A stretch of 64,000 bases of DNA. It comes from the human T2T-CHM13v2.0 reference genome, Homo sapiens. Below are positions 1-64,000 of the stretch, one piece after another. The notes beneath the pieces are model-generated. The model was not told the origin of the DNA. It did not search any database and was given only the letters and a program-made list of their open reading frames with translations. The position numbers and the translations under genes were made by a program. Each line of letters starts with the position of its first letter. Positions within the stretch are counted from its first letter, which is position 1. The DNA lies in the NCBI RefSeq assembly GCF_009914755.1, contig NC_060938.1. The stretch is one strand, 5' to 3'.

Positions 1-74
1 GAAGAGACAGAATTTTAGAAATCTGGGAGAAGTGAGAGGATGCAGAACATACGGATGGGATTGGTGGAAGCTTT

Positions 75-635
75 GTGTGGCAGATTGTATTTTTCAAAGA
101 CAGCTGCAACAATATCTCAGTTTCACATGCTATTCTGGAAACTTTTCACTCCCCATCAAAAGGTAGAGTGTATGTACTTTCCCTTCAAGTCCAGATGGGT
201 ATTTATGACTGCCTCAAGTGATGTAACTTCCAAGACTAGGTTATAAAAATGCCACACACTTCGAACTTGTTTTCTTGAAATGTTCACTTTTAGAACCACC
301 CATCATGCTATGAGAAAGTCCAAACTAGCCCATGTAGACAGACTACATAGGGAGGCTATATGGGTGTTCCTGCTGACAGCCCAGCTGAGGTCCTTGCCAA
401 CAGCCAGCATCAACTGCCAGATGTGTGTATGAAGATGCCTCTAGATGACTCTGGTCCTTGTTGAGTCACCCCCAGCCTTCAGGTATTCCCACATGAAGCA
501 CCAGGCTTCATGGAGCATAGCCCAGGTGTCTCTGCTGTGCTCTGAAATTCCTGGACCAGGCAATCGATGAGAATAATCCTGTGGTTGTTTTATGGCACTA
601 AATTATGGAGCAGTTTGCAGTACAGCAACAGCAAT
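75..635 (+). mobile_element. MLT1-family MaLR LTR
   Basis: Typical MLT1 motifs (catgctatgagaaagtccaaactagccc; cagccagcatcaactgccag; gttgttttatggcactaaatt). Confidence 0.7.
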
Positions 636-799
636 AGGGTACTCAGGTTCAACTGTCAAGAGACCAGTCAACAGTGTAGCAAATAGATAACAGGCAAGAA
701 AAGCCACACAAAACCAGGTGTGAGAAGTGGTCCTATTTCATTGCTTGGTCACGGATTACTGAACAGGAGATTTGAAACCCTTAACGGCATATCTGATCA

Positions 800-1850
800 G
801 CAGGGGTTTAATGGGAAGAAGATGATTGGAACATAATTCCAGAGTAAAAGAAAGATATATGAACAAGCAGATGAGGTTAAAGTGGTCCTGTATGTGAGGA
901 AGGCATAAGTAATTTTAAAACAAAAATTTATAAAATATCTATGGGAGGAAATTACATTTTCATGTGAATCTGAAAATCACACTCACATATAATAAAACAT
1001 TTGCGATTTTATGATGCAATATACTCTTGGAGGTTGCTTGAGAAGGCAGATTGTCAGATGAATTAAACTTGTGTATTTATTGGCTTACTAGAACATATTT
1101 AGCATCCTTTTTTGGGAACCACTGAGTGAGTGAATGAGGTGGTAAAGTATACTTTTATTTTTCAAGATTGAATGGATAAAACAGTGAAACATGAGTGTAA
1201 AAAAGTGGAGGCACTCTTTTTTTCCTTTTTCTCTTAATATATATGTATTTTTTTTTCTTTTTCTTTTTCACACCTGGTGAACAGGAAGTAGTGGTTCTCT
1301 TTATTGTAGATCACCTGACTTGTCCCAAAGACTGAGTAAAAAATGAGATGATAGAAGCTGTTAATTGAATGCAAACAGTACTACTTGATGAAACAAATGG
1401 TGGAAAATGCCTTATTATGATGGAAATTAAAGGTGATGTTTTTAAGATCTGGGGATATAAAAATAGACTGGCATATAAACCAGGCCAGGTGTTAGCTATA
1501 ATTCTTTTAGCAATGGTGTTTATGCCCAGTTAAATTCAATATCCTCATGGGAGAAGGGAGATAACTGAGATAAAATAGGCAAATTAGTTAATGAAAAATT
1601 GAAAAATAGAATATGAAAAGGTAATAACCCATATGAGCCAGGTAAATTACAGACACAGTGGAAGTTCAAGAAATAACCATTTCTGGATCAATATTTTCAT
1701 GTACTTAATATTTTTTCCTTGGTGATTAATAGCATAATCAAAGAGGCTGTTATGGGTAAAAATATGTCTCTTAAAATATGGTAAAATTGACAAGGTGAGG
1801 AAAAAATGAGGTCACTGAAAAGTGTTAATTATAAATTAGGAAACCAAAAA
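800..1850 (+). mobile_element. Ancient CR1/L3-like LINE ORF2 endonuclease remnant
   Basis: Broken translations VVLYVRK and VVLFIVDH/YCRSPD resemble the CR1 EN motifs GVALYVK and VGVCYRPP. Confidence 0.35.
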
Positions 1851-1904
1851 TTCTCACAGGGACTGAAAACCAACTTAAAAAAAAAAAAAACCAACATACC
1901 AAAC

Positions 1905-2205
1905 TTTTTTTTTTTTTTTTTTGAGACAGGGTCTCTGTTGCCTAGGCTGGAGTGCAGTGACAAGATCACAGCTCATTGCAACCTTGACCTCCTGGGCTCA
2001 ATCGACCCTCCCACCTCAGCCTTCTGAGTGCCTGGGACTACAGGTGCACCCCAGCATGGCTGGCTAATTTTTGTATTTTTTTTTTTTGTAGAGATAGGAT
2101 TTTGTCATGTTGCTCAGGCTGGTCTCAAACACCTGGCCTCAAGCGATCTATCCTCTTCGGCCTGGAAAGGTGCTGGAACTACAGGCATGAGCTACCATGC
2201 CCAGC
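1905..2205 (-). mobile_element. AluJ
   Basis: Poly-T then gagacagggtctc...ggcatgagctaccatgcccagc; accaaactttt on both flanks. Confidence 0.9.
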
Positions 2206-3221
2206 TCAAACCAAACTTTTAATTGCAGCATGATGCTCTGCTAATGTAACTCAGTGAGCAATCACAAAGTGAACACATCCCTGTTACCACCACCCTAGTC
2301 AGGAAATAGGACATCACCACATCAGAGGCCCCCCGACAACCATGTGCCTCATCCTAATTCTTAACATCTCCACCCTCACCAAATGTGACTGCCATCTTGA
2401 CTTTTAACACCAAAGATTAGTTTTGTTTGTTTCTGTTCTTTATGTAAGTGTGCTGACACAATAGGTCTCCTTTTAAGTTTGGCTTTTGCTCCCCTTAACA
2501 TTATGCTTGTGAGATTCATCAATGTCATTGTAATAGCAGTTAATTTTTGTTGCTGGGGAGTATCCTATCGTATCACTGTACCATAATTTATATGAATAAA
2601 TAAGTAGTATTTATTCATTCTACTGTTGAAGGAATTTTGGGCTGTTTCACATATCATGCTATAATGAATATTCTTGTTCATGCTTTAGGATGCAGAGATT
2701 TCTTTTGGGTGTGTTCTTAGGCATGAATTGATGTCATAGGATATGTGCATTTTCAGTTTCTCAGCTGATACTGAGAAAGTGAAAAGTGACGGAGCTGTTA
2801 ACGGCACTTCCTCTAATAGTGTAGGAGAGTTCCAGTTGCTCTCCTTGTCAATATTGATATTATCAATCTTTCTAACTTTAGCTATTCTAATGAGTGCATG
2901 CTGCTATTGCTCATGGTTTTAATTTCTAATTTTTTACTAATGAGGTTAGTACCCTTCATATATTTACAGTTCAGTTGGTTATCTTACTTTTGTTAACTTT
3001 CTGTTCAAGTCTCTTATCTGTGTTTCATTGAGTTGTCTGATGTTTTTTCTTATTGATTGATAGGCACAACTTGTAAGTTCTGCATGTGAGCCCTTTGTTG
3101 ATATATGTGTTGCAAGGATCTTCTCCCATTCTACGGTTTGCCTTTTTCGCTCACTTAAAGGTGTCTTTTCATGAGCAAAAGTCCTTCTTGTAGTCTCATT
3201 TTTAAAATCGTTTTTCCTTTA

Positions 3222-3335
3222 AGGCGATAATTCTCAATGATAGGGTGAGTATTTTTCAGGCAATATTTGGGACATACTGAGTATCTATCATCTATCTATC
3301 TATGATATCTTCCTATCTATCTAATCTATCTAAGA

Positions 3336-3378
<43 letters not shown>

Positions 3379-3650
3379 ATGGTTTTTTCCTTGTTGTTTA
3401 TCTGAGATTCTAATTGAATTTGGCATCTTGTTTTTTCCTCCTAAATCTGGTAACCATACCCAGGGGACATTGGAGAATGTATTGGAGAAACTTTGTTGTC
3501 ATAACTGGGAAGTGGTGGTGGGGAATCGGTTGGTATCCCATGGGTAGAGGTCAAGGATGCTGCTGAACGTCCTACAACGCACAGAACAGCTCCCCACAAC
3601 AAAATTGTATCCAGTTTGAAATGTCAATAGTGCAAGGTTGAGAATCTTGC
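3222..3650 (+). mobile_element. MER20 (hAT) interrupted by a MER53 half (about 3260-3460)
   Basis: ccaggggacattgg...ggtagaggtcaaggatgctgctgaacgtcctacaacgcacag...gttgagaa; MER53 end ttgtttatctgagattc...atctggtaacc. Confidence 0.7.
3283..3378. repeat. (TCTA)n tetranucleotide microsatellite
   Basis: Seen directly. Confidence 0.95.
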
Positions 3651-4196
3651 TTTAAAGTTAGTGCTTTTTTATGTGCCTTGAAGAAATCTATCTAAACTCC
3701 AAAGTTTTAAAGATATTTTTCTATTGTATCATCTCAAAGTTTTATTGTTTTACCTTTCCCATGTAGATCACCTGGAATTAACTTTTGTGTGTCTGTGAGA
3801 TAGGGGTCAAATTTCATTTTTGCTTCTAGATATTCACTTGACCCAGCAATATTGATTGAAATGACCATCCTTCCCACTTCTCTACAGTTCCTCCTTTGTC
3901 ATAAACCAAGTGTTTATGGATAAAGGTGTTTGTTTCTGGTCTCCATTCTGTTCTATTGCTTTAATTGATTGTGTTTGCATCCACACCATATTTTACTAAT
4001 TACAGTAGTTTTAAATAAATCTTGGCATCTGGAAGCAATCTTTTTTTTTGGCCTTTAAAACATTTATATAAATGTCTGGGGTGCAAGTGCAATTTCATTA
4101 CATGCATATATTGCATAATGGTCAACTCAGAGCTTTTAGGGTATCTAGTACCCTAATAACCTACACTGTACCCATTAAGTAATTTCTCATCACGGG

Positions 4197-4680
4197 AGTA
4201 TCTCGATTGGATTTCCTCAGAAACAGACCCTGATACAAAAATTTGAGTGCAAATAGTTTGTTTGTGATGTGATTCCTGGAAGCACTGATGGGTGAGTGAA
4301 GAAGTGAAACAGAGAAGGAAAGAAAATACAGGGTGTTTCAATGAGCAAATTACCTCTGTGGGCACCTGGGGATTTATCTCACCCAGGACTTTTGGAAGAT
4401 GGTGTGGGACATGTCTCAGCACTGTTCCACTAGAAGGAACATGAATGAAATAATGAAACTGGGTTATTTATCCAGCAATTCTCATCCATAATGGGTTAAG
4501 GCAACTTTAGGGGCATTAACTCTCTGACATTTCTTGTCTGCTGTGTAGTCTGGCTGAGCATGCTCTTGTGGCCTGAGAAAGCTTTTGGGGAGAGTTGTGG
4601 AAGATTGGCATAAGAAGCCTTCTGTAGAGGCTCACTTTGGTGAGCATTGATGATACGTTGGCAGGACACCAACAGTATCA
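4197..4680 (-). mobile_element. ERVL-class LTR (LTR16-like)
   Basis: ggatttcctcagaaacagaccctgatacaaaaatttgagtgcaaatagttt motif. Confidence 0.55.
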
Positions 4681-4804
4681 CCTACCCTCCACCTTTTGAA
4701 ATGGTCTGATCCAGTACCTCACATTGAGTTCATTTCATCTTGTCACTGATTGTTCAAGGGGGTAGCCATTTCAATTTATAATAAAACGGTCTTATAAAGG
4801 GAAG

Positions 4805-5225
4805 TGTATTACTCAGGGTTCTCTAGAGAAACTGACCCAATAGGATAGATATTATTTGTAATACAGAGAGAGAGAGAGAGAGACAGAGAGAGAGAGAGGA
4901 GAGAGGAGAGAGGAGAGAGAGATTAAAGAATTGGCTCAAGCTGTGGAAGCTAGCAAGTCTGAAATCTGTAGGGCAAGCCAGCAGGCTGGAAATTCAGATA
5001 AGAGTTCAAGAGTTGATGCTGGAGTCTTGAATCTGAATTCCTCAGGGCAGCAGGCTGGAAACTCAGGCAGTATTTCTATGTTGCTGTCTTGAGGAGAATT
5101 CTTTCTACTTTGGGGAACCTCAGTCTTTGCTTTTCAGGTCCTCAACTTATGGGATAAGGCCCACCTATGTTATGGAGGATAATTTGCTTTACTTAAAGTC
5201 TACTGATTTAAATGTTAATCACACA
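4805..5225. mobile_element. MLT2 LTR with internal (GA)n repeat (4865-4922), truncated by an L1
   Basis: tgtattactcagggttctctagagaaac...ggaggataatttgctttacttaaagtctactgatttaaatgttaatc. Confidence 0.8.
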
Positions 5226-6965
5226 GATTCATTGCAATCCCTATAGAAATACCAGTGACATTTTTCACAGAAATAGAAAAAAATCCTAAAATTTTTATGC
5301 AACCACAAAAGACCTCAAATAGCCAAAGTAATCTTGAACAAAAAGCACAAAGCTGGAGGCTTCACACTACTAGACTTCAAAATATACTGCAAAGTTGAAG
5401 CAACCAAAATAGCATGGTACTAGCATAAACAATAGACACATAGACTGATGGAACAGAAATGAGAGCCAAGAAATTAATCCATGTAACTACAGCCAACTAC
5501 TTTTTGACAAAGGCACCAAGAACTCTCATTAGTGAAAGGACAGCCTCTTCAATAAATGGTGCTGGAAAAACTCGATATCCATATGCAGAAGAATGAAACT
5601 AGACTCCCACCTCTCACCCTATATGAAAATCAACTCACAGTGGATCAAAGATCTAAATATAAGACATGAAACTACAAAACTACTAGAAGAAAACATAGTG
5701 GAAACACTTCAGGACATTGCTCTGTGAAAAGATTTTATGAATAAGACCTCAAAAGCACAGGCAACAAAAGCAAAATAAACAAGTGGGATTATATCAAACT
5801 AAAAAGCTTCTATACAGCAAAGGAAACCCTACATAAAAGGAAAAGACAACAGAGTAAAAATACAACCTACAGTATGGGGGGAGATTTTTGTAAACAATTC
5901 ATCTGACAGAAGATTAATATCCAGAATATACAAGGAACTAAAAATCTCAATAGCATAAAAAAACCCACCCCAAAATGATTAAAACATGGGCAAACGATCC
6001 AAACACAGACAGTTCTGAAAAGAAGACAAACAAATGGTCAACAAATATTTAAAAGATACTCAACATTGCTAATCACCAGGGAAAGGTAAATCAAAACCAC
6101 AATGAGGTATCATCTCACTGCAGTTAGAGTGGCTATTACCAAAAAGACAAAAAATAGCAAATGCTGGCGAGGATGTGGAGTAAAGGGAACTCTTATATAC
6201 TGTTGGTGGGAATGTGAACTAGTACAGCCACTATGGAGAAAAGTATGGAGGTTCCTCAAGAAACTACAAACAGAACTACCACATGATCTAACAATCCTAC
6301 TACTGGGCATTTATCCAAAGGAAAGGAAATCAGTATATTGAAGAAACATGTGCATCCCTAAGTTTATTTCAGCACTATTCACAATAAGCCAAGATATATA
6401 ATCAACCTAGGTGTCCAACAACAGATGAATGGATAAAGAAAATGTGGTATATGTACACAATGGAATAAATTCATCAAGCCACATTCAGCCATAACAAAGA
6501 ATGAAATCCTTTCATTTGCAATGGCATGGATAGAACTAGAGGACATTATGTTAAGTGAAATAAGCCAGGAACAGAAAGTTAAACACCACATGTTCTCACT
6601 CATTTGGGAAGCTAAAGAAAAGTTGATCTCATAGAAGTAAAAAGTAGAACAAGAGGGTACTAGATACTAGAGAAGGGGGTGGGGAGAGGAGGAGATTTGT
6701 TAAAGGATACAAAATTAGAGCTAGATAGCAAGAATGAGTTCTAGGGTTCTATAGCACCATAGGATAACTACAGTTAACAATAATATATAGTTTCAAATAG
6801 CTAGAAGGAGGATATTGACTGTCCTCAACACGAAGAAATGATGTTTTAGATGATGGATATGCTAATTACCCTGACCTGACCACTATACATTATATGTATC
6901 AAAACATCACCATGTATGTACTCCATAAATATGTACAATTATATATCAATAACAAAATTTAAAAA
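5225..6965 (+). mobile_element. L1MA-type LINE, 3' part of ORF2 plus 3' UTR
   Basis: ORF 6102..6341 [21 protein letters not shown] is the L1 ORF2 C-terminus; L1MA-type 3' UTR. Confidence 0.9.
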
Positions 6966-7038
6966 TGAAAATGTCATACAAATATTAATAGCATCTTAAA
7001 AAATATTTTTATAGGGACAAGCTACAGTCCATACTTTT

Positions 7039-7987
7039 TTTCATAATTTTATTTTATTTTTATTATACATTAAGTTCTAGGGTACATGCGCACAATGTGC
7101 AGGTTTGTTACATAGATATACAGGTGCTACGTTGATTTGCTGCACCCATTAACTCGTCACTTATATTAGGTATTTCTCCTAATGCTATCCCTCCCCCTGC
7201 CCCCCACCCCACGACAGGCCCCTGTGTGTGATGTTCCCCGCCCTGTGTCCAAGTGTTCTCATTGTTCGATTCCCACCTATGAGTGAGAATATGCAGTGTT
7301 TGGTTTTCTGTCCTTGTGATAGTTTGCTCAGAATGATGGTTTCCAGCTTCATCCATGTCCCTACAAAGAACATGGACTCATCCTTTTTTATGACTGTATA
7401 GTATTCCATGATGTATATGTGCCACATTTTCTTAATCCAGTCTATCATTGATTGACATTTGGGTTTGTTCCAAGTGTTTGCTATTGTGAATAGTGCTGAA
7501 GTAAACATAAGTGTGCATGTGTCTTTATACTAGCATGATTTATAATCCTTTGGGTATATACCCAGTAATGGGATGGCTGGGTCAAATGGTATTTCTAGTT
7601 CTAGATCCATGAGGAATCACCACACTCCCTTCCACAATGGTTGAACTAGTTTCCACTCCCACCAAGAGTGTAAAAGCGTTCCTATTTCTCCACATCCTCT
7701 CCAGCATCTGTTGTTTCCTGACTTTTTAATGATCGCCTTTCTAACTGGTGTGAGATGGTATCTCATTGTGGTTTTGATTTGCATTTTTCTGATGACCAGT
7801 GATGATGAGCGTTTTTTCATGTGTCTGTTGGCTGCATAAATGTCTTCTTTTGAGAAGTGTCTGTTCATATCCTTTGCCCACTTTTTGATGGGGTTGTTTT
7901 TTTCTTGTAAATTTGTTTAAGTTCTTTGTAGATTCTGGATATTAGCTCTTTGTCAGATGGGTAGACTGCAAACATTTTCTTCCATTC
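7039..7987 (-). mobile_element. 5'-truncated L1PA with TSD gctacagtccatactttt (7021-7038 / 7988-8005)
   Basis: L1PA 3' UTR and ORF2 end; TSD seen directly. Confidence 0.93.
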
Positions 7988-8005
7988 GCTACAGTCCATA
8001 CTTTT

Positions 8006-9704
8006 ACAGTGAGTCCTGAGGTCATTATTAACAGTCATTATCTTCCTTTAGCACCTTTTCTGCATTCCCTACCCTAACTCCCTGGCAAGCACTTCTGATG
8101 GTTTAGGTTGTTTATTCAATAAGGCAAATCGGATCTTTATCTCTAAGGTTACCGTGCCATTGTTAAGGCAGGATTTCTGCAATTGTGTGTTATAGTTATC
8201 ACTGGGTAGAAGCATCAAGAAGTGTCTTGTACTGCTTCCTGGGCCACAATTACATTGTTTTGTGGCAACAACTTGATCTCTTCATGATAACCAGGGTCAT
8301 TTAGTAACTTCACTGTTGCCTAGAGATCTACTGTCAAAAGAAGCTTGACATGACAGTTGGCAGCCGTAACTTTATTTTTTAGTGAAACCCTTATTGTATC
8401 CCTGGCCCTGGTGAAAGCAAATCCCCCACTCTGTGCTTGGAAATGAGGACCTTTATTAAGTGGGACCTAAAATTGTAGGGACAGAAAAGCCAAATTTACC
8501 ACGTTGGTCCCTAGGAGTGCTTGCCTTATACTATGACTTGGTGGTTCTGATATGATTCAGCTCATGATGGACAGCTGTGATCACACAGTCACCCTTATGT
8601 CCCATGGTCAGATACTCAGTGTCTGCTAGGGCCCAGTAGCACCCTGGGAGCTACTTTTCATATGGTAAATAGTTCTCTGCTACATATGGCATAACCTTAC
8701 TATGGAACCCTAGAGGTCTGTGCTATAATTCACTTATGAGGGCTTGTCAGTCATTTCAGAGGTGCCCACCCTTATCTGTCATGGCTACCTTTAGCACCCA
8801 TGGAATCTGCTGGGTCATATGATTACGGGCCAGGGCTGCTCATACAGCAGGATGAATGTGCCGCAGGACTCTCTTGTTTTGGGAGATCCTCTAAAAAGCT
8901 GACAGCAGCCTTCTGAGAAAACCCATTAAATGGGCTGGAACAGTATTCCCAAGAGTGTTATATGCTATGTGCAAAATCCAAAGAGGGCTGCCGGGCACTG
9001 CGCCTCTTTGTAGTCCATGTCGTCAATATAGCGGATCCATCTGATGATCTGTGGAATGTCCACATGCAAAGGTCTCTTTGGACTGTGTTGAGAGAGAACC
9101 GGAGGTTTAATATAGTGCTGAGATGAGACTGCTTTCCATCCTGGGTGAATGCAAACTGTTCTGATCCTTCCTCCTGACGGGAACTAAAAGAACACATTTG
9201 CCTTATCAAAAGTCACATATCAAATGCTAGAGGCTGTGTTGCTCTATTCTAATGAAGACACAACATACAAAACTGCAGTAACCGCTGCCCCACCACTTGG
9301 TAGAGTAGTCTGCTATCATCTGCTAGGGTGTATTTGGTTTTCCAGGTGACCATCTCTGTATCACTTAAATCTTTGAGGCTACCACCAAATTCTGCCATTT
9401 TACCTGGAATGTTGTATTGTTTCTGATTTGCCATCTTGGCTAGGTTGTGGACAACTAAAGCCTTTTTTACCGTAATGCCTCTTATTTTATAAGTCAGGGA
9501 ATCACGAGAGTTCCATCAGCGTTTAAGTGCTGCCTATACATTAAAAGTATGCACTCAGGGACCAGGGTATTTACCAAAGGGTAGGTTCAAGGACCCAACT
9601 GGCCCACTGTGGGATGGATTTAGGATAGGGCTTCCTTTATCATTTGGTGCCTTTCAAGTGCAACTCTAACAGGTGGACCACAACATATTTTGGGTTCCCT
9701 AGTA
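8006..9704 (-). mobile_element. ERVL-class internal (pol/RT) remnant; resumes after the LTR12 at about 11390-12150
   Basis: ORF 9249..9434 MANQKQYNIPGKMAEFGGSLKDLSD resembles ERVL NQKQYRIPGG.AEISATIKDLKD; ORF 8958..9209 QFAFTQDGKQ resembles QFAFSWQGQQ. Confidence 0.75.
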
Positions 9705-9708
9705 TTAG

Positions 9709-11385
9709 TGAGAGGTGACAGTGTGCTGGCAGCCCTGGCAGCCCTCGCTCACTCTTGGCGGTGCCTTGGCCTTGGCGCCCACTCTGGCCATGCTTGAGGA
9801 GCCCTTCATTCTGCCGCTGCACTGTGGGAGCCCCTCTCTCAGCTGGCTGAGGCTGGAGCCGGCTCCCTTTGCTTGCGGGGAGGTGTGGAGGGAGAGGCGC
9901 AGGTGGGAACCGGGGCTGCGCGCGGCACTCGGGGGCCAGTGTGAGTTCCGGGTGGGTGTGGGATCGGCGGCCCATGCTAGGGCTTAGCACCTGGGCCAGC
10001 AGCTGGGGAGGGTGCACCGGGTTCTCTAGCAGTGCCAGCTGGCAGGTGCTGCACTTGAATTCTTGCCAGGCCTCAGCTGCCTCTCTGTGGGGCAGAGCTC
10101 GGAACCTGCAGCCCGCCATGCCCAAGCCTCCCCACTGCCCTGGGCTCCTGCGCAGCCTGAGCCTCCTCGACAAGCACTGCCCCCTGCTCCAGGGCTCCTG
10201 GTCCCATCAACTGCCCAAGGGCTGAGGAGTGTGGGCGCATGTGGGACTGGCGGGCAGCTCTGCCTGAAAGGCCCTGGTGTAGGATCCACTAGGTGAAGCC
10301 AGCTGGGCTCCTGAGTCTAGTGGGGACTTGGAGAACCTTTATGTCTAGCTAAGGGATTGTAAATACACCAATCAGCACTCTATGTCTAGCTCAATGTTTG
10401 TAAACACACCAATCAGCACCCTGTGTCTAGCTCAAGCTTTGTAAATGCACCAATCAGTGCTCTGTGTCTAGCTAATCTGGTGGGGACTTGGAGAACTTTT
10501 ATGTCTAGCTAAGGGATTGTAAATAAACCAATCAGCAATCTGTGTCTAGCTCGAGGTTTGTAAATGCACCAATCAGCACTCTCTACCTAGCTAATCTGGT
10601 GGGGACTTGGAGAACTTTTATGTCTAGCTAAAGGATTGTAAATGCACCAATCAGCACTCTGTGTCTAGCTCAAGGTTTGTAAGCTCACCAATCAGCACCC
10701 TGTGTCCAGCTCAAGGTTTATAAATGCACCAATCAGCACTCTGTATCTAGCTAATCTGATGGGGACTTGGAGAACGTTTATGTCTGGCTCAGGGATTGTA
10801 AACGCACCAATCAGCACCCTGTCAAAACAGACCAATCAGCTGTCTGTAAATCAGACAAATCAGCTCTCTGTAAAATGGACCAATCAGCAGGATGTGGGTG
10901 GGGCCAGATAAGGGAATAAAAGCAGGCCGCCCCAGCCAGCAGTGGCAACCTGCTCGGGTCCCCTTCCACACTGTGGAAGCTTTGTTCTTTTGCTCTTTGC
11001 AATAAATCTTGCTGCTGCTCACTCTTTGGGTTTGCACTGCCTTTATAGGCTGTAACACTCACTGCGAAGGTCTGCAGCTTCACTCCGGAGGCCAGCAAGA
11101 CCATGAACCCACCAGGAGGAATGAACAACTCGGGACAGGAGGAACGAACAACTCCAGATGCGCCACCTTAAGAGCTGTAACACTCACTGCCAAGGTTTGC
11201 AGCTTCACTCCTGAAGCCAGCGAGACCATGAACCCACCAGAAGGAAGAAACTCCGAGCAAGTCTGAACATCAGAAGAGACAAACTGTGGACACACCATCT
11301 TTAAGAACTGTAACACTCACCGCGAGGGTCTGCGGCTTCATTCTTGAAGTCAGTGAGACCGAGAACCCACCAAATTCTGGACACA
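9709..11385 (+). mobile_element. Solo LTR12 (ERV9 LTR) with 4-bp TSD ttag
   Basis: TGAGAGGTGACAG...GGACACA termini; ttag at 9705-9708 and 11386-11389; tandem caccaatcagca repeats. Confidence 0.95.
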
Positions 11386-12199
11386 TTAGTACCAGCTCAG
11401 ATCCTATACACAAGACCTCCCAAAAGTGCTGCATATTTTGTAGGTTCCTTTGGCAAAGGATTGGAACAATACTTTCTGAAGGTCAGATGAAGCATAATGG
11501 AAGGACCCAAAGTCACCAGTTCTCTCAGATGCAACTGGGGCAGTGAGAAACTAAAGAAAATATTCATAAAATGGTATACAAGTAGGGGCAACACACAAGG
11601 TAGAAGAGATGTCAAATGTTTGCTCTCCTGAAACTGTTAGCTGAGCTTTGATGAGTGTCACTCCATGTTTCCTGGCATAGGTGAGGGTTCCCTCTCTCTG
11701 AAAGGGTGGTGGGATCCAGGTTACATCCCTGTTCGTAGGAGTCAGGGTTAGAAGTTAATTGTTATGGAGTGATCAAAAGATGTTTCCCTGGCTCCTGCAA
11801 TGCCTCCGACCCCCTTGGTGGCCTCTGTTACATAGGGATTGGAAGACTCCCTCTTGAGGGGTGTGGCTTCAAAAAAGGAGCATTTCCTATCTCCAGGAAA
11901 TGGAGACATGACAGTATACTTTTTGGCCTGCTTGTTTTTCTTTACCAAAAACAATTTTAGGAAAAGCTTGAGAATATCTAAGGCTCAGTGATGTGACTTT
12001 TTCCTTTTTCTTCTGTCGTTGAAGAGGAAGAGTTGAGGAACCTCCTTGGATAGAAGGGGTATAGCTTATTTTAGGACTTCAACCAAAGGCACGGGAGAGA
12101 GAACAGGCCAAAGGACTGTAAGGAAGGTTATCTCAGGATTGGGATCCGGCAGGAAAAAAGCCCTGGGTCGTTATTCTCCACTTACCCCTCCATGACAGC

Positions 12200-12658
12200 G
12201 CCTCACCTTGCTCTGGGGCCTACTTTTGAGGGCGGCTTCAAAAGCCACTCTGTGCTCTGGCTGGCAGTTGGGGTTGGCCAGTGGAAGCACTGGCAGGAGA
12301 TGGAGGGAGGAAGAGAGAGAGGTGGTGGAATTTGTTCACAGAATCTCTTGCTGCCAGACCACCAGTTGGCTGTGGGTCCTTCCTCTATTGCAGCCCACAG
12401 CTCCTGCCCTATAGCTGCAACTGGCACCATAGAGGTAGAACTTCCACTCTCTTCCCAGGTTTCAAGAACCACTCCTTCTCCAGGCCCCTTCCTGCTGGTA
12501 GGCAGTGGTGGCTTCTCACTCTTGCTAGCTCTGGGGCACATCACCATGCCCTACTGGTTTTCTGTAACTCTGCTTCTTTTGCAAATATTCCCTCTGTTGA
12601 ATTTTCCCTACATTACCCTGCGTGATTGTGCCATTGGCCACTGCTGGGATGTGACAGA
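12200..12658 (+). mobile_element. LTR33-like ERVL LTR
   Basis: gttggggttggccagtggaagcactggcaggagatggaggg...ctgctgggatgtgacaga. Confidence 0.55.
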
Positions 12659-13409
12659 AAGGCCATTTGAGGATAAAGGACCAAAGAACAGGTCAATGTG
12701 ATTATTTCAGAGCCTGAGGTGGGGTTGATTACAGAAAACTCACAGCTGGTCAGGGTGCACTTTTCAGAGCCAGGGGGCCCAGCAAAGATATGGTCATATA
12801 CTAGATGCAAATCAGAGAAGATTTTCATCAGGAAAACTATCATGAAAATTAGCAAAGATCTTAGCTTCCTGGCTACTCTTACCTAATGATGTAATTATTG
12901 ATGAGAAAATGAACCCAAAGTAATGCAGCCAACTCCTCTTCTGGGGAGTGGTTGCATTTAATTGCACTAAAGCCACGTAACAAAAACAACAGCAAAACCC
13001 CCAAACACTTAAACTACCCAAACAAATTGAAAGTGCTGAAAAGTTGAGTGAGGACAGAAGCCTCTCATCATTTAATCCAAAACATAGACTCACTAAATAA
13101 TAACCCCAGCCACAAATCATGTAATCTAGAGAGAGATCTATGAGCTCTTTCTCTGTCTCTCTCTGGCCTGGCAGACTGAGAGATCCAGTGCACAGAAGAT
13201 CCAGTGCACAGAAGGGCAGCCTCATATGGTTTGTATGGGGAATACTTAGTCTTGGGATATTCAAAGGGAAAAGAGGAAAAGTCCAGGGTTTTTCCTGGAA
13301 AAACCAGGCTTGCCTTAGAGCTCTCATACTGACAAACCCTTTAATTACATGTATTGTGCTGTGTATTGGCATGTAGTCAGTGTTCAGTGTTTTTTGGAGT
13401 TGTTGTTTG

Positions 13410-13570
13410 CTTTTTTTGTTTTTATAGACAGAGTCTCACTCTGTTGCCCAGGCTGGAATACAGTGGCACAATCATAGCTCACTGTAGCCTCGAAATCCTG
13501 GGCTCAAGCGATCCTCCTGCCTTGGCCTCCTGTGTAGCTAGGATTACAGACCCACACTACTGGGCCTGGC
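13410..13570 (-). mobile_element. Alu monomer / AluJ fragment
   Basis: agacagagtctcactctgttgcccaggctgg...gggattacag. Confidence 0.85.
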
Positions 13571-14370
13571 CAGCAGTGTGTTTTGACTTGAGCAGCCTTG
13601 GCTTCTTTCTCTTTCCCTCAGCAGCGGGGAGTCAGCTTGGCCAGTGCTTGTGATGGGCAAGCCTGGGGCATCCCCTTCTCATGGGTTGGGTGAAGCCTCT
13701 AGTGCTGAAGGACAAAGCTCACACAACTCCCCGCTTTTGGCTGTCAGCACCAGCCAGACAGGAGCAAGAACCAGGAACAACTCCCAGCATCTCAGAATCA
13801 AATCTCCACTCCTGGATGCTCTAGTCTTTCCTGATTACAGGCCCACATGGAGCCTGTTTGAAGGGGTCGCTGCCATGGGCTGAGTCAGGGCATTGAGGTC
13901 TGGATGTCAGGGCTCAGCAGTGTCCAGTTTCCAGGCCTCATTACAGCTGCTCCCATGAGGGGTTCCCCCAGCACTGGGCCTGGAGAGTTATGAGTCTCTC
14001 CTGTACTTTCTGCTCTGGGGACCTGGTTCCACAATCTTCCGGGAAGGTCTTTCTGGTGTATGTGCTCTGTTTCAGTTTATATTCTGGACTCCTATGAAGA
14101 TGTTTCAGCAAAGTCTTTTGCTCCTTTTTGTTTTATGTTTAGTTATGTCTGTTGTAAAAAATCAATGTAATAAGTTTATAATTAATTAAAAAAAAACCCA
14201 GTCACTTCTAATCTCACAAACAAGTGTGCACCTATTATCCCATTGTTGAAGATATGGTACATATAATTTTTTTCTTTGCCTCAACATTACATTATATTAA
14301 GACTAAAGGCTGGACAATGGCTCCATGTGGTGGAGGGGAGGGGTTTCAGAAGCCTGGTCCTCATCTTGTC

Positions 14371-14665
14371 TTTTTTTTTTTTTGAGACCAGGTCTTGGTT
14401 TGTTACTCAGGCTGGAGTTCAGTGGTGTGAACACAGCTCACTGCAGCCTCAATCTCCCAGGTTTAGCAATTCTCCCACCTCAGCCTCCTGAGTAGGGTAG
14501 CTGAGACTACAGGCACGTGCCACCATGCCCAGCTAGTTTTTGTATTTTTTGTAGAGATGGCATCTCACCATGTCACCCAGGTTGGTATCAAACTCCTGAG
14601 CTCAAATGATCCTCCTGCCTCAGCCTCCTAAAGTGCTGGAATACAGGCATGAGCCACTGTACCAG
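14371..14665 (-). mobile_element. AluJ
   Basis: Poly-T and dimeric Alu structure. Confidence 0.9.
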
Positions 14666-15719
14666 CCTCCTCTTGTTTTATACAAGGGAAGAATCCTATT
14701 TCAAAGTGAAAGGAGGAGTTCATCTTCTTGTATTGGATCCTGTGTCAGAAATATTTTTAAAAGATTTTATTATAAAAGTTTTCAAACGCATACAAAAGTA
14801 GGAAGGATTGTATAGTGAACTCAATGTATCTGTTCCTCACCTTCCATCATAATCAATACATGGCCAATTTAATTTCCTTTACACCTTCCATTCCTTGCCT
14901 TATGCCAACCTCCCCAACCCCTCAGATTATTTTGAAGCAAATCCCAGACATCACCAAATACTCTTGTACACCATGAGTATGGGTCTCAAGTTAGGGAAGT
15001 GATCTGGTTCTAATTTGTATACTTGGCTTGCCCCACTCCTCCAGTGGCCTGAGGAGTCATGGGTAGGGCAGGGGGCCTTGCCTCCTGCTCTTGCATGTGG
15101 TCTTTCACAACAGCTGAACATATGGGGGACCTGTCCCAGGAAAGCATCAACCCTGGACCCTGAGGGATATGTCCAGAGAAGTGAGGAGGCTGGAGGAATG
15201 AGAGCTATTAGTCAGAGAAAGAAAAGACCTGGAGAGGTATGACCATTGTCTTTATATGATTGGAGGGTGGTTTGGATTTGAAGTGTTAGATTTGTTTTAC
15301 TTGTTCAGGTGTGAACACAGAATGCAAATGAAGGCCCTCTGGGCAGAAATAACCAGGAAGCAGATTTTTAGTTCAAGAACTTTCTAATCATCTGAGTGGT
15401 CAAAAAGTGGAGTACGTCACCCAGGCTTGGGGATCACCAGGTGAAGATGAGGTAGCAGAATTTAAGCAATGGGTTAGGATGGTACATGAGTAAATTAACT
15501 AAGTTCCTTTAAATGAATTTTCCAGTTTCTAAGAGAATCAATGACACACTTGGTTAAGAGTCAAGAACTTTGTGTGACCACAGAAGTCCTTTTACCTTAT
15601 TGGGTCCTACTCATACAGTTAGGATTTTGGATTATGTGATAGCAATAATAGCTAACTATGTTGAGCCCTTATGTGTTTTAAGCAAGTATTAGCTTGCTTT
15701 CAATAACTACATAAGATAG

Positions 15720-18061
15720 TGTATTAGTCCAATCTCACACTGCTAATAAAGACATACCCAAGATTGGGTAATTTATAAAGGAAAAAGGTTTAATTGACTC
15801 AAAGCTCAGCATGGCTGGGAAGGCCTCAGGACACTTACAATCACTGCAGAAGGGGAAGCAAACATGCCCTCTTCACATGGTGGCAGGAAGGAGACGTGCC
15901 AAGCAAAAGTGGGAAAAGCCTCTTATAAAACAATCAGGTCTCTTGAGAACCCACTCACTTTCACAAGAACAGTAGCATGGGGGTAATTGCCCCCATGATT
16001 CAATTACTTCCCACCGGGTTCCTCCCATGACATGTGGGGATTATGGGAACTACAATTCAAGATGAGATTTGGGTGGGGACACAGCCAAACTATATCATTC
16101 CACCACTGGCTCCACCCAAATCTCATGTCCTCACATTTCAAATTACAATCATGCCCTCCCAACAGTCCCCCAAAGGCTTAACTCATTCCAGCATTAACTC
16201 AAAAGTCCGAGTCTAAAGTCTCATCTGAGACAAGGCAAGTCCCTCCTGCCTATGAGCCTGTAAAATCAAAAGTAAGTTAGTTGCTTTCTAGATACAATGG
16301 GGGTACAGACATTGGGTAAATACACCCATTTCAAATGGGAGAAATTGGCCAAAATGAAGGGGCTACAAGCCACATGCAAGTCCAAAATCCAATAGGGCAG
16401 TCGTTAAACCTTAAAGTTCCAAAATGATCTCTTTTGACTCCATGTCTCACATCCAGGTCACACTGATGCAAGAGGTGGGTTTTCACAGTCTTGGGGAGCC
16501 CTGCCCCTTGGCTTTGCAGGGTACAGCCCCAACTTCTAGCTGCTTTCACAGGCTGGCATTGAGTGTCTGTGGCTGCACATGATGCAAGCTGTTGCTGGGT
16601 CTACCATTCTGGGGTCTGAGGACAGTGGCCCTCTTCTCACAACTCCACTAGGCAGCGCCCCAGTGTGGACTCTGTGTGGGTCTCCCATCCCACATTTCCC
16701 TTCCACACTGACCTAGCAGAGATTCTCCATGAGGGCTCTGCCCCTGCAGCAAACTTCTGCTTGAGCATCCAGGCATTTCCATACATCTTTTGAAATCTAG
16801 GCAGAGGTTCCCAAGCCTCACTTCTTGATTTCTCTGCACCTGCAGGCCCAACACCATGTGTAAGCCACCAAGGCTTGGGGCTTCACCCTCTGAAGCAAAG
16901 GCCTGAGCTGTACATTGGCCACTTTTGGCCATAGCTGAGATGCAGGGCACCAAGTACCAAGACTGCACAAAGCAGCAAGGCCCTTGGCCCAGCATACGCA
17001 GCCATTTTTTTCTCCTCAGCCTCCATGTCTGTGATGGGAAGGACTACTGTAAAGATCTCTGACATGCCCTGGAGACATTTTCCCCATTGTCTTGGGAATT
17101 AACATTTGGCTTCTCTTTACTTATGCAAATATCTGCAGCTGGCTTGAATTTCTCCTCAGAAAATGGGTTTTTCTTTTCTAGCACATCACCAGGCTGCAAA
17201 TTTTCTGAACTTTTATGCTCTGCTTCCCTTTTAAACATAAATTCCAACTCCAAACCATATCTTCATGAAAGAATAAAACTGTGTGTTTTTAAGAGCACCT
17301 AAGTCACATCTTGAATGCTTTGCTGCTTAGGAATTTCTTCTGCCAGATACCCTGAATCATCTCTCTCAAGTTCAAAGTTCCACAGATCTCTAGGGCAGGG
17401 GCAAAATGCCACCAGTCTCTGTGCTAAAGCATAACAAGAGTTACCTTTGCTCTATTTCCCAACAAGTTCCTCATCTCCATCTGAGACCACCTCAGCCTGG
17501 ACTTTATTGTCCATATCACTATCAGCATTTTGGTCAAAGTCATTCAACAAGTCTCCAGGAAGTTCCAGACTTTCCCACATTTTCCTGTCTTCTTCTGAGC
17601 CCTCCAAACTGTTCCAACCTCTGCCTGGTACCCAGTTCCAAGGTCTCTTCCACACTTTTGGGTATTTTTACAGCAGTGCCCCACTACCTGGTACCAATTT
17701 ACTGTATTAGTCCATTCTCACACTGCTAATCAAGACATACCTGAGGCTGGGTAATTTATAAAGGAAAGATGTTTAATTGATTCACAGTTCAGGAGGGCTG
17801 GGGAGACCTCAGGAAACTTACAATCATGGCAGAAGGGGATACAAACACATCCTTCTTCACATGGTGGCAGGAAAGAGAAGTGCCAAGCAAGAGGGAAAAG
17901 CCCCTTACAAAACCATCAGATCTCGTGAGAAATCACTCACTATCATGAGAACATCAGCCTGATTCAATTACCTCCCACTGGGTCCCTCCCATGACTTGTG
18001 GGGATTATGAGAACTACAATTCAAGATGAGATTTGGGTGGGGACACAGCAAAACTATATCA
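15720..18061 (-). mobile_element. Full-length THE1 (MaLR): LTR 15720-16097, internal 16098-17702, LTR 17703-18061; TSD gatag; inserted into a MIR
   Basis: Two tgtattagtcc...tatca LTRs; gatag at 15715-15719 and 18062-18066; MIR halves on both sides. Confidence 0.93.
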
Positions 18062-18066
18062 GATAG

Positions 18067-18220
18067 GTACTATAATTATCTGTATTTTGGATATGGAGAA
18101 ACTGAGGCACAGAGACAGTATGTATTTTGCTCAAAGTCACACAGCTATCATATGATAGAGCTGGGATTTGAACCCAGGCAGTTGGTTTCAATGCTAGCAT
18201 GCTTAACCACTATGGCACAG
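18067..18220. mobile_element. MIR (right half; left half about 15640-15714)
   Basis: gagaaactgaggcacagag...caaagtcacacagct...ctgggatttgaacccaggcag core. Confidence 0.85.
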
Positions 18221-19519
18221 TATATTTCAAAGATAAGTTTGAGTGTTTCAGCTCTAATCATACAGTGATTCTAGGATGAAATGAGATAATATATGTGACC
18301 TTGCATTATTCTACACAAATGACACCACTTCACATCTTATATTTTTCTCAAAACAAGGATATTACAATTTCTTTTCTCCAACCAGATCTTGGACAAGCTG
18401 TGCTCCTCTGAGACAGTAACATCAGACAAAAGTCTCATAGACCGTGATCTCTGACAGGGCGAGTACTGAACCAGGCGTATTCACCTTTGAAAGCCTGGGA
18501 CGATGTAGGCCCTCAGGAGGATTTGTTTATTGATTGATGGCAGGACTGTGGCCCAGAAAACTTTTCACTCGAAAGGTGCCATGTTCCAGGTGGCCAGCTG
18601 GGGGAGCCTTAGCCCAAAGGCAGGGCAGGCTGAAAGTAGCAGAGGCTGTGTTGTGATTGGCGGTCAGCGGTCCGGAGTCCACCGAGGGCTGGGCTGGATG
18701 TGAAGGGTTGAGTTGCCGGTGAGGAGAGGCCTTGCCTGTCCCAGAGGCCTGGTCCCGCTCAGCCAGGTCATGGGACAGTGGAAAGGCCCCGCTGGAACCT
18801 AGGAGGAAGTGGCGCAGGTCAAGACGGTCTTAGGGGACAGGAGCTGGTGGCGGGAGGGGAGACAGCACTCCGAGCAACCTCAGCGTGCCTCGAGGGGGAC
18901 AGGCATCCGGGAGGCCAGCGGCTGAGCTGGGTTCTGGGCGCTGGCAGGTCAGCAGGGCAGGGAAGAGAAGGGCATCGAAGGTGGGCCTGGGGGCTTCCCA
19001 GCAGCCAGCCCCTGTGACTGGGAGAAAATCCTGCCCCTGGGCGGAAAGGCCCCCATCTCTCCCTAATGGTGAGAGGGCAGGATCCCGAAGGGGCCCCAAA
19101 CCGTACCTCTCAGTGTGCGCCTCCTTCAGGCGATTTCCCACCCCATCCGCGTCTTCTCTGCCATTCAAAGGGGCAAGGGTGTGTAGGAGACGAGGTAGGG
19201 AGATACCTCTCTCCCGAGGATCCCTGGCAGAGGGGCCTGGCACTGCAGGGGTGCATGCAAGAAGTGGGTGCACGTCCGCAGAGCTTGGGTGGGCAGCAAC
19301 GAGAGGGCTTGGGTGGGCGAGAAGAGAAGGCATGGGCTGCTTGCACTCATTTTATTCCAACCCCACAGAATGCGGCTCAACCACGAGGTGAGTTGCTGAG
19401 GCTGGGCGAATGCTCTGCTCCCATTTTACCCAGGGAAGCCAGATGGAGACCTGAGAGAAGATAGGAGGAAGAACCCGGAACCCCACTCTCATGGGAAGTG
19501 GACTCGGACCAGAGACTTT

Positions 19520-19830
<311 letters not shown>

Positions 19831-22016
19831 TTCCTCGTTTTTTAACTCTATTTCCTCTTCCCCAAGGAAGGAGATGAAGGAGAGGCCTCTGTTTGCTGCT
19901 AGTGTGAGGTTAAGCTGGGAGGATGGCCAGAGGCTGAGTCACAACTCCTGAGGCCCCTTTAGGTGCTGCGGTTTCAGTAGTCCAGGCTCCTACCCTCTTT
20001 AGGCCACTTCAGCCCCAGGTTCTAGCACCTTCACCCTGGTGCTTTTCCCTCCCAGGGAGTCTCATGAACTATTTCCTTTGGGGAAGGTGAAGAAAGTCCA
20101 GTTTAGCTTGGAGGGGACCATCTCTACTACTCAATGCCCCAATAGAGGACTTCCCAGCTGTCATCTCGAAATTTCTCATTCTTGGCACTTGTGGGTAAAG
20201 TCTAATTCTAGAGCTCCCCAGAGTCACTTTATCTCCTGGGGCAGTAAAAATCTGCCCATGGCACTGATCTTGGAGGAGACCTCTTATCTTCAGGGACACC
20301 GCATCTGCTAGAGGTGGCAGAGGCCCTGCCATTGTTTCTTTCCGCCTTTGAGCTGCAGCACCTTTTTCTTGGCTGGTCTGAAGAACCCCTCTACCCACAC
20401 TGCAGGCTGGAGGTCGCCTTGCATGCTCCGGCTCCTAGGCTGGGTGAGCCTTAGAGCCTTTGGGTGGACTCCTACTTTAGCAGCTTAGGAAGGCAAATGC
20501 TGGCTCCTCTTCCTTTCCTCAATTGGTAGGACTCAGAGCAAAGAAAGGATGGCTTTTCTCCAGTCCTTCTCCCTTTTCAGACAGGCGGCACAGCTAGAGA
20601 AATATGTAAAGATCAGGGGAAGCCTGTTTTGCATAGTGAGAGTCTTGCATGCTTGGGACATCAGGACAGCCTCCAGGGGTTCTAAGTGTGTGTGGACTAT
20701 TCTCAGGGAAGAAATGCTGGAGGGCCTTGGGCTGACATTCTAGCTCCTCCACACTGCTCTTGACATCCTAGAATAAAAAGGGAAGGCCAAGGTCACCTTT
20801 AGGGCATTCTTTGAATGTGGCTGGCCTGGGGCTGGAATGGGAGAATATAGTGCGGTCCTGGCTCTGAAAAACCACAGTTACTCTGGGTCTGTGCCTTAAA
20901 GCTGTGGTTTCATGACGTCAGATTTCCTCTCAACAGCCAGGAGTAATCAAGATAGAGAACCATTTAGGCTTGTTCCTTCCTATATGTCAACAGCTATTCT
21001 ACCCCAGGGCTCAGATTTAGAGCTAGTGTCCTGTTCTCTTTAGCAGAACTGACTCCTCTCTCCTCTGTGCCTCTGTGTGATTGCTGACCTGGCCTTAAGC
21101 ACCGCCTCAGTGGTTAAGTTTTGCAGAGAGGGCTGGTTACTTCCCTGGTACCTCTCTTGTTATTGAACCCTAGTTTCCTATTGACTATCTATCTTTTCTT
21201 CATTTACTCCTTATTTTGTCATGTCTAGCTCCCAGCAGTTTTCTGAGAAAGGGTACTTGGAAAGCCAATTTTTTTTAGACTTTCAACGATGGAAATAGAT
21301 TTATTCATTCCTCACAGTTGATTGATACACTGTCTGCTTAAGCTTTTTGAGGGTCAAATTATGTTCTCTGGTATCAGTAGTAACTGTGAGCTGTGAGAGA
21401 TCTTTCTGTTTCATGATAGACAGATACAATATGATGGACTCTTGGAGAAATCGCTGGTCACAAGGGAAGAAGGTGAGGTCTCTGATGACCCTCCCAAAAT
21501 ACATATAGCCAATAAACCAAATCATATCTGAGCCCAGTTTACTGGAGCTGTGGATTGGGGTGGCCAAGAGCTTTGTCATGCGTATGGTAATAGCTTATAA
21601 GTATTTATTCCCAAATGGCTAAGAAATTAACTGAGCACCATTTATTTTACCACAGTTTCTGTGTTTACTATATACTAAATGTTTTCTATAGGCTAGAGCC
21701 ATTATCTGAGCTCTCTAGTCAGTTTCATGGATCTATCTGGTCAATTCTTGTAGCATCATATATATTTTAAAGTTTGTCTTCTCTTTATGTATTTATTTTA
21801 TTTATGAGGTGTCTTAAGAAGAAATCTCAAACTGTCAAAAGGCTCTGATTTTGTTCTTGGGCTACCTAGTGCTTTTGACAGCCTTGGAAGATGCAATGGA
21901 AAGCATGTCCATCAATGCTAAAAATGTCATGAGTTGGCAGGAATACACAAAACCCAGGAGAGCAAAGTAGCAGTCTAAAAAGATTCTGCTAATGATTTAT
22001 TAAAGTCTCAAAAGAT

Positions 22017-22243
22017 TATATATATATATAAATATATATATATATTTTTTTGAGACAGAGTCTCATTGGGATTACAGGGATTACAGGCATCTGCCACCAT
22101 GCCCAGCTAATTTTTGTATTTTTAGTAGAGATGGGGTTTCACCATGTTGGCCAGGCTGGTCTCGAACTCCTGACCTCAGGCAATCCGCCTGCTTTGGCCT
22201 CCCAAAGTGCTGGGATTACCGGCATGAGCCACTGCACCTGGCC
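22017..22243 (-). mobile_element. Internally deleted AluS with a (TA)n-converted tail
   Basis: gagacagagtctca joined directly to ttgggattacagggattacaggc. Confidence 0.85.
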
Positions 22244-22958
22244 TATATGTATATACTTAAAGGATAGATACAGAGTCTCTCATTTGGTTTAAAGACCAAC
22301 TGCACAAGAATAAAAGTGAATATGCATGCCTTAACAGTTGTGTATGTCAAGAACACACGGGTTTCACTTGGATGCAAAGTCAGCTTGAGGCTGCTCTACT
22401 CTGATCAGATAAAATACCTACAGGAACCAGGATGGTAACTGCACTAGTGCAGTGGACTGTTAATTTAACTATATTACATTATATTTAATTTAATATGTAC
22501 ATGTTAAATTAATATGTAACTTTATTTACATAATAAACATTAAACTCATAGGAAGAATCTTTATTTCTACAAAGCCGTGTGTGCTCTCCCCACTTTTTTT
22601 GAAGCACATGGCCAGCTCTCTCCATCTATATTTATCATTCTCCATGTTCGATACAGAAAAATTTCAAGAAAAATTTCATTTTTCTCCTTACTGCGAGAAA
22701 AGCAACAGCATAACAGCAATGATACATGGAAACGGACACTCTGTGCTGGGGAAGCAAATAAGGGGAGGTGGGATTTCCTGTGTGGGAATTAGATGGTTGC
22801 ATGCTCCTTCTGAACTGAGCAGCCATCAACTCCAACTGATTCTTGCCATACAGGAGTATGGGTCAATGATTGCCAGACCTCATGTTCAGGAGATGCCAGC
22901 AATCTGGATTTTCCCATGAGATTTCCTGATTTTAAAAATTTTGGCAACCATGTTTTTA

Positions 22959-27104
<4,146 letters not shown>

Positions 27105-27175
27105 TGAGCAGGATAGGCTCAATGAGCAGGATGCTGGATTGTGCTGTCTCAAACATTGTAGCCAGCTCTAAGTAC

Positions 27176-27497
<322 letters not shown>

Positions 27498-28286
27498 TAA
27501 CGGTGACAAACTACAGCACATTAAAATTGTGAGAGAAACTAGAAGATTGGGAAAAGGGTGGAAGACCCAGGGATGATGCTTCTGAGAAAAGAAAGCTCAG
27601 CTGAGATTTGATACCAGACTTCTGGTTGTGTATGAACTTCCCTGTTAGGGACAGAACATTTTTTTACTGGAGACAGGAGGAGCGATGGGATCAGGTCTAG
27701 CATTCGAAGGTATTTTGGAAGCAGCTGTGAGATCTATATAAGCAGAACTAACAATCAGCTACTTTAGGACATCAGGACATATGTGCCTGGGAAAAGCAGT
27801 GAGTTTCCATCATTGGAGATGTTCAGGCAGCATCTTCAACCAGTTGGGGACATCATAAAGAGTACTGAAACACTGGAGGAGGGCATCATGTCCAGTCCTG
27901 ATGGTCCTGTCCATCCCTAAGGGATTATGATTCCAATCTTCTTTAGCTACTGTGGAGCATTTGGGCTTTTCCTTTCCCTAAGCTCCCATGCAAGTTGTAC
28001 CATTCTTTTTGCTATTTAAGGCATGCAGTAGGCAATAATTCAATGTATGGGGTTCCAATCCTGGGTGCCCTGGCTTTTGCCCTTGGCAAAGCTTTATAGC
28101 ATCTCTTAGCCTTACTTTATTTATAAAAATATGAGTGAATACAAAATATCAGTGTGAAGATTAATATGGCCCATGCAGCTCTTGTGAGAGGTCATGGAGA
28201 TTGGGACTGTCGAATGGCCTTTAAAAAAAATTAATCCAATGGCCTTTAAAAAAAATAGTCTTTTAAAAAAATTTAGCTCTGCTGAA

Positions 28287-34815
<6,529 letters not shown>

Positions 34816-36789
34816 TAAATTGACAAATACAAATTGTACATATTTACAGTGTACAACATGAAGTTTTGATACACATATGCATTGTGGAATGACTAAATCA
34901 AGCTAATGAACATATTCATTGTCTCACATGCTTATCTTTTTTTATGGTGAGAACACTTAAAATTTATTCTCTTCATGATTTTCAATTATTAAAATGCATT
35001 GTTGTTAACCGTAACCAGCATGTTGTACAATAGGTCTCTTGAAATAGGCCTTTATTGTTGTTAACTTCCTTCCTTTAATTATGTTTTGCTCATAAGACTT
35101 TTTCACAGGTAAATGATGAGTTCACCCATTGAGTTGAAACCCTTGTCAGGGAAGGTCAGGAGTGCATATATCACGTTTTGGACCTCTCCCATGACACCAG
35201 TGAATTACAGGTGTGCAGTTTGCAGGCCCTCACTATGTCCTGCTTTACACAGAGGTTTTCATCCTGACTTTATTCTGCTTCACCCATGGGTTTGCTGAGC
35301 TCTCTTTACCTAGGTTGTTGAGGACTAGATAAATCATTGTTGATTTGACTATCAAATGGCCGTGGAGAGACAAACCTTGGCTTATAAGAATGTATATGTT
35401 TGCAAGAACTTTTCTTAGGGAGGGGCAGAGGCTGAGAAGAATTCAAGTTTGTTGGGCAGTGTGTGGAGAGAGGAGTGCTATGAAGCTGTCAGAGCACAAT
35501 ATTTACAAGCATCAGATGTTCCTGAACATTCTGGAGCTGTACTCTATACAAGTTCTGACAGTAGGATAAGGCTTCTTTGTTTCTCTTTTCAATTTCTTTT
35601 TGGTTATCATTTACCATATAACCACTTTAGAATAATTTGACACATATAAGGGAAATCTGTTTCTCTATTACCCCTTGCTCTATATCAAGTAGGATTGTGA
35701 GTGTACAAAGTAGTTAAGGGAATTGGAATGGAGGGAGGGGAACAGCTTTCAGTATCTTAGGTGAAGGCTCAGCTTTGGGTCAGGGTCAGGGCCGGGAGTC
35801 AGGGGTGTCCCTGTTTGGCCTCCTTACTTCTGTCTCTGCCTTTTCTGCAGAACCCAGGGAAACTGGGCTGTTTTGGACTATAATTATCCAGTGTTTGTGT
35901 TGGGCAGGTCCCTTCCCATGGCATGGAGAAAAAACCCCTCATATCTGGGCTAAATCTGCAGATGCTGGAACATTTTTCTTCCCCTTATCAGAACCTAGCC
36001 TCCATTAACAGGGTCAGTGTCACTCTCTGAATCACTGAATCAAATCTGCAATGATGGCTGATATTGTCTTTTATGGATGGGCTGGTTGAAGAGGCCAGTG
36101 TGGCACCAACAGCTCTTTCCACACTCCTTGCCCAAGAGGAAGTTGTCTTCTTTGGGTTCACACTACAGGGCAGACCCAGCCACTGGCCTCAGGGCATCCT
36201 TAAAGCTTTTCCTAGGTAGTTCCTCCCAGCTCAGGCTCTGGATGATCCTGAGGATGTCCTCCTCACTCCCTATCTTCTGCCCCAGGCGACCGGGTACCAT
36301 GTCCTGTGGTTTCCCTGCTTCCTGGGGAATGTGCTCTGTATGGGAAAAACAGAAAATAAGACCATTTGCTGAGCATCTAAGAAAATGTTTGAGAAAGCCC
36401 TCCTGCATTTTTGTGTTTCTTCATTTTTTTTGTGATTTGTGAAAACAAAAACAATTTTAAGGAGAATAAAAAATTAGAATAAATAAATAAAAAAGCCATT
36501 CTTTAGGTTACAATTATGAGAAAATTACCTCTATTTTTGAAGGATTCTTTCCGCTTTTCCCTAAAATATATAGTTTTCCATACTGTTGCAATCAAAGTAT
36601 GTGTACATTTTTGAATATTCTTTTTTCTTCAATTCGCACTATATTGTACTTATAACTAGATTTGGAGTTGGGATTCCCAAGCTCTGAGGCAAGCAGGGAG
36701 GGAGCCGTTGGAGGCCCCTTGATGTTTGCGCCTTTGGAGTAGGATGATTGTGAAAGCAGTAGAAGGACTTCAGAACCAGGAAGGTCATC

Positions 36790-37945
36790 TCCTCCTGTAC
36801 CTCTCCCTTACCCCAGGCTCTGGTAACCACCATTCTACTTATTTCTATGAGTTTGGCTTTTAAGAGTATATGACCGAGATCATGCAGTATTTCTCTTTGT
36901 GTGCCTGGTTTATTTCAACTTAGCATAATGTCCTCCTGGCTCATCCATGTTGTTGCAAATGACAACATTTCTTCTTTTTAAGGATGGATAATAGTATTCC
37001 ACTCTGTGTGTGTTTGTGTGTGTGTGTGTGTGTATGTATGTGTTCTTTATCCATTCATCCAGTGATGGACACCTAGGTTGATTCCATATCTTAGTTATTA
37101 CGAATAAACATGGGAGTGCAGATATCTCTTTGACATACTGATTTCAGTTCCTTTAAATATATATCCAGTAGTGGGATTGCTTGATCATATGGCAATTGTA
37201 TTTTTAATTTTTGGGTAAAGCTCCATACTTTTTTCATAATTTACATTGCCACCAACTATACTAATTTACATTGCCATCAACAGTGTACAAGTGTTCTCTT
37301 CTCTACATCTTCACTATCAGTTATCTTTTATTTTTTGATAATTGCCATTCTAATAGGTGATATCTCATTGTTGTTTAATTTGCATTTCCATGGTGATCAG
37401 TGATGTTGAGCATTTTTTCATATACCTATTGGCTATTTGTATTTTTTGAGAGAGGTCTATTAGGTTCTTTGCCCATTTTAAAATTGGGTTATTTGCTTTC
37501 TTGCTATTGAATTGACTTCTTTATTTGTTTTGAATATTAACTCCTTATTAGATGTGTGATTTGCAAATATTTTCTCCCATTCTATTGGTTGTTTCTTCAC
37601 TCTGTTGATTGTTTCCTTGGTTGTGCAGAAGACTTTTAGTTAGATGCAATCCTATTTGTCTATTTTTGCTTTGTTGCCTGTGTTTTTGGGATAATATCCA
37701 ACAATTCATTGCCCAGAGCAATGTCATGGAGTTTTCACCTATGTTTTCTTCTAGTAGTTTTAGAATTTCAGGTTTTATATTTAAGTCTTTAGTCCATTTT
37801 GAGTTGATTTTTGTATATGGTGTGAGACAAGGGTCTAATTTCATTCTTTTGCATGTGAACATCCAGTTTTCCCAACATCATCTATTGAATAGACTGTCCT
37901 TGCCCTATTGTGTGTCCTTGGCAGCCTTGTCAAAAATCAATTTGG
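36790..37945 (-). mobile_element. L1MA/MB 3' fragment with (TG)n at about 37005-37042
   Basis: ORF 37548..37862 [20 protein letters not shown] is L1 ORF2. Confidence 0.85.
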
Positions 37946-38599
37946 GCATCTATTTTGTGTGGAGAGAAGTGGCGCAGGGAAAGGATACATGTTAGCTCAT
38001 GGCCATGGATATTGGTTAGTGGCTATCACTCACAACAGCTGGGGAATGGGTGCATCACCTGCTTAAGAGGTCCTGGGAAGGGCATCAACAATGTCTACTA
38101 AAATCCATTCCTTGCACTGTTCAGATTCACTTGTTTCTGGCCTTCAGGTGGGTAGTTTTTATTTTCTCATCCACATTGGTGTTACCTCCTCAACCCCCTC
38201 CTTTACTCACTCTAATAGATGACATTTACATACATAATTAGGTCCACTGTTGACAATATACCTTTGCTCAGAATGATCTAATTATCAGCAGAACAAAGGT
38301 GAGCTTGTTTATGGAAAGTCCCAACTACATCTCTGGGTAAGGACCAGTGCACCTGGTCCAGTTTATACACCACTCCAGCTTCCCTGGATTCCACTTGCAT
38401 TGACTGCTTGCTTTGCTTTTAGGTTGGAGTGGCTCTGGTGACAACTCACTCTGTTCTCATGGTCACAAATCCCTGCTCACTGCTGCCACTGCTGCTGCCA
38501 CCACAGACCAAGAGCTCCACTTGCACAGTGCTGCTGGCTAAGAAGAAGTTGCTGTACCTGAGCACTGGACCACATGGACTCACAGAGACTCCCAACCAG

Positions 38600-39850
38600 G
38601 TAAAGGGGTGATATGGCTTGTGGATGTCAACCATATTCTCTTCTTGATCACCTCGCTGCTGGAACAATGGGCCATGGTCAGAGTAGAGTGGTCATGGAGG
38701 TTGAATAGATGCCATGAATGGGTCCAAGAACATGGACACTCTCTTTCACCAAAATCAATTCGGGTCTTGCCACTGTTAATCACCTAACTTGCCAACAGCA
38801 GAGACTATCGCTGAGTCTTTGAGATGGCACTGCTCTTGGAGAGATCAGGCAGCCATCCAGTGAGAGGTTGACCCCTCTGCTTTGGAGGGGATGGACATTC
38901 ATCCTTATCACCATTGATACTTGCTCTAGACATGAGTTTTCCTTCTCTGCCTGAAATTCCTCTGCCACTACCACCATATGAGGGCTTACAGATTTCCCAA
39001 TCCATCAACCTGCTTCTCACACACATTAGCTCAGAGTAAAGGACTCATTTTATGGCAAAGAATGTAAAATGATGGGCTCATTGGTCTTATTATATACCAT
39101 GCCACCCAGAAGCAGTCAACCTAGTGGAATGATGAGCTGGCCTGTTGAAAGCTCAGCTAAGGTGCCAGCTCAGAGATGACACCCTGTAGGGTTGGAAGTT
39201 GGAGCACTGCTTTCCAGGATGTGATACATATGCTGAATCAATACCAATCTATGGTTCAGTGTCCCCACATAACTAGAATATATGAGTCCAGGAACCAAGG
39301 GATAGAAGTAGAATTGATCCCTTTAGTTATCACTCCCAGGGACTTACTTGTGGAATTTGTATCTTACTGTTCCTGCAAACTTAAATTCTGCCAGTTTAGA
39401 GGTCTAAGTTTCCAGGAAGTAAATGCTTTCTCCAGTGGAGGTGGGAAAGGCTCCAGTGAACTGGAAGTTGTGACTATCACTCAGCTGTTTGGGGCTCCTC
39501 ATAACAGTGGACCAGCAGGCAAAGGAAAGAGTTGCCTTATGGCTAGAATAATTGGCCTTGATTACCATGAGAAGCTAGGGTTGCTGCAATGCAATGGGAG
39601 AAGATAAGAGTATGACTGCAACCCACGGGATTTGCTGGAAGTATCCCCCATACTTTTGTGCTCACTGATGATTGTAAATGGGCAGTTACAACAACCCAAA
39701 CCTAACAAATGCAAAGCAACTAACAACTCAGTCCCCTCGGGGTAGAGGTCTGGGTCACTCCATCAGACTACAGCACAGACTTACTGAACTGCTAGATGGT
39801 TGTTGGGGGGCACCTAGAGTGGGTGGTGGAAGTGAGATGCAAAATATCAA
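38600..39850 (+). mobile_element. ERVL-class internal remnant (integrase region)
   Basis: Broken frames resembling SGHGG..W.Q.HG..TK...CQQQR..LS..G...GDQ.A..W.VD....F.L..IDT.S...F.F.A (ERVL integrase). Confidence 0.7.
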
Positions 39851-40478
39851 TTAGGACTCTGGGATCAGCTGTGGCAGTGGAGATTTTCAGGAGATTGCAA
39901 TTGGCCATTGACACCAATTGCCAGGAAAGACTGCTCACTAACCTGAGGGAATCTGTAGGGCTTAGCTTCTCTGGTAGCTTCCTGAATGGGCTGAGTGACG
40001 CGACCTGGAAATGGAAGGATGCTTTGTTCCCATGCAGAAAACCCTGAGCAATGGAATTCTGAAGATGGTTATATGTGCTTATCCACTGGTGGAGCCATGA
40101 GTGGTGCTGCGTCCTCAATAGTTAGAATACATGGATGGGGCTTGGAGCCAGCATAAAGACAAAATCAGAATAGCTATTAATCCCATCCTGTAGAGATAAC
40201 CCCCATAATTATTTTGATGTAATTACTTCCAATTTTTTCCTGTGCATATATAAAATATATAGCTACAAAAGTGAGATTCTACTATAGGAAGATTTTCATA
40301 TTGCTTTGTAAAAGCATTACATTATATTGAATATATTGAATTTTCTTGAATTTTTCCATACTAAATGTTTTTAACACAAATTTTCATGAATTCAGAATAT
40401 TCAATCATACAAGTTTATCATAGAAGCTTTTCTCCATGTCTGGGATTCCAGATTTTTGTTATTGAAAATGCTGAGATT

Positions 40479-41177
40479 CAAACTATCATAAGGACAAAAA
40501 ACCAAACACCGCATGTTCTCACTCATAGGTGGGAATTGAACAATGAGAACACATGGACACAGGAAGGGGAACATCACACACCAGGGCCTGTTGTGGGGTT
40601 GGGGGGGGGGAGGGATACCATTAGGAGATATACCTAATGTTAAATGAAGAGTTAATGGGTGCAGCACACCAACATGGCACATGTATACGTATGTAACAAA
40701 CCTGCACGTTGTGCACATGTACCCTAATACTTAAAGTATGATAAAAAAAAAAGATAACCAAGAAAAGAATGTTGAATTTATAGACAGCAATTGTCCTTTT
40801 TGTAGAAAAATATTGAGCTCCTGTATTTCAGGTTAAAATGCATGTCAATTTTTCAGATGAAGTAACTGAACATATCAAGTAGTATCTTTAAGTCATATAG
40901 CTGGTAGAAGACTTGAAACTAGAAACCAGAGCTGAAATGAAGTCAAAAATTCTCACTTTGGTATGGTTTCATGTTTCTGAAAAAAAAAATCAAGTCATAC
41001 AGTGCATTAAAAAATTTTTCTGATATCTAAGACTATGATAGAAATTTCATATGTATATATGTGTGTGTGTATAATAAATCACTTTTTTAATACCTTTGAT
41101 ATATTAAATGCAAAGCAGAAATTATTTGGAAGATGAAATATATAGGAATAAATTATAAAAAGTAAAAAACATAAATA
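40479..41177 (+). mobile_element. 5'-truncated L1PA (40479-40752) plus 3'-transduced flank (about 40753-41177); TSD aaaatgctgagatt
   Basis: TSD at 40465-40478 and 41178-41191; second AATAAA at 41147-41152 followed by an A-rich tail. Confidence 0.85.
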
Positions 41178-41675
41178 AAAATGCTGAGATTAAAATTTTT
41201 ATGCATGAATCTTTTTGTGTGTCTTTGATTCTTTCTTAAAGATAAACTCCCAGCAATAGTTCACTTGGCCAAAGGTGTTCAGCACACCCTCAGAAATGAT
41301 GGGTGTTGCCAGCCTCAGGCTCTGGCTGTCCTGTCCCTTTCCTGCCCTGTTTTCTCTCCTCCAGTCAGTCTCCCATGACAAGGGTTTGTGTTGAGCAAGC
41401 TCTAGGTTTTGGTCTTCCTGCTGGTTTGGGTGAAGCCATTTGTGGATGGGTGTTGCTCATGCAGACCTTGTAGTGCTGTCTCTCCTCTAATCTGCTCTCA
41501 GTATCTGTTTGGTAACAATGAGTGAGTGGGAGGCAGTCTTCTCTGCATATCAGATGAAAGCTTCACAGAGGGAAGATCTTTTCTTATCGATGTGGGCTAT
41601 GAGGAGGGCCCTGTGTGGCATCAGCTGCCTTCTTTATATCATGTATCTAAACCATGGTCTTCAACGAAAGAGAGC

Positions 41676-41845
41676 CAGTGGTCTTCAACGAAAGACAGTG
41701 ATCTTTCTTTCCTCCTCCCTCCCTCGTCTGGGGACATTTAGCAATGCCTGGAGACATTTTGGTTGTCACAACTTTGCGGTGGAGAAGGGGTTGTTGCTTC
41801 TGGCATCTAGTAGGAAGAGGCCAGGGATGCTGTAAACATCTTATA
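41676..41845 (+). mobile_element. MER20 fragment
   Basis: ggggacatttagcaatgcctggagacatttttggttgtcacaac...gaggccagggatgctg. Confidence 0.8.
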
Positions 41846-42038
41846 TCTTGCTTATAATTCAAAATGTTCTTAGTGCTTCTGAATATTACTAAAGATAAAT
41901 CAGAATTGGTATAGGGTTGATGATTAAGGCAAAGAAGGATTTGGTGTCTTTTCTTAAGCTGGAAATATGGATCCTGCCTTTCCAGGGAAAATCTCTTCTT
42001 TTTCCTCATTTTTTTTTCTTCATTAATTCCTCTCTATT

Positions 42039-42070
42039 TCTCTCTCTCTCTCTCTCTCTCCCTCCCCCCC

Positions 42071-42112
<42 letters not shown>
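42039..42112. repeat. Compound (CT)n-C-rich-(CA)n microsatellite, i.e. (TG)n(GA)m on the CMA1 strand, just downstream of CMA1
   Basis: tctctc...cctcccccccc atacacaca... seen directly. Confidence 0.95.
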
Positions 42113-42115
<3 letters not shown>

Positions 42116-42226
42116 CTTCCAAATCCTTGGGTGCTTGGGCTGGGAATCAGGTCACTATGTGCAGGGAGAAGAGAGCAGCAGAGAGGGGACACACACTCAC
42201 GACTAGAAGCTGTGTCTTCACTGAGG

Positions 42227-42232
42227 TTTATT
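42227..42232 (-). terminator. CMA1: CMA1 polyadenylation signal AATAAA
   Basis: tttatt on + strand, about 140 nt after the stop codon. Confidence 0.9.
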
Positions 42233-42373
42233 GAGAGTTCTGTGACCTGTAGGATACTTCTGGAGGCTTAGGGTTGTGGCTGAGGGACCAAGGGTAGACC
42301 AGAATGAGTGGCACACACTTTGCTGCTCAGGTCCAGTTCCAGCTTCCCTTTCAGGCTGGCTCAGGATCCAGGA

Positions 42374-42517
42374 TTAATTTGCCTGCAGGATCTGGTTGAT
42401 CCAGGGCCGGTAATGGGAGATTCGGGTGAAGACAGCAGGGGGCTTTGCATCCGACCGTCCATAGGATACGATGCCCTGGGCCACCCCAGCACACAGAAGA
42501 GGGCCCCCAGAGTCTCC
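42374..42517 (-). CDS. CMA1: CMA1 exon 5 coding part (catalytic Ser, stop)
   Basis: ctacag|GGA GAC TCT GGG GGC CCT ... GCA AAT TAA. Confidence 0.98.
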
Positions 42518-45093
42518 CTGTAGGGGGAGGAGAGAGAGAAGAAGGTGAGCCCGGGAAGTCCTCCACTCCTGTCTGCCAGCCAGCTTGGAGTCACAGTGAG
42601 ACCTAAAGTCAGACCCAGGAGGTGGAGCTCCTCACTTATACATCTAGTTCTGATGCCCCTTCTTCCTTTCTTGGGACCGTCATTCACATTCTCCACATCA
42701 CCCCATGCCCCCAGTGCAGTAGACTGGAATGGATGGTCAGAGGCTGTCTTGGACCACGGGAGGACAGCAATTCCTGTGATGCTCACCCTGTCACTGACTG
42801 ACAACCTTCTGACCCCATCTCCTTCTAAGAGCATTCTGGTCCCTGAACAGTGAGTTTTGGAGAGGAAACCTAGTTGGAGGATCACCTTAAATGCAGATTT
42901 TGTCTTCCTGGGATTGCCCACACACAGCTGAAGATTGTGGTCAAAGTCTCTGAAGTGGCTGCAGGCCTGGGGATCCATGAGTCTCAGCTTCACCTCTTGC
43001 AGAGTGTCTGAGCCCGGCTTCAACACACCTGTTCTTCCCCAGCCAGCCACCCGGCACATTCTCCCAGGTGGGACAAAGTTGAATTGTGATGGGAAGGGGA
43101 GTGTCCCCACAGCCAGGGTCAGGCTGGCTTTCTCCTTCAACTGTGAAGGGAATGAAGGACCGTCAGTCCTCGAAATGGGCTCTGGACAGTTGGAGGTGAT
43201 CAGGGAGGGACAGGGTGAGTAGCTTCATGTTATAGCCAAGTCCTAAGAAAAATTCAGGGCAATGAGGACCTGAAGGAGAAGCTTAGGAGAATGGGAAGTG
43301 GAAAGGGAGAAGAGAGGTGTTGTCACCTTTAGTAACATGATATCGTGGTGAAGAGTAGAAGTGTTATATTTTGGATGACGGAATTGCTTTATAACCTCAA
43401 GCTTCTGCCATGTGTCTTCTTCCTCTGTTATGTTATGGGCTCCAAGGGTGACTGTTATAGACCTGTTGTGAGGAAGAAGGAAGGAAAAGGAGCGACAGTG
43501 ATGGCTTGGGGTTTCTTCTGAGGTGAGCTCATTCTGAGAAAAGAGGACTAAACTCTGTCACTGGGTCGCCGGACTCTACCCATCTCCCTTTTCATGGGCC
43601 ACTTGTGGCATTTGAGGGCTCAGGCTTAACTCATGAAAGAGCTTTCTCAGGAAACAGACACAATTTCTACGACCCCTGGAATTGCTGGGGACTGAACAGG
43701 CCAGGGAGGACTCAGGGGACAGGGTTCACACTTCCTAATTCAGGGAACCCTGCATGAGGGCCAGCCCCTGAAGCAGGAGATATCAGTTAAACGGGAAAGT
43801 GGGGGTCTCATGTAGACCCTGTTCTCTGCCTCCCATAAAATGATGGGTTCAGGACCCTGAGAACTAGAGGCCAGTGTTCTTGAAAAGGCCATAGAGGAAG
43901 TGGCCCTGAGACTGGGTGGGGCCCTGAAAAGTGAGCCGTGTGTCTTGAGTTGGGTAGGGGTGAGGGGTGCTACTGCAACAAGAGGGACCTTGGACAGGAC
44001 CTCCTTTTCCTCCGAAGGGGAGCTTAGCTCACAGTGACTGAGGCTCAAGGAACTATTCAAACACAGACTAAAGTCTTTCAGCCCAAGTCTTCCCTCTCCT
44101 GAAAGTTGACAAGACCCAGGACCCCCTCTTCAGTCCCCAGTGCAGGTGTATTCCTGGATGCTACTCTGGTTGTTCATCTCCCATTTGGAGATAAATAGAC
44201 CCTGTTGTCTCACCTTCCTGCACAATGAGCAGCCGTCAGCACAAAGTTCCGTCTTATAAGGAAACCACCACAAAATTTTGAGGGACCGTTGGAAGTTACA
44301 ATTTCCAGGTAGGCCATGTAGGGGCGGGAATGTGGCTTGCATTCTGTGCCCCCGATGATCTCCCCTGGAACAGAGCACCCCAGGGTTTGAACACGGCCAT
44401 AGATACTCTCTCCAATGAATGGACAAATTGGGTTAAAGCTGAGCTAGGCTTCCCTGGAATCTCATTCTCACCCTGTGTTCCGCCCATCTTCCCTCTCCTG
44501 TCTCCTGTATTTCGTATCTTTCCCCACCCATAACCTCCCAGGTGAAATCTCATTCTTGCCTCTGCTCCATTCTGATGTTTTCATCTCAGACTTCTCCCAC
44601 TCCCACCTTGCCCTGGCCCACCCTCCTCTGTCTCTGTGTAGGACCCACTGTCCAGGTTCCTGTTTTAGATTTCTCCATAGCTCTTGAGCATGGTCACAGA
44701 GTGAGAAAGTCACAAAGTAATGGGTAGCCCTGATGCTCAGAAGATTAAGAGGACATGTCTGTTTTCCTGGGGATACCCCTTTTCCTTCCACTTGCTCTGG
44801 GCTTTTCTACAATTGAGGTGAAATTCCTTGTTCCTGGGGGCTGTCCTAGGCTGTAGAGAATGGCAGTGGGTGGGGGTGGGGGTGGGGTGGCACACATCCC
44901 AAGTGGAAATTTCCCTCTGGGACTCTTGAAGAGAGATCTTGGAACCCTGTTTAGGAGTCAGCTATTTTCAGACTAAACATCTTTGTTTCAGGAGCTGATA
45001 CTGCAGATTTCAGAGGGAAGAACCCTGATACTCACCAGCTTCAGCTCTGGAGCACAAGAGAAAGAGCAGCAGGGGGAGAGGAAGAAGCAGCAT
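42374..45093 (-). CDS. CMA1: Chymase 1 (mast cell alpha-chymase); join(45036..45093,44214..44364,43327..43462,42886..43140,42374..42517), 247 aa
   Basis: Spliced exons of 58+151+136+255+144 = 744 nt give [39 protein letters not shown]...LTAAHC...DIMLLKL...[47 protein letters not shown]. All introns are GT-AG and the triad H66/D110/S203 is present. The sequence matches human chymase as I recall it. Confidence 0.99.
42886..43140 (-). CDS. CMA1: CMA1 exon 4
   Basis: [38 protein letters not shown]...[13 protein letters not shown]|gtgat; seen in ORF 42361..43140. Confidence 0.98.
43327..43462 (-). CDS. CMA1: CMA1 exon 3 (catalytic Asp)
   Basis: caacag|G TCT ATA ACA GTC ACC CTT GGA GCC CAT ... 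GAT ATC ATG TTA CTA AAG|gtgac. Confidence 0.98.
44214..44364 (-). CDS. CMA1: CMA1 exon 2 (GE propeptide, IIGG N-terminus, catalytic His)
   Basis: ttccag|GG GAG ATC ATC GGG GGC ... GCT GCT CAT TGT GCA GGA AG|gtgag. Confidence 0.98.
45036..45093 (-). CDS. CMA1: CMA1 exon 1 coding part (signal peptide)
   Basis: ATG at 45093-45091; [19 protein letters not shown]+G, followed by phase-1 donor gtgagt. Confidence 0.98.
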
Positions 45094-45145
45094 CTTCCCA
45101 GAGAGGCTGCCTGAGCAAATGCTGGTTTTCCTTTCCAGTCTTGGG

Positions 45146-45255
45146 TTTTATAACTCCCAGAAGGCAAGAGAGGGGCAAGGCTGGTAACCACAGGAACTGC
45201 ATGGTCACGTTTTCTTCTCTCACTCTGAATTGGCTGTTTCTGATCAGAAGTTCCC
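45146..45255 (-). promoter_or_regulatory. CMA1: CMA1 proximal promoter: TATAAAA (45146-45152) and RUNX consensus TGTGGTT (45186-45192)
   Basis: TATA box about 53 nt upstream of the ATG; RUNX motif read directly. Confidence 0.85.
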
Positions 45256-46583
45256 CTAGAATCACCCAGTGTTTTTCTAGAAAGGAACTTGAGCCCTGAA
45301 CTCCCAAGTGCTGGCTTCTCAGATGTACCCTCAACTATGGTGACTTTTCTGGAGTTGGGGGCAGGAAATGGAGGGACCATGTTTTTCTTTCCCAATTAGG
45401 GCAGCTTGTGAAAGGCCCACTGAACGTTCAGTGCAAAGACTTTTATGGCTATGTTCCATAGTCAGAAATGCATATTGCAGAGTCCCAGTGCATGCACATA
45501 TGTATGTGTGAGTATGTAAGCACAAATTAAAGGTTTCAGGAAACAATCTTTATCTTAACCATGTGCAGTGTTTTCTGTTAGTTTCCATTCCACTCCACTC
45601 CACTCCATTCCACTACACGTCAAAACTTGAGCAACAACCCCATTTAAATGATAATTCCTTGTAATTTGAAAAACATTGACCTGGATCTCTCTCCTCCTCT
45701 GAACCACATGTTTTTGACAGAAGAGAGATCCAAGGAGGGTAGATGTGGGAAAAGAACAGACCCTAGGACAGAACTTTATGCAAAGAGCAATTGGGATTGG
45801 AATTAGCATTTTCTGAGAGTCTAGGCGTATCATATATTGTCACAACTCTTAGATATATTATTACTTTCACGGCAACCCTATCAATATGTATTACCATTAT
45901 GATCATTATCATGTCATGATAGTCAATTTTTTAAATCAGCTATCATAGCTTATGGTTCAGAAATAGATTTTCCTGATATCAAATCAAGGTCCCTTTCTGC
46001 TCTAGCACTAGAGAGAAATAGAGGAATAGAGTCCTGCCAATGTGCAGGGGAAGTAAAGATGTAGAAGGGTGTTTGCTCCAGAGAGGTTGGGGTTTCCTAC
46101 TGTTGCATTAAGAATCAAGCTTTCCACAACAACCTGGGGACACACCATTACTGTCACTTTACAATTGTAGAATTGATACTCAGACCCATTAACATGACAA
46201 AGATCACACACCTTATAATATCAGAAGTGGGTTTCAAGCACATAGCTTTTATTTTCCCTGGACTTACAGAAAGCAGTCCACATGGTGGACTGTCATTTCT
46301 CTTGGAGATTTATAAGGCATTTAGTTCAAAGACGGGGATGAGTAGTGTATAAGTGCCTTTCCCAAATCATCTCACTATGCCCTTGGTCTCAGGTTGGGCT
46401 TGTGACCAGAGTGATCCACTCCTTAGTATATATTGGCCAGGTCCTCTGTTGCTTTTAACTTAATTTCCCAAGTTCTACCTACAGCTCTAACTCTCTCTAG
46501 AATAAGACATTTAAACACATCCGTAATGTCTTTTCAAATCTGGTCTTCTTAAGTGTCCTTGTACCACTTTCTTCACTCTCTCG

Positions 46584-46766
46584 GGGGTTGCCAGAGAATA
46601 TTCAGAATGCCCAGTTAAATTTGTATTTCAGATGAACAACAAATCATTTTTTAGTTAAGTATGTCCAAATATTGAATGGGACACACTAATACTAAAAAAT
46701 TGTTGTTTATCTAAAATTTGAATTTAACTGGAATCCTGTATTTTTTATTTGCCAAAGTTGGCAACT
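46584..46766. mobile_element. MER53 (palindromic hAT MITE) in the CMA1 upstream region
   Basis: gggttgccag...ccagttaaatttg / aatttaactgg...ttggcaactc long inverted arms. Confidence 0.8.
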
Positions 46767-49075
46767 CTTCTCTGGGCATTTCACCATTAACAGAACAGAA
46801 GAGAATCCGGAGCTGGAGAACTCTTGTCTTGTGGTCTTACATCAGTTAGACCAAAAAATCAGAGGCTTAAACAAATCAAAGCTGTTTGCTTTCACTGATA
46901 TAATTAGAAATTGAGAGGCAGGTAGTCTGGGGCTAGTAAGACAGCTCCACAGCATCAAGATTCAGATCCACCAAGACTTAAGTTTTGCTTCACCTGCCTG
47001 GCTGAGGGTGAGGAAATGGAATAGGTATAGCCCCAGTCAGGGGACCAATTTCAGAAACGAGGACTGCACTATCTGCTCACATTTCCTTCTTTGCTTTGTC
47101 ATATGTATACCTGTGTATTTTAAGAGATTTCCTTTTTCTCTTTCTTCTTCCCCCTTTGGTTATTTTATATATAGCATGTTGGTAGTGAACTTTATGGTTT
47201 AGGGTACAGTTATCAAGTTGGGAGACTAGAGAATATCAAATTGAAAATGTGACCAAACTATTGTTGGAGCAGGTATCACCTAGAGACACAGTACTTGAAG
47301 TTAAAAGCAGTAACTGTTGAGACTGGGTTATTTCAGTTCTGCTGAGTCAAGTCTAATTTTCCTTTATATAAAAGATAGTAAAGATTATGTTCAGTGGGAT
47401 AATTTTTGTTCTTGGAAACTTTAAGTGTGGCAAAAGAATGAATGTTGATGTGGGGCAACCAAGTGATGGATTGTAGTGGACATTTTCCATTTATATGGCT
47501 CCTTAATGTCTCTGGAACACCCTTCCTGTATTAGAGGAATTCCCAATGATAACTTTGCCTTACTAAGGTAGAATCCACAAACTTCCATTCCCAGTTTCTC
47601 TTGCATTTAGGTCATGTGACTTAGACTCTGTTAATCAGATAAAGGGGTGTACAATTTGACTTAGAAGGGAGTAACATGAGGGAGCTATTATCATGTGGAA
47701 TTAATTCTTCTAGTGAGGGTGACTGGTAGAGGGGTCAGGGTTTGTGGAAATAATTGATGATTCAGATATCCAGTGCTGCCTAGAATGTTTGGGCCAAACA
47801 AGTGGTAGTAGGACCTTTGCTGCACAGTGTTATGGTGTATTTTGGACATTGCTTCTGGCTAGTTTGACTCTAGACATAATCCTACAGCATCTTGGGAAGC
47901 AGCTGTTGAGTATGTATAAGAAAGGACTTACTAACAATCTGTTGCTATAAAATAAATGTGTGATTAGTGGAGGTAAGTGATTTCTCATTGCGGCAGATAC
48001 TCAAGTAGAGGTTGAATCAAGTCTTGATTCACAGTTAGTAGGACAGAAAATTTGGGCCTGATGTAGAAGCACTGGCATTTAAATAATGGCAATGATTCCT
48101 TAGTAACTATAATGCAGAGGGATCATTCCTTCTCTGAGTTTCCGAACATTGTATTAACTGTGCTAGTATTCACTTTGACATTTAAGGCATGCAGTTTGCT
48201 CTGCAGTTAGATGGGGTGAGTTTGAATCTTGGTTCTGCCACTTAGCTATGTGTCTGAACTTAGGAAAAATTTTAAAGTTCTCAGCCTTAGTTACTGCATC
48301 CATAAAATATGAAGAATGATACAGTACAAGGATTTTTTTCAGAATTAAATATGATGCTCAATGTGAAATGCCACATGATTGGTTCTTAATAAACGTTGGT
48401 TTTATTCCTTTGTGTTTTACCTTGTGCTGCCATATCACCACTTGATGGATAATTGATAGATATATCCTCATTGGCTATAATTTTTTTGATGAAAGAATAA
48501 ATCTTATACTTCCTCTAAATTCTCCTAAACACATTACAGATTAACATCTGTTATGGAATTTGGTTATTTCATGCTTTGCATGTAACATCTTTTTTCTATT
48601 CATTCATGTGCTGCCAGGCTGTTTATTATTCTCTGAGTAATGACTGTGTCTTTCTTGATTGAGCATTTCTATGCAACTTGTTTTAACTCTCGAGTTGGCA
48701 GGTATAAAACACCTAGAAACTTTTGTTGCAGTCTCTTCTAAAGAACTCCTGTGGGTCAGGGACAGCTGATGGCATGGGCTCATACTGAGCAGTAGTGCAG
48801 TGGAGCAGACAGAGTACATCCTTCATGGCACTGGCAGATTTTCCTGAAGCAGGCTGGAGCTCACTCTGTGTTTGCCCTCGCAATAAGTCCTGCCTGTTTC
48901 TATAGTTTCTGAATGACCAAGTTTTTCTGAATTTAAGGTTTATGTTTAATAGCTGCTGGCTTACATTAAACATCTATAAAGCAATTTAAGAGAATTACTT
49001 TCAAATTGATTTATTTTACGATACTCTTGCCTTCACTCCTAACACAATAGCTCACTTTTGAATTACTGCACTCTG

Positions 49076-49215
49076 CACAATATTTCTGAGTGGACAGTGT
49101 ATCCAGGAGAATGAGATATGGAGAGATCCTTGGAGATTATTCCCAGTGTTGGGGCAGGAGGAAGATTTCTCAGCGTGTGTGTCCTTATTTCTTTTCCAGG
49201 CTCTTCAGCACAAAC
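49076..49215 (-). pseudogene. Relic exon 5 (very degenerate)
   Basis: tttttag|GTT TGT GCT GAA GAG CCT (eroded GDSGGP) ... ctccaaggatct...ATC TCA TTC TCC TGG ATA (PP..ISFSWI). The Trp codon is 110 nt from the acceptor versus 114 in CMA1. Confidence 0.35.
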
Positions 49216-49509
49216 CTAAAAACATTTTGCTTTTTTAAGGGGTTCTTCCTAAGATTTCTCTTTCCACTCACCATTTCTGCAATGGGCTAATATTAAAGTA
49301 GGGAGAGTCTCTGAGGGTGCCCTTTATCATAAGTTTGGGCAAAGCTCTTTATGTGGATGGTTTCTGCTGTAGTCTCTGAGATGCTACTGCTCCCATTATC
49401 ACTCTCAGCTTCACTCAGGCAGGCCTACTCCTTGGGTCATCATCTTCTGTAACACTGTAGCCATGATGATTTTATCTTTTCTGTGTGGGCTATGGGGGAG
49501 GTTGATAAG

Positions 49510-49782
49510 GCAACAACTATTCTTTCCATCCCAGGGGTCCACAAGATGCTTGTTTAATCTGTGGTTGGTGTCAGTGGTGGAGCTGGTGCTCACAGGCTCA
49601 GCCCTGATCCTCATCATCTTCACTTCTGGTTCCTGTGAGCCAAGCTGTTAGAGTATAGTTCCTGGATTGAAAGGAACTATACTCTAGTTGTATTCTAGAT
49701 GGTCCTGCAATGGCTTGATAGCTCCTTACTGGGATTACCATATTGTGGGATTTCTATATTGTGCTGGGGCCTTAAAGGGTGT
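49510..49782 (-). pseudogene. Relic exon 4 (degenerate)
   Basis: ag|+3 codons+AAG GCC (KA, 49773), CCC AGT AAG (PSK, 49733), ATC AAG CCA (IKP), GAA GTG AAG ATG (EVKM, 49626), TGT GAG CAC CAG CTC CAC CAC (CEHQLHH, cf. CESDLRHY), DPWDGKNS (49539, cf. DPEIKKTS). Confidence 0.45.
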
Positions 49783-49930
49783 CTCATTGGTCTAGTCATT
49801 CTTGGTTGCAAGGAGATTCCTTAGTCTCTTGAAGGGCAGATGCTGCCCAGGATGCAGGTATGGTTTTGGTAAGGCTGATGGGGTAGATAGTGTGAAAGGG
49901 CAAATTATGTGAGACTCATGAGGCAGGTGG

Positions 49931-50086
49931 TATCAACAGCATGTGTCCATGGCTACAGGGTAGAGCCAACCCTGCAGGGGTCGTTTAGGGATTTTTCAAT
50001 AGTGCTTCTTTCCAACCACATTTGGAAGCAAGGGCAGAGGGAGCAAATCAGGACAACGGACAGCTCCCAGCCCTTCACTTTTTTTT
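49931..50086 (-). pseudogene. Relic exon 3 (degenerate)
   Basis: ttcccag| + 16 nt + CTG GGA GCT (LGA; same 16-nt offset as CMA1 exon 3). ATC CCT AAA CGA CCC (IPKRP, cf. GZMB IPVKRP) at 49992-49978. GACACATGCTGTTG at 49947-49934 equals GACATCATGCTGTTG (DIMLL) minus one base. Confidence 0.55.
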
Positions 50087-50409
50087 CTGGGAAATGCCAG
50101 GTTTTTCAAAGAAAATGAGTTGGCCTCTAGGGAAGGTAAGGAGGATGGAAATGCAGGTCAAGAATGGCAAGATACAGGGGGAGTGGACATGGAGAGATGT
50201 ATTAATAAATTGCATATTGATTATGTATTAACTGGGATCCCTGTTAGGAAACTCCTCTCCCCCAACCTTTTTTCCCCCCTGAAACTTGAAGTTCTTTTTC
50301 AGAATTTCAAACATTCCCTTTAGTGATCTTTAATATTACCAAAGGTGGAGAAATCAATATTTCACTATCAGTTAATGACTGAAGTAAGGAAGTGGCACTG
50401 GCTGCTCAG

Positions 50410-50553
50410 GGAATGGGTCAGTGGGCAGTAGAAATGGCAGCCACACAAACAGGCCTTCAATGTGTGTTTTTAAGGGGACTTTTTGGGCATACCCCATCAC
50501 CTAAGTGCATCCCTAAAGTCTGGTCAGGAGCACAGGTCTTCTGTATGACCTGG
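50410..50553 (-). pseudogene. Relic exon 2 (degenerate)
   Basis: GGT CAT ACA GAA GAC CTG TGC TCC TGA CCA GAC reads GHTEDLCS*PD versus GHEAKPHSRPY. ACT GCC CAC TGA (TAH*, for AAHC) lies 97 nt after the Y-equivalent codon (93 in CMA1). It is followed after exactly 8 nt by ctgag, a mutated gtgag donor. Confidence 0.5.
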
Positions 50554-51040
50554 CTACAGAAAAAAATGGCTTCTCTCTGGTTATGGTCCATGTTAATTTT
50601 TTTAAAATTGAGAATCATAACATACATACATAAGAGTGAAAAAAATTTTTTCTTCAAATGAATAATTATAAATTAAACATTCATGGAATCATTAACCAGC
50701 TTGATTTGTCATTTCCTTTAGACATTTCATCATGTCCTTATCCTGCCCTCTTCAATATGAGAGAAGGGCCATGGATAAGAATTGGGGGCATTTTGAGCAA
50801 AGCAGGTTAAGGGAAACTTCCAAAGCCAGTTTCTGATTCTTTCTCCACCCTACTCTTCTTGTCCCTGGGACACTGTCATCAACTGTGGAAAGTATATGAC
50901 TCTTCTAGGTATAGCTCTCCCTTTGGAACATATGCAAAGATATCCTGCAGCATTATTTTAGGCTCTTCTCTGACCCAGGTTAATGATTTTGGAATAGGGG
51001 CTGAGGACTTACAGGACAGGAAGTTACACCCTAGACTCAC

Positions 51041-51095
51041 CAGATGTGGCTTCAGGAGGCAAGAGGAAGACCAGCAAAATGATCAGGGCCTGCAT
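51041..51095 (-). pseudogene. Relic exon 1: signal peptide MQALIILLVFLLPPEATS+G
   Basis: gggaaaATG CAG GCC CTG ATC ATT TTG CTG GTC TTC CTC TTG CCT CCT GAA GCC ACA TCT G|gtgagt. This is 18 codons + 1 nt, the exon-1 architecture of CTSG, GZMB and rodent Mcpt genes. Confidence 0.88.
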
Positions 51096-51158
51096 TTTCC
51101 CTGCGACATTGCCCATACTGACCATGGCTAGTTCTGTCACCCCTTCACTGGGCCCCGC

Positions 51159-51270
51159 TTTTATAGCCCTAGAAGTAGAAGAAAGGGGATGGCTTGAAGC
51201 CACAGAAACCACCTGATCTCATTTCTGTCTTTCATGCTGGCATGGTTATCTTCCTCATCAGAAATTCTCA
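51159..51270 (-). promoter_or_regulatory. Relic promoter homologous to the CMA1 promoter (TATAAAA 51165-51159; RUNX-like TGTGGCT; GAGGAAGATAA ETS/GATA at 51246-51256)
   Basis: tttctgtggcttcaagccatcccctttcttctacttctagggctataaaa versus CMA1 ttcctgtggttaccagccttgcccctctcttgccttctgggagttataaaa: 39 of 52 columns identical by manual alignment. Confidence 0.85.
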
Positions 51271-51427
51271 TGACTCTACTCTCTGCTCTGGGAGTGTAGA
51301 AGTTGTGGTGAGTTCTCAAGAGTCCTAGGATGAGGGATGCACACTTGTCACTCAGAAAAGCTCTCTAGAAGTAGGTAGTAGCATGCATGGAGGGGGGAGT
51401 TTTAGGTGCTGTAGCACCCATTCTAAG

Positions 51428-51647
51428 CAGGGATTAGGGAACTTTTCTGTCAATCACCAGGTAGGAAGTACTTTCAACTTTGAGAGCCAAATGGTCTCTG
51501 TGGCAACTATTCAACTCTGCTGTGTAACACAAAAGCAACCATAGACAATTTGTAAACCCTGGATGTGAACATGTTGCAGTAAAACTTCATTTACAAAGGG
51601 AAGTGGGAGGCTGATTTGGCCTGCAGACCATAGTTTGCCAGACCCTG
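51428..51647 (+). mobile_element. MER58A (hAT-Charlie MITE)
   Basis: caggg...ggtctctgtggcaactattcaactctgc...gatttggcctgcagaccatagtttgccagaccctg. Confidence 0.8.
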
Positions 51648-52859
51648 ATCTAGGTATCAGCCCTTCTTTCAATTCTAATAATCAGAAGAAAGGAATGTGG
51701 TGGTGAGAGGAGGAAGGAAAAAGGGAGAATTTATTTTTTCAAAATTTTTCTTTCTTTCTATATTTTTATTGAAACATAATTCACATACCATAAAATTACC
51801 CTTTGAAAATATACAATTCAGTGCCTTTAGCAAACTTACAAGGTTGTGCAACCATCAACACTATTTAATCTAGGACATTTTCATCACCCCATAAAGAAAC
51901 CTGTATTCATGAGTAGTCACTTCCATTGTCCACCTCCCCACAACCCCTGGCAACAAATAATCTACTTTGTCTCTATGTATTTTGCCTATTCTGGACATAA
52001 ATGGAATTATATAATATTTGGCTTATTATGTCTGGATTCTTTCACCAAAAATAAAGGGTGAATTTACAATGTGTTTGGCACTGCTAGGACTTTACATGTA
52101 TCTTCTCATTTAATCTTTATTAACAGTCTTTTGGGGTTAGTATTATTATACACAATTATGAAGCACTCAGTGGAAGTTCAGAATGTCACATAGCAGCACA
52201 GCCAAAATTTAATTTGTCTGGTTCTGAAACTCATACTTTTTCTATTCCACTAATTTGAGTAATAAGGGTTGTGGGAGGAAGAGTTAGTCCAATGAATGGA
52301 GAAAAAAATGGAATGTATAAAGGAGAATATTTGTGTTCTCTGGAGGGGTTGGGGTAACCCACTTGTGCATTGAGAGTCACACCTGGCTTGAGAATAAATT
52401 GATACCTGCAGCTGTCATTATTTGAAATTATCCTGGACTCTCATTACTTTATGTGCCACTGAGGAAGAATAAAATTGTTCTAAATTAAACAATAATGTGT
52501 CATTAATTATCAGGTTCATTTCTGTTGTGAAGAGGTTAAAATGAGAAATATTGTGCATCTTTTAACCTATGACACATGGTAGAGTTCAGGTGTGTGCTTT
52601 ATCTCATTCACCCTCAAATCAACCCTGAGAAATATTATTGTGTTTATTTTACAGATGAAGAAACTGAGTCTCAGATAATTTGAATCACTCGAAAAAACTT
52701 TGTAAGCTATAAACATAACTAGGTATCGAACTTATATCCAATTGCATGATCTTTCCTTACATCATCCTGCTGTCCTGGACTGTAGAAGCAGAGCAAAACC
52801 AACAACAAACCATTTCCCTCAATTTTATAAGGCACAATCCATATTATTATGATTTTCAA

Positions 52860-54322
<1,463 letters not shown>

Positions 54323-54324
54323 CA

Positions 54325-54510
54325 GGCGAGGCCTCAAGTAGCTGGGACTATAGGTGCGCACCACCACGCCTGGCTAATTTTTTGAACTTTTAGTAGAGAC
54401 TGGGATTTGCCATGTTGGTCAGGCTGGTCTTGAACTCCTGACCTCAAGTGATCTGCCCACCTCGGCTTCCCAAAGTGGTGGGATTACAGGAGTGAGCCAC
54501 TGCACCCGGC
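54325..54510 (-). mobile_element. Alu fragment (AluS-like)
   Basis: gtagctgggactatagg...gtgagccactgcacccggcc. Confidence 0.85.
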
Positions 54511-56109
54511 CCTTATTTTGCTTTTTTGCTTCCATTGCAGATTCATTGCAGATCCGAGCACAGTTGGGTTTATGTTGTTTCCTGCTCTGTCTTACCTCCT
54601 TTCACCAGTCTCCCCGTTTATTCAGTGTTCATTCTAAGCAGTCCTTAAATCATCCCTTTCCCATGGGTTTGGGTAGAGACCCTTAAATCTGGGATAGTTC
54701 TTTCGTTAAACCTTGTGATGCTGCCTGTCCCTCTATCAGCTCTCAGCATTGGCAAGGCCAGCAATGGAAAGTTCCCTGCATCTTAGAATCAAATCTATCA
54801 ATGGTGATCTCATATCTGGTGGGATTTAGAAGAAGTCTGTTATGTCACAAACTGTCCTTTTCACATGCTTACATGAAACTCATTCGATTTGTGGTTGTTG
54901 CCAGGAATGGAGGCAGCCAACTCCTGAGGCAGTGTGGCAGGAGTCAGAGGGCCAAGCCTCAAAGATTCTTTTATGCGCCCCCCCTTATGTGTTTTCAGTT
55001 AGAGTGAGTACTCCCTTAATTGAGGGACTACTCAGGACTTCTGAGTAGTCCTGGATTTAGCCCTCCAGGATCTGAAATCAATGTTGTCCCAGATAATGAT
55101 TCTGCCTTTCATTTGCTCTTTTTTCCTGTATTTCCTTATCTCTTAACACATACATCCAGGAAAAACTTTCTCCTTCCCCTAGAAGTTATGCACAACTGAC
55201 ACAGTTTTGAACATTTGGCTAGTTTATTGATGCTGCCATAGGGAAGTGCTCTAAGTATCAAGATCTCTTGTGAAAGACTGATTTTTCAGTCCCTGTAAGG
55301 GGAATGTCGTAAAGAGAAAGGAGCGGTGAATTTCTCAGGACAAATGTCCCTGATTAACAGCAAATATTACATTGTTGAGACTTAGGAAAGGGTACATCTT
55401 TTTCCTACAAAAGCCTTATTCACACCATGCATTTGGGAACGAGGTGAAGTAAGTATTAAATACGTAGTTAAGAGCTCTGGAATCAGACTGCATTGGAATC
55501 CTGGTAGCACCCTTTATCAGCTTTGTGACTTTGGGTGCATTTCTTTATCTTTCTTAGCTCCCCACTCCACATCTGTAAAATGGGCTTAATGATAGTGAGG
55601 ATTAGATATTTTTTGGGGAAAGCATCAGGCATAGTAAGTACTCAAAGTTAGTTATTAATATTGACATTATTAGCCCCCAAGATCACTAACCTCTTCCAAG
55701 AGTTTGTGAACCAGAATTGTCTTCTTTTAAGTTATTCCAGGACTCTAAAAGGCCAAATAAATAAAAAGAGGACCTCTCAGCACTTGGAACAGTCTTCCAC
55801 CTGCCTCAATCCTTATCAGAGGGATTCTGGGAGGCACCACTCTGTTCCCAGCCCCTACTGTGAGAAGCAGTGGTTCTGTGCCCTGGGGTTTCCCAGCCTT
55901 GTGAAAATGATAACATCCTTTGTGTGTTACGCTGGGGCAGTTAGTTGCATCCTCATTTTGTGCTGTGGGACCTCACGTGCCACTATTTCTGTGTATTCTT
56001 GCAGTTGCTCAGCTTCCCCTAATTTTTATAACCTTTTCTGTATGGCCTGGGTTCCTTGAGAACCACCTGATACATGACTGGCACTATCTCACCCAGCCTC
56101 AACCTTCTA

Positions 56110-58137
<2,028 letters not shown>

Positions 58138-58159
58138 AAAAAAAAATACCACTCACTCA

Positions 58160-58600
58160 CTCACTCACTTTATCAGTGAGAAAGTAGATGGATGAGCACT
58201 TCCTAGATACCAGACCCTGGTGAGACAAAGGAGATCACAGTCTGCAAGCTCATAACTACAGCACGAATAGCCACGTGCTTCAGTGGGAGGTGTATAATGT
58301 GCTGTGTGGTGGTAAGAGAAGCTCTCGTCTGTCCTGGAAAGGCAGTGACAGCTTCATTTGAGGTGAGATCTCAAGGATAGGTTAGATTTTATCATTGGAC
58401 AAATTGAGACAGGGCTTTCTGTGCAGAAGTAGTGACCTATGCAAAGAGGGCAAGAGAAGGGATGGGTGTTTGCGGAACTACATAAAGTATCTAGCATAAA
58501 GTTGAGTGAAAGAGGGCAGGAATGGTGGAAGATGAGGCTGGAGAAGAGCTGGGTCAGGAAGGGCTTATGTGCCATGAAAGTGTAGAGTTTGTCCTATAGG
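58160..58600. mobile_element. L2 fragment
   Basis: L2 3'-end-like motifs (cactcactcac..., gatgaggctggagaagagctgggtcagg...gtgccatg). Confidence 0.6.
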
Positions 58601-58609
58601 TCAGTTTTT

Positions 58610-61600
58610 AAAAATTGTGGTTAAAAAAACACAAAATAATGGTAAAAAAACCCATAAAATTTACAATCTTAACAGTGTTTAAATGTACAGTACAGTAGTG
58701 TTAACTCTATGCACCCTGCTGTGCAGCAGATCTCTGGAACTCTCTTATCTTGCACAATTGAAACTCTATACCCATTGAATAATTCCCCATTTCCCCCTTC
58801 CCCAGCCACCATTCTGCTTTCTGTTATTCTTTGAGTGTTGCCTAATTGAAATACCTGATGTAAGTGGAACTATGAAGTTTAAAATTTTTTTTGCTTATGT
58901 GTGATTGGCTTACATCACCTAACACAATGTCCTCAAGTTTCATCCATGTTTTAGCATATGACAGGATTTCCTCATTTTTTAAGGCTGAATAATATTTCAT
59001 AATATGTATATACCACATTTGCTTTATTCCCTCATCCATGGTCATTTAGATTGCTCCTCCCTCTTTTTTTTTTTTTTGGGACAGGGTCTTACTCTGTCAC
59101 TCAGGCTGGAGTGTAGTGGCACATCACAGCTCACTGCAACCTTGAACTCCTGGGGTCAAGCAATCCTCCTCCCTCAGCCTCCTGAGTAGCTAGAACTACA
59201 GGTGTTCATCACTATGCCTGGCTTATTTTTTGTTTTTAAATTGTGAAATATATCACCTATACAGAAAGGACTTACAGTTTACCCATCAGTTTAAAGAATG
59301 ATTATAGAGCAGATGCTTGTATTACTATTACCTAGGTTAAGAAATAGAAACATAGACAGCTCCCAGAAGCCCTGTATGCTTCTCAATCACAATTCTATAC
59401 CTCCACTATAGGTAACTCTTAGCCTGACTGACTTCTGTGATAATTCCTTACTTTTTTGAATCTATTTGGCTCCTGAGTTTGGAAAAGTGAAATAGTTACA
59501 TTTTTACCATCTATGTATGTACCTCTATAAAATATAATTTAGTTTAGTCTATTTTGAATATTATATAAATGGGATAATATGTATGTATTATTTTGTAACT
59601 AACTTCTTTCACTGAATATTATGTATGCGGGATCTGCTTATGTTGTTGTGTGTAGGTCATTGTTTCCATTGTGTGAATACCACAATTTAACTATCAGTTT
59701 TACAGATGATGGACATTTTCTTCTGTCTGGTTTCTTTAAATTATGCATCTAACGCCAGGAAAAGCATTCTTGAACATGTATCCTGGTGCACATTTGTACA
59801 TGTCTTTATGGCCTGTTATCCAGGAATATAATCATTTGGTCAAAGCATATGCATAGCTTCAACTTTAATAGGAAATGCCAAACTGTTTCCAAAATCATTG
59901 TACCAATTTATGCTCTTACCAGCAGCTTATGAGACTTCTTTTTGCACTACAGCTACACAAACATACAGTATTTTCAGGTAGTTTAAAATGAACTTTTTAC
60001 TGAAGAATGACACAAGTATACCAAAGTGTACAAATCTTAGGTGTAGTCCCAACGTATTGTTACAAAGTGACACACTCATGAAACTGCAACCTAGATCAGA
60101 CAATAGACCATTGCCAGCATCTCAGAATTCCTTCTTAGACGCTGCCTTTCTTTTCCTGAAATGTAACTTCTACTTTGACTCCCATTATCTTAGATTGATT
60201 TTACCTTTTTGTTTTAAAACTTTATGTAAATAGGATCAATCAATAAATACCCTTTTGTGTCTGGTTTCTTTTGTTTAACATTATTATTGTAAAGATTCAT
60301 CCATGTGTTTGTGTGAAATGTTGTTCCTTGATTCTTATTGATGATTACTGTTCCATTAAATGATTATACTATAATTTATATATTAATCCTACTGGATATT
60401 GAAATTTGTCTTATTTCCAATTTAGTTGTTGCTATTGGGAATGGATCTGCTCTGAACTTTCTTATTCATATCTTTGGTACCTAGATGTATGCATTTCTGT
60501 TTCGTGTATCTTTAGAAAAGAATTGTCGTGCTCAACATAAGCATACATTGAACAAAACATTTCTTCTTCAAAGTGATTGTACTACTCCCATCAGTAGTGT
60601 ACAAAAGTTTTGGTATGGTTGGTATACTTTGGTGACACTTAGTATGTCAAAACTTTTTATGGTAGGCACTCTGGAGGTTCGGTAATGGTTTCTTATTGTG
60701 GTTTTAAATTTGCATTTATCTAAAGACCAACAGGGTTGAAAAATGTTTTACATATATATTGGCCATCTCAATATCTATTGTGCTAAGTATGTATTTAAAA
60801 TTTTGTTCATTAAAAATTGCATTGTCATTAAGAGATATACCTAATGTTAAATGACGAGTTAATGGGTACAGCACACCAGCATGGCACATGTATACATATG
60901 TAACTAACCTGCACATTGTGCACATGTACCCTAAAACTTAAAGTGTAACAATAATAAAATTTTAAAAAAATTTGCATTGTCTGTATTTTTCTTACTGATG
61001 TGTAGCTCTTTGTATATTTGGATATGAGTATTTTGTCAAATACATCCATTGCAAATGTTTTCTTCAACTTTGTGATTTGTCTTTTCACCCTCTTATCTTT
61101 TGATGAACAAAAATTCTTAATTTTAAGATTAATTCACTTGTACATATAGATTTTGTGCATATATCAAACTAAATGAGAACATTTTTGCAAGTGTTCCATA
61201 TAGAGGCAGCAGAGATATTCCAGGTCAGAAAGTGAGAGATGCATAACGCAGTGGAGGCAAGGCGCCGTCCAGTTGCATTGTGGGGAGCTGATTGCTATGG
61301 CAATGACTGGAGTAAAAATGTGGGCCAAGAAAATGTGAGACAGGGCACAAGAGGTGTTCAATATGCATGTAGATATTTTAATCTGCCTGTATATCAATAG
61401 AGGTGCCTGTCGTACAAATAGAGATGTGTTAAAACGTTCCAGTATGTTTGAGAATTTGTTTTGTTGATTACTGCTTTGTATATTCTGAAGTTATGTTATT
61501 AGATGCACATGGTTTAGAATTATCATGTCTTCTTAATGAATTTAACTTTTTAACATGATTAAATGTCTTCTAAAATCTCTAGTAATATTCCTGTCTTTAA

Positions 61601-62830
61601 AGTTTTCTTTGTGAAGTTAGATCAGCTTTACTTTTTGGTTAGGGTTTTCAAACAATCTATTTTTTCATCTTTTTACTTTCAACTTTTCTGTATCATTATA
61701 TTTAAGACATTTTCCTTGTAAGTAGTGTATAGCTGTTTTTCAATCCAATATGATCATTTTGTCTTTTAATTAGATTATTTTTGGGGTGCATTTTAAAAAA
61801 TAATATCTAATATTCATTGAGCACTTACTATACATTATACTAGTCACTGCATTAAATGCTTTTCATATGCTCTGCCATTCAATTCTTACCACAAATCTAT
61901 TTAGGTAGTAATTGAAATAGTTGATGTAAAATCTACCACCTTACTACCTGTTTTCTATGTTTCACCTGTTATATGTCCTTTTTCTTTCCATTCTTATCTT
62001 CTTTTGGATTAATTTCTTAATCATTTAATTTGGCTTCTCTTTCTGCTTGCTAGTTATATGTTTTTTTAAATTCTTTTAATAGTTACCCTGGAGATGAAAA
62101 AATAAAGTCTTGACTTATTAAATGTAGTTTAAGTTAGTACTCTTTCCACTTCCTGGAGAATTCAAGAACATTAGAAGATTTTAACTTAATTAGTTCTCTT
62201 TAATCTCTTATGTTATCATTGCCACATATTTAAAACCCTACTAAGACATTATTGTTATTGCTTTAGATAGATAATATTTATTAGATTTACTCATGTATTT
62301 ATCTTTTCTTTGCATTTGATTCATTCTTACATTTGAGTAATTTTGCTAAAAATATTTTATTAATTTGAATAACTTTATATAAATATTTTTCTAGTGGTTT
62401 TTTTGGCAAAGAATTCTGTCAGTTTTCTGTTTATTTGGAAATATTATTATTTCACCTCTAGCATTAAAGACTATATTCTTTAGATATAGAATACTAAGTT
62501 GGTAACTATTTTAAAAAAAACCCTTTATACATATATGTTCAGCACCTTAAAGTACATTATATCATCTTATGGCTTCCATTGTTTTTATAATAAGAAACCA
62601 GGTGCCAGTCTTATTGTTCCTTTTTTACTTTAATAAATTGTTTGCAACATTTTACTATAATATGGCAAGGTGTGTTTTTCATTTTTCTTTTCAAAATTTA
62701 TACTTTAAAAATTCTGTAGCTTGATATATTTTATCACTTTGAAAAATTCTTGGTCTTTAGAACTTCAAATATTATTTCTGCTTTATATTCTCTTTCTTCC
62801 TCTTTTAAGACTCGAATTTCATTTTACATT
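58610..62830. mobile_element. Patchwork of old L1M fragments with an Alu monomer (about 59063-59235)
   Basis: AT-rich L1M-type sequence. Confidence 0.6.
60827..60963 (+). mobile_element. Very short 5'-truncated L1PA 3' end with TSD aaaaa(t)ttgcattgtc
   Basis: gagatatacctaatgttaaatgacgag...cctaaaacttaaag; flanks at about 60812-60826 and 60966-60981. Confidence 0.85.
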
Positions 62831-62840
62831 AGAATTTCTT

Positions 62841-64000
62841 GAGGTCGAGCCAAGATGGCCGAATAGGAACAGCTCAGGTATACAGCTCCCAGCTTGAGCG
62901 ACACAGAAGACAGGTGATTTCTGCATTTCCATCTGAGGTACCGAGTTCATCTCACTAGGCAGTGCCAGACAGTGGGCGCAGGACAGTGGGGGCAGTGCAC
63001 CGTGCATGAACCAAAGCAGGGTGAGGCATTGCCTCACTTGGGAAGTGCAAGGGGTCAGGGAGTTCCCTTTCCTAGTCAAAGAAAGGGGTGACAGACGGCA
63101 CCTGGAAAATAGGGTCACTCCCACCCGAATACTGCGCTTTTCCTACAGGCTTAAAAAATGGTGCACCAGGAGATTATATCCTGCACATGGCTCAGAGGGT
63201 CCTATGCCCATGGAGTCTCACTGATTGCTAGCACAGCAGTCTGAGATCAAACTGCAACTTGGCAGCGAGGCTGGGGGAGGGGCGCCCGCCATTGCCCAGG
63301 CTTGCTTAGGTAAACAAGGCAGCTGGGAAGCTCGAACTGGGTGGAGCCCACCACAGCTCAAGGAGGCCTGCCTGCCTCTGTAGGCTCCACCTCTGGGGGC
63401 AGGGCACAGACAAACAAAAGACAGCAGTAACCTCTGCAGACTTAAATGTCCCTGTCTGACAGCTTTGAAGAGAGCAGTGGTCCTCCCAGCAAGCAGCTGG
63501 AGATCTGAGAACGGGCAGACTGCCTCCTCAAGTGGGTCCCTGACCCCTGACCCCTGAGCAGCCTAGCTGGGAGGCACCCCGCAGTAGGGGCAGACTGACA
63601 CCTCACACGGCCAGGTACTCCTCTGAGACAAAACTTCCAGAGGAACGATCAGACAGCAGCATTCGCGGTTCACAAAAATCTGCTGTTCTGATGATACCCA
63701 GGCAAACAGGGTCTGGAGTGGACCTCCAGCAAACTCCAACAGATCTGCAGCTGAGGGTCTTGTCTGTTAGAAGGAAAGCTAACAAACAGAAAGGACATCC
63801 ACACCAAAAACCCATCTGTACATCACCATCATCAAAGACCAAAAGTAGATAAAACCACAAAGAGGGGGAAAAAACAGAGCAGAAAAACTGGAAACTCTAA
63901 AAAGCAGAGCACCTCTCCTCCTCCAAAGGAGCGCAGTTCCTCACCAGCAATGGAACAAAGCTGGATGGAGAATGACTTTGACGAGTTGAGAGAAGAAGGC
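62841..64000 (+). mobile_element. L1PA 5' UTR and ORF1 start (element continues beyond the window)
   Basis: gagccaagatggccgaataggaacagctc...ccacaaagagggggaaaaaacagagc...gaacaaagctggatggagaatgactttgacgag. Confidence 0.92.

What the first reader, a model, noticed from the sequence alone, without database searches (positions are those of the whole stretch)
49010..51270. Hidden five-exon fossil of a lost chymase-locus protease gene next to CMA1
Seen, on the minus strand about 4-6 kb upstream of CMA1, in order: (1) a TATA promoter alignable to CMA1's; (2) an intact 55-nt exon 1, MQALIILLVFLLPPEATS+G|gtgagt; (3) exon-2 remnant GHTEDLCS*PD...TAH*, then 8 nt and ctgag; (4) exon-3 remnant ag|16 nt-LGA...IPKRP...D(I)MLL; (5) exon-4 remnant KA...PSK..IKP...EVKM...CEHQLHH...DPWDGKNS; (6) exon-5 remnant ending ISFSWI; (7) AATAAA at 49015-49010. 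Implied introns are about 490, 323, 148 and 294 nt. Established: the human chymase locus is described as four genes (CMA1, CTSG, GZMH, GZMB). Rodent beta-chymases (Mcpt1/2/4/9, whose signal peptides begin MQALL) lie between Cma1 and Ctsg. Inference: this is a unitary pseudogene, possibly the primate-lineage remnant of a beta-chymase or another family branch. Some exon-3/4 motifs look more granzyme-B-like. I do not know of an annotation for it but cannot check.
Basis: partly seen in the sequence, partly recalled or inferred. Interest (0 to 1): 0.92.

Follow-up and report, generated by a model that had tools for sequence, protein, structure and literature searches.

The report
Beta-chymase promoter and first-exon relic

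Summary
On the minus strand at 51267-50918 there is a single-copy TATA promoter, an open 55-nt first coding exon (MQALIILLVFLLPPEATS+G) with a perfect GTGAGT donor, and the start of intron 1. These align to the CMA1 promoter, exon 1 and intron-1 start (61% over 362 nt, E 2e-13). The signal peptide is of the beta-chymase (mast cell protease 4-like) type. It scores a median of 62 against 28 beta proteins and 28 against 27 alpha chymases.

Frameshift- and intron-tolerant profile alignment, tblastn and DNA alignment used CMA1, CTSG, GZMB, GZMH and beta-chymase queries. None gave more than shuffled DNA at the stated places, and no colinear chain appeared (10 of 100 shuffles did as well). A power test shows that exons decayed by up to 20% would have been found.

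It is equalled by 9 of 1000 shuffles.

Best reading: a 5' stub of the beta-chymase gene, left after the human lineage lost exons 2-5. A predicted intact copy exists in mouse lemur. The papers I could read say the primate locus holds no pseudogene traces. Interest is modest.

The parts
51137..51267 (-). Proximal promoter relic, with TATAAAAG at 51165-51158. If the TATA-to-start distance equals CMA1's 29 nt, the transcription start would be near 51136 (inferred).
   Evidence: blastn alignment to the CMA1 promoter (repeated). The TATA box was read. Promoter similarity is specific to CMA1: CTSG, GZMH and GZMB match only the 63-81 nt of exon-1 coding sequence.
51041..51136 (-). Exon 1 relic. The ATG homologous to CMA1's start is at 51095. 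The coding part 51095-51041 reads MQALIILLVFLLPPEATS plus the first base of a split Gly codon (phase 1). In-frame upstream ATGs at 51125 and 51116 give MVSMGNVAGK.
   Evidence: sequence. (tblastn: 70% identity over 27 aa to Hyaena P0080, 64.5% over 31 aa to Microcebus P0122). (13 best matches all beta-like; beta median score 62, alpha 28). (profile score 81.5).
50918..51040 (-). Donor GTGAGT (51040-51035) and the first ~120 nt of intron 1, still alignable to CMA1 intron 1.
49050..49142 (-). Weak exon-2-like trace, of uncertain reality: E*SPRISPYLILLDTLSTQKYCAECSNSKVS against beta exon 2 [31 protein letters not shown].
   Evidence: Beta exon-2 profile scores 38.7 against shuffles of 28.1 +/- 3.0, with 9/1000 as high and 0/18 real-DNA control chunks as high. 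tblastn E is 0.004 at best, with pinniped sequences. There is no DNA-level signal with CMA1 exon 2 (164/200 shuffles as good), and three competing registers exist.

Best explanation
This is the 5' stub of a beta-chymase gene (the lineage of rodent Mcpt1/2/4 and the 'mast cell protease 4-like' or CMA2 genes of other mammals). That gene once lay between CMA1 and CTSG in the same orientation.

The proximal promoter, exon 1 (signal peptide) and the first ~120 nt of intron 1 survive. The four exons that encode the protease domain are gone from the interval, most simply through a deletion in the human (probably haplorhine) lineage after the split from lemurs. No protease can be made from what remains, so it is an inert truncated unitary pseudogene.

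Shown: the homology and subfamily of the stub, its single-copy state, and the absence of detectable exons 2-5 anywhere from CMA1 to CTSG.

Inferred: deletion as the mechanism, the timing, and orthology with the lemur gene.
For: 1. Promoter, exon 1 and intron start align to CMA1 at E 2e-13. CTSG, GZMB and GZMH match only the exon-1 coding part, with E 4e-5 to 0.015.

2. The peptide MGNVAGKMQALIILLVFLLPPEATSG scores a median of 62 (range 42-101) against 28 beta-clade proteins, and 28 (range 20-55) against 27 alpha chymases. The 13 best of 191 proteins are all beta-like.

3. The beta clade is one branch with SH-aLRT 100, 28 of 28 rows. It holds rodent Mcpt1/2/3/4 together with predicted proteins of Microcebus, Tupaia, bats, carnivores, rhinoceros, hedgehog, lagomorphs and xenarthrans.

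4. No haplorhine beta-like protein is among the best 120 hits of either family search. Two strepsirrhine ones are: Microcebus P0122 and a disrupted-looking Prolemur P0190.

5. tblastn with the lemur and tree-shrew proteins finds only CMA1's exons and this exon 1 in the 64-kb window. In the next 50 kb it finds only CTSG. The whole-genome search finds chromosome-14 locus matches only at CMA1, CTSG, GZMH and GZMB.

6. Power test: CMA1 exons decayed in silico by 10-20% substitutions plus indels are recovered in 36-40 of 40 trials by the same method. Exon 1 differs from the beta consensus at only 7 of 26 residues (read).

7. The 401-nt stub is single-copy in the T2T genome.
Against: - No genome of another mammal could be read here. 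Orthology to the lemur gene, the shared position and a deletion breakpoint are therefore not shown.
- The exon-2-like trace at 49142-49050 (9/1000 shuffles) could mean that some gene body survives in a very decayed state, which a clean deletion would not predict.
- An exon-5-like trace 19 kb upstream, outside the window (3/1000 shuffles in its 5.9-kb chunk), hints that the history may be more complex.
- The method misses exons with 40% or more divergence.
- The genome search scores only the best candidates.
Confidence: 0.8

Rival explanations
1. A decayed but complete or near-complete gene body. The true exon 2 would be the trace at 49142-49050, giving an intron 1 of about 1.9 kb, and exons 3-5 would be eroded beyond recognition or lost piecemeal further downstream.
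For: - The exon-2 profile score of 38.7 is the highest of 46 chunk-strands between CMA1 and CTSG. It is reached by 9/1000 shuffles and 0/18 real-DNA controls.
- The trace is on the right strand and downstream of exon 1.
- The sequence just before it resembles an acceptor plus GEII, and a GTGAG lies near its end (read).
Against: - Identity to the beta consensus is only about 32% over 31 residues, or 45% over 22 in another frame. Exon 1 keeps 73%.
- A loss later than the lemur split should leave exons as well kept as exon 1, and the power test shows such exons are found.
- The best tblastn partners are pinniped-specific variants.
- There is no DNA signal with CMA1 exon 2, and three incompatible registers exist.
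- After correcting for four exons tested, p is about 0.04.
Confidence: 0.13
2. The five-exon fossil exactly as the first reader laid it out: exons at about 50551-50418, 50090-49930, 49780-49500 and 49200-49090, with a poly(A) signal at 49015.
For: Some motif spacings (EVKM ... DP) equal those of GZMB exon 4, as read.
Against: - Those segments were chosen by eye, so the fair search space is the whole region. There exon 4 and exon 5 are matched by 55/200 and 88/200 shuffles.
- The chain score is matched by 10/100 shuffles.
- GZMB, GZMH, CTSG and CMA1 exon queries give nothing.
- The 'exon 5' resembles exon 2 instead.
Confidence: 0.02
3. The stub is not inert. It is kept because the promoter still works, for example as a mast-cell regulatory element for CMA1, as the start of a non-coding transcript, or as an alternative first exon spliced to CMA1 exon 2.
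For: - The TATA box, three in-frame ATGs, the open frame and a consensus donor are all intact.
- Exon-1 coding sequence joined to CMA1 exons 2-5 would be one open frame of 246 residues. Any family member would give this, because the intron phase is shared.
Against: - The RefSeq table supplied by the hub shows no transcript, exon or enhancer at 50918-51267. Both CMA1 transcripts lie within 42211-45123.
- Seven of 26 residues differ from the beta consensus, slightly more than in working orthologues (5 of 26 in Microcebus, 2 of 19 in Tupaia; read). That fits neutral drift.
- An 85-nt open frame can survive by chance.
Confidence: 0.07
4. A partial duplicate of the 5' end of CMA1 itself, or of a granzyme or cathepsin G gene, that never had a gene body here.
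For: Only a promoter and exon 1 are seen. Its closest human sequence is the CMA1 5' end.
Against: - It is only 61% identical to CMA1 DNA.
- Its peptide, including the MG.VAGK leader and LLPPEA, is of the beta type and not the alpha type.
- Granzyme and CTSG promoters do not align to it.
Confidence: 0.03

Closest known systems
Beta-chymase genes (rodent Mcpt1/Mcpt2/Mcpt4; dog CMA2; cat 'MCP1'; 'mast cell protease 4-like' predictions in other mammals)
   Same: Signal-peptide sequence type (MG.xAGKMQALxLLLxFLLPPEAGA). Chymase-type TATA promoter. Phase-1 intron after exon 1. Position next to CMA1 on the CTSG side in the same orientation.
   Different: Only the promoter, exon 1 and the intron-1 start remain. 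No exon for the catalytic domain (His, Asp, Ser) is detectable, so it cannot encode a protease.
Human CMA1 (alpha-chymase), 42211-45123 on the minus strand
   Same: Paralogous 5' end: 61% identity over 362 nt spanning the promoter, exon 1 and the start of intron 1. The TATA box and ATG are in matching positions.
   Different: CMA1 has all five exons and is expressed. The relic's signal peptide scores like beta sequences, not alpha sequences (median 62 against 28).
Truncated unitary pseudogenes (lineage-specific gene losses that leave a partial gene at the ancestral locus)
   Same: A single-copy, non-processed remnant (it has a promoter and an intron donor). A predicted working counterpart exists in other species and no working copy exists in human.
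   Different: Most catalogued unitary pseudogenes keep most of their exons with stops or frameshifts. Here the surviving piece is undamaged and the rest is absent, so homology-based pseudogene pipelines that need a long protein match would miss it (inference).

Membership tests
Beta-chymase gene lineage | Exon-1 / signal-peptide sequence groups with beta rather than alpha chymases, granzymes or cathepsin G | tested here: met
   beta n=28, median score 62 (range 42-101); alpha n=27, median 28 (range 20-55); the 13 best of 191 family proteins are all beta-like. Only 19-28 residues are available, so no tree of the relic itself was built.
Beta-chymase gene lineage | Chymase-type promoter (homology beyond the coding part of exon 1) | tested here: met
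   the 362-nt alignment to CMA1 includes about 130 nt upstream of the start site. CTSG, GZMB and GZMH align over only 63-81 nt of exon-1 coding sequence. No beta-chymase promoter DNA was available for comparison.
Beta-chymase gene lineage | Five-exon serine-protease gene with the catalytic His, Asp and Ser on exons 2, 3 and 5 | tested here: not met
   no exon 3, 4 or 5 above shuffles. Only one weak exon-2-like trace was found. The relic is a fragment of such a gene, not a member that can encode the enzyme.
Beta-chymase gene lineage | Location between CMA1 and CTSG, same orientation as the locus genes | tested here: met
   The hub table gives CMA1 at 42211-45123 (-) and CTSG at 110405-113137 (-). 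The relic lies at 51267-50918 (-). The position of beta genes in other species is taken from passages of PMC8537139 and PMC4646688. Alpha and beta proteins share a scaffold length in at least 6 species, which fits linkage but gives no distances.
Unitary pseudogene | Working orthologue in other species and no working copy in the genome that holds the relic | tested here: inconclusive
   Predicted full-length beta-like proteins exist in Microcebus (P0122), Tupaia (P0129) and many other orders. The human genome search finds only CMA1, CTSG, GZMH and GZMB in the locus. Orthology by synteny could not be tested, because no other mammalian genome DNA was at hand. The proteins are predictions, not shown to be expressed.
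Processed pseudogene / transposable element | Intron-less copy, or a multi-copy interspersed sequence | tested here: not met
   The relic keeps a promoter and an exon-intron junction. The 401-nt stub matches only itself in the genome. In 45130-51035 the only multi-copy element among the scored matches is at 46577-46773 (40 of 1246 first-look candidates were scored, so old repeats may be missed).

The most novel reading that the evidence does not exclude
The stub is still a live promoter with a usable first exon. In mast cells it would start transcripts that either splice from the donor at 51041 into CMA1 exon 2, giving an in-frame prepro-chymase of 246 residues with a beta-type signal peptide, or act as a cis-regulatory element of CMA1. 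That would explain why the TATA box, ATG, open frame and donor are all undamaged while the rest of the gene is gone.
Probability: 0.05. Interest if true: 0.6.

Novelty: new member of a known kind. Interest (0 to 1): 0.3.

Why it matters
Mouse mast cells rely on several beta-chymases (Mcpt1, 2, 4) that humans lack, and this complicates the use of mouse models for chymase biology and chymase inhibitors.

[quoted passage not shown] This relic is physical evidence in the human genome that the gene was once there. Together with predicted intact beta-like genes in a lemur, a tree shrew, bats, carnivores, a rhinoceros, a hedgehog and xenarthrans, it places the origin of the beta lineage before the placental radiation. 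It places the loss inside primates, after the strepsirrhine split, which is a dated and testable gene-loss event.

It is a small correction to a specialist picture, not a new kind of biology.

Tried and rejected
- CMA1 protein tblastn against 47000-53000: only noise outside exon 1.

- blastn of the CMA1 gene against 48500-51800: apart from the 5' unit, all hits have E of 0.035 or more. The best is 49629-49602, which resembles the end of CMA1 exon 1 plus its donor (E 0.035; 0.07 against the whole window). I treated it as chance.

- DNA Smith-Waterman with CMA1 exons: exon 3 at 48629-48555 and exon 4 at 48877-48762 each reach 5/200. They lie in the wrong order and look poor by eye, so I rejected them.

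- A second signal-peptide-like stretch at 50479-50402 (E 0.02 with P0098): blastn of the exon-1 unit against the whole window finds no second copy, so I rejected it.

- Weak tblastn hits at 47862-47719 and 45619-45542 (E 0.14-0.46): not reproduced by the profile tests.

- Human GZMB, GZMH and CTSG exon translations as queries: nothing. This rejects the 'granzyme-B-like' reading.

- Literature searches for a reported human relic found none: 'chymase locus/pseudogene/human/beta-chymase', 'chymase/pseudogene/exon 1/primate', 'CMA2/chymase', 'mast cell chymase locus/lineage-specific diversification' to 2012, 'unitary pseudogene/mast cell protease' and 'Mcpt4/human ortholog/pseudogene/degradome'. 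The two 2006 Immunogenetics papers of Gallwitz and Hellman (recalled, not seen) are not in the searchable library. GENCODE and other pseudogene catalogues could not be checked.

- Earlier findings of this scan were not open to the session.
Full report
**What is in the sequence**

These features lie on the minus strand:
- A TATA box, TATAAAAG, at 51165-51158.
- Three in-frame ATGs at 51125, 51116 and 51095.
- An open frame that from 51095 reads MQALIILLVFLLPPEATS plus the first base of a split codon, ending at 51041.
- A consensus donor, GTGAGT, at 51040-51035.

Sensitive blastn aligns 51267-50918 with the CMA1 promoter, exon 1 and first ~120 nt of intron 1 (45253-44912). Identity is 61% over 362 columns, E 2e-13. 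The TATA boxes and the ATGs at 51095 and 45093 sit in matching columns. This is the only such pair in the 64-kb window. The 401 nt around the relic match nothing else in the T2T genome, so it is not a repeat.

**Which gene it came from**

I pulled family proteins from the large protein database, starting from CMA1 exon 4. Among them were proteins named 'mast cell protease 4-like' whose N-termini read MG.xAGKMQALxLLLxFLLPPEAGA. The human frame from 51116 reads MGNVAGKMQALIILLVFLLPPEATSG.

- tblastn gives 70% identity over 27 residues with the Hyaena protein (E 1e-7).
- It gives 64.5% over 31 residues with a Microcebus murinus protein (E 4e-7 in the 7.9-kb region; E 2e-6 against the whole window).
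- The 13 best of 191 family proteins are all of this type.
- The peptide scores a median of 62 (range 42-101) against 28 such proteins, and 28 (range 20-55) against 27 alpha chymases.

A maximum-likelihood tree of 60 rows (quick IQ-TREE, SH-aLRT only) puts all 28 in one clade with support 100. That clade holds rat and mouse Mcpt1/2/3/4 together with predicted proteins of Microcebus, Tupaia, bats, carnivores, a rhinoceros, a hedgehog, lagomorphs, an armadillo and an anteater. I chose the rows by hand from about 190 fetched proteins and left out fused or partial models.

At the DNA level the relic's promoter aligns only with CMA1. CTSG, GZMB and GZMH, fetched from the same genome, match just the 63-81 nt of exon-1 coding sequence (E 4e-5, 0.002 and 0.015). 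It is not granzyme-like.

- CMA1 protein finds nothing there.
- I wrote a protein-profile-to-DNA aligner that allows frameshifts, stops and introns. Its profile was built from 20 beta-like proteins.
- I ran it on the minus strand of 45130-51035, against dinucleotide shuffles.
- The colinear chain of exons 2-5 scores 45.5, against 37.7 +/- 5.4 for shuffles. Ten of 100 shuffles do as well.
- Exon by exon, the best hits for exons 3, 4 and 5 are equalled by 133, 55 and 88 of 200 shuffles. They are equalled by 10, 7 and 11 of 18 real-DNA control chunks from the rest of the window.
- 'Exon 4' (4/500) and 'exon 5' (16/500) stand out only when the search space is the hand-picked segment itself. That is the expected result of picking by eye.
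- Fifteen exon translations of human CMA1, GZMB, CTSG and GZMH give nothing by tblastn (all E 0.03 or more, on both strands, not colinear). They give nothing by the frameshift aligner either. The lowest count is 17/200, and that hit comes from translated intron.
- AATAAA occurs 10 times on this strand in 7.9 kb.
Only 40 of 1246 first-look candidates were scored, and all non-self matches fell at 46577-46773.

**Is the gene body elsewhere, or merely decayed?**

- tblastn with the lemur and tree-shrew proteins over the whole window finds only CMA1's four large exons and the relic exon 1.
- In the 50 kb from the window's end to beyond CTSG it finds only CTSG.
- A six-frame search of the whole genome finds locus matches only at CMA1, CTSG, GZMH and GZMB.
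- A power test embedded CMA1 exons, decayed in silico, in shuffled DNA. The same aligner recovered them in 36-40 of 40 trials at 10-20% substitutions (with indels), in 12-30 of 40 at 30%, and rarely at 40% or more.
- Exon 1 differs from the beta consensus at 7 of 26 residues. That compares with 5 of 26 for Microcebus and 2 of 19 for Tupaia (read), so it shows modest decay.
- If exons 2-5 were present and as old as exon 1, they would have been found.

A predicted full-length beta-like protein exists in a lemur, and no haplorhine one appears among the best 120 hits of two searches. The loss is therefore most simply placed after the strepsirrhine-haplorhine split. My recollection, not a tool result, is that neutral divergence on the human branch since then is roughly 10-15%. 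That is inside the range where the method has full power. Deletion of exons 2-5 is therefore the best reading. It remains an inference, because no other mammalian genome DNA could be read here.

**Loose ends**

Two weak protease-like traces remain.

The first is at 49142-49050, on the right strand and downstream of exon 1.
- Its profile score of 38.7 is reached by 9 of 1000 shuffles and 0 of 18 real-DNA chunks. It is the top of 46 chunk-strands between CMA1 and CTSG.
- Against it: identity is only about a third.
- Its best tblastn partners are pinniped-specific variants.
- CMA1 exon 2 gives no DNA signal (164/200).
- Three incompatible registers can be drawn.
- I give it about one chance in seven of being real.

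The second lies outside the window (L011:6013-6096, window-equivalent 70013-70096, minus strand). It resembles the end of beta exon 5, including the beta-specific ISPYVP. It is reached by 3 of 1000 shuffles in its 5.9-kb chunk, but this is borderline over 65 kb. If either trace is real, the locus history is more complex than one deletion.

**Comparison with what is known, and novelty**

I read passages of two Hellman-group papers, not the whole texts.
[quoted passage not shown] Six full-text searches found no report of a human relic. The RefSeq table supplied with the finding has no row there. I could not check GENCODE or pseudogene catalogues, nor the 2006 Immunogenetics papers (recalled only).

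The relic is thus probably unreported. Its kind, a truncated unitary pseudogene left by a lineage-specific loss in a fast-changing immune protease cluster, is well known.

**Verdict**

The stub is real, and the beta-chymase origin is well supported. The five-exon fossil is not. Interest is modest: a concrete, datable trace of a gene loss that separates human from mouse mast-cell biology.

The boldest reading not excluded is that the intact promoter, frame and donor are still used. One form of that is an alternative first exon for CMA1, since the joined frame is open over 246 residues. The shared intron phase of the family would give that result anyway, and nothing here shows the exon is used.

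Noticed in passing
L011:6013-6096 (window-equivalent 70013-70096, minus strand; outside the window): An exon-5-like trace, VCSRFLKARTPAYILFISPYVPITQHILDT, against beta-chymase exon 5 with the beta-specific ISPYVP. Profile score is 41.0 against shuffles of 28.7 +/- 3.2 (3/1000 in its 5.9-kb chunk), and it is the top of 46 chunk-strands in the CMA1-CTSG interval. It is borderline after correcting for 65 kb. It lies 19 kb upstream of the exon-1 relic, so it would belong to a different gene copy or a rearrangement.
   Followed up: partly
window 46577-46773: A roughly 190-bp interspersed repeat that matches many places in the genome on both strands (palindromic, MITE-like). It accounts for all 72 non-self matches listed when 45130-51035 was searched against the genome.
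   Followed up: no
window 51125-51096 (minus strand): In-frame upstream ATGs give MVSMGNVAGK ahead of the MQAL start. The same leader (MGS.AGKMQAL) is predicted in beta-like genes of bats, rodents, rabbit and hedgehog, and MGS/C..EKM in some alpha chymases. This suggests a conserved 5' leader or a longer signal peptide in the chymase family. Human CMA1 lacks it.
   Followed up: no
proteins P0122, P0129, P0190 and others: Predicted beta-chymase-clade proteins exist in far more orders than the 2021 review states: a lemur, a tree shrew, bats, carnivores, a rhinoceros, a hedgehog, lagomorphs, an armadillo and an anteater. The Prolemur simus model (P0190) has odd insertions and missing stretches, so it may be a broken gene or a poor model.
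   Followed up: partly
window 49629-49602 (minus strand): A 28-nt stretch 82% identical to the end of CMA1 exon 1 plus its donor (E 0.035 in the region, 0.07 in the window). Probably chance.
   Followed up: partly
window 48877-48762 and 48629-48555 (minus strand): Weak DNA similarity to CMA1 exon 4 and exon 3 (each equalled by 5/200 shuffles). The two lie in the wrong order for one gene and have many mismatches. No protein-level support.
   Followed up: partly

What the first reader, a model, noticed from the sequence alone, without database searches (positions are those of the whole stretch)
49010..51270. Hidden five-exon fossil of a lost chymase-locus protease gene next to CMA1
Seen, on the minus strand about 4-6 kb upstream of CMA1, in order: (1) a TATA promoter alignable to CMA1's; (2) an intact 55-nt exon 1, MQALIILLVFLLPPEATS+G|gtgagt; (3) exon-2 remnant GHTEDLCS*PD...TAH*, then 8 nt and ctgag; (4) exon-3 remnant ag|16 nt-LGA...IPKRP...D(I)MLL; (5) exon-4 remnant KA...PSK..IKP...EVKM...CEHQLHH...DPWDGKNS; (6) exon-5 remnant ending ISFSWI; (7) AATAAA at 49015-49010. 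Implied introns are about 490, 323, 148 and 294 nt. Established: the human chymase locus is described as four genes (CMA1, CTSG, GZMH, GZMB). Rodent beta-chymases (Mcpt1/2/4/9, whose signal peptides begin MQALL) lie between Cma1 and Ctsg. Inference: this is a unitary pseudogene, possibly the primate-lineage remnant of a beta-chymase or another family branch. Some exon-3/4 motifs look more granzyme-B-like. I do not know of an annotation for it but cannot check.
Basis: partly seen in the sequence, partly recalled or inferred. Interest (0 to 1): 0.92.

Follow-up and report, generated by a model that had tools for sequence, protein, structure and literature searches.

The report
Beta-chymase gene stub upstream of CMA1

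Summary
Only the 5' end of the claimed fossil is real. On the minus strand there is a TATA box (51165-51159), a 55-nt signal-peptide exon (51095-51041, ATG and GTGAGT donor intact), and about 120 nt of intron. Together they align to the CMA1 5' end (E=5e-13).

The exon peptide is beta-chymase type. Of the 30 best-matching N-termini among 195 proteins, 26 are beta-chymases. It scores 116 half-bits against a 60-sequence beta profile; the maximum of 200 shuffles was 46. Fused gene models from a bat and a rodent place beta-chymase directly upstream of alpha-chymase, as here. Mouse lemur and tree shrew still have the gene.

Exons 4 and 5 are borderline (6 and 3 of 1000). Region-level tests range from 0/300 to 19/200 with scoring parameters. 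The best patches are 33-46% identical to beta-chymases, against 77% for exon 1, which does not fit decay in place.

The most likely reading is a promoter-plus-exon-1 stub of a lost beta-chymase whose body was deleted. My paper searches found no prior description, and a 2021 review says primate chymase loci hold no pseudogene traces. Interest is modest.

The parts
51126..51267 (-). Relic promoter. The upstream region aligns to the CMA1 promoter; TATAAAA is at 51165-51159.
   Evidence: blastn aligns CMA1 gene-sense 871-1212 to window 51267-50918 (60.6% over 360 columns, E=5e-13). Five-way alignment A1. Motif coordinates.
51041..51125 (-). Relic exon 1. The 55-nt signal-peptide exon is 51095-51041 (MQALIILLVFLLPPEATS plus the first base of a split Gly codon, phase 1). 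In-frame upstream ATGs sit at 51116 (MGNVAGK...) and 51125.
   Evidence: tblastn: bat beta P0068 E=1.4e-8; hyena beta P0074 70% of 27 aa, E=1.8e-7. 65 of 185 query proteins hit it at E<=1. Beta profile 116 half-bits, 0/200 shuffles reach it. 26 of the 30 best N-termini are beta-chymases.
50918..51040 (-). GTGAGT donor (51040-51035) and the first ~120 nt of intron 1, still alignable to CMA1 intron 1.
   Evidence: Read-through meets a stop after 4 codons (alignments, piece).
49516..49668 (-). Unproven exon-4-like patch (EVKmMRI-RAE/ACEHQLHH*HQPQI against beta [24 protein letters not shown], one frameshift and one stop), followed by DPWDGKNS.
   Evidence: In the per-interval tests 1/300 and 6/1000 random intervals reach it. 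Identity is 46% to hyena beta and 33% to lemur beta, counted by hand. No Pfam hit for the stop-free piece 49414-49647.
49903..49949 (-). Unproven exon-4-like patch (WTHAVDTT/LPHESHII against LTHAVGTIS/LPTRSTFI), 235 nt upstream of the previous patch.
   Evidence: Seen only as a block of the chained alignment. Not tested on its own.
49097..49133 (-). Unproven exon-5-like patch (RISPYlI\SWIH against beta RISPY-V\PWIN). The same bases also read as a weak exon-2 match in two other frames.
   Evidence: As exon 5, 3/1000 random intervals reach it. As exon 2, 42/1000 do, tblastn gives E=0.005-0.03, and the HMM gives -1.3 bits, reached by 13/100 shuffles.
49010..49015 (-). AATAAA hexamer about 80 nt after the exon-5-like patch. 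It would be a polyadenylation signal only if that patch is real.
55145..55344 (-). Single-copy non-coding piece about 4 kb upstream of the relic. It is homologous to an 84-aa 'linker' in a horseshoe-bat gene model that joins cathepsin-G-like exons to beta-chymase exons 2-5. It serves as a synteny marker.
   Evidence: tblastn P0009 200-283, 46% over 85 aa with 3 stops, E=7e-14. P0009 N-terminal part is 63% identical to human CTSG and its C-terminal part 81% to hyena beta. Single copy in T2T.

Best explanation
This is the 5' stub of the human ortholog of the beta-chymase gene (named CMA2 or 'mast cell protease 4-like' elsewhere). That gene lies between cathepsin G and alpha-chymase in many placental mammals. 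What survives in human is the TATA promoter, the 55-nt signal-peptide exon with its start codon and GT donor, and the first ~120 nt of intron 1.

The four exons that encode the protease domain are not recognisably present in this window or in the 130 kb that follow it, out past GZMB. The most likely cause is a deletion of the gene body in the lineage leading to humans, after the split from lemurs. The stub can encode no protease; unspliced, it would give only a signal peptide plus four residues. I take it to be inert DNA, perhaps with leftover promoter or enhancer activity.

Shown: the homology of promoter and exon 1, the beta-type identity of exon 1, the syntenic position, and the absence of clear exons 2-5. 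Inferred: orthology, deletion as the mechanism, timing, and inertness.
For: Promoter, exon 1 and the intron start align with CMA1 at E=5e-13. CTSG, GZMH and GZMB align over only 63-81 nt around exon 1 (A1).

The exon-1 peptide MGNVAGKMQALIILLVFLLPPEATSG scores 101 against Eptesicus beta (20/26 identical, my count). It scores 53 against human CTSG and 29 against human CMA1. The beta median is 54.5 against an alpha median of 27 (60 vs 71 proteins, Mann-Whitney p=3e-15). The profile score is 116 against a shuffle maximum of 46.

Fused gene models give the gene order. P0068 (bat) and P0001 (cotton rat) read beta then alpha; P0009 (bat) reads CTSG-like then beta. The human order is the same: CTSG, relic, CMA1, all on the minus strand.

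The beta clade of 22 rows has SH-aLRT 99. It holds mouse lemur, tree shrew, armadillo, tamandua, rhino, hedgehog, bats, carnivores, lagomorphs and rat/mouse Mcpt1/2/4.

Exons 2-5 are absent. tblastn of up to 185 proteins, including lemur P0122, finds nothing at E<=0.01 in the window outside CMA1, apart from exon 1, two non-protease stretches of mis-built gene models (the P0009 linker at 55 kb and the P0048 N-terminus at 45237-45338) and one hit reading E=0.005 only in the smaller search space, E=0.033 against the whole window. The next 130 kb show nothing outside CTSG, GZMH and GZMB apart from one 19-aa match to the N-terminus of a reindeer model.

Sensitivity control: the CMA1 gene randomly decayed by 30% substitutions plus 3% indels still scores 125 on average (minimum 74) with the hyena beta probe. 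The candidate scores 49, and the null is 37 +/- 4.7.

Akula et al. 2015 (PMC4646688, passage) had proposed that beta-chymases arose at the base of placentals and were lost in primates.
Against: Weak colinear matches to exon 4 and exon 5 exist. In the per-interval tests 6/1000 and 3/1000 random intervals reach them. The chained beta-profile score is reached by 0/300 shuffles and 1/116 real tiles at intron penalty 15, by 2/300 and 2/116 at 20, and by 7/300 and 3/116 at 25. The alpha profile is mildly raised (7, 12 and 6 of 116). Some eroded body may therefore remain.

Against those matches: stricter parameters give 19/200 and 7/52. I tried several parameter sets. The chain is made of 8 short blocks. 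The patches are 33-46% identical, against 77% for exon 1.

No beta-chymase genomic DNA from another mammal was available, so orthology, the deletion and its breakpoints are not shown directly. The intact ATG, reading frame and donor of exon 1 could hint at continued use. By my rough, recalled estimate a 78-nt neutral stretch would stay intact about one time in five.

A weak match of 50392-50293 and 49530-49465 to the CMA1 3' flank (3/100 and 8/100 block shuffles) would fit a body deletion. It conflicts with the exon-4/5 reading, and neither is established.
Confidence: 0.65

Rival explanations
1. Eroded fossil in place. The whole gene body, or at least exons 4 and 5 with the poly(A) signal, is still at 49000-50900 but is broken by frameshifts, stops and small deletions, roughly.
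For: Chain scores are 0/300 to 7/300 against shuffles and 1-3/116 against real tiles. The patches run in the order exon 4, exon 4, exon 5 and end about 80 nt before AATAAA. The span from the exon 1 donor to AATAAA is about 2.0 kb, against 2.8 kb in CMA1 (my arithmetic on the coordinates).
Against: Exons 2 and 3 are at chance (796 and 700/1000; 265 and 174/300). No TAAHC, DIMLL-type or GDSGGP match rises above noise. tblastn and the HMM find nothing. Stricter scoring gives 19/200. Five of six single-protein probes lie inside the null (72-96/100). The lemur probe, the closest relative, scores worse (36) than hyena (49) on exon 4. Patch identity is 33-46% against 77% in exon 1, yet neutral decay since the primate ancestor (about 0.1 changes per site, recalled figure) should leave all exons easy to find (decay control). 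The exon-5 bases read almost as well as exon 2 in other frames, which shows how easily such motifs arise.
Confidence: 0.2
2. Partial duplicate. Only the promoter and first exon of a chymase-locus gene were ever copied here. It was never a whole gene in the primate lineage and is not the ortholog of beta-chymase.
For: Only the 5' end is demonstrably present.
Against: The peptide is far closer to beta-chymases of other orders (scores up to 101) than to any human paralogue (53, 51, 43, 29), so it is not a recent copy of a human gene. It sits where whole beta-chymase genes sit in bat and rodent. A primate, Microcebus, has the whole gene.
Confidence: 0.07
3. Still in use. The stub survives because it works, either as an alternative promoter and first exon that splices in phase to CMA1 exon 2, or as a mast-cell regulatory element of CMA1.
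For: TATA box, ATG, open frame and GTGAGT donor are intact. Exon 1 ends in phase 1 like CMA1 exon 1 (58 nt) and the 55-nt exon 1 of CTSG, GZMH and GZMB. It has the same strand as CMA1 and lies 6 kb upstream, inside the window's longest repeat-free stretch (42123-51701, 9.6 kb, while 35% of the window is masked).
Against: RefSeq RS_2025_08 lists only CMA1 transcripts that start at 45123. A search for a CMA1 alternative first exon or promoter listed nothing relevant by title or abstract (listing only). Intactness of 78 nt is not unlikely by chance.
Confidence: 0.05

Closest known systems
Beta-chymase genes (mouse Mcpt1/2/4/9 and Cma2, dog CMA2, cat MCP1, 'mast cell protease 4-like' of NCBI annotation)
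   Same: Signal-peptide exon of the same length and phase, with MQAL...LLPPEA; the same upstream ATG extension MG(S/N)(I/V)AGK; a chymase-type promoter; and a position just upstream of alpha-chymase on the same strand (PMC8537139 and PMC4646688 passages).
   Different: No recognisable exons 2-5, so no catalytic triad and no protease.
Lineage-specific chymase pseudogenes (guinea-pig beta-chymase, rabbit alpha-chymase, and the former dog CMA2 'pseudogene' with one frameshift in exon 4)
   Same: Loss of one of the two chymase genes in one lineage while the other carries on (PMC8537139 passage; PMC4646688 passage).
   Different: Those are described as whole genes with disabling mutations. The human relic is a stub.
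Human CMA1 (alpha-chymase), the neighbouring paralogue
   Same: Promoter, exon 1 and intron start align over 360 columns at 60.6% identity.
   Different: The CMA1 signal peptide is of another type (score 29 against up to 101 for beta). CMA1 is complete and annotated.

Membership tests
beta-chymase gene (ortholog relic) | The first-exon peptide groups with beta-chymases rather than with alpha-chymases, cathepsin G or granzymes | tested here: met
   26 of the 30 best of 195 N-termini are beta. Of the other 4, three are beta by sequence (a fusion, a short model, a fused model) and one is a donkey granzyme-like protein. Beta median 54.5 against alpha 27. Only 26 residues, so no tree was attempted.
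beta-chymase gene (ortholog relic) | Lies between cathepsin G and alpha-chymase, directly upstream of alpha-chymase, on the same strand | tested here: met
   Human order from RefSeq. Order in other species inferred from fused gene models P0068, P0001 and P0009 and from review text. No genomic DNA of other mammals was available.
beta-chymase gene (ortholog relic) | Five exons of about 55, 148, 136, 255 and 144+ nt | tested here: not met
   Exon 1 is 55 nt and phase 1. Exons 2-3 are at chance and exons 4-5 borderline.
peptidase S1 (Pfam PF00089, Trypsin) | Encodes the protease domain with the His/Asp/Ser triad motifs (TAAHC, DIMLL, GDSGGP as seen) | tested here: not met
No Pfam hit for three stop-free pieces at E<=10. 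The beta HMM finds only exon 1. The genome-wide PF00089 scan was swamped by other trypsin genes and showed no chr14 hit among the 150 rows listed of 158 matches.
unitary pseudogene / gene relic | Functional ortholog in other species, no functional copy in this genome, same locus | tested here: inconclusive
   Apparently whole beta-chymases are annotated in Microcebus, Tupaia and many other orders. No other beta-like remnant was found in the 194 kb of the human locus scanned. The rest of the genome was not specifically searched for a beta-chymase, and orthology was not shown by DNA alignment.
processed (retrocopied) pseudogene | Intronless copy of an mRNA, without the parent's promoter | tested here: not met
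   The homology includes the promoter and the start of intron 1, with a GT donor after exon 1.
transposable element | Repeated in the genome / masked as a repeat | tested here: not met
   No masked repeat of 100 nt or more in 42123-51701. The stretches 50900-51300, 50280-50410 and 49440-49660 each match only themselves in T2T (that search sees only close copies). RepeatMasker itself was not run.

The most novel reading that the evidence does not exclude
The beta-chymase promoter and signal-peptide exon outlived their own gene because they are still used: as a second, beta-type first exon that can splice in phase onto CMA1 exon 2, giving chymase a different signal peptide and different regulation, or as a mast-cell enhancer inside the 9.6-kb repeat-free CMA1 domain. 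That would explain why exon 1 is about 77% identical to bat beta-chymase while nothing else of the gene is clearly left.
Probability: 0.05. Interest if true: 0.6.

Novelty: new member of a known kind. Interest (0 to 1): 0.3.

Why it matters
[quoted passage not shown] The same group had proposed that beta-chymases are old and were lost in primates (PMC4646688, passage). A beta-type promoter and first exon at the expected place in the human genome is direct physical evidence for that loss.

Public annotation adds to this. A whole beta-chymase is annotated in mouse lemur, tree shrew and xenarthrans, and these fall in one well-supported clade. Beta-chymase therefore predates the placental radiation, and the loss falls on the line to humans after the split from lemurs. 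No tarsier, monkey or ape beta-chymase appeared in the named sources, though a blank there means little.

This bears on how mouse mast-cell protease work (Mcpt4, Mcpt1) maps onto the single human chymase. It is a modest correction to the literature, not a new kind of thing.

Tried and rejected
Human paralogue probes. tblastn of CMA1, CTSG, GZMH and GZMB and blastn of their gene loci detect only exon 1 and the promoter. Smith-Waterman of each paralogue exon 2-5 against 45200-51035 gave nothing. The best was CMA1 exon 3 at 48629-48555, reached by 2 of 60 query shuffles among 16 tests.

A genome-wide Pfam Trypsin scan was useless: 150 of 496 first-look candidates were scored, giving 158 matches of which 150 rows were listed, none on chr14.

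An exon-2 reading of 49153-49020 was rejected. The HMM gives -1.3 bits, reached by 13/100 shuffles. The profile score is reached by 42/1000 random intervals. DNA identity to CMA1 exon 2 is 50% over 96 columns in a forced alignment. The 0/300 was for a site I had picked afterwards as the best hit.

Chains found in control tiles (45300-47435 minus strand, 64.2; 12817 plus strand, 65.7) looked as good as the candidate's under the strict parameters and are clearly noise.

The lax first alignment ran in the linear regime and had no power.

Granzyme-like affinity: not seen.

Rfam: no family at gathering score in 45200-56000.

CMA1 3'-flank similarity is left as an untested lead.

Soft-masking in window.fa: there is none.

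Supplementary files of papers were not requested. The locus maps (figures) of the two Hellman-group papers are not held, so I could not see whether a remnant is drawn there. Gallwitz & Hellman 2006 is recalled only and was not seen.

Full report
What is there. On the minus strand the window reads, in order: TATAAAA (51165-51159); in-frame ATGs at 51125, 51116 and 51095; an open frame MGNVAGKMQALIILLVFLLPPEATS followed by a split Gly codon; and GTGAGT at 51040-51035. Counted from the third ATG the exon is 55 nt and ends in phase 1. That matches exon 1 of CTSG, GZMH and GZMB (55 nt); CMA1 has 58. RefSeq annotates nothing here except an MPRA 'silencer' fragment at 49968-50168. No repeat of 100 nt or more is masked between 42123 and 51701.

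The 5' end is real and of chymase type. blastn of the four human gene loci against 47500-53000 aligns the CMA1 promoter, exon 1 and the first part of intron 1 to 51267-50918 (60.6% over 360 columns, E=5e-13). CTSG, GZMH and GZMB align over only 81, 63 and 81 columns around exon 1 (alignment A1). The stretch is single copy in the genome at that tool's sensitivity.

The exon is of beta-chymase type. I collected relatives from named public sources with three protein searches, giving 191 proteins. tblastn of the first 120 against 45500-56000 gave as best hits to exon 1: P0068 (bat, E=1.4e-8), P0074 (hyena 'mast cell protease 4-like', 70% of 27 residues, E=1.8e-7), P0069 (panda), P0090 (naked mole-rat) and P0066 (beaver), all beta-chymase-like. 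I then scored the 26-residue peptide against the first 45 residues of all 195 proteins (191 plus 4 human). Of the best 30, 26 were beta-chymases, 3 were beta by sequence but had been set aside for length or fusion, and 1 was a donkey granzyme-like protein. Medians were 54.5 for beta (n=60), 27 for alpha (n=71) and 29 for other (n=64). Human CTSG, GZMB, GZMH and CMA1 scored 53, 51, 43 and 29, against 101 for Eptesicus beta. Against a position-specific matrix from 60 beta-chymases the exon scores 116 half-bits; 200 dinucleotide shuffles of 48900-51300 gave a mean of 29 and a maximum of 46.

The position is right. Three mis-joined gene models reveal gene order in other mammals. P0068 (Cnephaeus) and P0001 (Sigmodon) run beta-chymase then alpha-chymase. 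P0009 (Rhinolophus) runs cathepsin-G-like exons, an 84-residue linker, then beta-chymase exons 2-5. The human order is CTSG, relic, CMA1, all on the minus strand. The P0009 linker is itself homologous to window 55344-55145, about 4 kb upstream of the relic (E=7e-14; single copy).

Beta-chymase is old, and a primate still has it. A maximum-likelihood tree of 51 proteins (quick search, SH-aLRT only) puts 22 'mast cell protease 1/4-like' proteins in one clade with support 99. The clade holds mouse lemur, tree shrew, armadillo, tamandua, rhinoceros, hedgehog, two bats, four carnivores, rabbit, pika and nine rodents including rat Mcpt1/2 and mouse Mcpt1. The rows were chosen by me from the 191, and the rest were left out for size. 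A second lemur model (Prolemur, P0189) is beta-like but gappy. No tarsier, monkey or ape beta-chymase appeared in the lists. Those lists show the best 120 only and omit proteins without a named source, so this is weak evidence of absence.

Exons 2-5: similarity searches. tblastn with 4, 120 and 185 proteins, including the lemur protein, found no hit to exons 2-5 at E<=0.01 except one. Between 48900 and 51035 the only other cluster kept's filter (best E<=0.05, or at least 4 query proteins) was 49017-49166: best E=0.005 in the small search space, E=0.033 against the whole window, hit by 17 query proteins. Apart from that, the hits below E=0.01 outside CMA1 were exon 1 and two non-protease stretches of mis-built models, the P0009 linker and the P0048 N-terminus at 45237-45338. 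A 9-sequence beta HMM on six-frame translations with X at stops gave 9.5 bits for exon 1 and -1.3 bits for that same place. Among 100 shuffles, 0 reached 9.5 and 13 reached -1.3.

Exons 2-5: chained alignments. I ran a frameshift- and intron-tolerant alignment of single proteins to 48900-51035, with 100 shuffles each. Hyena beta gave 49 against 37 +/- 4.7 (3/100). For naked-mole-rat beta, CMA1, CTSG, GZMB and GZMH, 76, 83, 96, 72 and 76 of 100 shuffles reached the observed score. As a control, the CMA1 gene with 30% random substitutions and 3% indels still scored 125 on average (minimum 74) with the hyena probe. With 40% and 4% it scored 66 (minimum 42).

With ten single proteins and 300 random intervals, the observed score was reached by 265 (exon 2), 174 (exon 3), 1 (exon 4) and 43 (exon 5). 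With the 60-sequence beta profile and 1000 random intervals the figures were 796, 700, 6 and 3.

The exon-4 patch is 49626-49556 (EVKmMRI-RAE/ACEHQLHH*HQPQI). The exon-5 patch is 49130-49097 (RISPYlI\SWIH).

Exons 2-5: whole-region chains with the beta profile. Strict parameters gave 49.7, reached by 19/200 shuffles and 7/52 real tiles. Laxer parameters with intron penalty 15, 20 and 25 gave 126.9, 81.2 and 58.3. These were reached by 0, 2 and 7 of 300 shuffles and by 1, 2 and 3 of 116 real tiles. The alpha profile gave 7, 12 and 6 of 116.

Why I favour deletion over decay in place. Exon 1 is 20/26 identical to a bat beta-chymase signal peptide, a fast-evolving part of the protein. The best patches of the conserved protease domain are 46% identical to hyena and 33% to lemur, by my hand counts. 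If the gene was whole in the primate ancestor, as the lemur gene suggests, the human line has had roughly 0.1 neutral changes per site since (a recalled figure). At that level the control shows all four exons would be found easily. The rest of the locus, 130 kb out past GZMB, holds no stray protease exon. A weak colinear match of 50392-50293 and 49530-49465 to the CMA1 3' flank (34.0 and 31.1 bits, reached by 3 and 8 of 100 block shuffles) would fit a deletion that joined intron 1 to the 3' flank. It is unproven, and it conflicts with the exon-4/5 reading.

Literature. Five full-text searches for a human or primate chymase pseudogene or beta-chymase loss found no description. A sixth, for a CMA1 alternative first exon or promoter, listed nothing relevant (listing only). 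I read passages, not whole texts, of two papers. [quoted passage not shown] It also says beta-chymases were found outside rodents only in cat and an earlier dog assembly. [quoted passage not shown] Figures and supplements were not seen.

Verdict. This is a real and apparently undescribed relic, but a smaller one than claimed: the promoter, first exon and intron start of the lost human beta-chymase. Exons 2 and 3 as drawn are chance. Exons 4 and 5 are unproven. The finding is a new member of a known kind (a gene relic or unitary pseudogene fragment) and of modest interest.

Noticed in passing
window 55145-55344 (minus strand): Single-copy non-coding DNA. Its translation, with 3 stops, matches at 46% over 85 residues (E=7e-14) the spurious linker of a horseshoe-bat gene model that fuses cathepsin G and beta-chymase. 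So it is a stretch conserved between human and bat in the CTSG-chymase interval.
   Followed up: partly
window 42123-51701: The longest stretch of the window without a masked repeat of 100 nt or more (9.6 kb, while 35% of the window is masked). It covers CMA1 and the whole interval up to the relic, and may mark a constrained regulatory domain.
   Followed up: partly
window 49649-49663 / 49672-49686: Perfect 15-nt inverted repeat with an 8-nt loop, just upstream of the exon-4-like patch. No Rfam family matches it.
   Followed up: no
window 49968-50168: RefSeq functional element ('silencer', MPRA peak2123 fragment).
   Followed up: no
window 50293-50392 and 49465-49530 versus 41846-41937 and 41572-41640: Two weak, colinear DNA matches (64% over 100 and 69% over 70 columns) between the DNA downstream of the relic and the 3' flank of CMA1. 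They may be old paralogy of the duplication unit, or chance (reached by 3/100 and 8/100 block shuffles).
   Followed up: partly
L009:3609-3665 (chr14:18829609-18829665, plus strand, just past the 3' end of GZMB): Matches the first 19 residues of a reindeer 'unnamed protein product' model, P0062 (74%, E=9e-5). Probably conserved non-coding DNA drawn into a wrong gene model.
   Followed up: no
window 45237-45338 (minus strand, just upstream of the CMA1 start): Matches the N-terminus of a flying-fox 'LOW QUALITY' chymase model, P0048 (53% of 34 residues, E=0.001). The CMA1 promoter region is therefore conserved and was mis-annotated as coding in that species.
   Followed up: no
proteins P0122, P0129, P0135, P0152, P0126, P0127: NCBI/UniProt annotation already holds beta-chymase-clade proteins in mouse lemur, tree shrew, armadillo, tamandua, rhinoceros and hedgehog. 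This is a much wider spread than the 'rodents plus cat/dog' of the 2021 review. The Prolemur model P0189 looks broken and may be a second, independent decay.
   Followed up: partly

What the first reader, a model, noticed from the sequence alone, without database searches (positions are those of the whole stretch)
51035..51270. Promoter and exon 1 of the fossil gene are far better preserved than its other exons: possible exapted regulatory element
Seen: 39 of 52 columns of the TATA-proximal segment match the CMA1 promoter, and similarity continues to about 51270 (gagaatttctgatgag versus gggaacttctgatcag). TATAAAA, a RUNX-like site, adjacent ETS+GATA motifs (GAGGAAGATAA), an open hydrophobic signal ORF and a perfect G|GTGAGT donor survive, whereas exons 2-5 carry many indels and stops. 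In-frame upstream ATGs extend the ORF (MVSMGNVAGK-MQAL...). Inference: the asymmetry could reflect retained function as a mast-cell promoter or enhancer. Because its phase-1 donor matches CMA1's, it could even splice onto CMA1 exon 2 (acceptor before 44364) to give a chymase with an alternative signal peptide (...ATS-G-E-IIGG, in frame).
Basis: partly seen in the sequence, partly recalled or inferred. Interest (0 to 1): 0.8.

Follow-up and report, generated by a model that had tools for sequence, protein, structure and literature searches.

The report
Stub of a lost chymase gene

Summary
A block of about 440-535 bp (window 51394-50859, minus strand) is homologous to the CMA1 promoter, exon 1 and start of intron 1. 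It has TATAAAA, an open signal-peptide ORF, in-frame upstream ATGs and a G|GTGAGT phase-1 donor. The encoded peptide is not CMA1-like. It matches the N-termini of beta-chymase-type proteins ("mast cell protease 4-like/1-like") from carnivores, bats, rabbit, rodents, hedgehog, armadillo, tree shrew and mouse lemur, at up to 19 of 27 residues. This is therefore the 5' stub of the beta-chymase gene lost in the human lineage. A 2021 review says primates have no such trace.

They are most likely deleted, not decayed. The asymmetry is then structural and is not evidence of selection.

Survival of the 5' signals is only mildly unlikely under neutral drift (about 0.04-0.5, depending on the time of death). 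A relative-rate test was uninformative. No annotated transcript uses the stub. Splicing onto CMA1 exon 2 would be in frame. Promoter, enhancer or alternative-exon activity is untested and unsupported, but not excluded.

The parts
51166..51394 (-). Promoter remnant homologous to the CMA1 promoter. The strongest part is 51267-51166; the alignment is weaker and less certain upstream of about 51345.
   Evidence: nhmmer aligns CMA1 to 51394-50859, E 7.9e-22. The proximal block gives 76 of 106 identities, and 0 of 200 shuffles reach its score.
51246..51256 (-). GAGGAAGATAA, an ETS-like core beside a WGATAR (GATA) motif. It is not shared with CMA1 at the aligned position.
   Evidence: Located; alignment. 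Naming the binding factors is inference from recalled consensus motifs. Binding was not tested.
51199..51204 (-). TGTGGC, a RUNX-like site aligned with CMA1's TGTGGTT (45192-45186). It differs from CMA1 at the sixth base.
   Evidence: The RUNX consensus is recalled, not tested.
51159..51165 (-). TATAAAA box, in register with CMA1's TATAAAA at 45152-45146.
51096..51125 (-). Leader with two in-frame upstream ATGs (51125, 51116). The second gives MGNVAGK-, matching the 'MGxxAGKM' extension annotated in beta-chymase-type proteins of many orders.
51041..51095 (-). Exon 1 coding part: 18 codons plus 1 base, a beta-chymase-type signal peptide, open.
   Evidence: tblastn hits with 31 of 40 beta-type queries at E<=0.1, best 19 of 27. 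Frameshift-tolerant score 65 against a null maximum of 42, 0 of 60 shuffles. Mean BLOSUM62 score 59 against beta N-termini (n=40) and 30 against alpha (n=64).
51035..51040 (-). GTGAGT splice donor, phase 1, identical in form to CMA1's donor at 45035-45030.
50859..51034 (-). Remnant of the start of intron 1, alignable to CMA1 intron 1. Homology fades by about 50900-50859.
   Evidence: 53 of 86 identities, 2 of 200 shuffles reach the score. nhmmer alignment.
45300..50858 (-). Stretch between the stub and the CMA1 promoter, where exons 2-5 would be expected. No recognisable protease exon. It contains the RefSeq silencer 49968-50168 (hub table).
   Evidence: Searches are all negative at control level.
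49020..49143 (-). Weak exon-2-like match, judged to be chance. Listed so that it is not mistaken for a remnant.
   Evidence: 9 of 40 beta queries at E 0.004-0.097. HMM i-E 0.08. 18 of 60 shuffled queries score as high. Equal E-values occur at unrelated places on the other strand. No DNA similarity to CMA1 exon 2.
44214..44364 (-).
   Evidence: Hub annotation. The in-frame join was computed.

Best explanation
Window 51394-50859 (minus strand) is the 5' stub of a beta-chymase gene: promoter, exon 1 and the first roughly 180 bp of intron 1. That gene is the orthologue of the 'mast cell protease 4-like/1-like' (Cma2-type) genes that sit next to the alpha-chymase gene in other placental mammals.

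In the lineage leading to humans the body of the gene (exons 2-5) was removed, most likely by deletion. This left a truncated unitary pseudogene. The stub has probably drifted without function since.

Shown: homology, beta-type identity, and absence of recognisable exons 2-5. Inferred: deletion as the mechanism, and the absence of present function.
For: 1. Homology to the CMA1 5' end is significant and is limited to promoter, exon 1 and early intron 1.
2. The exon 1 peptide is beta-type. Best matches are hyena P0080 and the bat Molossus P0128 at 19 of 27, rabbit P0147 at 18 of 27, armadillo P0135 at 15 of 20, tree shrew P0129 at 14 of 20 and mouse lemur P0122 at 20 of 31. None of 64 alpha N-termini reaches the median beta score. 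Human CTSG, GZMB and GZMH give 12, 11 and 10 of 20.
3. By blastn the promoter aligns only to CMA1. By nhmmer it aligns best to CMA1 (E 7.9e-22) and far more weakly to CTSG, GZMH and GZMB (E 1e-7 to 1e-9).
4. The beta-type proteins form one clade with 100/100 support. It includes rat Mcpt1/2/3 and members from lemur, tree shrew, lagomorphs, carnivores, bats, rhinoceros, hedgehog and xenarthrans.
5. The position fits: same strand as CMA1, on its CTSG side. Papers place the dog, cat and rodent beta genes there (passages in PMC4646688, and PMC8537139).
6. Exons 2-5 are undetectable in the window, in the 46 kb on to CTSG and on chr14 in a genome-wide search. Yet a non-coding block 4 kb upstream still gives 57% translated identity to a bat gene model.
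7. The stub peptide is among the more diverged beta-type sequences, and neutral survival of its signals is not improbable.
Against: - All 5' signals are intact together. Simulated neutral survival of ATG, ORF, GT, phase, the TATA box and the exact 7-base donor is only 0.08 at divergence 0.10 and 0.04 at 0.13.
- A relative-rate count with CTSG, GZMH and GZMB as outgroups shows no excess change on the stub's lineage: 37 against 35 unique changes in 213 columns, p 0.9. Continued constraint would give the same result. The test is weak and the alignment poor.
- No deletion breakpoint was identified.
- No other primate genome could be examined, so the time and mode of loss are inferred.
- Only one human haplotype (T2T-CHM13) was seen.
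- A weak exon-2-like match exists at 49143-49020.
Confidence: 0.72

Rival explanations
1. One reading: the stub was kept because it still works in mast cells. It would act as a promoter or enhancer for CMA1, or as an alternative first exon whose phase-1 donor splices to CMA1 exon 2. That splice would give chymase with a beta-type signal peptide.
For: TATA box, ATGs, open ORF and a consensus donor are all intact, and the join to CMA1 exon 2 is in frame. With exons 2-5 gone, CMA1 exon 2 is the next family acceptor downstream on the same strand. Joint neutral survival is 0.04-0.08 if the gene died early. There is no excess change relative to the CMA1 lineage. Mouse beta-chymase genes Mcpt1 and Mcpt2 are driven by GATA2 through proximal elements (passages of PMC12631159), and the stub has an AGATAA at 51251-51246.
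Against: No RefSeq transcript of CMA1 reaches beyond 45123, and no RefSeq functional element covers the stub (hub table). None of the 186 family proteins retrieved joins a beta-type signal to an alpha-type mature part; 1 was flagged and is a false positive. The stub peptide is among the more diverged. The RUNX-like site differs from CMA1's TGTGGTT. Neutral survival is 0.2-0.5 if the loss was later. The decay-asymmetry argument fails because exons 2-5 are absent, not decayed.
Confidence: 0.13
2. The whole pseudogene is still there. Exons 2-5 lie between 50858 and 45300 but have decayed beyond recognition.
For: A weak colinear exon-2-like match at 49143-49020 (E 0.004-0.097 with 9 of 40 queries). 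An exon-3-like DNA match at 48629-48555 scores 16 against a shuffle maximum of 15 in 30 shuffles. No stretch of 100 bp or more is masked as repeat between 40782 and 53022 (hub table).
Against: Neither match beats fair controls: 18 of 60 and 40 of 60 shuffled queries score as high, and equal E-values occur at unrelated places. The mouse lemur has an apparently intact beta gene, so the loss postdates the primate ancestor. By my recalled estimate of about 0.1 substitutions per site on the human branch since then, exons would stay easy to detect. The neighbouring non-coding block is still detectable against a bat model.
Confidence: 0.08
3. The stub is a primate-lineage partial duplication of the CMA1 5' end, or of another locus member, and not a beta-chymase orthologue.
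For: Its only DNA homologue within the window is the CMA1 5' end. Exon 1 also resembles CTSG, GZMB and GZMH exon 1 at about 65% over 63-81 nt.
Against: Identity to CMA1 is only 56-61% overall, too low for a duplication within primates. The peptide carries the beta-type pattern, including the upstream MGxxAGKM extension and LLPPEA, and scores like beta and unlike alpha N-termini.
Confidence: 0.03

Closest known systems
Beta-chymase genes (rodent Mcpt1/2/4, dog and cat 'Cma2', and 'mast cell protease 4-like' models in many mammals)
   Same: Signal-peptide sequence with the in-frame upstream ATG extension. Phase-1 donor after exon 1. A chymase-type proximal promoter. A place beside CMA1 on its CTSG side, same strand.
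   Different: Only promoter, exon 1 and the start of intron 1 exist in human. No protease domain is present, so it cannot encode an enzyme.
Human CMA1 (alpha-chymase) promoter and exon 1
   Same: Paralogous over about 440-535 bp. TATA box, start codon and donor are in register. 72% identity in the proximal 106 aligned bases.
   Different: A different (beta-type) signal peptide. A GATA/ETS motif where CMA1 has none. The RUNX-type site is altered. No exons follow it.
Truncated unitary pseudogenes, that is, genes lost in the human lineage with some exons deleted (the class is recalled from general knowledge, not tested here)
   Same: Functional orthologues exist in other mammals, including a strepsirrhine primate. 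A fragment remains at the ancestral place.
   Different: Here the surviving part is exactly the transcription and splicing start module, placed upstream of a compatible paralogous gene. That is what makes reuse conceivable.

Membership tests
Beta-chymase gene (orthologue remnant) | Beta-type signal peptide encoded by exon 1 | tested here: met
   31 of 40 beta-type queries hit 51116/51095-51036 at E<=0.1, best 19 of 27. Mean BLOSUM62 score is 59 against beta (n=40) and 30 against alpha (n=64); 0 alpha sequences reach the beta median.
Beta-chymase gene (orthologue remnant) | Place next to the alpha-chymase gene, inside the chymase locus | tested here: met
   About 6 kb upstream of CMA1 on the same strand, between CMA1 and CTSG (hub table). 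Papers place the dog, cat and rodent beta genes close to the alpha gene (passages). A bat fused gene model orders CTSG-like, then a block matching window 55326-55129, then beta-chymase.
Beta-chymase gene (orthologue remnant) | Mature protease domain that groups with the beta clade | tested here: not met
   No exons 2-5 are detectable. The stub is a remnant, not a gene.
Beta-chymase gene (orthologue remnant) | Orthology shown by alignment of flanking DNA with species that keep the gene | not testable with these tools
   No mammalian genome other than the window's own is held.
Unitary (truncated) pseudogene | Functional orthologues in other species and a disabling lesion in this one | tested here: met
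   The beta clade spans many orders, with apparently intact proteins including mouse lemur P0122, which shows the catalytic-site motifs. The human copy lacks exons 2-5.
Alternative promoter or first exon of CMA1 | Donor phase and reading frame compatible with CMA1 exon 2 | tested here: met
   The computed join reads ...[20 protein letters not shown]... without a stop.
Alternative promoter or first exon of CMA1 | Transcription start and splice junction seen in RNA | not testable with these tools
   No expression data are held. RefSeq's two CMA1 transcripts both lie within 42211-45123 (hub table). Literature searches found nothing on it.
Mast-cell enhancer | Open chromatin, H3K27ac or GATA2/MITF binding in mast cells, or sequence constraint across primates | not testable with these tools
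   RefSeq functional elements in the window do not include 51035-51394 (hub table). The relative-rate count was uninformative, 37 against 35.

The most novel reading that the evidence does not exclude
Promoter capture by deletion. When exons 2-5 of the beta-chymase gene were deleted in an ancestor of humans, its intact promoter, signal-peptide exon and phase-1 donor were left upstream of CMA1. They would now serve as a second, beta-type (GATA-driven) start for chymase transcripts in some mast-cell states, or as an enhancer.
Probability: 0.08. Interest if true: 0.7.

Novelty: new member of a known kind. Interest (0 to 1): 0.4.

Why it matters
[quoted passage not shown] They report no detectable pseudogene traces in the primate chymase locus (PMC8537139 passage; PMC4646688 and PMC6941018 passages). 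The stub is such a trace. Together with an apparently intact beta-type protein in mouse lemur and members in xenarthrans, bats, hedgehog, rhinoceros and tree shrew, it supports an early origin. It also suggests loss within primates by removal of the gene body.

This bears on how mouse beta-chymases are used as stand-ins for human chymase. If the stub were active, it would add a regulatory input to CMA1, a drug target in cardiovascular and fibrotic disease. Nothing here shows that it is active.

Tried and rejected
- Exons 2-5 with CMA1 as query: tblastn on the whole window and at sensitive settings, blastn with word size 7, and per-exon Smith-Waterman with shuffles. Only exon 3 scored marginally, 16 against a maximum of 15.
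- Pfam scan of 105 stop-free minus-strand pieces, 45200-51100: 0 Trypsin hits. 7 pieces had one weak unrelated hit each.
- Profile HMMs: one built from 76 mostly alpha proteins, one from 40 beta proteins. Only exon 1 and the weak exon-2-like site appeared.
- Frameshift-tolerant alignment of whole CMA1: score 60, with 15 shuffles giving 44-69. Too permissive to use.
- Per-exon version with the beta consensus: only exon 1 is significant.
- Exon-2-like site 49143-49020: two different frames both 'match' a low-complexity TC-rich stretch. Rejected as chance.
- A second signal-peptide-like hit at 50479-50375 (E 0.015-0.017 with 2 of 40 queries): taken as hydrophobic chance.
- Search of the 5.8-billion-protein set with the 64-aa stop-to-stop ORF: 47 candidates, none at E<=10. 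Weak evidence only.
- A megablast against phages was pointless and found nothing.
- Literature searches for a CMA1 upstream enhancer or alternative promoter, and for beta-chymase in lemur, bat, armadillo or tree shrew, gave nothing relevant. Only the listings were read. No supplements were consulted.
- Gene conversion from CTSG or the granzymes was rejected, because only about 65% identity over 63-81 nt is shared.

Full report
**What is at the coordinates**

- GAGAATTTCTGATGAG at 51269-51254
- GAGGAAGATAA at 51256-51246
- TGTGGC at 51204-51199
- TATAAAA at 51165-51159
- three in-frame ATGs at 51125, 51116 and 51095
- an ORF open to G|GTGAGT, with the donor at 51040-51035

The stop-to-stop frame is 51218-51027, 64 codons.

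**Is the likeness to CMA1 more than chance?**

Yes.
- blastn with short words aligns CMA1 44912-45253 to 50918-51267: 218 of 360 columns, E 5e-13. Nothing else of the CMA1 gene aligns anywhere in 45601-53000.
- Split by segment, the proximal promoter is the best part: 76 of 106 aligned pairs, score 33, and 0 of 200 dinucleotide shuffles reach it.
- The first 125 bp of intron 1 is marginal: 53 of 86, with 2 of 200 shuffles reaching the score.
- The far promoter and deeper intron show nothing.
- nhmmer is more sensitive. It aligns CMA1 to 51394-50859 at E 7.9e-22, with high posterior from about 51345 to 50900.
- TATA box, start codon and donor are in register.

**What gene was it?**

I searched the large protein set with CMA1 exon 4 (239 proteins at E<=1e-5 among 314 candidates, 120 listed). 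I then searched with one of the hits, the hyena 'mast cell protease 4-like' protein P0080 (2107 proteins at E<=1e-30 among 2525 candidates, 120 listed). Together these gave 186 family proteins.

The stub's peptide (MGNVAGKMQALIILLVFLLPPEATSGE, as translated by tblastn) matches the N-termini of the beta-chymase-type proteins and not CMA1:

| Species (protein) | Identities |
|---|---|
| Hyena (P0080) | 19 of 27 |
| Bat Molossus (P0128) | 19 of 27 |
| Rabbit (P0147) | 18 of 27 |
| Armadillo (P0135) | 15 of 20 |
| Tree shrew (P0129) | 14 of 20 |
| Mouse lemur (P0122) | 20 of 31 |

- In all, 31 of 40 beta-type queries hit it at E<=0.1.
- Its mean BLOSUM62 score is 59 against 40 beta N-termini and 30 against 64 alpha N-termini. 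No alpha sequence reaches the beta median.
- Human CTSG, GZMB and GZMH give 12, 11 and 10 of 20.
Annotated beta-type proteins of bats, rabbit, rodents, hedgehog, hyena, panda and lemur start with the same 'MGxxAGKM' type of extension. Several alpha-chymase models do too.
- At DNA level the stub shares only exon 1 with CTSG, GZMH and GZMB by blastn (63-81 nt, about 65%). By nhmmer it shares a short, much weaker promoter stretch with them (E 1e-7 to 1e-9). The promoter is therefore chymase-type.
- A maximum-likelihood tree of 52 proteins that I chose from the 186 puts all 25 beta-type rows on one side of a branch with 100/100 support. These rows include rat Mcpt1/2/3, a Mus Mcpt1, lemur, tree shrew, lagomorphs, carnivores, bats, rhinoceros, hedgehog and two xenarthrans. 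The other side holds 24 alpha and 3 marsupial rows.

The stub is therefore the 5' end of a beta-chymase gene, at the place where papers put that gene in dog, cat and rodents (passages read).

**Where are exons 2-5?**

I could not find them. Negative or control-level results came from:
- tblastn with CMA1 on the whole window and at sensitive settings.
- Pfam on 105 stop-free pieces of 20 aa or more from 45200-51100: 0 Trypsin hits.
- An HMM of 76 family proteins and one of 40 beta-type proteins.
- tblastn of all family proteins.
- nhmmer with the CMA1, CTSG, GZMH and GZMB genes.
- A per-exon frameshift-tolerant alignment with the beta consensus. Exon 1 scores 65 against a null maximum of 42. 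For exons 2, 3, 4 and 5, 18, 40, 48 and 48 of 60 shuffled queries score at least as high as the real one.
- A search of the whole human assembly with the lemur protein, which finds on chr14 only CMA1, CTSG, GZMH and GZMB. That tool scores only the best candidates, 138 of 217 here.
- The 46 kb between the window and CTSG, which holds no further relic.

Two weak colinear matches exist. One is exon-2-like at 49143-49020 (9 of 40 queries, E 0.004-0.097). The other is exon-3-like at 48629-48555 (DNA score 16 against a shuffle maximum of 15). I judge both to be chance:
- They fail the shuffle controls.
- Equally good E-values occur at unrelated places on the other strand.
- The exon-2-like stretch is TC-rich and 'matches' in two frames at different offsets.

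**Why absence means deletion rather than decay**

- The mouse lemur keeps an apparently intact beta-type protein, so the gene was alive in the primate ancestor.
- By my recalled estimate of roughly 0.1 substitutions per site on the human branch since then, neutral exons would remain easy to detect.
- An internal yardstick agrees. A bat fused gene model (P0012) contains a stretch between its CTSG-like and beta-chymase parts that matches window 55326-55129 at 57% translated identity, E 5e-13, despite three stops in the human reading. Non-coding DNA of this neighbourhood is thus still recognisable between human and bat. Exons 2-5, about 690 nt and far better conserved among living orthologues, would be too.

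**Does the stub look selected?**

The available tests do not say so, but they are weak.
- Its 20-residue signal peptide averages 12.4 identities to 30 distinct functional beta-type peptides, against 13.7 among those. Only 3 of the 30 are more divergent.
- I ran a simple neutral simulation on the stub itself, with transitions:transversions at 2:1 and indels at 12% of substitutions. Results:

| Divergence | ATG + ORF + GT + phase kept | Also TATA-type box and exact 7-base donor |
|---|---|---|
| 0.06 | 0.49 | 0.23 |
| 0.10 | 0.28 | 0.08 |
| 0.13 | 0.19 | 0.04 |

- Joint survival is thus mildly surprising only if the gene died early, and the features were chosen after the fact.
- A relative-rate count with the three other paralogues as outgroup gives 37 changes unique to the stub's lineage and 35 unique to CMA1's in 213 columns (p 0.9). 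This is compatible with continued constraint. It is equally compatible with a short neutral phase, low power and a poor alignment.

**The chimeric-transcript idea**

- The join of 51041 to 44364 is in frame and reads ...LLPPEATS-G-E-IIGG....
- By the recalled (-3, -1) rule, cleavage after A-T-S would leave the same Gly-Glu propeptide as CMA1. That is inference, since no signal-peptide predictor was run.
- Against use: RefSeq's two CMA1 transcripts lie within 42211-45123, and no RefSeq functional element covers the stub (hub table).
- None of the 186 retrieved proteins combines a beta-type signal with an alpha-type mature part. The 1 flagged by my pattern is a shrew alpha-chymase with an alpha-type signal.
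- No expression or chromatin data can be reached from here.

**Comparison with print**

- Akula et al. [quoted passage not shown] They also state that the cat is the only non-rodent with a beta-chymase-like gene.
- The 2015 and 2019 papers from the same group (PMC4646688, PMC6941018; passages only) propose an origin at the base of placentals with loss in primates.
- My searches for a human or primate beta-chymase remnant found no description of this stub. The library lacks most subscription journals, and I read no supplements, so this is not proof that it is unpublished.

**Verdict**

This is a real, apparently undescribed remnant of a known kind: a truncated unitary pseudogene of the beta-chymase gene. 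The 'decayed exons 2-5' are not there. The exaptation idea remains an untested minority possibility.

Noticed in passing
window 55129-55326, minus strand: A block about 4 kb upstream of the stub matches residues 205-270 of a horseshoe-bat fused gene model (P0012: CTSG-like part, then this stretch, then beta-chymase exons 2-5). Translated identity is 57%, E 5e-13, with three stops in the human reading. It may be a conserved non-coding block or an upstream exon used in bats. It also shows shared gene order.
   Followed up: partly
proteins P0122, P0129, P0135, P0152, P0123-P0128 and others: Beta-chymase-clade proteins are annotated in mouse lemur, tree shrew, armadillo, tamandua, several bats, rhinoceros, hedgehog, lagomorphs and many carnivores. 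A 2021 review names only rodents, cat and dog. The clade has 100/100 support in a 52-protein tree.
   Followed up: partly
window 45094-45123 (CMA1 5' UTR) compared with 51096-51125: Many alpha- and beta-chymase models start 7 codons upstream of the usual ATG with 'MG..(S/A).KM'. Human CMA1 keeps the in-frame GSLSGK codons but has TCA where the upstream ATG would be. The stub keeps the ATG at 51116.
   Followed up: no
window 49968-50168: The RefSeq 'silencer' element lies in the stretch between the stub and CMA1, where the body of the lost gene or its downstream spacer would have been. No relation to the stub was tested.
   Followed up: no
window 15939-16163 (+) and window-equivalent 84494-84706 (+): A repeated sequence whose translation contains 'LPP*FNY.P.G...GWGH' gives spurious weak hits to the 'PPGRMC..AGWG' part of chymases. 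It is a trap for by-eye or low-threshold searches for protease relics here.
   Followed up: no
proteins P0015, P0026, P0029 (felid and hyena chymase isoforms, 279-280 aa): Some carnivore CMA1 models carry an extra 32-33 residues (279-280 aa against 247) between the signal peptide and IIGG, as if an extra exon within intron 1 were used.
   Followed up: no
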